Both the position numbers and the translations under genes were made by a program. From the human T2T-CHM13v2.0 reference genome, Homo sapiens, in NCBI RefSeq assembly GCF_009914755.1, contig NC_060948.1: a DNA stretch of 64,000 nucleotides. One strand, 5' to 3'. The notes under the pieces are model-generated. The model had not been told where the DNA came from, made no database searches, and saw nothing but the letters and a program-made list of their open reading frames with translations. Of the stretch, positions 1 to 64,000 are shown piece after piece (position 1 is the stretch's first letter; each line of letters opens with the position of its first letter).

Positions 1-210
1 CATTTATCTCTGTACCTGTTTCTACTGCACACTCAAAATAGCAAGGAAACAGTGTTTTTCTGAGCTTCTTGCAGACTGCCAGGCTTATTGTGGCATTTAG
101 AAACTATCTGCTGAATGTTTGTGACATTTTCATTTAAGTTACATTCTAGGCCACTTGATTCTCATTTTCTATTTAGTATTTGGGTTTGGAGAGCTATTTT
201 TAATTTTAAG

Positions 211-647
211 GTTTTTTTTTTCTTTTTTTTTTTTTTGTTTTATTATCCTGTAAGTTCTAGGGTACATGTACACAACGTGCAGGTTTGTAACATAGGGATA
301 CATGTTCCATGTTTGTTTGCTGCCCCTATCAACTCGTCATTTACATTAGGTATTTCTCCAAATGCTATCCCTCCCTCAACCCCCCACCCCCGCGACCGGC
401 CTCGGTGGGTGATGTTCCCTGCCCTGTGTCCATGTGTTCTCATTGTTCAACTCTCACTTATCAGTGAGAACATGCGGTGTTTGGTTTTCTGTCCTTGTGA
501 TAGTTTGCTTAGTATGATGGTTTCCAGCTTCATCCATGACCCTGCAACCGCAATGAGATACCATCTCATGCCAGTTAGAATGGCGATCATTAAAAAGTGA
601 GGGAATAACAGATGTTGGAGAGGATGTGGAGAAATGGGAACGCTTTT
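211..647 (-). mobile_element. 5'-truncated L1PA 3' end with 5' inversion (twin-priming structure)
   Basis: A poly-T tract is followed by antisense L1 3'UTR (ttctagggtacatgtacacaacgtgcaggtttgt...catccatgaccctgcaa) to ~545. It switches abruptly to sense L1 ORF2-end sequence (caatgagataccatctcatgccagttagaatggcgatcattaaaaagt...ggatgtggagaaatgggaacgctttta) at ~546-647. Confidence 0.85.
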
Positions 648-699
648 AAGTTTTTTTTTGTTTTTTTAAGTATATTTTAAGGATATACTTACACAGACG

Positions 700-1015
700 T
701 GGAGCGGACAGTGTACCCCGTTCAAATTGGAGGCTCTGCTGGAGAGGACAGCCAGGGCACAGAGCGTGGAGGCGCCCTAGGGGGAGGAGAAGGTGCTGCT
801 GTGGACGATATCGTGGCAGTGGTCCAGGTGGTGGTCGAGGAGAAGTCCGATATGGAGAGGCAGGAGGAGGATCAGCGGGCACGGCCATGCCCTGGCCCCA
901 GCACTCCCCAGCCAGTAACAGACTCGTTGGAACTCCGTGAATGCCCCAGGCCGCATGGCCTGCCAGCGGCTGAGGTAGAAGCTTTGGCAGAGGTTCCTGC
1001 CCGGCCTCCGGAGAG
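700..1015 (+). pseudogene. TSPY: TSPY-family pseudogene fragment (exon 1-like)
   Basis: The translation DDIVAVVQVVVEEKSDMERQEEDQRARPCPGPSTPQPVTDSLEL aligns with TSPY exon 1 ([45 protein letters not shown]) and with the paralog at 23107-23270. It is frameshifted and truncated by an LTR fragment. Confidence 0.85.
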
Positions 1016-1305
1016 AGCAATGAGGACAGGTTGTGCGGCTCCGATCCCAGGCAGCATCTAGGGGTGAATGTTTACAGCTCCTGAATCCCCAGCGGCCATG
1101 TGTTATACGATGTTAATTTAGTTTATCCATCTGTAGGCGGCTTGTGTTAGCTCAATAAGACACTCTGCCTTACCGCAAAAACAGAAGGCTTTCTGGATCC
1201 CGGGGTTTCCTGCCTTGGCTCACACGTGGGCTTGGAGAATAAGTGCAAGGTTTCATTGAGTGGAAGTTGTCAGCAGATGGATGGTGAGCCAGAAGGGAGA
1301 TGGAA
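1016..1305 (-). mobile_element. ERV1 LTR fragment (LTR9/HUERS-P3-like), same family as 38651-39400
   Basis: Nearly colinear with 38693-38990 (gcaatgaggacaggttgtg...tctaggggtgaatgtttacagctcctgaatcccc...ggcttggagaataagtgcaaggtttcatt). Confidence 0.7.
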
Positions 1306-1315
1306 TGGGAACATA

Positions 1316-2457
1316 TGCACACCCGTGCCTGTGTGCCTTTGTGTACCTTGGTTTGGGGGGGCCCACACTCCAGCCCACAGATGTGCCTCAAACTCAGCTC
1401 TTGCGCTGGCAAGCAGGGCACCACCAGGTTTGGCAATCCAAATTCAGGACCCCTGAAGCCTACACGCTAGGGAGACGCGAAGAGTCCTCATGGTTCTCAC
1501 AAATGGCAGAGGGAGGAGGAAAAGGGTGGCTGGCTCAAGCTACCTAGAGGAGATGCCATGGACCAGAAATGATATTTGGAGGGAAACAAAACCTAGCTGG
1601 TGCACGTGGGTCCCTTCCACGCCTTGAGGCCTGTTAACACCTGGGGCTCAGTTAGGCTCAACTAAGGCCCTCTTACCCTCCACGCAGAGGTGCACAGGAG
1701 GCAAACCCAGGTCTACGTCCTTCTAGAGTGGCCAGTCCTATCATGTTCTGTTTCAATGACTCCAGGGTCCCCTGACATGCTTTCTCCCTCTGCCACCCTC
1801 ACTCATGCTTCCCCAGCACTGAGACATTTCCTATGACATTAAAAAACAGACATAAAATTTGTAAAATACCTTAATACTATAGATGCAGATAAAGTAATTT
1901 GTTATGAAAAGTGCTCTTCCTCCTTACTTGTATCAGTCTTTTTCATGATGGGGGAAAGAATGCAACATACTTTGGTAAATTAAAAAAGTATAAAAGTAAA
2001 AATAAATCCCACTGTAGATGATCAATTAAATGGCAAGGAACCTTCTGTGTGTGTCCAGCGAAGCAATGTGGCTGAGCATTAAGGCTCACCTGAGTATTGG
2101 TGTAGACACCCAGTTTCCCTCATACCAGTGTGAGTGTGGGCATGTTCCCACCTGCGTGTCTGAGCTGGTGCACGAGTGTGCACACCTGTGCCTGTGTACC
2201 TTTGTGTACCTTGGTTTGTTGGGGGACACACTCCTGCCCACAGGTGTGCCTCAAACTCAGCTCTTGAGCTGGGAAACAGGGAGCCGCCAGGTTTCGCAAT
2301 CCAACTTCAGGACCTGAGAAGCCTGCGCGCTAGGGAGACGCAGAGTCCTCATGGTTCTCCAAACGGCAGAGGGAGGAGGAAAAGGGTGGCTGGCGTAAGC
2401 TACATAGAGGAGATGTCATGGACCTGAAATGACATTCGGAGGGAAATGAAACCTAGC
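1316..2457 (+). repeat. ~280 bp dispersed direct duplication (1316-1597 and 2178-2457) flanking TSPY 3'-end fragments
   Basis: tgcacacc(c/t)gtgcctgtgt...tttgtgtaccttggtttg...gcagagggaggaggaaaagggtggctggc...ggagggaaa...aaacctagc occurs twice. 1640-1820 matches TSPY intron 5 (27000-27185, 44835-45030), and 2028-2115 matches the TSPY terminal region (45108-45195). Confidence 0.85.
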
Positions 2458-2459
2458 AG

Positions 2460-3650
2460 CTGTTTCTATCTTCCTGTGTGTTCAGTCGGGGCATTCAGGG
2501 AAGAAGCAATGGAAACTGAGGGGCTTTGGGATTCGTTGTCTGGGAATCCCTGTGCACCAGAGAGTGCCCAGCCCATGAGACAGGAGGACAGCATGTGGGT
2601 CCGGCAGGGCCTGAGTCTCCAGGGAGGCTGGCATTCTCCCCAAGAGGGCATGGGTCGGCAGGTGGAGGAGAAACCCGGGCTGCGGGGTCAGGTAGATGAG
2701 ACACTTATCACTTAGTCAGGTGGTAGCTCAGAAACAGGCCGGTGACACCCAGTTCCAGTGCTTCATGTGCGCACACAAGCTTCGCCCCACGCATCCTCTC
2801 CAGGATGCCTCACCTGGGTGGATAGGAAGCAAGGCACACCGCATCCTAAGCTTATGGTCATGAGTGGACCCAGAGGGGGGTCTCCAGTATCACTGGTCCC
2901 AGGAGAGGCAGGCATGCATGGTCTCTTCAAGACAGGGGTAAAATGCATAAGCCCAACTCTCCACCCAGTGGGTGTCTTGCCCTGATGATGTCAGCCATGG
3001 CAGATACAGCTCTTCCACCTAGATTGCAGATCCACAGGCTTAAAACATCCCCCGGCATTCTCCGGGAATGGTCCCTGGACTCTGGACCAGCCAGTGCCCC
3101 AGGACTGTTCCTTCCCAGCCGCCAAGCTCATGGGAGGCTCAGTGGGGACTCTCCTCCTAGTACATGGCCATCCACAGGCACTGTCAACAACCCAGGGCCC
3201 TTCTACATTCTGGGGTCCTGCCACCTTACCCAGCAGCGGGATAATGGGAAGGGAAAGAGCTGGAACAGACAGAGTGGAGGCCACAAGCCTCACACTCCTG
3301 CATGGCAAGTGAAGGGGGGGGATCCTTTTCAGCCCAGGGAGCTGCTTCCTGAACATACCTGGAAGCCCAGCACAAGCTGAGGGATTCATTCCACTACAGC
3401 TGGGCATGGGGGATTTCAATGTGTGTCGGAGCCCTGGATCCTAGTCGCCCTACCAGGTGTACTTCTCCTCCAGGTCACATTATGTTCACAACCTCTTTAA
3501 CCCAGATGGACTCCTCCTCATCATCACATGGTGTTGGCTGTAAGGGTTACTTCTGGTGCCCCAGCTGCTGTTTCAAGGTGCAGAGATGGACCAGCAGACC
3601 CCTGAGTCCTTGTCCTCCTGTCCAAGTAATATCCATAGAAATAGTAAAAT
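2460..3650. other. GC-rich non-repeat segment downstream of TSPY 3' fragments; possibly FAM197Y/TTTY-like TSPY-array-associated sequence
   Basis: It lies immediately after TSPY 3' sequence and has several pyrimidine-tract/AG acceptor-like sites on the + strand. Identity is inferred from context only. Confidence 0.3.
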
Positions 3651-3916
3651 AGTGGCACGTTAGACCTCTTGACATTTTTAAGGCTGACATGTTTACAAGC
3701 ATTTCATCCAGATATTTATGAGTTTTTATCTCATTTATTTTATTTATTTATAGCTGTCATTTCAAAATCTATTTTTGCTTGAGAGTTATTTATACATGTA
3801 ACCAAATGTTCAGAGCTATGACATATAGGTTTCAAGGTTAAAAGTCTGTATCTGCTATTGTGTTGGGTAAAACCCATCCAGCACTTACAAAAATAATTAT
3901 TGATTAGGCATGGCCA

Positions 3917-4460
3917 CTGTAGTGGTCTAAAACACACTTTGAAATTCTTCTCAAACTCATTTGAAAATATTCCTGATGTAACTGAACATAGTACTTGCTT
4001 CTAATGCTTTCTAATAGAAAACAGGGCAAGCATTTTCTAGATACTGGGCCACCTCTGGCGTAGGCTAGAAAAGGTGACACAGCTGTGCCTAAGTCTCCTG
4101 CTTTCATGGGGACAAACCCCTTAGGAGAGCCCTGGACCAGTACATCACGAAGTCTAACACCCTGATAACACTATACAGAAGGGACATGCCATGGAAAGAC
4201 TCATAGAAATAGGAGATGCCCAAGGATCTCAGCATTCCAGCCCCAGCTATTTGAGTCATGCTAGCCATGGAACCAGGGAGACAGGAAGACAACTGACAAT
4301 GTCCCCATCCTGAGCCATCACTAGACTGCATCCTCCTGAGTGCCCCTGAACCACAATCATTTGGCTGAGAGACTACGGAAGATTGCAGAGACTGAGAGTT
4401 AGTAAATTATAATGATTGTTTTAAGCCATTACATTTTAGATAATTTTGAAAAGCTCTTTA
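3917..4460 (+). mobile_element. MLT1-type MaLR LTR (ancient)
   Basis: Starts tgtagtggtc and carries typical MLT1 3' motifs (ccagccccagctatttgagtc; aatgattgttttaagccattacatttt). Confidence 0.6.
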
Positions 4461-4914
4461 GACTCCTAGAAAAACTGAGTTGTCTACTGATTTGAATAAT
4501 TGTGGAGAGCTTTAAAGGCCAATGTCACGAATGCTAATACCCTGGAAAAGTCAAACTATCAAGACTCTTCAAAACACAACAGATCTTTAATGTCCCTTTG
4601 CTATGGCTGGAGAATAATCTAACATGTATCTGATAGACCTTTTGGAAAGCCTCTGTTCACATCTCTCGGCCTGGTATGGGTCAACTCTGGTCTGGTTTAA
4701 TTCTAGGCAACTGCAGCAGCTCACCTTTCATTTTAGGTCGTGGCCTACACTGATTTTTTGATCACTGACTGTGTCTGTGTCTGTGCGTGTATGTTTTGTG
4801 TGTTACCATACTTTATCCGAAAGACCTAAATAATAGTGTTATAGTTTTTTTGTGAACATAAAGCATTCCAGGAAGACAATATTGCTTATCTACTGAGCTT
4901 TAAAACAGATATGA

Positions 4915-5175
4915 GGCAGGGCACAGAGGCTCACAGGTGCATTCCCAGCAGTTTGGCAGGCCAAGGTGGGCAGATTTCTTGATGTCAGGAGTTTGAGACG
5001 AGCCTGGACAACATGGCAAGATCTCATGTCTAATATCATATGAAAGCTAGCCAGCCTTGGTGGCCCATGCATATTATCCCAAACCCTGGGGACAGAGTTT
5101 GCCCTGTATTAAGATTATGCCACTGTGCTCCAGCCTGGGCACCAGAGTGAGACTCTGTCTCAGAAATAAAAACAA
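4915..5175 (+). mobile_element. Degenerate Alu (internally deleted)
   Basis: ggcagggcacagaggctcac...tcccagcagtttggcaggccaaggtgggcag...tgccactgtgctccagcctgggcaccagagtgagactctgtctc, followed by an A-rich tail. Confidence 0.85.
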
Positions 5176-5230
5176 ATAATAAAATACTAAAATAGATAGG
5201 AGAGATCACTGAAGAGAGAAATGAATAAAA

Positions 5231-5531
5231 CTGGGTGGGTATTGTGGCTTATGCCTGAAATCCCAGCACTTTGAGAGTCTGAGGTGGGTGGATCACTTGA
5301 AGACAGGAGTTCGAGACCAGCCTGAGCAAATATTGTGAAAACTGGTCTCTACTAAAAATACAAAAAAGAAAAAATAGGTAGGATTAGTGTCATATGCCTG
5401 CAGTTGCAGCTGCTCAGGAGGGTGTGACTGGACAATTGCTTGAACCCAGGATGGGGAGGTTGTAGTGAGCTGAGATCATGCCACTGCACACCAGCCTAGG
5501 CAACAGAGCAGAATTCTGTCTTCAAAAAAAA
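5231..5531 (+). mobile_element. Alu
   Basis: Two-arm Alu with A-rich linker (ctactaaaaatacaaaaaag) and A tail. Confidence 0.9.
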
Positions 5532-5637
5532 TCAAAGAGAGAAAAAGAGAGAGGGAGGAAGGAAGGAAGGAAGAATGGAAGGAAGGAAGGTTGGAGGGAG
5601 GGAGGGAATAAGGAAGGGAGAGAAGAGAGAATGAAAG
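5532..5637 (+). repeat. Purine-rich (GGAA/GA)n simple repeat
   Basis: gagagggaggaaggaaggaaggaagaatggaaggaaggaagg..., derived from the Alu tail. Confidence 0.9.
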
Positions 5638-6236
5638 GTATAAAACCAACAGGAAATGAATAAAAATAAAAACTTGCCATTTTGCCCATTATCCACATGA
5701 ATTTTTGAACTATGTTTAAAACAATATTTAGGTCTCTAGTCGACTAACTGAAAGTTTAAAATAAGCTAGTGTATATTGTCAAAATTACTCATGTAACTAT
5801 GGTATTAACTAACATTCTTGTAGTTTTCAACAACCAAATCATTTTAATGTTTATCATCAAATCACATACTAGTGAGTGCAGGGTAGTCTGTTATGCTGCC
5901 TAATCTACACTAAATTAAAAATGAAATCAAATCTGCAAAAGGCTTTACAGTTACTATTACCAGTAAAGACTGTTTTGTTTCCTGACTTGTGGAGGTTTTT
6001 ATTTCCACAGTGTTGAGGGCTCTGGCAGAAAGCTTTCTTGGTCCAAACTCACCACTTATCATCACAGTATTTATGTGTCAGGCATTAAGGGGAATGAGCA
6101 TCCAATCCCACTGCTTTTCTGCATTGGTTCCCATGCACAAGCAAATGTGCTGTGTTAGTGATTATCAAATATTCTTACATTTGATCAAGGAAATTTGTGT
6201 TTTCCAAACTGTAAAACAAAAATATTACTATCAGTT

Positions 6237-6393
6237 GTATTTTTATTATTTATTTACTTAGAGGCAGGGTGTTGCTCTGTCATCAGGCTGAATCATACAT
6301 CACTGTAGTGCCAGACTTTTGGGCTCAGAGGATCCTCCAACAGCAGCCTCCCAAAGTACTGAAATTACAGACCTAAGACATTGCACTCAGCCT
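6237..6393 (-). mobile_element. Degenerate Alu monomer
   Basis: T-rich tail, then agaggcagggtgttgctctgtc...gcctcccaaagtactgaaattacagacctaagacattgcactcagcc. Confidence 0.75.
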
Positions 6394-6636
6394 CAAGTTT
6401 AGAGAGAAAGGCTAAGGAATATATTGTAAACTATGTAAATAAACATAATTGCATGCTCTCTAGAGAGCTGGAAGAAACCCCTGCAAAACTGCCATTGTGG
6501 ACAAGGCTGCTGACAACAATGTAATGCAAGCAAAGGAGTGGGTCCTTCCCCACTGAGCCTTCAGATGATACCAGAGGCCAGCTTGGCATTTCCACTGCAG
6601 CTTTTTGAGAGAACATGAAACATAGGTGTCTGCGTT

Positions 6637-6638
<2 letters not shown>

Positions 6639-6667
<29 letters not shown>
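6639..6667 (+). repeat. (TG)n microsatellite
   Basis: About 14 TG units. Confidence 0.95.
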
Positions 6668-7979
6668 AAGCATACATACAGAACCTGTTGAACAAACTAG
6701 GATCACCCACACAATGGAATATGATGTAGCTTTTTGTAGATCTGGTAGAATTCATCCGAATCTATCAGTTTCTGGGCTTTTTTTTTTTGGCTGGTTGGTC
6801 ACTTATTACTAATAATTCCATTTTGGAAATTGAAATTGGTCAGGTTGGAGCTGAGACTGTGTCCACTTACATTCTCTTGTGGAACACAGAATGGCATGCT
6901 TGTAATTTTGGCTGTGATGGTTACTGGAAGGTCTCTGCACAGATAGGCTAGCTTTCTGCCAGCAGCAAGAGGGCCTAGGACTGACAATCAGCTCCCTTGA
7001 TATCTGCTGTTGAACAGTGGGAAGAGCTAGAGCTGAGACTGGGATTCTCTGTTTCTGAATAAAGTCATGTGCTCTAGAGATTCTAACGCCCCAGTGATTT
7101 CCATTAGATATATCAGAAGTGATCTTCCTTCCAGGGGTACTAAGGCTTATTATATAAACTACTTGCCCACTGCATCCAGGTAGGGCCAGAAACTTCATCC
7201 TTCACTACTAAATTGCCTCTGCTTTTCAGCCTGGGGATGGGTGGAGCACACAGGGCTAGGATGGTCAAAAGTATGGCAGCTGAGATTGGGTGGGGACACA
7301 TGCCCCTTCTGTGGATAATCACCAAGCTGCCTCTTTGTCACAGCCTTGGAATTTTGCAGAGAAAATCACTGTGGGATTTGGCAGTTAGTCAGTGATTTGA
7401 GCCTGGCAGACCCATCAACCATGGTTTGTTGCTGCAGAATAATGCTGTTGCTTCCCTTCTCTGACGGTGCACCTCTGCTGGCTGGAATGCAAAGCCACTG
7501 GTAAGATTACTGTTATGATCCCTGTAAGCCCCATCCATGTACTTTGTTTCTAACTGACCCCAGTTGTCTGATACCCGCAATGTTTCCCACAGGGTAAGAC
7601 TAGAGAGAACATCACGTGAAGAATTGCAAAATGGAAAAGAAAAGGCTGAATGTACACCTTCAACTCTCTCCTCCCTGAAGAAACTGTGAGTCCGGGGAAA
7701 TTTTTTGTACGCAACACTATGCTGGCTTGGGGGGGAGAAAAGTATCACATTAAAACTGTTATTTTATCCTATTTGTGTGGCTATTCTTAGTTCTACAGTC
7801 GAAGAAGGTGTCACAGATTCAATCGCAAGTTATGGAATCATTCACTAAGGTGTCCTTACCTAAGGATAGTTGTGAGTTAAGGTTTTTGTTTCTCAGAGAG
7901 GGAGGGAGTTAGTAGAATCGCAGAATGCCTGTTGTGTCACATCAGACCCCAGAAACAGGCAAGTTGAAAGACTGCTCCA

Positions 7980-8290
<311 letters not shown>

Positions 8291-8485
8291 CTAAGGGAGG
8301 AGGAGTTTAAAAGGTTGGGGTGCTTCCATGGAGAAGCTGAAAGCTAGAGCAAGCCAAGGGTTGGATTTAAGGAAGAGCTCACGGGACCATTGAAAACCAC
8401 CTCTTTGTCCTCTATGGAATGAAGGAAATAGTGAATTCTGAGCTCCACTGCTTACTGATATAGGCAAGTTATCAACCAGAGATAC

Positions 8486-8927
8486 ATGTCTTAATCTGTT
8501 TGTGTTCCTAAAAAAGACTGTGAGACTGGGAAATTTATAAAGAAAAGAGCTTTCATTGGATCCTGGTTCTGCAGGCTGTAAAAGATGTGTGGTGCCAGCA
8601 TCTGCATCTGGTGAGAGCCTCACCAGGCTTCCACTCAGGATGGAACATAAAAGGAAAACAGTCACGTCATGTGTGGAGAGAAGAGAAGGGGAGAGAGAGA
8701 AGAGGAGAAGGTATAAGGCTCTTTTCAACAAACTATTTGGATGTAATCTAGACTGTGGCAATAATACGGTGGAAAACTCACTTATTAACCATTGCAAGGC
8801 AGCCAGGCTATTTATGAGGGATCCATCCCCATGACCCAAACAAACACCTCCCACTAGGTGTCATTTACAGTGTGGAGGACCATATTTCAACCTGAGACTT
8901 GGAGGAAAAAATGTCCAAACTACATCA
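8486..8927 (-). mobile_element. MST-type MaLR LTR
   Basis: tgtcttaatctgtttgtgtt...gagactgggaaatttataaagaaaagag...ggttctgcaggctgta...gcatctggtgagagcctc...acctcccactagg...caaactacatca (TG...CA ends). Confidence 0.85.
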
Positions 8928-9259
8928 ATAGGCAAGTTTAAAAATCATGCAGAGTTATTGTAAAACAATCCTTTTTCCTCTTTAGAATCCTGGAACTACA
9001 AAATGCTGGGATTCATTAGCTTCCAGAGATTGGTAAGTTAGTGTGCAAACTCTTAGGCAGCAACCTGAGAAGTCAAGGCCATAGTTGAGTAGTTCGACTT
9101 CTTGGAAGGAAAATTTAGAAGCTCAGTATATTGCTAGAGTGAGTGATTATGAAGACTGATGAGAAATGCCTATGTGCCTGCTCTCAGAGGACCTTGACAG
9201 ATCCAAAAGTCAAAATTAGAAACAAGATACCTGGGCAAAAGCTATAAAAGTCAAGATAA

Positions 9260-9579
9260 GGCTGGGTGCAGGCTCATGCCTGTAATCCCAGCACTTTGGC
9301 AGGATGAGGAAGGTGGATGAGCTGAGGTCAGGAGTTTGAGACCAGCCTGACCAACATTGTGAAAACTTGTCTCTACTAAGAAATACAAAAGTTAGCCTGG
9401 CATGGTCACAGGTGCCTCAGGAGGCTGAGACAGGGGAATATCCGTTACTCAGGAGGCTGAGACAGGGGAACCACTTGAGCCTGGGAGGCAGAGTTTTCAG
9501 TGAGCCGAGATCATGCTATTGCACTCCAGCCTGTGCAGCAGAGCAAGACTCCATCTCAAAAGAAAAAAGAAGAAAAAAA
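9260..9579 (+). mobile_element. Alu with an internal ~22 bp duplication
   Basis: Canonical Alu arms; ctcaggaggctgagacaggggaa occurs twice (9416-9438 and 9448-9470). Confidence 0.9.
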
Positions 9580-10349
9580 GTCAAGACGTTAGATGTACAA
9601 TCTAAGATTTTCGAGGAACAAGGTGGGAGCTGAGCTTTCTTGACTGCTTAAGATTCAGTAAACCAGGAGGAAACAGTTTTAGAAGTGCTTGAATGTCTAC
9701 TTAAATCCTTCTTTTATCTTGGAGGTCCTAGGAGAGCTTTGAATGCCAATCTGTGCTAGAATCCAGGGATAGGCAATCATTTCGTTAAGAAGCAGCTGTA
9801 ACAGTTGGGGCATTACATATGTGGTTTAATACTTCAGTCCTCTTAGAGAAGCTGTGAAATAACAGTTCTCTATTGACTCTAGGGTCATGTGTCAGCCACA
9901 AATTCTAGAACAAGATCATGATTCAGTTTTTCTTACTTCTTTTTAAGTGAGTATTTTCATAATCCTATGTGCAAGAGTATCTCAACTAGTTTCTGAGTTT
10001 ATCTCATAGGGAATTGATGTGGGTGTGGCTTTTTATTTGTTGCGTTTGTGGATGGAGGAACAAATTAGAGCCTCCTATTTTATCACCTTGTTGGAGATAC
10101 CCTTTTAATTTTTTACTTATTTAAAAAAATTTGTACATAACAGTTGTAAATACTTTTGGCATACATGTGATATTTTGATACAAGTAATGTGAACTGGTAA
10201 GCGAGGGATCAAAGAGGGGATGGGGGTGGGTTAAATTATACTTGCTTAGAAGGAATAATATCTAGTGTTCAGTGGCACAGGATGACTACACTTAATAATG
10301 ATTTATTGTACATCTCAAAATAATTAATAGAGCGAAGGTGGAATGTCTC

Positions 10350-10610
10350 CCAGGTTAAAGTGCATGGCACAATATCGGCTCAATGCAGCCTCAGCCTTCC
10401 AGGTTTAAACGATTCTCCTGCCTGAGCCTCCCAATTAATTGTAACACACTACAGGCAAATGCCACCACACTGGGCTAATTTTTATATTTTTGCTAGAGAA
10501 GGGATTTCATGGTGTTGGCCAGCCTGGTTTTCAACTCCTGACCTAAAGGTATCTGCAAGCCTCAGCTTCCCAAGTGTTGGAATTAAAGACCTGAGTCATC
10601 ACACCTGGAC
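10350..10610 (-). mobile_element. Degenerate Alu
   Basis: ccaggttaaagtgcatggcacaatatcggctc...gattctcctgcctgagcctccc...ctcctgacctaaagg...cacacctggac. Confidence 0.85.
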
Positions 10611-11080
10611 AGTAAGATACACAAGACTAGGGAGTTGTATCTTTTCACTTCATCCTCACAATCCTATGTTATAGGTGAATGAAAACACAAATTCATAACA
10701 TGAATAATTCACTTAAAAATCGAAGTTGGTAACTTCTCCCTTTAAAATTATTTGCACCCTTACCCTATAAAAAGTGATGATCTTGTAAAATTTTCTCAAG
10801 AAAATACTCCTTCCTTGCAGATTAGTCTGTTAATTGTAAAAGTTATGGACTTCAAAACTTCAGGAACTTCATGTGTTTCATTTCTTTAGGTTGTATAATC
10901 AGGAAAAGTAATTGGTTTAGTTATTTAGGTCCAAATATTTTTATTTTTAACATTCGATGATTTCTTAAACCTTTAAGCAATCCCATCTGAAACTTTATGC
11001 AGTTATGTTTTATACACTTCATTGTCCCAAAAGTGTGAGGTTTAAAGCATTTCCATTCATATCATCAATTAAATCTGATA

Positions 11081-11369
11081 GGCTGAGAGTGGTGGCTCAT
11101 GCCTGTAATCTTAGGATTACACTTTGGGAGTCTGAGGAGGATGGATCAGGATTTTAAAGAATGGCCTGGCAAACATGGTGAAATGCAGTCTGTACTAAAA
11201 ATACGAAAAATTAGCCAGCTGTGGTGCATACTTATCTAATACCAGTTACTCAGGATGCTGAGGCAGAAGAAGAGCTTGACCCAGAAGGCGGAGTTTGCAG
11301 TAAGCCAAGATGGAGCCACTGCACCCCCGCTTGGGTGACAAAGCTATGTTTCATCTCAAAAAAAAAAAA
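11081..11369 (+). mobile_element. Alu
   Basis: ggctgagagtggtggctcatgcctgtaatc...tactaaaaatacgaaaaattagcc...catctc, followed by poly-A. Confidence 0.9.
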
Positions 11370-13080
11370 CTGATAAAATCCCAACCATTCTAAATTATTC
11401 CTATTTGTAAGAACTTATTACTAAACTGTTATAACAACCACTGCCAAAACTTTCAAGAAAAAATTATCATGAGTACCACCCAAGACAAAACACCTACTTT
11501 CCACTATTTAAACTAGGAACATTTAATTTCATCATGCTATGCACTTCAGAAACTTAGCTAGTTCAGTTTTGATTTAGGTTAAAAAAAAAAAAGGTTTCAT
11601 TATCATATCCTCTTTCAGTCACAGAACGCTTCAAGTAGAATGTTCCAGATGTTTTAAACTTTAGTATCAACCCCATCTATTTATTTCCTTTGACCTGTAC
11701 TATTCCTCTAAAAGATAAACGTTTTATGGTGAGGCAGACAGTTTTGTAGTCTTTCTGAAGGCTTCTCAAACATTTTAAGCTTGTAAGTTTTTAAAGAGAA
11801 ACAGCCTAATTAGAAAACTTGTGCCGCTTGCAAGGGAGATGTAACATATGCCTAATTTTGTATCTATTTATGTTCAAAGAAACAAAGGAAAATGTTCAGC
11901 AAACAACAGAATTTACTCTCCTATTGAATTTTCTTTTAAGCATGTGCAGCTAACCAATAACATCAGGAATTTTCTATTACTGTAAAATTTTATTCTGAAC
12001 ATTTTAATGTAGATATTACATCTAAACAGATAGTTTTCAAATAGCATTAACAAGTATGAAATTACTTTGAAGAAAATTATTTTTCCTTTGAATACCTCAA
12101 AACCTTCATGGAGGAAGTTAGTATCTACCTGTCTCCACAAAGCCCATATGCTTCTTTTAGTAATATGCAGGTAACAATGCAGAAATAACATTTCAATTTT
12201 CGATTTGCAAACAAGGTTTGGTATGCAATAACTATTATTTGGAATACTTGCTTTAATATCTGCTTCAGTCTCCTTTTCAGATCGACTTTCCCGACCATCT
12301 ACTGTAGATGCCACATAACTTCAGTTACCATATGCTTCACGACGAGCAGGGTGAACCCTACCCAGAGAAGGTGGATTCCTTTGGTCTTTTCTGCCAGTGT
12401 GCTCATGACCACAAAAGTAAAAATCACCGCAGCTTCTTGAGTAACTTTCTTGACTTCTGCCCTATGTATCTCGTGTATTGTTATAATCAGGGTGGCTGCT
12501 TCCACCATAAGACATCCGAGGCCCTCTTGCAGGTGGTGCACCATGAGAGGTCCCTGCAGGGTTGATAAAATAATATGTGGGACTATATTTAAACACTTTT
12601 ACTGCCACCACTAAAGGATGAATTAGTTAAAGTCCTATTTGGAAATATCTGCTTTCCTCTGCCCTTGTTGACAGGATAGATATTAATTAAGCCTGCATTG
12701 GTCAGAAGGTTTTATTTAAAAGAAGTGTAAGAGTAGTATTTTGAAGCTTAACAAATTTAATTCTGAAGTAAACGTTGAGTCACTTTTTCTGCACATGAAG
12801 TTCTCTCCTTCATATCGTTCCCTACACTTTATACTGTTAGACTACTCAATATTTAAATATGTTATATTGTCCTTTATAATTTTCCTTAGAATTTCATTAA
12901 AATAATGATCTGGACTATTACATAAAATTCTTTAATTTAAAAATCCATCCTGGACTCTTACCATATCCCTGAAATTCATTTTTGTAAGAACTTCCACTTG
13001 TACGATCAGAATGATCTCTACCACGGGTTTCGTCGTAGCCACCACTATCACTAAATTGAAAAAAAAAATTTTTAATGTCA

Positions 13081-14040
13081 GAATAAACAATTTAAGAAAT
13101 CTATTTGATAAATCCAGATAATGTTATAGTACCTATATCCTCTAGAGGAATGTTCATCCCGACTAGAGTGACCATTATCACAGTATGCATAGCCTCTAGA
13201 TGGTGGAGCATAATCCCTGGTTTCTTGGGAGCTTGGATGATTTCTGTGTGAGTAAGTTTAAGCAACAAATTTAAAATTTTCAACTTCTACTATCCAACAT
13301 ATAACTAAATTACAACTTAAACACAATTAAATTGCCAAACATCTAAAAAGATATTTCTCCAAATAAAATAGGCAAATGCCCAAAAACACATGGAACAGAT
13401 ACTAATAATCAGTGATTCATAAAATGCATTTCAAATCCAAAATGAGATTCCAGACTTCAAACACACACTAGAATGGCATTACATTTTAAAAAGCAGGAAG
13501 TAGCAAGTGTTTGAGAGTATGTAGATAAATTGGAACCCTAATACAATGTTAGCTGGAATGAATAACTTAAGAAATCTTTTTGACAAGTCCAGAAAAAGTT
13601 ATAGTACCTATATCCTCCAGAGTAATGTTCATCCCAACTAGAATGACCATAATCATGATATGCATAGTCTCTAGATGGTGGAGCATAATCCCTAGTTTCT
13701 CAGGAGCTTGGATGATTTCTGCGTGCATAAGTTTAAGCAACACATTTTAAATTTTCAACTTCTAGTATCCAAAACGTAACTAAGTTGCAACTTAAACAAA
13801 ATTAAAAGGTCCAAAATCTAAATGGATATTTCTTCAAATAAAATAGGCAAATGCCCAAAAAGCACATGAACAGATACTCACAATCAGTGATTCAGAAAAT
13901 GCACTTCAAATCCAAAATGAGATACCATAATTCACACACACACACACACACACACACTGGAATGGCAATAAAAGCAGGAAATAGCAAGTGTTTGACAGGA
14001 TGCAGATAAATTGGAACCCTGATGCAATGCTAGTTGGAAT
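13081..14040 (-). repeat. Tandem duplication (~475 bp unit) of the SRGY-box exon plus intron
   Basis: Two 111-nt SRGY exons 475 bp apart with matching intronic sequence; the unit is single-copy in RBMY copy B (48797-49281). Confidence 0.93.
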
Positions 14041-14560
14041 GGAAAATGATGCAGCTACTATGGAGAAATGTCGTGGTTCCTCAAGAAAACAATATAATTA
14101 TCATACTACCAAGCAATTCCACTCATATACACCCAGAATTGAATACGTGTACTCAAACAAATATTCATGCATAGAAATACTGCGGTGGAAACAACCCAAA
14201 TAAAATAATGAGTTAACAGCTTGTGGAAGGAGTGAAGTGCTATGATGTAAATGAACCTTCAGGACATCATGGAAAAGGAAAGGAGAGAGATACAAAAAGT
14301 CGTGTAGTGTTTGAGCCGATTAACATTAAATGCCCACAACAGTAAGTTCAGAGGCAGAACACTGACTGGTGTTTGCTAGCAGCTGAGGGAAGGGAGAAAA
14401 TGGAAGGAACTGCTTAACTGGTAGTTGGAGTTTTATTTTGGAGTCATGAAAATGTTTTGGAACTCGATGGAGGTAGTTGTTGCATGACATAGAATGTATT
14501 AAATGTCACTTAACTGTTTACCTTATAATAATTAATTTTGTTATGTTTATTTCATCATCA
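13800..14560 (+). mobile_element. Old L1M 3' end within an RBMY intron (paralog at ~49040-49810)
   Basis: aaaagcaggaaatagcaagtgtttgacaggatgcagataaattggaaccc...gaaaatgttttggaactcgatggaggtagttgttgc, L1MB-like motifs. Confidence 0.7.
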
Positions 14561-16136
14561 AAACAAAAATAATCAACTTTTTAAAATTTTTTCCTTTACC
14601 CATCCTTAGTTGCATAACCGTCATCTCTTAGAGACATATGGTCATTTCTCCAGGAAGAGATTGTCTCTCTGAGTGGAGGACCTCCCTAATTCCCTCTTCC
14701 ATATGATACGAGACCTTTAACATTAAAATGTTGGAACATTATGTAAAGAACACCAAATCTGAAACACTATTTTCTCTTCTCTCAAACAACTTTTTAAAAT
14801 TATTTCTTCTATGACTCCATTCTTTGTTTCCTAAATTACTAGACAGTCATGACACTGTGAATATTTCTTATGGCTTTGGAGAATCCCATGGCTCCCACAA
14901 GGCCAGTTCTTCTAATGAAGCTGAAGGCAAACATTAATTCTTAGGTAAAAGTTCATTTGTAATGGTTAAGAACTACTTAGTTACTATTTTCCTTTTCATA
15001 TGAATTACTGATGACTACAAATGACATAGGGAAAACATGTAAAACCACCAAATCTTCACAATTTTAAAGTTTACATACATTGACCTTTCTCAGCTGAGGA
15101 AGGTAAATTTTCCCACATAGTTCAATCTACCTCACAAACACAAATACTGCTACCTTTGAACGACTGCATGCTAATTTTTTACATAAAAGTTCTCCTTTCT
15201 CTCTAAGTGGTTGGCTCTATCTTAAATGTTGACAAATTAAAATGTACTAGTGAAAACTTTCTAATGATAGCCAAGATTTACTTTTACTGCAATAAACAAC
15301 ACTATTAAAGGGGTCATTACAACATGGTTGCTATTTCAAAATAGAAAAAATTATCCTTTAATATACTCTTCACAGTGCTATTCCTTAAAGGTCAGCCTTT
15401 CACCTATGATATGTTCACTAGCTAATTTTCCAATGGAAATGTGTTGGCTTGGGTATCCTGAAGTCAATAAATACCTGACTTCACCAATACTCTACTTATG
15501 AAATGTAAAATTGAAAATGTCAGTTTTTAATTTCCTCCATATTAGGATGGAGGACTAAGTAAGAATTTTAATTTGTTCTGCTTACTTTCTTTGCTGAAAA
15601 CTTCTGTTTCTTGTCTTGCTTTCTTCTGTTCAGTCTGCAATCTTACAATTGTCCTTCTCAAAAATATTACTTCTATTCAATCCTACTGCTCACATCATGT
15701 TGCTTAGTACTACATTCTCTCCTCAAATAATTTCCAACCTTACACTAAGGATATTGTGTTAATGTTTAAACATCCTAGAACAATCTTAATTATTGATTTA
15801 CAGTTCAGCTAATAACTCGATTTGAAAATTACATGGATTTTGTTATTTAGGGGAAGATCTTAAATCCCTTACAAGACCTCTTGCAGCCACGTCGCCCGTT
15901 GTTTCTACCTTGAAACTTCTTTTTTTATTTCTGGGCCCAAAATATTTGCCCAGATTTGCTCATGGCTGCTTCCTCCCCAGTGTTCCAAAGTCATCCAAAA
16001 TTCCTTAAACTCTTTATTCACCTTGAAAATCTAAGAACCTCCTTTATTGGCCTTCTCAACATTTATGTGCACATAACATTCCTATTTATTTTTACACAAC
16101 AAAATATGTGAGATTAAGTAGTTTAGAAATAACATT

Positions 16137-16410
16137 GGCTGGGTGTGGTGTCTCACACCAGTAATCCCAACACTTTGGGAGGCCGAGGCAGGTGGTTCAT
16201 GAGATGAAGAGATAGAGACCATCCTGGCCAACAGGGTGAAACCCTCTCTCGCTCAAAGTAGCAAAATTAGGTGGGCATGGTGGCGTGGCCTGTAGGCAGG
16301 AGAATCAGTTGAACCCAGGAGGCAGAGGTTGCAGTGAGCCAAGATCAACCCACTGCAATCCAGCCTGTTGACACAGTGAGACGCCATTTTAAAAAACAAA
16401 CAGACAAAAA
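16137..16410 (+). mobile_element. Alu (internally deleted)
   Basis: ggctgggtgtggtgtctcac...gaggccgaggcaggtgg...gaggcagaggttgcagtgagccaagatc. Confidence 0.9.
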
Positions 16411-16841
16411 CTCTACACAAATTACCTGCTCTTTTGCTTGAAAACTAGGGGGAGAAAGGAAATTATCATAGATTACTATACAGAAGTCAAAATTATCTCC
16501 AGAGTTACCACAAAGCCATGAACCAAAAGCTACTCTTGGTTTCTACCACAGCTTGAAATACTAATTTATAAGAGTGAATAAAAATGTACTTTCTGCTATG
16601 TGCCAGGAAATGTGCTAGATGTAACAGAAATAAAAGCAACTAGGAAGACTTAAATATGCACTATATACAATTTCACAATCAATAGATTAATACATGGTAC
16701 AGCAAGTACAAAATACCTACAATACGCAATGAGGAAGAAAATATGAAATCTAAGTGGTTTTTGAAGCATAAATTGTTATTTTTGAGACACACACAGGGAA
16801 GGATAATTCTTAAGAAGTCCAAAAAAGCATTTTGGGGATAG

Positions 16842-17351
<510 letters not shown>

Positions 17352-18142
17352 GATTAGGATCATGTTATAAAGCAAAAAAGTTCTAAAGGGCCCAGAATGG
17401 AATGAACTTGACACAATGTAAAGGAATTCAAGAGTTAACAGAATTACATAAAAGTTTAAAGCTTTAGTAAATACACAATCCCTAGATTTAAGACTCAATA
17501 GGACAAGAGACCAATGTTTGGATCAAAACAAATCCTCAAACACACTGGGGAAATGAGTAATTAGGTATTCATGTTACATACATCACTCTGGTGACAGGAA
17601 AAAAACGTCCTTAGGAGAAAAGAGCAAGGATGGGGAAAAAATGCCAGTTACTTCTTGTGTTATCCAACTTCAATGTTCTCCTATTTTTTTCTATTTTCAA
17701 GTACTTAACACTTCCTTAAATGTAAAGGTCTTATTTAAACCCACTTTCTCAAAAATATATTTTCAGAAAACGGGAGAGAATCTTTCCTTCTTGTGAGTCT
17801 GTCTAGATGTCTATCCACAGTTTTTCTGTGCTCTAGAAGTATTTCCATGAATTGGAAGTAATTGCATTAATGGCATGTAATAAATGTTGACTTATTCCTT
17901 TCATTTACATGAGGGTCCCTTATAAGTTTTAAAGCTCTTCAAAACCTTTGAAGATCTATTTACACTTATATTGAAATACAAACATAGAAAAAGTTTACCA
18001 TATATTAATTTATATAAGGTTAATTCCAATACCCTTCCAACTACAGTTGAATGTATATGGCACAAAGAAGAGGATGTCTTCATATGGCACTCTACTATCT
18101 TCAAAAGTTACATAATTCTAAAAAGACCTAGAAATACTGTTA

Positions 18143-18346
<204 letters not shown>

Positions 18347-18730
18347 CTAAAAGTTACATCAAATCAAAAATAATTGCATTTCACATCACTAGTATTATAC
18401 TTGATACTGGTCACCCCTATAGTTAGCCTATTTTGTTCCAGTTTGTTCCCTAACTCCACAACACGTTTAGTTTTCCTTATTTTCGTTTCTAAGTAGTAGG
18501 TGATCCTTACCACAGATCCTTAACCTGCTACTATGAGAATTTTCCAAATATCAAATAGATAACCCCAAAATAAGAGTTTAAAAACAATAAGGCATTTTAA
18601 TGTAGGTATACAATGAACTTTGAAAAACATGTTTTTTCAAAACATATATATAACAGACATATTTTAAATATACATATTGAAATATACATATGAAAATACA
18701 CACACACACACACACGCACACACGGTTTTA

Positions 18731-18898
<168 letters not shown>

Positions 18899-18992
18899 CT
18901 AAAAATATAAAAATTTATTACATACCATGTTGAAAACTCAAGTGAAATTCCCTTTCAGAGGCTGACATCTTTTTAGTACTTCTTACTTTAAA

Positions 18993-20190
18993 TACAAACA
19001 TCAATTCAAGATGGATTAAAGACTTAAACGTTAGACCTAAAACCATGAAAACCCTAGAAGAAAACCTAGGCAATACCATTCAGGACATAGGCATGGGCAA
19101 GGACTTCATGTCTAAAACACCAAAAGCAATGGCAACACAAGACAAAATTGACAAATGGGATCTAATTAAACTAAAGAGCTTCTGTACAGCAAAAGAAACT
19201 ACCATCAGAATGAACAAGCACCCTACAAAATGGGAGAAAATTTTTGCAACCTAGTCATCCGACAAACGGCTAATATCCAGAATCTACAATGAACTCAAAC
19301 ACATTTACAAGAAAAAAACAGACAACCCCATCAAAAAGTGGTCAAAGGACATGAACAGACAGTTCTCAAAAGAAGACATTTATGCAGCCAAAAAACACAT
19401 GAGAAAATGCTCATCATCACTGGCCATCAGAGAAATGCAAATCAAAACCACAATGAGATACCATCTCACACCATTAGAATGGCAATCATTAAAAAGTCAG
19501 GAAACAACAGGTGCTGGACAGGATGTGGAGAAATAGCAACACTTTTACACTGTTGGTGGGACTGTAAACTAGTTCAACCATTGTGGAAGTCAGTGTGGCG
19601 ATTCCTCAGGGATCTAGAACTAGAAATACCATTTGACCCAGCCATCCCATTACTAGGTATATACCCAAAGGACTATAAATCATGCTGCTATAAAGACACA
19701 TGCACATGTATGTTTATTGTGGCACTATTCACAATAGCAAAGACTTGGAACCAACACAAATGTCCAACAATGATAGCGTGGATAAAGAAAATGTGGCACA
19801 TATACACCATGGAATACTATGCAGCCAAAAAAAATGATGAGTTCATGTCCTTTGTAGGGACATGGATGAAATTGGAAGTCATCATTCTCAGTAAACTATC
19901 GCAAGAACAAAAAATCAAACACCGCATATTCTCACTCATAGGTGGGAACTGAACAATGAGATCACATGGACACAGGAAGGGGAACATCACATTCTGGGGA
20001 CTGTTGTGGGGTAGGGGGAGGGAGGAGGGATAGCATTGGGAGATATACCTAATGCTAGATGACCAGTTAGTGGGTGCAGCGCGCCAGCGTGGCACATGTA
20101 TGCATATGTAACTAACCTGCACAATGTGCACATGTACCCTAAAACTTAAAGTATAATAATAAAAGGAAAAAAAAGAAAAAAAATAAATAA
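18993..20190 (+). mobile_element. Young 5'-truncated L1PA (L1PA2/3-like) inserted in RBMY intron 1
   Basis: ORF2 C-terminus ([30 protein letters not shown]...[50 protein letters not shown]), 3'UTR gggagatatacctaatgctagatgaccagttagtgggtgcagc, and poly-A. The element starts ~150 bp upstream of the exon 2 acceptor. Confidence 0.96.
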
Positions 20191-20404
20191 ATATGTAAAA
20201 TTTCTAACATACAGAGCAAAAGGGGCACTGACTTCACAGATAAATGCTGCATTTTAATATGGACCTGACAAAATCTCATTTCTAAAACTTAGATAAGAAA
20301 AGCTATTGTAATTTTCCTAAGTTGTAATGTGAAGGAGTGCCCCATTTAAATAATTTTATTTGAAAACTATATATTTATGAGGTACAGTGTGAGGTTTTGT
20401 GTAT

Positions 20405-20680
20405 TTTCTTTCTTGAGATGTATATCCCCTGTTGCCAAAATGCACTGCTCATTGCCACCTCCTCCACCCAGCCTCAAATGATCTTCCCAAAACTCAGCTT
20501 CCCAAGTAGCTGGTACTACCAGGGCTTTTTACCAGAGCTGGGAAATTTTTTGTGTTTTTTTTAAATAGACATGCGTTTCCCCATATTGCCCAAGCCAGTC
20601 TCCAAATCCTGGGTTCAAGTGATTTGCTGGCTTGGGACTATTAGAGTGATGGCATTTCAAGGGTGAACCACCACGCCCAG
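20405..20680 (-). mobile_element. Degenerate Alu
   Basis: cagcttcccaagtagctggtactacc...ccatattgcccaagccagtctccaaatcctggg...gtgaaccaccacgcccagc. Confidence 0.75.
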
Positions 20681-21169
20681 CGGGATATGTGGATAAAAGA
20701 TTAAATCAAGCAAATTAAAATGTTCTAGGAGGAGAACATTTTAAATATTTTACCATCTTTAAGTGATTTGAAATATACAATAGGTCAAGGATCCCTGAAT
20801 CCTGGCCTTCAACCCGTACCTATCTGTGGCCTGAATGTGATGCCGGAGGATGACCTGCAATACCTGTCTGTGGAGAATGTAACGCCTGAGGATGACCTGA
20901 GGTGGTACAGTTTTATCCGGAAACCATCCTCCCTACTCCCTCGCTGGCCCTCCCTGTCCCCGTGACAGCCTCACTGCCCCACCTGGCCTCTGTCACATTG
21001 CTCCTACCGGAAGACCCGCCCCACCACGTGCCCCTCGGAGACCTGCCGCCAGCCCCCACTCCCAAACCTGTCCACCTCGCCGCCTTCTTCCCCTGCGCAA
21101 CCTTTCTCTGAGGAAAAACTGACTTCCACTAAACCAGTCCCTGATGCGAAAATAGCAATGAAAGAGTCC

Positions 21170-21270
21170 ATTACGTTACCCAGGCTGGTCTCAAACTCCT
21201 GACTTCAAGCCATCCTCCGACCTCCACTTCCCAAAATGCTAGGACTACAGGAGTAAGGCAGTGTGCCAGG
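21170..21270 (-). mobile_element. Alu fragment
   Basis: cgttacccaggctggtctcaaactcctgacttcaagccatcctcc...cccaaaatgctaggactacagg. Confidence 0.8.
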
Positions 21271-21929
21271 TTAACAGAATAACTTAAGCGCATCTATTTT
21301 GTTCCAGTTTTCGGCTATCTAACACCATTTATCTGGATTACACCTACTTATTCGGTTTAAATTATTTATGGTGCCAAAGACACATGAAACATGTTTCAAA
21401 TACTGTCATACAACGAAGGAGACAATTACAGGCTTTACAGAGGCAAACTGAAACTCAGATTATTTACGGCCCCAGACTTCTACATAAACTAACGTAATAC
21501 AATTTATGTCAAAATTTGGTAATTCCCGTCAAGCAAATCAGACATGTGACATGCGCTGACTAAAAGTATAAGTTTTTAATAGCCTTGGTTAAATATATTG
21601 CCTGTATTTTGAATGATGACCACATTCACAGAGAAAACCCTGTTTAATAAAAAGTGCACATGGCGCCTTAGCACCATCTCCCACAACTTGCCCACATGTC
21701 GGACATATCCGACAGTTAAAGGTAGAATCCTCAAGAAAATTAATGAGTTTAACAAAAATGAGTTTCTTAATAGCACTAAGGAGTTCTCTCCCCACTGTCT
21801 CCTCCTATAATTCAACACCCTCACATGGAAAACCCATCCCCTTTTACAGATAAAATCGCAAAACTTTTCTGTTCTTATCAAGAGACCAACCTGTCCAGAG
21901 AAACAGAAAATACACGTGCTTTTCAGCAG

Positions 21930-22990
21930 GACAAACAGCCTCAGGGTCGCCCGGCTCTCATGTCGTATGCATCCGGCTTTGGGACACCACGGGGCCAACT
22001 GCGGGAAGGACTGCTGGAACTGGCCTGAGGGGGAAGGACGCCAGAAGCCGTGCCCGGAAATCCCGCCTACCTCCAGCGGCCAATCATTGCGAGGGCGGGG
22101 GGCGTCGACCAGTTATTGCGAGGACTGTAGGCGTCTTACGAGGCACCCTGCCCCTAGTTGGCAGGCAGCTCCATCCTCCCGCGGTAAGCCTCCTCTGAGA
22201 AGCTGCTTGTGCCTGGCGGCGGAGGATTCCGACACACGCGGACTGTAAGCCCTTTGGCATTGTGGGCATAGAAGACCTACACCCTAACTGGCATCCTGAG
22301 TGTGGCAAGACATTAACCCACAGGGAACATATGAAACATCTTACTTCATTAGGCAGGTTAGGCTGATGGTACTAAATACTGCAGATCCAGAGGGGAGAGT
22401 GAAGAACCAGGCGAGGACGCCGCAGCTGCGGTGGCTTGGAGGGGAGTGGGGCAGGGCGGGTGCCTGGGAGAAAAGTCGACGGGTAAGTTGCTGGGGTGGA
22501 ATTCGTCTGCACCAGAAGCTGAAACCCCACAAGGACTCTATCAGGTCTAGGCAAACACAGACTCCGAGTTCCATGCTTCCTCCCTGAGGATGCTGTACTC
22601 ACAGGGGCGTTCCAAAGGACCTCTCATCCTGTGCCCCTGGGCACACGGGAGGCCAGCCGCCATGGTTGCCAATGCGATAACCCGTGTGCACTGCCTCGCT
22701 GGCACAGATCCTCCCGCAAGCGCCGCAGTGGCCGTCGTGCCTGCCAGTGAGGCTCTGGAAGCCCAGGGCCTCGGCCTCCGACTCCAGGGCTACTGTGTAC
22801 AGCTAACCCTGCTGGGTATCTGGGCCCCATGGTGAGTGTGGCGGACTGTGGGCCCTGCGGGGCTCCCCAGGAACCCTGTATCCACGTGGGTGTGGCACAT
22901 GTTTCTCAGAAGGGCAAGGCCCAGGGGCCCTTCCGGGAGCTTCCTCTAGAGTCTAGGGGTGCCAAGGACATGAGATGGGCAGTGTAGGCC
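21930..22990. promoter_or_regulatory. CpG-rich divergent promoter region between RBMY copy A (-) and the TSPY pseudogene (+)
   Basis: GC/CpG-rich, with CCAAT (~22080) and GC boxes (gggcgg ~22093, ~22455). It lies between RBMY exon 1 and TSPY exon 1 on opposite strands. Confidence 0.6.
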
Positions 22991-25900
22991 TTAGTCTGTG
23001 GGAGCCTCAAGGAGGGCACCATGTTAAGGGGGAGGTGCTGCAGGAAAGGGCAGCCTGTGCGCAGAGCAGGGAGGCAACCCTGGGGGAGGAGGCATGCTAG
23101 TGGCTAGTGGGGGATGACATCATGGCAGAGATAGAGGTGGTGGCCAAGGAGGAGGCCAATGTGGAGCGGCAGCAGGAGGACCCGCAGGCACAGCCTGGCC
23201 CTGGCCCCAGGACGCCCCGGCCAGCAACCAACTCGCTGGACGTCCTTCACTTGGAGCTGGGCTCCAGTGAATGTCCCAGGCCGCAGGGCATCCACGGCTT
23301 CTGGGTCAGAGCCATATCCTTGCAGCTGCCAATTCGGGATGGCTGACAGGTGGGTGGGCGCCGAGCTCCCAGGAGCGGGGTTGGGGGAAACAAGGTGGTA
23401 GGCACCGGGGCTCAGCCAGGATTCAGGACATGGGGGACAACGAGGGGAACCAAGGACAGATTCATGCAGATAGAAGGGCAGCTTAATTGCGGGCACCCTG
23501 AGGGCACGTTATAGGGACAGAAAGCCAAGCACAGCACTCACAAGGGAGAATAGCACCTCAAAGGACCCTTCATAAACAGCAGAAAGTTGAAGGACACATT
23601 TCACTGGGAAAATCCCTGGAGGAAGGGGAATCTGCGCGCCCAGGCCAGCCATGGAAATACCCCTGCTCCCGGTACCTGTGTCCAGCAGGCTTATCCTAGA
23701 AACACAAGGTGCTCAATACTCGGGTTCACCGTGCACGGGGCTGCTGTCCTCTGCAAGGCAGGCACCAGCTCCTCAGACACGATTTCTTCCCTCTGCCAGT
23801 GCTGCATCCAAGGATGTTTAGGCCATGAGCATATACAACCTCCCATGAAACCACTAGAGTCTCATGGAGAGAGTCAGGCACAGCCCTGCAGCTACTTCTA
23901 TTCACAGCGGTTCCCTCGGGTGGACACGCCCACCCCTCAGTGAGACCAAGAGAAGAGGACACCGCACACACGGACAGCAGCAGAGCCTGTCCAGCACCCA
24001 GCACATGAGGGCCTCCCACAGCTCAGGAACCCTGAGCAAGTAGCTGCCTCACACCACAACACCCCGCCGGCAATCCCCTCCCCACTTTTTCTGTGCCTGT
24101 CCCTGGTCAGAGCAGGCTGTCTTGGCCTGCCTCCACCCGCCGCCAAGACCACCACAGCTGCGAAGGTGCCCGCCAACACCAGACAGAGGACCAGGAAGGG
24201 AGGGTGCCAGACCAAAGGCCTGCGGGGTAGCCCTGCCCCACACTCTCCGTGCTCTTGCAAAGTTGCAGGGTGTTTCCCTGTGAGAGGTGACAGCGTGCTG
24301 GCAGTCCTCACAGCCCTCGCTCGCTCTCCGTGCCTCCTCTGCCTGGGCTCCCACTTTGGCGGCACTTGAGGAGCCCTTCGGCCCACCACTGCACTGTGGG
24401 AGCCCCTTTCTGGGCTGGCCAAGGCCGTAGCCGGCTCCCTCAGCTTGCAGGGAGGTATGGAGGGAGAGGCGCGAGTGGGAACCCGGGCTGCGCGCGGCGC
24501 TTGCGGGCCAGCTGGAGTTCCAGGTGGGCGTGGGCTTGGCGGGCCCTGCCCTCAGAGCAGCCTGCCGGCCCTGCCAGCCGCGTGCAATGAGGGGCTTAGC
24601 ACCCGGGCCAGTGGCTGCGGAGGGTGTACTGGGTCCTCCAGCAGTACCAGCCCACCGGCGCTGTGCTCAATTTCTCGCCGGGCCTTAGCTGCCTTTCCGC
24701 GGGGCAGGGGTCCGTAACTGCAGCCCTCCATGCCTGAGCCCCCCACCCCCTCCGTGGGCTCCTGTGCGGCCCGAGCCTCCCTCAGGAGCGCCGCCCCCTA
24801 CTCCACGGCGCCCAGTCTCATCGACCACCCAAGGTCTGAGGAGTGCAAGCGCATGGCGTGGGACTGGTAGGCAGCTCCACCTGCAGCCCCAGTGCGCGAT
24901 CCACTGGGTGAAGCCAGCTAGTCTCCTGAGTCTGGTGGGGACATGGAGAACCTTTATATATAGCTCAGGGATTGTAAATACACCAATCGGCACTCTGTAT
25001 CTAACTCAAGGTTTGTACACACACCAATCAGCACCCTGTGTCTAGCTCAGGGTTTGTGAGTGCACCAACTGACACTCTGTATCTAGCTGCTCTGGTGGGG
25101 CCTTGGAGAACCTTTATGTCTAGCTGAGGGATTGTAAATACACCAATTGGCACTCTGTATCTAGCTCAAGGTTTGTAAACACACCAATCAGCACCCTGTG
25201 TTTAGCTCAAGGTTTGTGAATGCAGCAATCAACACTCTGTATCTAGCTACTCTGGTGGGGACTTGGAGAACCTTTGTGTCCATACTCTGTATCTAACTAA
25301 TCTGATGGGGACATGGAGAACTTTTGTATCTAGCTCAGGGATTGTAAACGCACCAATCAGTGCTCTGTCAAAACACACCCCTCGGCTCTACCAATCAGCA
25401 GGATGTGGGTTGGGTCAGATAAGAGAATAAAAGCAGGCTGCCCGAGCCAGCATTGGCAACCCCCTCAGGTCCCTTTCCACACTGTGGCAGCTTTGTTCTT
25501 TCATTCTTTGCAATAAATCTTGCTACTGCTCACTCTTTGGGTCCACACTTGCTTTTATGAGCTGTAACACTCACCGCGAAGGTCTGCAGCTTCACTCCTG
25601 AGCCAGCGAGACCACGAAGCCACTAGAAGGAAGAAACTCCGAACACATCCGAACATCAGAAGGAACAAACTCCAGACGCGCCACCTTAAGAGCTGTAACA
25701 CTTACCGTGAGGGTCCGCGGCTTCATTCTTGAAGTCAGTGAGACCAAGAACCCACCAATTCTGGACACACCTGCACGCTCACCAAATCATCTGGTGGCTC
25801 CTTGACCAGAGGCAGATTGTGCGTCACACCCAGGTGTTGGTTGGCCGGGATCACAAACGATGATGAAGTCAGTCCTGCTAAGCTACATGATAGATTTGCA

Positions 25901-27360
25901 GGTCAGGCTAAGGAGCCTGGGTCTGCGGGAGGGGTCCGTTGTCTGGGTCAGGGTGAGATCCCCCTCGGACCCGGGGTGTCTCAGCGGGAGAGCTAGGAAG
26001 GGGAAATACATGCTTCACTCCAGCTAGCAGGTCACCTCAGCCCAGCTACATGAAATGGTCTTTTGAGTTCGTCTTCTTTCTCCATCTTGGCCAGGTAAGG
26101 GGAGGAACTCAGCCATCCCAGGTACCGACGGTAGGACGAAGTTTTCCTTTTGTCACAACCTTTATTTCCACAATGAAGTTATCGTTCAGGAGTATTGCCT
26201 TGGACTCCTCAGTAAGGAGTGCCTCCCAGCATGGTAGGGAAGCTGATGTGTGGGAGGGTATGTCTGTCATGAACCTTTCTGACATCTCTCTTTCCAGGAT
26301 ACAGGATGTCTCATTCCACTGCAGTCCAGTGGTTGTGGGATCATGAAGGTCAAGCCTCCAGCTGCAGGCGCTACACTTTCTACCTGAGCTTCTACGGTCG
26401 GTTGGCTGACCATGACTGCCCACGTTCTGGCAGGATTCCTGAGATGGGTGCCACAGTGGGACATCATGGGAAAGAACCTTGCCTTGGCCTCTGGGGAACT
26501 GACTTTGAGCCATGACCTGACCTGTCCTGTACCCACTTCTGCAGTACCCCAGATCATCAGCCAGAGCCTGCCATACTCAGGATGCCAGTTAGGGTGTTGC
26601 TCTTCCATGCCCACAATTCCAAAGGGCTCACAGTCCGCGTGTGCCAGGCTCAATCCCCTGCAGTACTTCCCCAGAGAGGGAGGCCATTAGAGAGGGAACA
26701 GAGAGGAGGCCAGGTGAGCAGTCTAGGGCTGGGGACTGAGAGGCCTTTGATTCCTGGAGTTGTGCCCCACGTGGAGAATCCAAGCCTCAGGGAGGTGACT
26801 GCAGTGAGCAATCCCAGGCCATCCATGGGCTGTTGGAGAAATGGCCATCAGGGAACTGTAACATCCTCATTTCAGGATTGGGGCACCTTAAGTCACCTAA
26901 GAGGCATAAGTGTCTAAGGTCAGAGGGTGAGAAGCAAGTCTCAAGGGGTAGCTGTCTCATCAAACTTAGAGGGCTCCCTTCCCTGCCCTGAGGCTGGCTA
27001 CCACTTGAGACTCAGTTTGGGCTCAGCCAGGGCCCTCTCGCCCTCCAGGCAGATGTCCCCCCGAGGCAGATGTCCTCCCAAAATGGCTCTCTGAGGCCCA
27101 TTGTTTTCTGTTACAATGACCCGAGGGTCCCCTGACATGCTTTCTCCCCTCTGCCATCGTCACTCACACTGCCCTGCCCCCCAGGGACAAGAGAGGCCAC
27201 TGCACAGGGAATCTGGAAGACCACACTGGGCTCACAGGAGAGGAAATGTAAAGAGATTGCACAATGGCTGGGACCTTTGGTGTTTGTCCAGGGAGGGGAA
27301 CTGGCTGGGATTTAAGGCCTACCTGAGTAGTGGTTTGGACACCCAGTGTTACTTATCATG
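22990..27360 (+). pseudogene. TSPY: TSPY-family (NAP/SET domain) unprocessed pseudogene, six-exon layout
   Basis: Exon 1 at ~22990-23312 (DDIMAEIEVVAKEEANVERQQEDPQAQPGPGPRTP...GFWVRA; donor mutated). Exon 2 at 25816-25901 (ITNDDE...LLSYMIDLQ). Exon 3 at 26095-26211 (NLYFHNEVIVQEY). Exon 4 at 26298-26443 (YRMSHSTAVQWLWDHE...LADHDCPRSGRIPE, cf. TSPY YRASHSTPIEW...FSDHNFAGSNKIAE). Exon 5 at 26553-26713 (IISQSL...LNPLQYF). Terminal exon from ~27185. Frameshifts and dead donors are present. Confidence 0.93.
24281..25769 (+). mobile_element. Solo LTR12C (ERV9) with 4-bp TSD CCTG, in TSPY intron 1
   Basis: Starts tgagaggtgacagcgtgctggcagtcctcacagccctcgctcgctctc and ends ccaattctggacaca. cctg flanks both sides (24277-24280, 25770-25773). 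Tandem CCAAT-containing repeats at 24960-25400 and a TATA-like aataaaa at ~25427. Confidence 0.97.
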
Positions 27361-27844
27361 ATGAAGACCTGCTTTTTCACATCCCCTAATATTAATATGG
27401 AAGTTATTTTCTTAGAATAGAGAAACAATGAGTACAAAGAAACAGTGTTTGTTCTGATTCATATGGAAATGCTGCAGACGCATCCGTTTTCCATTACAAT
27501 TCTTATGTGAGAATTGAAGTGTATATTGAGTTTTAGGATACATTTTGATTGTTCTACTCCTGGCAAATTTTGTGGTCATGTTTGCAATGTAGAGCCATAG
27601 AATCCAGAACATTTTTGAGTAACTTTCAGCTTCTTTTAGGGTACTTAATTGTACATTTTTATTTTCTCACCCTGTGGTTCTCTTCAGTTTATTATTTGAA
27701 CTTTATATGCAAGCTGATAAATTTGTTTTCTTATTTGTCTCTTGTGGAAATTTGTTTTAAAGGACATTTTTTTCTGTTAGATATGTGAGTTTGACTGTGA
27801 GTACTTTTTCTAGTACAAATTTTTTATTTTCATTTGTTAGTTTT

Positions 27845-27852
27845 GTGTGTTT

Positions 27853-27885
<33 letters not shown>
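27845..27885 (+). repeat. (TG)n microsatellite (Alu-tail derived)
   Basis: gtgtgtgtgt run directly adjacent to an antisense Alu. Confidence 0.9.
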
Positions 27886-27886
<1 letters not shown>

Positions 27887-28302
27887 TTTTAGAAGGAGTC
27901 TTGCTCTGTCACCTAGGCTGGAGTGAAGTGGCAGGATCTTGGCTCACCTCAACCTCCGCCTGCCAGCTTCAAGCGATTCCCCTGCCTCAGCCTCCTGTAA
28001 CAGAAAACGATGGGCCTCGGAGAGCCATTTTGGGAGGACATAGAGATGGGCCTCGGGGGGACATCCGCGTGGAGGGCGAGAGGGCCGTGGCTGAGCCCAA
28101 ACTGAGCCCCAAGTGGTAGCTCCTCAAGTGGAGCTGGGATTACAGGCACATACCACCATGTCCAGCTAATTTTTGTATTTTTAGTTAAGACTGGGTTTCA
28201 TCATATATGCCAGGCTGGTCTCCAACTCCTGACCTCAAGTGATCCACCCACCTTGTCCTGCCAAAATGCTGGGCTTACAGATGCAGGCCACCATGCCTGG
28301 CC
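27886..28302 (-). mobile_element. Alu interrupted by an inverted 124-bp copy of TSPY intron 5
   Basis: The Alu runs to cctgcctcagcctcct (27996); the insert occupies 27997-28120; the Alu resumes tcctcaagtggagctgggattacaggc. Confidence 0.92.
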
Positions 28303-28451
28303 TCACTTATGTGTTTATGTTTTTGAAGCCTCCCTCTATTTTCTTCATGGACACATATTTTAGAGTTATTGAAATAATATATTTTATTTATTTACTTAAT
28401 ACTTTAGTAGGATTTTAAAGGTAATGTTTTTATTCACTAAATGCAGTATTA

Positions 28452-28995
<544 letters not shown>

Positions 28996-29629
28996 TTATC
29001 AAAATCTGAAAAATCGAGGCCTGATGAAAATATTTAAATTAAACACATTCCAGACGCCCAAATCTGAAAAGCAAAGGTGTTTCTGATATAATAGCCCAAA
29101 TTCTGCATTTCCTCTCTATTGGACAGTGTAATATTGCACATATGAAAAACAAATGCAGTGTTAAATAAAAAGTAGTGGAATTAAGAGGAGTCATTGCTTA
29201 GTGAATTAAAACAACACACACATTGAGAAGAAAAGACAGTGATAGAAAATATATTGTCTGTTGATTTAATTCACAATAATTTTCATTTTTGTCTATTAGC
29301 ATTAAATAGTACCATTAACATAATATCATTTTGTATATTGTCTTCTAACATGAAAGTGGTTTTTATTTTATATATTTGGAAACCTGATCAAAGATTCTTT
29401 ATACATGTTATTTTTTCCCAAATTTGCTACCTAATAGCTACCTAGTGCTAGTTGCCTGGATACCTCTCACTAAGTAGTTTGTCTTTTCCTATTAATTTTA
29501 ATATGAACTTGTTGTGTATTTTGTTGGCATCTTTACTAAATCTACAGGTGTTGAAGTTGTTCAGATTTCAGTCATGGATCCTCTTGGGTTTTCTCAAGGC
29601 TAAAACACCCTTTCTATGCTGACCATTAA

Positions 29630-29890
29630 GAAATTCCCAACTTCAGGCCAGATCTTTGTTCTGCCTTCAGACTTGGCATATCCAACTGCATGCCTTACAT
29701 CTCCACATACCAAAACCAGACCTTCATTTCATGCCCAAAACATGTTTCCTCGTACAGTATTCCACTATTTCAGAAATTCACAGCACCAAATACCCTGTAT
29801 TTCAAGCTAGGAATGTAGAGGATGATCCTTGAGGCAGCCTTTTCTCAATGACACTTCATCATTCACATCCAACTCTTCACAGGTTGTGTG
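29630..29890 (+). mobile_element. L2-like fragment
   Basis: ccagatctttgttctgccttcagacttggcatatccaactgcatgccttacatctccac...caagctaggaatgtagaggatgatccttga, resembling decayed L2 motifs. Confidence 0.5.
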
Positions 29891-32800
29891 TCCTCTCCGA
29901 GAATTACAGTCTTAGTAAATAAAGAATGGCCACTAAGTAACCTTCAATCATCCACTTTTTTTTGAATTCATGTCAGTTTCTTTACAGAACAGCTGGAGCT
30001 CTGCAATGTCAATGTTGGAGTAAGTACTATTATCTGCCAGTATTACTATTTTATTTATCATGAGATAAATGTCCCTTAAAAATGCCCACACAAAGCTATA
30101 CTAAGTAACACAATTAAATGATGTCTTTTTTTACGGATAAGTACAAGGCAAATAGAATCAATTGTTATAATATGATCCTTACAACTACACACACAGGTCC
30201 TAGATATTTTGGACCCCACTTCATACATCTGAAATTTGAGTCTCAAAATAATTAACTTCTCTTAAAGTCTAATTTCAGATTACAAAACTACCTCTTTCCA
30301 CAATATTTTGCTATCTCCCTTTAAGAACCAGCTGGGGAATCATTAAGAATAAAAAAAAGTCATTTTCTTCAACATCTCCTAGCTGAGCCAAAATCTAAAT
30401 TTTCTGTGGAGGTGTTGTTAATGTGCAATTTCGCCAAAACTTTTACAACTTAATCCACAGTTATGCTTCAGTGGCCTACCTGTCATCCAATACCTGCACA
30501 CCTGCTTTAACACAGGAAAATTTGGAAGTTAATACAAGTATTAAGTCTTATCATTGTAGACAATGACATATGAAGACACTTTCCAATCTTCCTTGAATAT
30601 ATGATACTCAAGATGTCAGTACAGTCTCCGAATTGTCAATGTAATCTTAGTAGCAGTGGAACATTTACAGAAGGTAATTTTGTGAGAGTGGTCAAATATT
30701 TTTATTAAATACTGCTATTTTATAACCATAAATAGCATTAACTGACCCATGGTATATAGCTAGAAATATGTTTCTAAAGAAAATGTTCAGAAATAGGTTT
30801 CATGTATTTTGCTAAATTGCAAACTAACAGGTTAATTACTACCGTGAAGTGCTAGATAGTTGGAGTAGTATTTACCAAGAATGAAAAAGAATATAGGGCC
30901 ATATGACTTGAGAAGGCTGGAGTTAGGAAAAGATAAGGTATTTACTCCTGACTCCTGGCTTGATGTTCTTTGTGTGTTTTTTTATTCTTTTTTGGTTCAT
31001 TTTTTGTTTGTTTGTTTGTTTGCTTGTTTCTTTGTCATTGCTGTTTTACGTTCTCTTATGTGTCAGACCAGAGTTTCATAAATATCCCCAAATAATTTCG
31101 TGGGTCATAAAATATATATCTAGATACTTCTAGCTATTTTCCTTCAAAATCTTGGTTCAATAATCTGAAATGAGACCTAGAGAACCTGTAATTCTCACAA
31201 GTATGCTAAGTGATTATTGCCAAAATGACAATTGTGAAATATTTAGAAAACCATCTAGGAGCTAGGTAATCAATTTTAATAATTGATTCTTACTGTAAGC
31301 GTAAAGGATTTCGCTGAAATGACTATTTAAATGCAACTTTTATTAAAAAGATAGAATTGAGCACTTCCGTGCTTTCTAATTAGTATCTTTAAAGTATGTT
31401 TTCCTAAAGTGGCAAAATTATGTTTTCATTTGAAGTCAGCATTATGGCCACAAATGACTTCTGAGTTAGCTTTTTGAAAAATCTTCAGATCATAAATTCT
31501 AAAAATTATCTTGGGTGTTTATAAAACTCCAGAAAATGACTAAGACAATATAAATAAAAATACCAGTATCCAAAATAATCAAAATAAGTCTTACAAATAT
31601 ACAAGAAAACATATATACAATCTAGCCCAGTAGAAGAAAGCAGTACAGGTAAATAGTTAGATCCTTTTTAGAAAGGAATAAAGTCAAATGACCAAGGAAA
31701 AATGGCTAGATGCTTGAGCTCATTAGTAATCCAGGGACGTAAATCAAAACCACATTGGGCACCAACTTTTGTTCATTAGCTTGGCAACTATTAAAATAAT
31801 AATACTGAGTGCAGTCAAGAATGTAAGGAATGGTAATTTTTTTCCATCAATCCACAGGACTATCTAGTGACATTTATTGAAATTAGGGTGACTAAAACCT
31901 TTATTGTCCCAATAGAAAGTTTTTTTAGGATAAAAGAGTACTAACATATATAAAATCATTTATTATTTAATTTATTGTTTTATCAATTTATTATTTATTT
32001 CCTTACAGTCAAATTGTTTTTACTATATCAATAGATCTATGAAATAGTTATCTTCCAACTATTTTTGAAAATCAAATGCTTTCAAAAATTTAAAACCACA
32101 ATTACATATCTTGATGCAAAACAGAAAAATAACTTCTTTACATTGTTATTTAAATATTAGAAATAGTAGGCAGAATAATAATTCTGGAACATATTTATGT
32201 GAATTAATCTGTTTCTTAACAATAATTATCCATAGTTCTTTTCTGGAAAATGCATATCTTTTAATTTTATATTGACGTTTAAATGAAGTTACTTGCAAGC
32301 TTTTCCAAAATTGCTGCTTCTTGTCACCAATAAAAGTCATCGACAATGTTTAGTTTTTTAACTGAACATGAAAAACTATTTATCACATTGTTCAATGTTT
32401 CATTTCTGGAACAATAAGATTTCAACAGCTTTATTTTGGTTCCAATGATTGATGAAAAATTCAAACCATTTTTTCATTTAATTTTCTGTTTGAAGCGTCT
32501 AAATGGCATTAATCAATGCTTTTGGAATTTCTTTGGTAGTTAATGGAGTTAACATACTAACAACTACTCATGCATATTTCTTAACTGCAGAAAAATTAAA
32601 ATTAAAAAATATACACAATTGATTAAAAAAATAGTAATGTGATGTAAATAAAAAGCCAAGTATCGCAGAATTATATGCTTAATTTTTTTCCAAATTCACA
32701 TATTAAACCTGTTGAAATGTCATCTTCAGGCATAGTTTTCTTAATGTAACTAAGTGTTTCCTTCTGAAATAGCAGCTGGTTTTTCCCCTCAATCCTCTAT

Positions 32801-34539
32801 ATTCTGGATTTCAGGATATCACTTTTAGCCTTGTGGTCCCAACATGGACTACAAGGCTTTACGATTACACCATGACACTTTTCAACCCATAATTTAATTG
32901 AAAGGGAAATTGTTTTTATTAATAATTTAAGTAATTAAATCATTTAGTTAAATAGTTTAATTAATTAGTTTAATTAATAGTTTAATTAATTAAAACTATT
33001 AATAGGGAATAGTTTTTAATTAAATATGTAGTTGCATTTTTTTAGGTCATTGCTGCTGAAACAGATTTTTAAAAAAATAGTCATTAGCAAACAGCCCATA
33101 AATAAATAGTTGTAGGGTATATGAGAAATGATAAAACCACTGTGGCCAGACCAATTAACAACTCTCTGTGTGCTAAGCTGCTATTTCCAGTACATAATTT
33201 ACATATACCTAACCTATTATTTCCTTCATTTTCCCCAAACCTACCATATGATGATCTGGGAGTGTCATTAAGTGGACCACATACAAAACAAACAAACAAA
33301 CAAAAACTATGTCAAATACTTCTCCCATCACCAGGCAAGATTGGATGGAACTACCCATCCCTAGGCACCATGTACTCAGTGCATATTGATTTATTATTAC
33401 TCACTCTGCTGCATGCTTCCTTGAAAAAGTAGCAGAATCTATGTTTTGTGTGAACTGTGTCAGGAAAATAAAGTTGATTTTCAGATTTGTCTCCCCACTA
33501 AAGTCATCATTCTGTTAACATTTTATTTTTCTCATGTACTGATAGAGGCCTCACAATAGCTATAATTATTAAACAAAATGAACATTTAACACTCATGCTG
33601 GTTCTAATCAATGTAACATAATAATACTTCATTAAAAATGAGAAATCTAAGACAAGTGCTAAGCCAATTAGCATGGATGAAAAATATTAATAAAGTGGCA
33701 GTGCAGGGAGCTAATGAGAATATTTCATTCCCTCAAAGTTAAAATGGTACACACACTGCAGTCCAGCCATTCTTCTAATGTATTCATTAGAAACTGTCAC
33801 ACCTGTGTATTCGGAGGCATAGGGAAGGTTTTTCATTGTAGCATTTCAATAAACACATCGTGGAACATGAGAATTCAGTAGACTGAGAACTATGCCATCA
33901 ATAATGGCAGCTCTCACCAAGAATGTTAACAAAAAATATGCAAAATAATACACACCTTATAATATTCACATAAATATTAAAAATTTACAAAGCACCAGTA
34001 TTATTTACAAATAAATATTTTAATAAATTTAAAAAATACAAAGGTAATAACAAGTTCATGATAATGGTGCCTCTGGAAATGGAAGAAAGGAAACAAACCT
34101 GAGGGCATATATTCCAATTACAACCAGAGGTCATGTAAATAGAACAGGAAATGTATCAATAGCTGTTATTTTTAAGTGGGGTTAGTTGGTATTTCTTATA
34201 TTATTTTGTATTTGTATATATTTTTTAAATTTTACTCAAAAACAAATTAATTTTATAATGAATAATATACCATTTACATTGGAATCATCTTGTGAACTAA
34301 TTGCTTTAAAACTCCCCCGTCCCCATTGCCACTTCCAAGGAATTAAAAAAATTAAAAATTAGAATGTGGTATTTTTAAAAGAAAAATATTTTACAAGTAT
34401 GAAATAAAATATTTTACCAGCACATCACATTTTTTGACTGATTATCCATGTAAAATCATGTAGTAGGAGAAGAGAGAAGGACACAGGCAGAATTTCACGT
34501 ATTAGTACAGGAAATAATTGAATGTTTATTTCAAATACC

Positions 34540-35340
34540 TTCTTAAGACATACTAGTGGCCAAGAAACATAACAAAAGTGCTCAACATCACTGATCATCA
34601 GAGAAATCCAAATCAAACTCACAATAAGATACCAGTCAGAATGACTATTTTTATTAAAAAGCCAAAATAATAATAATAAGAATAATATATGCGGGCAAGG
34701 TTGCAGGGAAAAAGGAACTCATACCCTGGTGGTGAGAATGTTCAGTCACAGTGGAAAGCAGTTTGGGGATTTCTAAAAGAACTAACAATAGAACTACCAT
34801 TTCATCCAGCAATCCTATTACTATGTATATGCTCAATAGAAAATAAATCATTAAAGCTATCGAAAAGACACTTGAATTCTCATATTCATCACCATAGTGA
34901 AGACATGGAGTCAACCTAGGAGCTCATCCACGGTGGACAGGATGAAGAAAATGTAGTACGTATGAACCCTGGAATTGTACACAGCTATAAGAAGAAAAAA
35001 TCATGTCCTTTGAAGAAACATGGATGCAGCTGGAGGCCATTAACCTAAGCAAATTAATGAAGAAACAGAATATCAAATATAGAATATTCTCACATATGAA
35101 TAGGAACTAAAACTTGGGTGCACACAGAAATAAAGATAAGAACATTAGACACTGGGGACTCCAAAGTGAGGACAGAGGGAGAGGGGCAGGGGCTGAAAAT
35201 CTTCCTATTGGTTTCAAGGTTCCCTATCTCGGTGATGGGATCAATAGAAGACTAAACGTCAGCATCACACAATATACCTTTGTAACAAGCCTGCACATGT
35301 ACTCTCTGAATTTATAATAAAAATGGAAATAAAAGTAAAA
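34540..35340 (+). mobile_element. L1 (L1MA/L1PB-like) 3' end
   Basis: ctcaacatcactgatcatcagagaaatccaaatcaaa...agaactaccatttcatccagcaatcctattact...atggatgcagctggaggccattaacctaagc...tgtaacaagcctgcacatgtactc, followed by an A-rich tail. Confidence 0.88.
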
Positions 35341-38154
35341 TAAATTATTAAATGAAATAATATATTACATTATAGAATGGACCTTATTTCAGTGATACAT
35401 AACTGAAACATGCTAATAAAATGGGATGGCTACCTTTGTGCAAATTAACTAGACTTTAGTTGCACTAATTAAGAGAGCAATAGCTGAGACAATCAAAAGA
35501 TAATAGACAAGTTATAATTGATGTCAAAATTCTACCTTATTATATTACCTTCGAAATCATATCCAAAGTTTCCTTCTAGTTTGAGAAACCTCTCTCTACA
35601 TATATATAGAACAAAATTGCTTTTGCAGATTAGCATGATTTTAATAGAGCAAATTTCATCTTCAAATTTCATAAGCACCTTCCAATCCATAAGACACTGT
35701 TAGAAAAAACTGTCAATCGGGCTAGACACACATTTCAAAGAGCCTATGAGGTTGCAAATCACTTATGCCTCACTCTCGTGTTACCAAGATAATGCAAAGC
35801 ACTTATATAGTGTTTCTTAGCTTGAAAGAGCCTAGGAACTTTAACTAATTAATCCTTAGACTACCCAGTGAGAGAGTGATAAGAAGCCCCTTGAAGAGAT
35901 CATTTAACTATATAATTCACACTTGCTTAAATGTAATTCAGCATATGTGCCGTGTTGTGTTTCCCTGCTTTCTATTTCAATCTTCAGAGAAATAATATTT
36001 ATGTGTGACTATATCATGCATAGGCATCTATTATGAATAAAATTATGTAGACTGCACTCTGACTGCCACTAAAAGCTAACAGATATATGTACGTCCAACA
36101 CATAAAATACATCTGGTACATTCTGCTGTATTTTCTTTTCTTATTCATTTCATATCTCATTTTCAGGTATTTCAGAGTGGACTTCTCAGATTTGAATAGG
36201 CTGAAACTTTTTAAATGAGGAATATACAATTCTCTTGTTAATTTTTATAATTAGTTTTTTGGAAAGTGTATTAAAACTAAATGTTTATAATTATGCTGAA
36301 TATAAAAGAATATCATATGTGAATGCTTCACCCAAATGAAAGACTATTTAACTATTCTATTTAGAATTCTCTCTAGTAGGATTTCCTTCTCTGTAGGTAG
36401 CTGGCTACAGGAGTCTACCAAAACAAATCTATTTCTGCAGTAAATACCAACACTGGCTTCCTCAGGAAAGCACTCTTTCAGGCTGCAAAACACAATACAT
36501 CTTTTCCCTGAGCAGGATAAATTCTTATACAGTTTTACTGTTCAACTAAAATGTCAATTAAAGTTAATCATTTTCCTTTTTATTACAAAGAGAATCTCAT
36601 TACTTTCTAATTACTTGCCCGAAATCTATTCTCTATAACTATCTAAAATTACATAGACATACACACATGCATACAAAAGAAACAGTACAACTGGACGACC
36701 AACCAATGTGTACACGTGCTCTGTTTTAGAAAAGTTTCTACTGTACTATTTGCAGTAAGGTTATAGTTGTAATTCAATCAATGACCTATTTTAAATGAGT
36801 GCCTAGAACATCACTGGGGAAAGTGTGTACAATGCAAGAAACATTTCCCTATGCATACACTTTATTTGTAAATATGTTTATACTGATAGTTAAAATGGTT
36901 AACTTTGTTGTCAAATATTGATACTGGCTAAAGTTTTGTTTCTTAATATATTCTTCTTTAACTTTTTCCAGTATGTTTTGAAATGTCTTTCATATATTTA
37001 CTCTAATTTCATCTGGGAATAGATAGCCAAAGATAAATGGAGAAAACCATTTTTTTCCTATAAATTTATCATCTCCTGAGTGTCAAACTTGTCATGAAAG
37101 GAGAGATGCATCCTCTGCTCTTACTTTAGGACCAGACTTTCCACCAATAGATTATAAATGTGAAAATATCTGGCTACTTATAGCCACTGTTCTGCAGAAA
37201 ACACTATTACAGTCTGAGATTGAACCCTAAGAATTGGCCTTGGGAACTTTGAGACTCTGGTCAACTAATTTATTAGCTAATTTCTAAGGGTGTTCTCTGT
37301 TGCAAGAGTTATTGACTCTTTAGTCAAACACTCTATCATGGAAAAATCTAACCTAGTGGGCCGTTTTGTTGTGAGATGGTAATAAATAATAATAAAAATA
37401 TTCCTGGAATGCAGATAGCCAGGACTATAGATAGGTCTTCAAGGAACAGTCCTCTCAGTAACAATGTGAAAGTTTGTCTGAATTTCCATTTCCACATTAT
37501 GATAATTATGCCACATTATGTAGCAATTCTGTAAATTATTTCTGGTTTTGAAAAACTTTACTCTTGAATGTGGATTTATGTTTAAAAGATAATATTGTTT
37601 CATAGGACCATTTGCATGTATAAATTATGCATCATTTTATGGGAGCTCATACATGGACATCTCATACAGAGCAAATGATGAGACAGATGTGTGAGATGCA
37701 TTAGGGTGGTTGAAGAAGAAGCACTGTTTCCACTCTCTGGGTCTCTAATTTCCAATAAGACAAACTACAAAATAATTACAAATAAGAGTTTAAAGAAGAA
37801 TGACTCAATTTCTTGCGTCTGATTGCTGTTTTGTATCCTATAAAAACTTTATGCTCTATCTAAGACTTGAAATGTTTTAAACATTAGATGTTGGTCTTTA
37901 GGACACCAAGTGGAAGCCAGGGGACACATGCAGTTGCTGCCTGGGGGATCTTGTCTAACGGAAGAAGTCAGTAACAGGCAGCTGAATGGGCAGTGGGCCA
38001 GTACCAGGTGTTTAGCTGAGACTTGTATAAGTTTTTCAAAAATTCCCAGAAGTATTTGACAGAAATGAAACTGGTTTACCAATGCTCTTTAAAAAAATCA
38101 GCTGAAGAACATCCTATAGTGTCCTGAAGAGAAAAATGAGCAAGGCACATAATT

Positions 38155-38350
38155 TGAGATAGCAAAAATACTAGGTGACTGCAGGAGCATAGAAAATCTC
38201 AGGCAGCTGTTTCACATGACTAGCAAAATACACTATTAAAATAGTTGCATAAACTAGGAGTTGGTAACACTGGGGAAAACCAAGATGTGGGCAAAGCTGG
38301 CTAGGAACAACTGGACTCAACATGGTGATGAATTTCAGTTAGGTTTCACC
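38155..38350 (+). mobile_element. ERV1 (MER4-group-like) LTR fragment
   Basis: tgagatagc...caggcagctgtttcacatgactagc...caactggactcaacatggtg...ttaggtttcacc. Confidence 0.45.
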
Positions 38351-38650
38351 TTGGAGAAAATAGCAAAAAAGTCACTGCTACTACCATGCAGCAGAGCAAC
38401 TGATCAAAGGCAGCAACTGCCTAACTATGGCTGGTTCACATGTGAAAAATAGAAATCCCTTACTTACTTTTTATGTTATCTGAAGTAAAAGCATTCCTTA
38501 CTGATACAACGTTTCATTTTCTTCCTTATTCTCCACCATTTTTTTTCTTCTCACATTACTTATAGCTTGTAACTTATTTTGTCAAATATATACAATGAGA
38601 TAACACTGCAGTATTACAGAAAGCACACTGCATGGGAAACAGACTCATAT

Positions 38651-39400
38651 TGAAACGGGAAAAAGTCCCTAATCCCCTCTCCCGCGGGGCGTGCAATGAG
38701 GACAGGTTGTGGGGATTTGATCCCAGGCAGTGTCTAGGGGTGAATGTTTACAGCTCCTGAATCCCCAGAGGGCATGTGTTACATGGTCCATTCGTAGGTG
38801 GCTTGTGTTAGTCAGCTCCATCAGACATCCTGACTTACTGCAAAGACAGAAGGCTATCTGAATCCCGGGGTTTATGGCCTTGGTGTACCTGAAGAATTGG
38901 CTCACACGTGGGCTTGGAGAATAAGTGCAAGGTTTCATTAAGTAGAGGTTGTCAGCAGATAGATGGGGACCCAGAAGGCAGATGGAGCGGGAAGGTAGTT
39001 TTCCCTTGGAATGGGACAGGTCAGCGCTCTCTTCCCACAGCTCCTCGAAACTCAGTGTTCTTCTGCGGTGGATGCCCTGCAGCCTCAGTCTCTGTGCTCT
39101 CCTTCCTCCGGTGTCTTCTCGAGGTCCAGTTGCTGTGTCTTTTTCTGCTAATGGTCCCTCTAGACGTCCAGCTGCTGTGTCACTGCCTGCTAGGATCTGG
39201 GGGTTTCTTATATCACAGGATGGAGGTGTGGCAGGATGGAGGTGTGGCAGGCCAGGGTGGTCTTGGGAAATGCAACATTTGGGCAAGAAAACAGAAGTGC
39301 CGTCCTCACCTAGGTCAGTGAGCACAGGCCTGAGGGTGGAGCCCTAGCCAAGGAACACGCCCTGCTCTACCCAGCACTTCCCTGTCCCCCTTCCACATCA
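38651..39400 (-). mobile_element. Solo ERV1 LTR (LTR9/HUERS-P3-like) with 4-bp TSD ATAT
   Basis: TG...CA termini (tgaaacggg...ttccacatca) with atat on both flanks. The minus strand begins tgatgtggaagggggacagggaagtgctgggtagagcagggcgtgttccttggctagggctccaccctc. Confidence 0.8.
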
Positions 39401-40574
39401 ATATATTTTATTTAAATCTCCAAAAATAGCACCCAAATCCTTTAGAGAAGACAATTGGAGAAAATGGCATTAGAAGAGCTAGTCTGGGATTATGGTCACT
39501 ACATGGAAAACGGAAACACACGGAGTGTTTCCCGCAGGCCATGGAATCACTGCTGAAACGTATCCCCTGCTGAGAAGGACAGGGAAACAAACTGGCTTCT
39601 CTCATGTTCTTGTTCTCTAATCTCTGCAGTGTCACCGCTTGACTGAACTGAAACAGGAAGTAATTTTTATGGGAGCCTAGGAACCATGCCTCACAGGGGC
39701 CAGGCCTCTCTATTACAGAACAGTGCCAGGAGAGGTGATTGACCTCTGTGGTATCTGTGGGCATATAAACCCAGGAGCACACACAAAGGAAGATCAGAGA
39801 AAAATATAATATCAAAGGGTCAAGAGAGGAGCAGTCTGAGGAATGATTCATGCATGATATTTGTGAAAAGACCAAAAAGTAAAACGGAGCTTATGAGGTA
39901 GTAAACTAAGAAGAACATAGAGAAAAACAGTCAAAATCGTAAAGTCAAGGGTATTTACCTTTCCTTTTAGGATTTTTAAAATCCCTTCCAGAACGCTTTT
40001 CCCAATATCCTTTATTCATTGATTCATTCAAGAAATATTTATGGTCTAAGAATTGGGCAGATGGCATCATATGCACTGTTAGTACTTCTATCATTGACAG
40101 AAAGAATGTTTCTTTTCTCCCACAATGTTTTTCTCCTAAACATTGTTCTTGCAAATTTGTATTCTTACAGATCCTGTTCTTTGTTCCTGCCGTAAGAAGC
40201 TTCCCCACACCTGTCTTAACCCAGTTAAGAACTTCTTTCCTCTCCAACTAAGTTATTAAGTTTTATATGTTGTAACACTTGTCACAGTACATTGCAATTA
40301 TTGTTCTTCTCTTCATTCTCCAATTAAGCTATGAATGTTTTGAAGGAAAAGGCTATAAAGACAATGACTTGACATTTGTCAGTAATTATTTCACAAACGA
40401 TTATTAGATATTTGTACATAATATTCTAACATATTTATCTTGATTTTTGGAAAACAATATAAACCATTTTCTCTGCCCATTCCCCATGAACTGCTCAATT
40501 TTAAACAATGTCTATGCTCTTGGAGCAATTATACAAACTTTCAAAAAACACCTGAAAGTGTTTTTGTTTTGTTT

Positions 40575-40823
40575 TGTTTTATTGTATTATTTTTTAGAGA
40601 CAAATTCTTGCCTGGTGAAGTGCAGTGTGCCTTGACTGCTCACTGCAACCTTGAACTTCTGAGTAACTAGAACAGATGCGTGTCATGATGCCCTATTTAA
40701 TTAATTAATTACTTTTGTAGAGTTAGGTCTTGCTAGGTTACCTGTGCAGGTCTCCAACTCAGCCTGAAGCAGTCCTCCCTTCTCAGCCTCTCAATTATTG
40801 GGATTCCAGGCATGAACCACTGG
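40575..40823 (-). mobile_element. Highly degenerate Alu
   Basis: T-rich tail, gtgcagtg...gctcactgcaaccttgaac, tttgtagagttaggtcttgct...gggattccaggcatgaaccac. Confidence 0.7.
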
Positions 40824-43794
40824 ACTTCAAAGAGGAAATTTTAGATTTTAGAATATTGCAATATGTTATACTTAATTTTTTTTTCAAGTTTGCTGTTGCA
40901 GTGGCACTTGAGAATAATTATTTCTTATGGTGAAAGTGTGATTTCTTGTATCTAGTCATCTACTTTTAAAATCTTTATTCTGTTTACTTAAACCCTAATA
41001 ACTGGTAGTCAGCTCAGCTGAAAACGGATTCCATGGGTGTTTTGTGTTGAGGTTATTAAGACAAGTGTAGAGAGATATTAAAGACAAAAGACATTTACTT
41101 TGTATATAAAACACTTATCTTTTTATTATGGCCATATATTTGAATAATTATAATAGGCATTTGATATGAGAAGGATTATGTATTGCTTAGTATATCTCAG
41201 GTGTTATCTAGGCAAATCTATATTTCTTGAGTCATATTATCCCATAGTAGAGTATTGTGAGCTAAGTACAGTTACCTTCCCACTTTACAGATACACTGAA
41301 AGTTATCTAAGCATTCACAGTTCATAGGAAGATTAAAACAAGCTGATAGAAATATCAGTTATACAATAGAGTAAGAACTCATTTTTTTCTTGCAAATAGT
41401 GAAACATTTGTTTGTTTTAAATAAAAGAGGTACTGGGGAGAATGAAAATGGTAATATTACACACCACTTAAGTTGCCTCCCTAGAGGCACAAACATACAC
41501 TTGAGCACATGATTGGGATGTCATGTTGCCAGTATTGTTTAGATTTCTCTGCTTTGAAACATTTATGCTAAGGCTTCATCCTTGCAGATAGGGCATCATA
41601 TATGGCATGGGTAGTTTTTAAAAATATCTTGAAATGCATACTTTAATAACTAATTTTCCAACTTTGTTTTAATCAGGGGTCGATGATATGTGGCACTCCT
41701 AGTAAGTAAATGAATGTTTGAAGTGCTGTGAGTTATTTTAGCAATTGCTCAGTTTACCATTTAAGTTATCAAAGATCTTTACTTGTGCAATATCATAAAA
41801 ATGTGGGACATTAAAAATTAATAACAGGATTTATGTAACTAAAAGCTGCCATCTAATATGATATTTTTCAGTAAGATGACAGCAGCAATTACGCTGAAAA
41901 ATAGTCATTCCCATAGTTTGAGCCATTATAGCAATTTCCACCTGGGGATTTCACAGTCAGATTCCAGTTCTGGACAACAGTGATTAACGTAACGGTTATT
42001 AATGAGAAGAGATTTTGAGATGTGTAGCCGTGTTTAGATGTCAGTGCCTTGAAGCAACGGATTTGGCATATTAGTAAGAAAGAGTGCTTTGGACTGGATA
42101 ATAAGAAACATATTGAATTGTCTTTCTTGTCCTCTATAGCATGAAAAGTCAGTCAGAGATATAGAAACAATGGAACATTTCACAGCATGGCCTACATTTC
42201 ACTTCACTTTTATCCTTTTAACCATGCACAAAGTTTATTAAATATGCAAAGTAGGAATGCTATAGGAAGAAAGAGTAGTCGTCAGAGGTCACAATCCACA
42301 GCAAGGTGACAGTGTCTTGTGGATCGCACCCTAAGTGCTAATTAGAGTGAGAATCTACTTTCAGGTTGCCAGCATGGAACAAGGAAAATGAAGCTATCAG
42401 CAGTTAACATTATTGTATTAATTGAAATGAATGCTGACAGAGATTTTGTTGGCTTTACAACAAATTGAATATGGATAATGTAACCGCTTATCAAATTTCA
42501 TGCATATAAAATTGTGGATTAATTAAAAAATTACACAACCCATATATTTTGGGTATCTCATATAAATTTCTATGTACATGTGCAAACTTGCAGTGTGCAA
42601 ATATGTGTCTACATCTAAACATGTACAACTGCATTGACCAACAGTTAGAAAGTTAGAAATTATTCTCCCATTTTACCATTTCCTTTCCTTGAAGTTTGTC
42701 ACAAATATAATTTTTCCATCTGTTCGAAGCCTACTCTCTGGAGGCGTGTAATGTATGGATACAGTAAAGCCATAAAATAACACAGGGTTTGTATTAGACA
42801 AAACAATAACACTCGTGTTATAAAAGACCCATTGTGAGAAGAAAGTTATACTTCACATTACTACAAATACAGAAGTATGCTTTCATCAAAAGCTGAAATC
42901 AGTCAATATAATTTGTTTTTAATGTTTTATTTAAAATAATTTTAAAAGGATTACTCAAGTAGAATAACAGTATTGGTAATAAATAATGTTGAAGAATTCC
43001 CTTTAATTTGTTGATTATTTAAACTATAAGTAAAACACTAAAAAGTACTATGTAATGTAGTTTAATGAAGACTCTTTATGGTTTTCATAAAATAAATAGT
43101 CTCAATGGAATATTTTAATACTGAGAAAATTTCATATATCATTGTATTGTACTTTCACTTTATTACTTGCTTGCATGTCATAACTGATGGAAATAAAAAT
43201 ATTTCTGTTTACACATATGCAAAAAGTGGATTTTTGTTTATGTTTTCTAGTGAGACAAAGTTACCAATAATTTCATCTGTATGGGAAAATTTTTACAAGC
43301 CCAAAGTTCTTAACTTTCTTTTCTTTTGACGTTTCATATTTCAGTCTAGGTATGACATGGAATTGACTGTGATCATTCTTTGATTTCACTGTCATTACTG
43401 AGTTTCTGATACAGTGTTAGGAATGTATAGACTTTAAACCTTGCTTTCTTCTTCTTCTTCGTCTCCCTTTGGACCTGTATATGTGATTTCTGCAGTAATG
43501 TGCATCGTTATCTGACATACAGTTGCTGAAAGATACAAGCATAAATATAATTCTTAGTGTCAGTGAATCTTTAGGAACAGACAAGTAAAACTGAAAGATA
43601 ATTATGGTATGAATGTTAGTAAACTGTTTATCACAGAGGTACAATAAGGGTGAAAATAAATTTAAAAATACATGCCTCATACAACATATTGAGGTAGTAA
43701 AAATGAAAAACTTAATTTGACATAAAGAACAGTTTAAAAGTTATGATTATTTCTGGTGACAACAAGTAGCTCAGAAACCATGAGGAACTCCTGC

Positions 43795-45195
43795 AAAGCT
43801 ACAAGATGGATTTGCAGGTCAGGATGTGGGCCATGGGGGAGGGTTCCAAGGTCCTGGTCAGGTTGAGGTCCTCCTGGAGCATGGGGGTGTCTCAGTGGGA
43901 GAGCTGGGAAGGGGAAACACATGCTTCACCCCAGCTAGCAGGCCACCTCAGCCCACCTAGATGAAACTGTCCCTTGACTATCCTCTTTCTCCTTCTTGGA
44001 CAGGCAGGTGGAGGAACTCAGCCATCCTGAGTACTGGTGGAAGGATGAAGTTTGCCTTTCATCGCAACATTTACTTCTGCAACGAAGTGATCATTAAGGA
44101 GTACTGCATTGGAATTCTCAATAAGGAGTGCCTCCCCGCATGGTAGAGGGGGTGGTATGTGGGAAGCTAGGTTTGGCATGAGCCTTCCCAACTCCTCTCG
44201 CTCCAGGATAGAGGGTGACTGGCTCCACTGTGTCCAGTGGTTCTAGGGTTATGCAAGTGAAGGCCCCAGTTTCAGGCAGGACACACCTAACTGAGTTTCT
44301 TCAGCTGGTTGGCTGATGGTGACTGCCCAGGGTATGAAGGGTTGCTGAGGTGGGGTGGCGGTGGGGCATCATGGGAAAGGACCTTGCTGGTCATTGCTTG
44401 GTGTCGGAGGAATTGGCTTTGAACCAGAACCTGACCTGTCACGACCACTTTGCCCAGTCCCCCAGATCATCAGCCAGGGCCCGTGGCTCAATCTCATGCA
44501 GCACTACCCAAGGGAGTTAGGCCCTCAGAGAGGGAACAGAGAGGAGGCTGGGGAGCAGCCCAGGGCTGGGGGATGAGAGGCCTGTGGGTCCTGGAGCTAG
44601 GACACATAGTGAAGCCAAGGCTCAGGGAGGAGACTGCGGTAAGCATACTCAGACCATGCATGGGCTGGGGGAGAAAGGCCCATCAGGGAACTGTAGTACC
44701 CACATTTCAGGATTGGGGAACCCTAAGCCACTCAAGAGGCATAAGTAACTAAGGTCAGTGGGTGAGAAGCCAGGCTCAAGGGATAGCTGCCTCATCATCC
44801 CTTGCTAGCTTCCTTCCCTGCCCTGAGGCCTGCTACCACCTGAGGCTCAGTTTGGACTCAACCAGGGTGCTCTCACCCCCCACACAGGTGCCCACCTGAG
44901 GCCCATCTAGGTCTATATCCTCCCAGAATGGCTCTCCCAGGCCTGTCAAGTTCCATTTTGATGACCCCAGCCTCCCCAGACATGCTTTCTCCCTTCTGCC
45001 ATCCTCATTCACCCAGCCCCTGCCCACCCCCAGAAAAGACAGGCCACCACACAGGGAATCTGGAGGACCACACGGGGCTCACAGGGCAGAAAATGTGAAG
45101 AGATGGCAAAATGGAAGGGGACCTTCTGTGTGTGTCCAGGCAGGCAATCTGGCTGGATATTAAGGCCCACCTCACTATTGGTGATGACACCCAGC
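43795..45195 (+). pseudogene. TSPY: 5'-truncated TSPY-family pseudogene (end of exon 2 through terminal exon)
   Basis: Colinear with 25880-27345. Exon 3 at 44008-44120 (MKFAFHRNIYFCNEVIIKEYCIGIL), exon 4 at 44207-44349 and exon 5 at 44466-44551 (IISQGPWLNLMQHYP). Frameshifts and dead donors are present. Confidence 0.92.
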
Positions 45196-45239
45196 GTTTC
45201 TTGGCCCTGAACATGTGCACACAAACACACACATTGTCC

Positions 45240-47200
<1,961 letters not shown>

Positions 47201-50200
47201 TTACTTTCCACTATTTAAACTAGGAACATTTAATTTCATTATGCTATGCACTTGAGAAACTCCGCTGGTACACTTTTGATTTAGGTTAAAAAAGAAAGTT
47301 TTCATTACCGTTATCCCCCTTCAGTCACAGAATGCTTCAAGTAGAATGTTCCGGATGTCTTAAACTTTAGTATCAACCACATGTAATTACATCCTTTCAC
47401 CTGTACTATTCCTCTAAAAAATAAACGTTTTATGGTGATGCAGATAATTTTGTAGTCCTTCTAAAGACTTCTGAAACATTATAAGCTTGTAAATTTTTAA
47501 AGAGAAAGAGCCTAATTAGAAAACTTGTGCAGCTTGCAAGGGAGATGTAATATGTGCCTAATTTTGTTTCTATTTGTGTTCAAAGAAACAAAGAAAAATG
47601 TTCAACAAACAACACAATTTACTCTCCTATTGTATTTGCTTTTAAGCATGTATAGCTGAGCAATAACATCAGGCATTTTGCATTACATGTAACAATGTAT
47701 TCTGAAAATTTTAATATAGATATTACATCTAAACAGATAGTTTTCAAATAGCATTAACAAGTACGAAATTACTTGAAAAACATTCCTTTTCCTTTGAATT
47801 CCTCAAAAACTTCATGGAGGAAGTTATTATCTACTTCTCTCCACAAAACCAACATGTTTCTTTCAGTAATACACAGGTAACAATGCAGAAATAACATTTC
47901 AATTTTCAATTTGCAAACAAGGTTTGGTATGCAATAACCATTATTTTGGATACTTGCTTTAGTATCTGCTTCAGTCTCCTTTTTCAGGTCGACTTTCCCC
48001 ACTATCTCCTATAGATGCCACTTAACTTGACCTACCATATGCTACATGAGGAGCAGGGTGCACCCTATCCAGAGAAGGTGTATTCCTTCAGTCTTTTCTG
48101 CCAAAGTGCTCATGACCACAGGAATAAAAATCACTGCAACTCCTTGAGTAACTCTCCCGACTTCTGCCATATCTATCTCGAGTATTGTTATAATCATGAT
48201 GGCTGCTTCCACCATAAGACATCCCAGGTCCTTGTGCAGGTGCTGCACCATGAGAGGTCCCAGCAGAGTTGATAAAATAATATGTTGGGCTACATTTAAA
48301 CATTTTTACTGCTATCACTAAAGCATGAACTAATTAAAGTACTATTTGGAAATATCTGCTTTCCTCTGCCTTTGTTGACAGGATAATAATTAAGCCTGCA
48401 ATAGTAGGTTTTATTTAAAATAAGTGTAAGAGTAGTATTTTGAAGCTTGACAAGTTTAATTCTAAGGTAAATGTTGAGTCACATTTTCTGAACATGAACT
48501 GAAGTTCTCACTTTCATATCATTCCCTATATTTTATACTGTTAAGAATACTCATTATTGAAGCATGTTATATTTGTTCTTTATAATTTTCCTTAGAATTT
48601 CATGTAAATAATGATCTGATCTATTAAATGTAATTCTATAATTTACAAATCCATCCTGGACCATTACCATATCTCTGAAATGCATCTCTGTAAGAACTTC
48701 CACTTGCACATTGAGAAAGATCTCTACCACAGGCCTCAGAGTAGCCACCATGATCACTAAATTGAAAAAAAAAAATAAAAAAGGGTTCTTAATGGCAGAA
48801 TGAACAATTTAAGAAATCAATTTAATAAATCCAGATAACATTATAGTACTTATATCCTCTAGAGGAATGTTCATCCTGACTAGAATGACCATAATCACAG
48901 TATGCATAGCCTCTAGGTGGTGGAGCATAATCCCTAGTTTCTCGGGAACTTGGATGATGTCTGTGTGCATAAGTTTAAGCAACACATTTTAAATTTTCAA
49001 ATTCTAGTATCCAAAAATATATCTAAATAACAACTTAAACACAATTAAATTGCCAAACATCTAAATAGCTATTTCTCCAATAAAATAGGCAAATGCCCAG
49101 AAAGCACATGGAACAGATACTCATAATCAGTGATTCAGAAAATGCATTTCAAATCCACAATGAGATACCATACTTCACACACACACACACACACACACTG
49201 GAATGGCAATAAAAGCAGGAAATACCAAGTGTTTGAGGGGATGTAGATAAACTGGAACCCTGATACAATACTTGTTGGAATGGAAAATGATGCAACTTCT
49301 ATGGAGAAATGTGGTGGTTCCTCAAGAAAACAAACATAATTATCATAGAACCAAGCAATTCCACTTATATACATACCCAGAATCGAATAAGTATACTCAA
49401 ACAAATATTGGTGCATAGAAACACTGTGGTGGAAACAACCCAAATAAAATAATGGGTTAACAGTTTGTGGAAGGAGTGAAGTGCTGCAATGTAAATGAAC
49501 CTTTGAAACATCATGCAAAGGGAAAAGAGACAGATGCAAAAAGTCATGTAGTGTTTGAGCCCATTAACGTTAAGTACCCACAACAGATAAATTCAGAGGT
49601 GGAACACTGACTGGTGTTTGCTAGCAGCTGAGGGAAGGGAGAAAATGGAAGGAACTGCTTAACTGGTAGTTGGAGTTTTAGCTTGGAATCATGAAAATGT
49701 TTTGGAACTCGATGGAGGTAGTTGTTGCATGACACAGAATGTATTAAACACCACTTAACTCTTTACCTTATAATATGTAATTTTGTTATGTGAATTTCAT
49801 CACCACAACAAAAAAAATCAACTATTTTATTTCATTTTTCCTTTAACTCTCCTTAATTGCATAACCATCATCTCTTGGTGACATATGGTCATTTATCCAG
49901 GAAGAGATTGTCACTCTGCATGGAGGACCTCCATAATTCTCTCTTCCACATGATATGGGATATTTAACACTCATGTAATGGAACATTATGTAAAGAACAC
50001 CAAATCTGAAACACTATTTTATCTTCTCTCAAACAACTTTTTAAAATTATTTCTTCTATGACTCCATTCTTTGTTTCCTAAATTACTAGCCAGTCATGAC
50101 ACTGTGAATATTTCTTATGGCTTTGGATAACCCCATGGCTCCCGCAAGGCCAGTTCTTCTAATGAAGCTGAAGGCTAACACTAATTCTCAGGTAAAGTTC

Positions 50201-51265
50201 ATTTGTAATGTTAATAACAACTTAGTTATTATTTTCCTCTTCATATGAATGACTGATGACTGCTAATGACAGAGGGAAAACATGTAAAACCATCAAACTT
50301 TTCACTGATTTTAAAGTTTACATAAATTGTCCTTTCTCAGCTGAAGAAGGTAAATTTTCCCATGTTGTTAAATTCATCTCACACACACAAATACTGCTAC
50401 CTTTGAATGACTACATGCTAAATTTTTACATAAAAGTTCTCCTTTATCTCTAAGTGGCTGGCTCTACCTTAAATGTTGACAAATTAAAATGTATTAGTGA
50501 AGATTTTCTAATGATGGCCAACATTTACTTTTATTTCAATAACCAGTAATGTTAAAGGGGTCATTACAACATTGTTGCTATTTCGAAATAGAGAAGGTTC
50601 TTCTTTAATATCCTCTTCACTAGCTATTCCTTAAATGTCAGCCTTTCACCTATGATATGTTCACTAGCGAATTTTCCAATGAAATATGTTGGCTTTTGTG
50701 TCCTGAAGTCAATAAATACCTAACTTCACTGACAGTCTACATAAGAAATGTAAAATTGAAAATGTCAGTTTTTAATTTCCTCCATATTAGGATGGAGGAA
50801 TAAGTAAGAATTTTAATTTGTTCTGCTTAAACTTCTTTGCTAAGAATTTTATTTATTATCTTGCTTTCTTCTGTTTAGTCTGCAATCTTAAAATTATCCT
50901 TCTGAAAAATACTGCTTCTATTAAATCCTACTGCTCACCTCGTGTTGCTTAGTTCTAAGTACTCTCCTCAAATAATTTCAAATTTTACACTTAGGATCTT
51001 GTGTTAATGTTTAAACATCCCGGTACAATCTTAATTATTGATTTACATCCCCTTATATTTCACAACACTGTCCTTCTGTGATACTCACTTAAGAATATTG
51101 AACTCCTTCATGTCTACCTTTCAAGCCTTAAAATTATTTTTAAATTATATTTAAGCCCAGTGACTCCTTTTCTGCTAAATGCTCTTGTAGTTCTTTTGAA
51201 TCTTCATATAAGTAGTAAGAATGCCTTGCAAATAAGCTTATTGAGGTCTCAGAAGCTGGATGGCC

Positions 51266-51550
51266 CAGGTCAGTGGCTGACACTGTGAGCCAGTGTAGAA
51301 GGCTGAGGCAGCTGGACTGCTCAAGCCCCAGGCTTTAATGTCAGTTTTGAAAATGTAGTGAGATCCCCTCTCCACAAAAAAATAGGAAAAAAATTTAGCT
51401 AGGTGTAGTGGTGCATGCCTGTAGTTGCAGCATCTCAGGAGGCTGAAACAGGATAATTGTTTGAGCCCAGGATTTTGAGGCTGTAGTAAGCCATCATCTC
51501 ACCAAAGCACTCTGACCTGGTAAGAACAAGACTCCAACCCAACAAAGAAA
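51266..51550 (+). mobile_element. Degenerate Alu (AluJ-like)
   Basis: ggctgaggcagctggactgctcaagccccagg...aggtgtagtggtgcatgcctgtagt...tgagcccaggattttgaggctgtagtaagcc. Confidence 0.8.
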
Positions 51551-52125
51551 CTGAACAAGCAATTTTCAGATTGGAACACCAGGGGACCATTACCACGGGA
51601 CCTAGGAAATGGAAGAATTCTTTAGATGAAGAAGCCTAGCATCTCTTAAAGAATACTGCTAGGAGCTTTTAGAAAAATAAAGGGGAATCCTCTAGCAACA
51701 CAGGATTAAAAGAAACGTTGGCCTCACTCTAATCAATTCTTTGATCTGCAATGAGAAGCTAGAGTATTTCTTCACCATAAACCTGAAATGTACCTAGTGA
51801 GAGAGAAACTATACTCAAAGTGATCGATCACCAATTAAGCCAATGTGTATGTCACTTCTATTTTGTTTGATAAACTTAAAGTTAAGCATCCAGGTAAAAT
51901 AGCTCATTTTTAGTCCTACAAAAACTATGGTCTTTCTATCAGGTAGCATTTACCTTGGCCTCCCATCCAACTATTGCTTCTTACCATAGCAGAAAGAGCA
52001 GATTTTTTCAGAGGAGGGACTCGACTTCTTGAAGAGGGACCTCTTTTAACTGGAATGGGTCCCCTAGAAGAACTCATGTTGAGATCAGGAGTGTATCCAC
52101 CATCATCTGTATTTCAAACAAACTC

Positions 52126-52437
52126 TTTTTTTTCTTTTTCTTTTTTTTTGAGGTGGGGTCTTGCTCTTTCACCCAGGCTGGGGTGCAGTGGCACGATCTT
52201 GGCTCACTGCAAGCTCAGCCTCCCGGTTCACGCCATTCTCCTGCCTCTGCCTCCTGAGTGGCTGGGACTACAGGTGCCTGCCACCACACTCGGCTATTTT
52301 TGTGTGTGTGTGTGTTTTTAGTACAGACAGGGTTTCACTGTGTTAGCCAGGATGGTCTTGATCTCCTGACCTCGTGATCTGCCCGCCTCGGCCTCCCAAA
52401 GTGCTGGGATTACAGGCGTGAGCCACTGCGCCCGGCC
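52126..52437 (-). mobile_element. AluY with 12-bp TSD TCAAACAAACTC
   Basis: AluY diagnostics (cactgcaagctc, ttcacgccattctcc, gttagccaggatggtc). TSD at 52114-52125 and 52438-52449. Confidence 0.96.
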
Positions 52438-53285
52438 TCAAACAAACTCCTTAGTTAACTAACATCACTGTTTCTTAAATGGCTAAGTTTTAGTTTTTTA
52501 TAAAGATTTTCTACATATTATAATCTTACAAATTCACATTTGTCTAAACTAATAAAATTAACATTTTTATATGAAATTAGTACAACTCAAGCAATAAAAC
52601 TCCATTTAGAAAATCTAGAAAGAAACTCAAGAATCATAATATTTTCTATGAGAGAGATGTGGGAAAAGTAGGGAGTGAACAGGGAGCAGATATTGATCAG
52701 TAAAATATCTAAGTATAATATACATAAAAATATTAAAAGAAAAATGATAAATGACTGTTTATATCATTCTGTTATGAGGAAAAATTTTCAAAGCATATCA
52801 TAAAGATAAACTAAATTCTATTCAAAGAAACTCAAATATTTACAATATCAAAAAATGCCACTTCAGGAAAATACCTTACCTCTAAAATTTGTTAACAGAA
52901 TATAGAATTCTTACAATTCCCTTATAAAACACTAATTTTCAGATTAGACTGTTAAATTTTAATAATCTTTAAGAATTGCATATTAAATAATATAAAAATA
53001 TTTTTCATATATCTACAAAAAATATAGACATATGCCAATTGCCAGGTGGCATTACAGGTTAGAATACACACATTCTCTTACATGACAGAATATTATTGAA
53101 CCTCACCCTCAAGATCAATGGAGACAAAATAATCATGAAGCTATGCATCTTAAAATGGAGCAAACACTGCAATTTCAGCTTCAAAAGAACATCTCCAATT
53201 AATTACACATCTGGTTATTAAAACCCAAAAATAAATGATAGATTTTTGAAGGTTGGTTAATAGACAATACAAGTTAACTGATATA

Positions 53286-53580
53286 TTTATTTATTTATTT
53301 ATTTGTTATTGAGATGGACTCTTGCCCTATTACCCCAGGCTACAGTGCAATCGTGTGATCTCACCTCACTGCAGCTTCCACCTCCCAGATTCCAGTGATT
53401 CTCCTGCCTCAGCCAAGTAGCTGGGATTACAGGTGCAAGCAACCATGCCAGGCTAATTTTTTATACCTTTAGGAGAGACAGGGTTTCGCCATGTTTGTGT
53501 GGAACTCCTGACCTTGTGGTCCCCCCATCCCATACTTCCCAAGTTCTGAGACGACAGGCATGAGCCATCTCACCCAGCCC
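53286..53580 (-). mobile_element. Alu
   Basis: (TTTA)n tail, gagatggactcttgcc...gattctcctgcctcagcc...gacaggcatgagccatctcacccagcc. Confidence 0.88.
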
Positions 53581-54849
53581 ATCCAATCATTTTGTTTTGT
53601 TTTGTTTTGTTTTCAAATATATGGTTAGTTTTTCTTTTTTACGTAAAAATCGACCCCTCATTTCTATGGTGTAAATCACTCATAAATATCATTTTCAGTG
53701 ACTCATCCTTCAGCAAAGACAGATACATATATATCTGTGAAGCCGTGGTTATTAGACCTTTCCAGAGTCACTGACTGTTTTCAGAAATTAAAGTTCTACA
53801 TTTCTTAAATTGAAAATGCTTTATGGCAGACCAATGTACAAACTCTCTATCAAAATTACAAAGCAATAGATTTGCATAGATGTTAGCACATGTATACACA
53901 AAAAAACAAATATTGCAAAATCAATCTTAAGTACTGAGTTACTTTTTTCCTGTTGGAAAATTTTAAATATTCCATCCTATTTTGATGTTACAACTGATAG
54001 GAAGTTCTGGGCCCCAAAGTTGAAAACTCTAAAGTATAATGAATATAAATGAGTTCTGCAGAAACTTGTTGAGTGCAGGCAATCAGCATTCATAAACTCA
54101 ATTCAGTTTGAAATTTTTGTTATTTCAATGCAAAGTTATTACAATTTTAAAATGAATTTTAGATATTAGTTCAATCATTCTGATAATACACCTTTAGTAC
54201 TTAGAAATAATTTTATCTGTAAGTTAATTTTCTGTTCATAAAGGAAATAGATAAAATTGAGAAAATTTGATATCATCAAACTTATTTTCTTTCAGTCCTG
54301 TGGTTCCATTTTTATATTTTAAAACATTACCGAAGTGTCCTTCATATGAGAGAAGCCACCCTCTTGTTCCTCCACTACTTCGTCTTCCAGATCTCAGACT
54401 TCCTGCAGGTGTCCTGTTTTTTGAAGAAGGTGGTGGTCTCCGCCTACCACAACTTTGAAAAGATGGTTTCCTGGCTTGTTCTAGTTTTATTGCTTTTCCA
54501 TGCAAAGACTAAAAGTATTAAAGGTACTATCAATAACACTGGCACATTTAACCTAAGCACATTTTACAAACATTTTTTACATCAACTATAGTTCATAGTT
54601 AATTAGGTGATGCAAAGATGTTGGAAAAAGTGTTTTTGGAGTCACATGCCTTTAAAATGCTTTACTTGAGCAAAGACTAAACCCCTGGGGAAGTAATCTA
54701 GGCAGACATTTGGAGGAAGAGAATTCCAGGCAGACAAAATAACCATTGAAATAATTCGGAGACTAGAATTAAGCAAGTAGTCATACTCGCAACATATGGC
54801 AAGATGAACAAAGGAAAACACTTAAGTGAGATCAAAGACAAATCCTTTT

Positions 54850-57800
54850 GTTTATTCTGAGTATAATTCTGACTACTTGGAGAACAAACTCTAAGCTGCA
54901 AGTGAGTATCAGATTCAAGCAGAGAAACTAAACAAATGATGATGCTTCAACAAATGTAATGGCAGAGGAGGTGATACATGCAGTCGTTTCATGTGACTGT
55001 ATAAGTTGTGCTTTGCGTAAAGTTACTTGGCTGAGGGCATAAGTAATATGCAAATAATGATGTTGAGTATGTAGGTGATTTTTTATTGTTTTGAACTTTC
55101 TTCTAAATTCCCTCTGGTATTTGATTTCACTTTTTTAACCAGTGTTACAATTATTTATACCTAAATGTTACATGGAACTCATGTAGTATGTACCATGTAA
55201 AATTTATTACTGTCAATCAAGTAATATGAAATTTACATGTGATAGAAATGTATAATTTATACTTTTAAGTTAATATCTTATAATTTAATATATAAACCAT
55301 ATAAGCTATATAACTAACTTATAAATGTAAGTATTCCTAAACATACATAATATATCTGTATATGTTATAACTAACATATATGTATTGCATATAGATGAAA
55401 TGTATGCATTATATATTTTAATACAGATATACTATATGTCTATATGTATTTCCTTTTTTTATATACTTTAAGTTCAGGGGTACATGTGCAGATGTGCAGT
55501 TTTGTTACATAGGTATACACGTGCCATGGTGGTTTGCTGCGCCCATCAACCCATCATATACATTAGGTATTTCTCCTAATGCTATCCCTCCCCTAGCCCT
55601 CCAGCCCACTAAAGGCCCAGTGTGTGATGTTGCCTTTCCTGTGTCCATGTGTTCTCATTTTTCAACTCCAGCTTATAAGAGAGAACATGCAGTGTTTGGC
55701 TTTCTGTTCTTGTGTTAGTTTGCTGAGAATGATGCTTTCCAGCTTTACCCATGTCCCTGCAAAGGATATGAACTCATACTTTTTTATGGCTGCTTACTAT
55801 TCCATGGTGTATATGTGCCACATTTTCTTTATCCACGCTATCATTGATGGACATTTGGGTTGGTTCCAAGTCTTTGCTATTGTGAACAATGCCTCAGTAA
55901 ACATAAGTGTGAATGTGTCTTTATAGTAGAATGATTGACAATCCTTTGGATATACAACCCATAATGGGACTGCTGGGTCAAATGGTATTTCTAGTTTTAG
56001 ATCCTTGAGGAATAACCTGTCTGTACTCCACAATGGTCGAACTAATTTACACTCCCATCAACAGTGTAAAAGCATTTTTTTTCTCCACATCCTCTCCAGC
56101 ATGTGTTGTTTCCTGACTTTTTAATGATCACCATTCTAACTGGCCTGAGATGGTATCTCATTGTGGTTTTGATTTGCATTTCTCTAATGACCATTGATGA
56201 TGAACTTTTTTTCATATTTTTGTCAGCTGCATAAATGTCTTCTTTTGAGAAGTGTCTGTTCATACCCTTCACCCACTTTATGATGGGTTGGGTTTTTTTA
56301 TTGTAAATTTGCTTAAGTTCTTTGTAGATTGTGGATATTGGTGCTTTGTCAGATGGATAGAGTGCAAAAATTTTCTCCTATTCTGTAGGTTGCCTATTCA
56401 CTCTAATGATAATTTCCTTTGCTGTCAGAAGCTCTTTAGTTTACTTAGATTCCATTTGTCAATTTTGCTTTTGTTGCCATTGCTTTTGGTGCTTTAGACA
56501 TGAGGTGTTTTCTCATGCCTATGTCCTAAATGGTATTGCCTAGGTTTATCTTCTAGGCCTTTTTTGGTTTTAGGTCTTACATTTAAGTCTTTAATCCATC
56601 TTGAGCTTATTTTTGTATAAGGTGTAAGGAAAGGGTGTAGTTTCAGTTTTGTGTATATGGCTAGCCAGTTTTCCCAACAACATTTATTAAACAGGGAATC
56701 CTTTGCCCATTGCTTGTTTTTGTCAGGTTTGTCAAGGATCATATGGTTGTACCAGTGTGGTGTTACTTCTGAGGCTTCTGTTCTGTTTCACTGGTCTATA
56801 TCTCTGTTTTGATACCAGTACCATGCTATTTTGGTTACTGTAGCCTTGTATTATAATTTGAATTCAGGTAGCTTGATGCCTCCAGCATTGTTCTTTTTGC
56901 TCAGGATTGTCTTGGCTATGCGGGCTCTTTTTGGCTCCATATGAAGTTTAAAATAGTTTTTAACAATTCTGTGAAGAAATTCAATGGTAGTTTGATGGGA
57001 ATAGCATTGAATCTATAAATTACTTTGGGCAGTATGGCCATTTTCATGATATTGATTCTTCCTATAATGAGCATGAAATGTTTTTCCATTTATTTGTGTC
57101 CTCTCTTATTTCCTTGAGCAGTGGTTTGTAGTTCTCCTTGAAGAGGTCCTTCACATCTCTTGTAAGTTGTATCCCTAGGTATTTTATTCTCCTTGTAGCA
57201 ACTGTGTGAATTCACACATGATTTGACTCTCAGTCTGCTGTTGATGTATAGGAATGCTTGTGATTTTTGCACATTGATTTTGTATCTTGAGACTTTGCTG
57301 AAGTTGCTTATCAGCTTAAGGAAATTTTTGAGCTCAGACAGTGGGGTTTTCTAAATATACAATCTTGTAGTCTGCAAAAACAGACTACAAGACTTCCTCT
57401 TTTCCTATTTGAATACCCTTTATTTCTTTGTCTTTCCTAATTGCCCTGGTCAGAACTTCCAATACTGTGGTGAATAGGAGGGGTGAGAGAGGGGGCATTT
57501 TTGTCTTCTGCAGGTTTTCAAAGGGAAAGCTTCCAGGTTCTGCCATTCAGTATGATATTGGCTGTGGGTCTGTCATAAGTAGCTTTTATTATTTTGAAAT
57601 ATGTTCCATCAATACATAGTTTATTAAGAGTTTTTACCATGAAGGGGTGTTGAATTTTGTGGAAGGGCTTTTCTGGATATATTGAGATAATCATGTGGTT
57701 TTTTCATTGGTTCTGTTTATGTGATGGATTATGTTTATTGATTTGCTTATGTTGAATCAGCCTGCATCCCAGGTATGAACCCAACTTGATCATGGTGAAT

Positions 57801-59500
57801 ACACTTTTTGATGTGCTGCTGGATTCTATTAGCCTTTATTTCATTGAGGATTTTTGCATCAATATTCATCAGGGAAATTGGCCTGAAATTTTCTTTTTTT
57901 GCTGTTTCTCTGCCAGATTTGGTTATCAGAATGATGCTAGCCTCATAAAAGGAGTTACGGAGGATTTCCTCTTTTTCTATAGTTTGGCATGTTTTCAGAA
58001 TGAATGGTATCAGTTCCTCTTTGTACCTCTGGTAGAATTCATCTGTGAATCTGTCTAATCCTGGACTTTTTTTTCTTTTTCATTGGTAGGCTATTAATTA
58101 CTGCCTCAATTTCAGAACTTGTTATTGGTCTATTCAGGGATATGACTTCTTCCTGGTTTAGACTTGGGAGAGTGTGTGCATCCAGGAATTTATCCATTTC
58201 ATCTAGATTTTCTAGTTTCTTTGCATAGAGGTATTTATAGTATTCTCTGATGGTAAATTGCATTTCTGTGGAATCAGTGGTGATCTCCCCTTTATCACTT
58301 TTTATTGTGTCTTTTTGATTCTTCTGATTCTTCTCTCTTTTCTTGTTTATTAGTCTGGCTAGTGGTGTATGTATTTGTTGATCTTTTCAAAAAACCAGCT
58401 CCTGGATTCATTGATGTTTTGAAGGGTTTTTCATGTCTCTATCTCCTTCAGTTCTGCTCTGATCTTAGTTATTTCTTGTCTTCTGCTAGCTTTTTAATTC
58501 GTTTGCTCTTGTTTGTGTTCTCTTGTTCTTTTAATTTTGATGTTAGTGTGCTGATTTTAGTTATCTCCTACTTTCTGTTGTGGACATTAAGTGCTGTAAA
58601 TTTTCCTTGAAACACTGCTTTAAATGTTTCCCAGAGAGTCTGGTAACTTGTCTTTTTTCACATTGGTTTCAAAGAACATATTTATTTCTGCCTTCACTTC
58701 ATTATTTACCCAGTAGTCATTCAGGAGCAAGTTGTTCAGTTTCCATGTAATTGTGCAGTTTTGAGTGAGTTTTTAAATATTGAGTTCTAATTTGATTGCA
58801 CTGTGGCCTGAGAAACTGTTTTTTTTTTAATGATTTCTATTCTTTTGCATTTGCTGAGGAGTGTTTTACTTCAAATTATGCAGTCAATTTTAGAATAAGT
58901 GCTTTTCCTCTGAGGGTAATTGCGGCTATAGGGAGAACAAAATGTTAGCTACAAGTGGGCATCAGAATCAAGCAGAGAGGCCAAACAAATGATGATGGCT
59001 TCAACAAACATAATGGCAGAGGAGGTGATACAAACACTCATTTCATATGACTGTATAAATTGTGCTTTGCCTAAAATTACATGACAAAGAACGTAAGTAA
59101 TATTCAGATAATCATGTTGCGTATGTAGGTGATTTTTTATTGTTTAGAACTTTCCTCTAATTTGCTTCTGGTATTTTATTTTACTCTTTTAAACATAGTT
59201 AGAATTATTTGTGCCTAAGTGTTATGTGGAACTCTTGAAGTATGTACCATGTAATATTTAATACTGTCCATCAAGTAATATGAAATTTACATGTAATAGA
59301 AAAGTATAATTTACACTTATAATTTAATATATGTATAAACCATATAAGCTATATAACTAATTTATAAATATAAGTATCCCTAAACATATACAATATATGT
59401 GTCTGTGTATTTTATAATTAACATATATGTATTGCATATATATGTAATTTATACATTATATATTTTAATACATGTATACTATACGTCTATATGTATTTCT
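54850..59500 (+). repeat. Diverged ~600 bp direct duplication (54850-55452 and 58903-59500) flanking the L1
   Basis: Shared blocks: tcaagcagaga...aaacaaatgatgatg...taatggcagaggaggtgataca...gtatgtaggtgattttttattgttt...atcaagtaatatgaaatttacatgt...gtctatatgtatttc. Confidence 0.9.
55453..58902 (-). mobile_element. 5'-truncated L1PA (~3.4 kb, decayed ORF2 plus 3'UTR)
   Basis: Antisense 3'UTR (tatactttaagttcaggggtacatgtgcag). ORF2 peptides on the - strand: [59 protein letters not shown]. Confidence 0.96.
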
Positions 59501-59509
59501 AATATATAT

Positions 59510-62500
59510 GGTTATCTTTGTTTCCACCCATTCAGGTACAGCAAGATAGTCCTGTTCTTTCCCTCTTTGGCCGTCACTGGGAACGGGTAGGCCTGGTCAG
59601 TGATACCTCAGAAGCCTGTTATGACCCTGTTCTTGTCATCAGGACAGGTTATACATATCTTGGATTAGATGGCCTATCAAGACATCCCAGAAACCACTGG
59701 GTCGTATTTGTTCCCTACCCTGCAATTTTCCTCCTGGAGTAGAAAATAGTCCACAAAACACACTTAGCTGTAACATAAGCTCTGACACTTTGGTCTTCCA
59801 TGGATTCTCAGTACAAACATGGAGAAGATTAAGCACTTCCCCAGTGAACAGAAAGCACTGGCATACTTATTCAATGTTTTTGGTTCAAATAATAGAGACT
59901 TTTTTCATGCCAAAAGACTATTACACTTTCAAAGTGGTCACCTCTCCTCAGCTAGCAAATTCCCAAAGGTATGATCCTGGATTTCTCCTGTTGCCAAACC
60001 ATGGGATCATCCTGATACAGCTGAATGCTGGAGTACCCCAGAAACTGACACTTCTCAATATTTCTTTTTTTCTGGACCCCAGAACTCCCAAACAGCTATT
60101 ATACCTATACCCTGGAATCTTCCTCAGAAAAAGACAACAAATTATAAATATCAAGCTGTGACTGATTCAGCAAGATCCTGGATTAATACATTAGCTAGTA
60201 AAATTAGGCTTCATACTCTACCATTAGTTAATATTGGTGGATCCTGGTTTCTCTTTTCAAGGGGCCTAGGTGGATCTCAAGTTCCTTCTGAGATTGATAC
60301 TGGTCAGTCTCAAGTTCAATCTGTTAATGTTCTGTCTCATGGACAAATTGTAGCTAGACCTTGGCTAGAAATTACTCCTGAAGTTGAAACTTGGAAACAA
60401 TTTGTGTCTTATAAAACAGGAACAGATTCAATCCAGTGAAGAGAGTATTAGACACCAAACATATCATGTAGCTCATAGAGTTAACCCTGGTGCTAAACCA
60501 TCAACTTACAACTAGATTCCACCAGTACTTTTCATAGTTAATAAAATTGAACTATGGGCTCATTCATCCCTCAGTGAAGATGGATTTCCGTATCCTACAG
60601 TAACCCATATTTTTGAACCATGGTGTCAGCTACTCTTGAATGTATTTGGATCCCAAGAAACTATAGAAAAGACAGATGGATACTGGACTCTTGTGGAACC
60701 TAAGTCAACTTGGTTCTGGATTTCTTCTACACTGCATACTCCATATTCACGTGCTAAGTCAAAAGGTGATACTATTAGGTCTTGGATCCAAAATAAAACC
60801 AGTATGATCAGGCCCTCAAATCAAACGGATAGATTTAGTACCTTGAATAAACATTAGGCTATTATACTCAAACCCCTGATGCAGACATGCATCCTATTAT
60901 GAACATAATTGAGCCCTTACTTCACTCTAAAGTTGACATGATCAGACCCTGGAGTCAGCCTGAAACAGCCATAGTCCAAATGTGGACCTAGGCAGAAACT
61001 CAGTCAGGAAGACTCTTGACTTGCCTGAAAGCTGGTACAATTAATCCATGGTTACAAACTGAAATTGAAAGAATGAGACCCTGGATTCAGCGTAAATTTA
61101 AAATATTGAGACCCAGAACCCAGACTGAAGAATGGAAACAAGAACATTGGGCCCAACCAGAAACAGATCCAGTTAGGTACTGGGCCCAAACTGGAATGGA
61201 AACAGTGGTACCTGGGCCCCAACCTGAAGGTGATAAAAGCAGACCCTAGAATCACACTGAAGCTGATATCAAACTTTTGTTTCAGTCTCAAGCAGAGACA
61301 GTCACACAGTGGAGAGAACCAGCAACTCTGACAGATCATCATTAGATACAGTCTGAAACTGCAATAGTGAGGTTTTGGAACCGATCTGTGACTGATAAGT
61401 TAAGAGACTGGATACATCATGAGATTATGCATTTAGACTCTGGGGTGAGGTTGAAAGTGATAAAGTTAGATCCTGGACCAAAGTTGAAGATGACACTTTG
61501 AGACACTCGATTCAGAAAGACATTGGTGTAATCAATTCCTGGGTACAAAATGAAGCTACTATATTAACACCATGCATTCAGGGAAAGTCTTGAGAATTAA
61601 ATCCCTGACATAATCTGAAACTTCCACAGTGCCACTGTGGACCCAGACTGAAACTCCAACAGTAAACTCTTGGACAGATATGTTATCAGATACAGTCACA
61701 GTATGGACAAAGGCTGAATTTCAAGGATTAACATCCACCCATCTATTGAGGGAAACTGATCCAATCATACTGTGGACTATTACCAAATCTCCAGCAGTGA
61801 ATCTCTGGACACATTCTGTATGTGATGAAGCCAAATTTTGGAACCAAGAAGAATTTCCAGCCTTATTGCCTTTGACAGAGCCTATAGCTAAGACAGTCCC
61901 ACAATGGATCCAGGATAGATTTCCAGCAATGAACCCCTGGGCAAAAACTATGGCTGAAACTGTCATACCATTGACCCTTGATGAAATGACACCAGTAAGT
62001 CCTTGGACAAAATTACAGCCTGAATATCTAGAAGGAAATACTTGGCTCCCATCTGAATTTAATCCAGTCTCATGGTGGACCATGGCTTATCTGCCAGCAG
62101 TAAAAAACTGGATACGTTTTGATACTGAAACAATAATGTTGTGAAACCAGGTTGAATTTCCAGCAATACATTCCTGGAAACAGTTGGAAACTGATATAAT
62201 CACACTAGGGACCCAAGCTGAATCACTAGTGATGAATTCATGGATACACTCTCCTATATCTGATATGGTCACAATGTGTATCCAGGCTGAATCATTATTA
62301 TTACATCCTTGGACACAGTCTGAAACTGATATACTCACAACATGGATTCTGGCTGAAACTCTAGGAGTAATTCCCTGGGAACAGGATATATTCCAACCAT
62401 GGACCCACGCTGAACACCCACCAGTATCTTGGACTCAATCATTGATTCCGGGTAAAACACCAGCAATGAATCCCTGGAGAGATGTCACAGCTGATATGGT

Positions 62501-63496
62501 CCTACCATGGAATCAGGCTGAATTTATAGTAGGAAATGCCTGGACACAGTCTGAAACTTATACAGTCACACAGGGGATCCTGAATGGTCCTCCAGCACGA
62601 TATTCTTGGACACAACAAATAGCTGATGTAGACAAGCTGTGGACCAAGCCTGAATTTCCCACAATAAATCCCTGGACAAAGTCTGTAGGTGATACTACTA
62701 TACAATAGTATAGTAGTGATAGTACTATACAATAGATTCAGGATGAGTCTCCAGCAATAAAACCATAGACACAGTATGTGTCTTATACAATCAAACCATG
62801 GGCCCCAGATGAATCTTCAGCAGTAAATCTCTGTACACTCCCTGAATCTGATAGCATTATCCTGTGGACACAAGCTGAGTCTCCAATGGTAAATCTGTGC
62901 ACAGAGGCTGCAACTTCCAAAGTCACACCATGGGCCCGGGCTGTATCTCCAGCAGTAATTCCATGGACACAGCCTATACCTTCCATAATTGTACCTTGGA
63001 CCCAGGTTGAATGTCCATCAGTAAATACCTGGACAATGTCCATAGCCAATACCATCACACTATGGAACCGGGCTGAATTAATAGCGGGATATCCATGGAT
63101 ACTGCCACGGGCTGCTACTATCACACTATGCACAGTCTGAATCTGCAGTAGGAAATCTTTGGACACAGCCTGTATATGACACAGACACTCCATGGCGTAA
63201 GGCTGAATCTTCAGCAGTAGTTTACTGGACAGAATCTGTAGCTGATACACACACACCATGAACTCAGTTTGAAGTAAAGTTTACAGTTTTTAACAGTAAA
63301 GCCTTGGATCCAATCTGTATCTGATACACTCATACCCTGGACCCAGGCTGAGTCTTCAGCAGAAAAGCATTTGACACAGGCAATAGCTTATACAATCAAA
63401 CGATGGAACTAAGTCAAATCACCTGCCATAAATCTCTGGAAACAATATGAAACCAATATGTTCACGTGGTGGACTGAGGCTGAATCTCCAAAAGTT
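59510..63496 (+). pseudogene. PRSSLY: Decayed giant exon encoding an 11/22-aa Trp-periodic repeat protein; probable PRSSLY-like (Y-linked serine-protease-like) exon 1 pseudogene
   Basis: ORF pieces at 61629, 62184 and 62778 share one frame. They repeat W(T/I)Q.E.P.(V/I).P about every 11 aa (e.g. PWTQSETDILTTWILAETLGVIPW; PWTQPIPSIIVPWTQVECPSVNTW), and several stops fall on Trp positions. The symbol is inferred from Y-linked context and recalled gene architecture; no protease domain is visible in the window. Confidence 0.5.
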
Positions 63497-64000
63497 TTGA
63501 GGAAACCAGCCCCACACTGCCTGGCAGGTACCCCGAATCCAGTGGAGACAAAGGAATTAGTACAACGGAGACAAAGGAATTAGAAAGAGACAGAATAAGA
63601 GTTTAAAAGGTGGGTTCAGGGGACCAGAGCATCGGACACTTGCAAATGGCGTGGAGCTCTCGGCCTCCACCTAATTTATTAGTTTACAAGCTCTTTGTTC
63701 TTAGGGCAGATGGGAGGGGGAGGAAGGGAATGAGGAAAAGGTTTAATCCGTGAAGGAGAACTTGTGAGTCATTCAATAAAATGTATAGCAGTGGCAGTTT
63801 CTGTGAATTTCCTTGAGCAAAGGCATGTGTCTAAACGACTAAAGATCTTTAACTTATTGAGACTGAAATGGGTGGGAGTGGATTTCAGGAGAAGCCAAGA
63901 TGTTTGATTATACTCCACTTCTTCAAGGGAGTGTTATTTCCCGGAGCAACCTGTGGCATTCTTCTGAGCTCTTATGCTCTTAGGGCATAAAGACATGAAG
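63497..64000 (-). mobile_element. ERVK-class LTR (LTR14/HERV-K14-like), running off the window end
   Basis: gaggaaaccagccccacactgcctggcaggtaccccgaatccagtggagacaaaggaattagaaagagacagaataag...tttatt (poly-A signal on the - strand)...ctctttgttcttagggcagatgggagg. It interrupts the Trp-repeat ORF. Confidence 0.65.

What the first reader, a model, noticed from the sequence alone, without database searches (positions are those of the whole stretch)
59510..63496. Fossil ~4 kb single-exon ORF with 11/22-aa tryptophan periodicity: likely a dead PRSSLY-like gene
Seen: ~4 kb with no recognisable transposon and coding-like composition. From ~60900, Trp recurs about every 11 codons. From ~61600 two alternating unit types (W-T-Q-A-E-S/F-P-A-V-N-P and W-T-x-x-x-A/S-D-T-V/I-x-P) form a 66-nt higher-order repeat. 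ORFs 61629-62144, 62184-62708 and 62778-63140 share one frame, and the stops at 62142 (TGA) and 62706 (TAG) sit where TGG is expected, the signature of a once-open frame. A non-repetitive leader of ~450 codons precedes the repeats. Known: PRSSLY is a eutherian Y-linked testis gene with a very large first exon upstream of trypsin-like protease exons, reported lost or pseudogenised in some lineages. Inference: this is a remnant of that exon. If it is not, it is an undescribed repeat-protein gene.
Basis: partly seen in the sequence, partly recalled or inferred. Interest (0 to 1): 0.85.

Follow-up and report, generated by a model that had tools for sequence, protein, structure and literature searches.

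The report
Dead PRSSLY gene on human Y
This stretch is the front half of a long-dead copy of PRSSLY, a giant testis gene that other mammals still keep on the Y chromosome; human PRSSLY pseudogenes are already published, though this copy is not in the RefSeq gene table given for the window.

Summary
Window 59536-63496 (+) is the 5' half of the giant exon of a PRSSLY pseudogene. TGG recurs every 33 nt (28 pairs against 0.26 in shuffles), with a 66-nt higher-order unit from about 61.6 kb. Twelve in-frame stops, six of them at Trp positions, and at least eight frame changes break the reading frame.

A 6.1-kb LTR element (63497 to 69634, beyond the window) splits the exon. The repeats resume at 69635-72850. 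Eight small exons follow (74185-80127) and encode two catalytically dead trypsin-like domains. All of this is colinear with an intact 2547-aa mole protein (P0019) and with giant Trp-periodic ORFs from unnamed sources.

Hughes et al. [quoted passage not shown]

I did not find three points in that paper:
- This copy matches their chimpanzee model, not their human model, which maps to a paralogue 12% diverged.
- The human Y holds about 13 large copies in five old lineages, and the TSPY array units examined carry PRSSLY's last two exons.
- The giant exon is an array of about 200 eleven-residue Trp-anchored repeats, also seen in the mole protein.

The parts
59536..59700 (+). Start of the giant exon: remnant of the C-terminal strands of an upstream trypsin-like domain ('D0'), VQQDSPVLSLFGRHWERVGLVSDTSEACYDPVLVIRTG / YISWIRWPIK. 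One frame change falls near 59650. An AG (possible splice acceptor) lies at 59534-59535.
   Evidence: tblastn of P0006 residues 96-204 to 59536-59858, 57-74% identity. P0006 residues 57-142 match granzyme M at E 4e-4, and all 38 PDB hits at E<=10 are trypsin-fold proteases. No further D0 exons were found upstream in the window.
59819..60890 (+). Leader of the giant ORF, homologous to the N-terminal ~350 residues of intact relatives, with a candidate ATG at 59819. It is weakly 33-nt periodic and broken by 3 stops (59972, 60513, 60855) and 2 or more frame changes.
   Evidence: P0005 residues 15-41 match 59876-59965 at E 5e-6. P0006, P0007 and P0009 are colinear at 45-57% identity, and P0003 residues 41-295 match 60116-60875. 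Stops. Periodicity profile.
60890..61600 (+). Trp-every-11-codons repeats with a simple 33-nt period. There are 3 in-frame stops (60989, 61247, 61343; two at W positions) and 2 frame changes.
   Evidence: Lag-33 identity 0.46 against baseline 0.26. Frame tracking. Stops.
61600..63496 (+). Trp repeats with a 66-nt (22-residue) higher-order unit in which two unit types alternate. One frame runs 61614-63140 with stops at 62142, 62706, 62733 and 62766 (all at W positions) and 63138. Two more frame changes and a stop at 63410 follow before 63496.
   Evidence: Lag-66 identity 0.48 exceeds lag-33 identity 0.40. Units. Stops. tblastn of P0019 to 61578-63137, E down to 5e-44.
63497..64000 (.). Window part of a 6138-bp LTR-retroelement insertion that splits the giant exon. 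The whole element runs 63497-69634 in continued numbering. The 5' LTR is 63497-64100 and the 3' LTR is 69035-69628, 85% identical. About 6 bp of target sequence overlap at the junctions.

Parts of the same fossil that lie outside the window (continued numbering, + strand):
- 69635-72850: 3' half of the Trp-repeat array.
- 72928-73647: Ser-rich linker and conserved end of the giant exon.
- 74185-74360, 74833-75086, 75263-c.75395 and 75508-75835: trypsin-like domain D1 (TTARY, GDLRAP).
- 77166-77342, 77703-77960, 79201-79335 and 79867-80127: trypsin-like domain D2 (WILTAAHC, NDQALLLL) and the C-terminal tail.
- TSPY14P starts 5.3 kb further on.
   Evidence: Insertion: self-BLAST and junction BLAST against paralogue L005. 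Precise empty sites were seen in 7 paralogues (b1-b4, D1, D2 and the 8.547 Mb copy), and the element is also absent from B and C, which carry deletions at or next to the insertion site. Its last 234 bp match dispersed autosomal copies at 88-90%.

Outside parts:
- Periodicity and frame tracking.
- P0005 residues 2156-2355, E 5.7e-20.
- tblastn of P0019: 48% identity at the exon end, 53-86% for D1 and 54-80% for D2.
- Pfam Trypsin E 2.9e-4 and 2e-10.
- PDB factor IX E 2.3e-8.
57001..58904 (.). Context: a dispersed interspersed repeat just upstream, shared with the Y paralogues. It marks the 5' limit of Y-specific sequence.
   Evidence: Query positions 2-1904 match many autosomes at about 85%. 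Positions 1905-3901 match only chrY.

Best explanation
Window 59536-63496 is the 5' half of the giant coding exon of a dead, unannotated copy of PRSSLY (protease, serine-like, Y-linked).

The whole fossil spans chrY:22,317,536-22,338,127 (window 59536 to 80127 in continued numbering). In order it contains:
- The tail of an upstream trypsin-like domain.
- A leader of about 350 codons.
- About 200 eleven-codon Trp-anchored repeats, whose central part has a 22-codon higher-order unit.
- A Ser-rich linker.
- Eight small exons encoding two trypsin-like domains.

In the intact mole relative, domain D1 lacks His57, Asp102 and Ser195. By eye against the recalled trypsin motifs, domain D2 keeps His and Asp but lacks Ser. 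The ancestral product was therefore a giant pseudo-protease, not an enzyme (inferred).

This copy no longer codes. The window part alone has 12 in-frame stops and at least 8 frame changes, and a 6.1-kb LTR element splits the exon. Differences between the human copies are spread evenly over the three codon positions, so they show no sign of selection on coding sequence.

Today the sequence lies antisense inside the first intron of the lncRNA PRORY. It is one of five old lineages of PRSSLY fossils on the human Y. These were copied together with the neighbouring TSPY gene.
For: Shown by tools:
- The periodicity far exceeds chance.
- Colinear protein homology runs from the first to the last exon with P0019 (Talpa occidentalis, 2547 aa, two Pfam Trypsin stretches).
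- Homology also holds with P0006, P0007 and P0009 and with P0005 and P0003.
- Two His-motif exons pass Pfam Trypsin.
- The D1 alignment to plasma kallikrein shows H57R, D102G and S195L in P0019. The human exons read TTARY and GDLRAP.
- Stops and frame changes are listed.
- The LTR insertion has empty sites in paralogues.
- Giant-exon sequence occurs only on chrY: 33 of 33 matches.
- Variable columns between lineages number 66, 67 and 70 of about 245 at codon positions 1, 2 and 3 (p=0.94).

Read from print:
- Hughes et al. [quoted passage not shown]
- By eye, their chimpanzee model start differs from window 61534-61933 at 6 of 400 positions.
- By eye, their PRSSLY domain sequences match the D1 exons.
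Against: - P0019 is named only 'uncharacterized protein LOC119250672'. Its identity as PRSSLY rests on my comparison by eye with the sequences in Hughes' Additional file 5, which the tool shows cut at 400 characters.
- No alignment program was run on the published models.
[quoted passage not shown] That does not fit the many human copies unless the statement refers to intact genes only.
- No expression data for this particular copy were seen. The published human TPM values (0.13-0.23) belong to a model that starts in paralogue C.
- The even spread over codon positions would also be expected for a functional PRSSLY giant exon (Ka/Ks near 1 according to Hughes), so on its own it does not date the death of the gene.
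Confidence: 0.95

Rival explanations
1. An undescribed repeat-protein gene, dead or alive, unrelated to PRSSLY.
For: Pfam finds no family in any of the six window ORFs tested. The repeat array itself has no named domain.
Against: The array is colinear with proteins that end in PRSSLY-type trypsin-like domains. The matching exons lie downstream in the same orientation. The chimpanzee PRSSLY model starts inside the array.
Confidence: 0.01
2. A non-coding Y-specific satellite or transposon-derived tandem repeat whose 33-nt period only mimics codons.
For: The sequence is multi-copy on the Y. Differences between copies show no codon-position bias.
Against: - Tandem Repeats Finder finds no array.
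- The units are diverged at DNA level, but the Trp position, the alternating unit types and the frame are kept.
- 6 of 12 stops are TGG-derived and sit at W positions.
- Intact ORFs of 2357-3058 aa with the same 11-residue Trp spacing exist in other sources.
- The copies sit inside large segmental duplications and are not dispersed.
Confidence: 0.01
3. The locus is a pseudogene for PRSSLY but still does something, for example as a transcribed non-coding RNA, as a source of short peptides, or as regulatory sequence for PRORY.
For: Hughes et al. report low-level transcription of the primate pseudogenes (human TPM 0.13-0.23 in the testis samples and in two of three brain samples). The region lies inside PRORY, and PRORY's annotated 5' end (69109) falls in the 3' LTR of the inserted element (hub table). 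Stop-free stretches of up to 187 aa in the window and 256 aa beyond it survive.
Against: No conservation signal was seen: substitutions are even across codon positions, and the paralogues carry different indels and deletions. The TPM values are near zero and were measured on another paralogue.
Confidence: 0.04

Closest known systems
PRSSLY (protease, serine-like, Y-linked) and its primate pseudogenes, Hughes et al. 2022, BMC Biol 20:133 (PMC9178871)
   Same: It is Y-linked. A giant single exon lies upstream of trypsin-like exons. The conserved domain reads ...SFSHFCAGSILNEQWILTTAR.... The frame is broken, as reported for human, chimpanzee and rhesus. By eye the window copy is the orthologue of the paper's chimpanzee model (6 differences in 400 nt).
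   Different: - The paper's 'Human (model)' start maps to another copy (chrY 10.24 Mb, 12% diverged).
- The published models start at the equivalent of window 61534, about 2 kb downstream of the exon start mapped here (59536).
- The paper calls PRSSLY single-copy.
- Its main text does not contain 'TSPY' or 'tryptophan'. Its supplementary files held as text do not contain 'tryptophan', 'tandem', 'periodic' or 'repetitive'.
PRSS55, which Hughes et al. name as the closest paralogue
   Same: Both have a trypsin-fold domain, and both are testis genes according to the paper.
   Different: PRSS55 is autosomal, of ordinary size and essential for mouse male fertility (paper). Here the nearest autosomal match of the D2 His exon is only 47% identical. 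I did not identify which autosomal hit is PRSS55.
TSPY tandem array (recalled name: DYZ5, 20.4-kb unit)
   Same: The sampled array unit begins inside the PRSSLY D2 intron (continued numbering 78897). It carries recognisable copies of PRSSLY's last two exons (E 2.4e-25 and 6.9e-7 against the mole protein). At this locus TSPY14P lies 5.3 kb downstream of PRSSLY's last exon.
   Different: The array units keep only the last 1.5 kb or so of PRSSLY. The window copy keeps the whole gene body.
Multi-domain serine proteases with dead domains (polyserases, recalled) and giant-exon genes such as MUC16 (the comparison made by Hughes et al.)
   Same: Several trypsin-fold domains sit in one chain and some lack catalytic residues. 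One exon of many kilobases is built of short repeats.
   Different: No sequence relationship was tested or claimed. The repeat here is an 11-residue Trp-anchored unit, not a mucin repeat.

Membership tests
PRSSLY | Located on the Y chromosome in eutherians, with no X copy | tested here: met
   The window is chrY (hub table). All 33 of 33 giant-exon matches and 40 of 40 scored last-exon matches are on contig C24, with none on C23 or the autosomes.
PRSSLY | Giant single exon holding most of the ORF, upstream of the protease-like exons | tested here: met
   Fossil exon 59536-63496 plus 69635-73647 (about 8 kb without the insertion), colinear with P0005, P0003, P0006 and P0019. It is followed by 8 small exons.
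PRSSLY | Conserved trypsin-like domain with the PRSSLY sequence (His57 replaced, 'TTAR') | tested here: met
   Pfam Trypsin E 2.9e-4. 86% identity to P0019 over LQLSFSHFCAGSILNEQWILTTARYGNFM. Match by eye to 20 or more PRSSLY domain sequences in Additional file 5. No program alignment to the published sequences was run.
PRSSLY | Orthology to a published primate PRSSLY pseudogene model | tested here: met
   By eye, 394 of 400 nt are identical to the start of 'Chimpanzee (model)'. Only the first 400 nt of each model are visible. Two 23-nt motifs from 'Human (model)' hit only paralogue L004.
PRSSLY | Intact open reading frame (a functional member) | tested here: not met
   12 in-frame stops and at least 8 frame changes in the window part, further stops and frameshifts in the D1 and D2 exons, and an LTR insertion. 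It is therefore a pseudogene.
PRSSLY | Single copy per genome (as stated by Hughes et al.) | tested here: not met
   11 Y loci carry giant-exon sequence, in five lineages 10-15% apart. For the last exon there are 60 candidate places, of which 40 were scored.
PRSSLY | Testis-specific expression | not testable with these tools
   No expression data are available here. The published TPM values refer to another paralogue.
Active S1 (chymotrypsin-fold) serine protease | Catalytic triad His57, Asp102, Ser195 | tested here: not met
   D1 of P0019 aligned to plasma kallikrein shows H57R, D102G and S195L. Human D1 reads TTARY and GDLRAP. D2 keeps TAAHC and ND(L/Q)ALL, but the GDSGGP position reads VIPGSA in the mole and VSSGSV in human. 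This D2 reading was made by eye against the recalled motif.

The most novel reading that the evidence does not exclude
Three linked claims make up the boldest reading.

1. The human Y carries a family of PRSSLY fossils, not one pseudogene. There are five lineages 10-15% apart, 11 loci with giant-exon sequence and two with protease exons only, and roughly 40-60 copies of the last exon. PRSSLY sat directly upstream of TSPY and was copied with it. The TSPY array unit begins inside a PRSSLY intron.

2. The published human and chimpanzee 'PRSSLY pseudogene' models would then be paralogues, not orthologues.

3. The giant exon, described in print as having no identifiable domain, is an array of about 200 eleven-residue Trp-anchored repeats with a 22-residue higher-order unit. 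The 11-residue Trp spacing is also seen in the mole protein. The ancestral protein had three trypsin-fold domains, two of them (D1, D2) shown or read as catalytically dead and the third (D0) known only from its tail.
Probability: 0.6. Interest if true: 0.5.

Novelty: already known. Interest (0 to 1): 0.3.

Why it matters
PRSSLY is described by Hughes et al. as the only ancestral X-Y gene known to have been lost from the X but kept on the Y. Its loss in primates is part of that story.

The core finding adds nothing to that published result beyond placing one unannotated copy precisely on T2T-CHM13 chrY:22,317,536-22,338,127.

The side results could matter to people who work on the Y:
- PRSSLY remnants give a shared landmark for reconstructing how the TSPY array and the Yp and AZFc duplications were built.
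- Comparisons of 'the' primate pseudogene need to be made between orthologous copies.
- The Trp-anchored 11-residue repeat gives a concrete handle on a giant protein region so far described as featureless.

Tried and rejected
- Pfam on six window ORFs and on the repeat ORFs beyond the window found no family. The repeat has no named domain.
- Tandem Repeats Finder found no 33/66-nt array.
- I first took the second His-motif exon (77166-77342) for a separate protease pseudogene between PRSSLY and TSPY. I rejected this when the mole protein showed two tandem trypsin-like domains in one chain.
- Recent autosomal origin of D2 is rejected: the best autosomal match is 47% identical.
- A search for further exons of the upstream domain D0 in the window found nothing better than E 1.1.
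- Of the 17 hits of the representative search, I scanned 9 against Pfam. Three (P0011, P0012, P0018) carry bacterial domains and are taken as chance matches to repetitive sequence. P0015 and P0016 also look unrelated.
- AlphaFold2 on the 256-aa human repeat ORF with a 12-row alignment of repeat segments gave mean pLDDT 44.2 and pTM 0.40. Only beta strands of modest confidence appeared in the last 100 residues. I draw no fold from it.
- Literature searches for PRSSLY plus TSPY (6 papers, 5 listed, none by title about the human copies) and for TSPY plus 'serine protease' plus pseudogene plus 'Y chromosome' (1 unrelated paper) found no description of the PRSSLY-TSPY link. I saw only the listings.
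Full report
**Observation**

- In 59510-63496 there are 108 TGG. The only spacings from 3 to 139 nt with 8 or more pairs are 33, 66, 99 and 132 (30, 31, 20 and 19 pairs).
- In 60866-63496, 28 of 70 TGG have a partner at +33. 1000 shuffles gave a mean of 0.26 (max 3). Random placement of the same number of TGG gave a mean of 1.8 (max 7).
- In 61600-63140, self-identity is 0.40 at lag 33 and 0.48 at lag 66, against a baseline of 0.25. This supports the 66-nt higher-order unit. A control stretch shows nothing.
- The three ORFs share a frame.
- The stops at 62142, 62706, 62733 and 62766 all fall where Trp is expected.
- Tandem Repeats Finder sees no array, so the repeat is old.

Two corrections apply. 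Weak 33-nt periodicity already begins near 59.85 kb. The first 55 or so codons after 59536 are not leader but the tail of a trypsin-like domain.

**Identity**

A profile-free search of 1.84 billion representative proteins used a 256-aa open stretch of the same repeat, taken from just beyond the window. It gave 17 hits.
- The hits include giant ORFs P0003 (3058 aa) and P0005 (2357 aa), and closer relatives P0006, P0007 and P0009. None of these has a Pfam family.
- Three of the nine hits scanned against Pfam are unrelated bacterial proteins.

A second search, with P0005 as query, found P0019, 'uncharacterized protein LOC119250672 [Talpa occidentalis]'.
- It is 2547 aa long with two Pfam Trypsin stretches.
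- It has 49 Trp-Trp pairs at distance 11, against at most 6 at distances 9, 10, 12 or 13.
- After the repeats come a Ser-rich linker, two trypsin-like domains and a hydrophobic tail.

tblastn places these proteins colinearly on the window and its continuation.
- P0006 aligns from 59536 onward at 47-74% identity (summed E 7e-136).
- P0005 and P0003 align from the leader to the exon end.
- P0019 aligns from the repeats through eight small exons at 74185-80127 (48-86% identity in the non-repeat parts).
- Two His-motif exons pass Pfam Trypsin (E 2.9e-4 and 2e-10).

**Link to the published gene**

Hughes et al. 2022 (PMC9178871) is the reference paper. I read the abstract, sections 5 and 7, passages, and parts of the supplements.

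The paper describes PRSSLY as a Y-linked testis gene with a giant exon and one conserved trypsin-like domain. [quoted passage not shown]

By eye, the PRSSLY domain sequences in its Additional file 5 match the D1 exons here, including 'TTAR' in place of the catalytic His motif.

By eye, the first 400 nt of its chimpanzee model differ from window 61534-61933 at 6 positions.

The supplementary sequences are shown cut at 400 characters, and I ran no program on them.

**Anatomy**

The fossil runs from 59536 to 80127 in continued numbering.
- An LTR element of 6138 bp (63497-69634, LTRs 85% identical) splits the giant exon. Seven paralogues show the precise empty site, and two more lack the element.
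- The repeat array covers about 59.85-63.5 kb and 69.6-72.85 kb, roughly 200 units. The 66-nt unit is strongest across the insertion site.
- The window part has 12 in-frame stops, 6 of them at Trp positions, and at least 8 frame changes.
- D1 of the mole protein aligned to plasma kallikrein lacks all three catalytic residues. By eye, D2 keeps His and Asp but not Ser.
- The ancestral protein was therefore most likely a binding pseudo-protease, not an enzyme. This is an inference.

**Surroundings and copies**

Giant-exon sequence occurs only on chrY, at 11 loci. Two further loci hold only the protease part.

Over window 61759-62510 the copies form five lineages 10-15% apart. The window copy is A, and the others are B, C, D and b. 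Younger pairs exist within lineages: B1/B2 at 0.9%, D1/D2 at 1.6%, and b1-b4 identical.

These distances are 7-10 times the human-chimpanzee difference seen above. I infer that the duplications are tens of millions of years old.

Substitutions between lineages are even across codon positions (66, 67 and 70 variable columns).

Two motifs from Hughes' human model hit only lineage C, at 10.24 Mb. The published human and chimpanzee models therefore appear to be paralogues.

Homology continues downstream through TSPY14P in several copies.

The sampled TSPY array unit starts at continued position 78897, inside PRSSLY, and carries its last two exons. For the last exon there are 60 candidate places; 40 were scored, and all 40 are on chrY.

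[quoted passage not shown] Its main text contains no 'TSPY' or 'tryptophan'. Its supplements contain no 'tryptophan', 'tandem', 'periodic' or 'repetitive'.

**Verdict**

The finding is real and the PRSSLY reading is correct, but the existence of human PRSSLY pseudogenes is published. I therefore rate novelty as 'already known' and give modest interest.

The multi-copy structure, the link to TSPY, the paralogy of the published models and the Trp-repeat architecture were not found in the one paper read or in three literature searches (listings only). They deserve a proper check.

AlphaFold2 gave no usable fold for the repeat (mean pLDDT 44.2).

Noticed in passing
window 63497-64000, continuing to 69634 outside the window: An LTR retroelement of 6.1 kb with 85%-identical LTRs (63497-64100 and 69035-69628). 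The annotated 5' end of the minus-strand lncRNA PRORY (69109 in the hub table) falls inside the 3' LTR. The LTR may therefore supply PRORY's promoter; this is inferred from coordinates only.
   Followed up: partly
chrY 8.96-9.85 Mb (e.g. L024 625-2291), outside the window: The sampled 20.3-kb TSPY array unit begins inside a PRSSLY intron and carries recognisable copies of PRSSLY's last two exons (E 2.4e-25 and 6.9e-7 against the mole protein). About 30 units at 20.3-kb spacing match the same 1.5 kb of DNA. PRSSLY followed by TSPY is the order at this locus and in copies B, C, E and G.
   Followed up: yes
L004 / L023 (chrY 10.232-10.249 Mb, minus strand): Two 23-nt motifs from the start of Hughes' 'Human (model)' occur only in this paralogue, which is 12% diverged from the window copy. 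Their chimpanzee model start matches the window copy. The two published models therefore seem not to be orthologous.
   Followed up: partly
chrY 22.79, 23.46, 25.30 and 26.92 Mb (L005-L008): Four copies of the fossil are identical over the 752-nt segment compared. Their spacing and orientation fit what I recall of the four 'blue' AZFc amplicons. They lack the first 860 nt or so of the query, and their downstream homology stops just short of the TSPY14P start.
   Followed up: partly
window 57001-58904: A dispersed interspersed repeat with many autosomal copies at about 85% identity. It is shared with paralogues B and C and in part with D, so it was inserted before those copies split.
   Followed up: partly
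window 59100-59535: An AT-rich, low-complexity stretch (TATATGTA-like) lies directly upstream of the exon start. It may have replaced or pushed away the earlier exons of the upstream trypsin-like domain, none of which could be found in the window.
   Followed up: partly
P0006 residues 1-142 (unnamed source): In a closer relative the giant ORF runs in frame out of the C-terminal third of a trypsin-fold domain (granzyme M, E 4e-4). This hints that PRSSLY once had, or in some species still has, a third protease-like domain N-terminal to the repeats. The paper describes only one such domain.
   Followed up: partly
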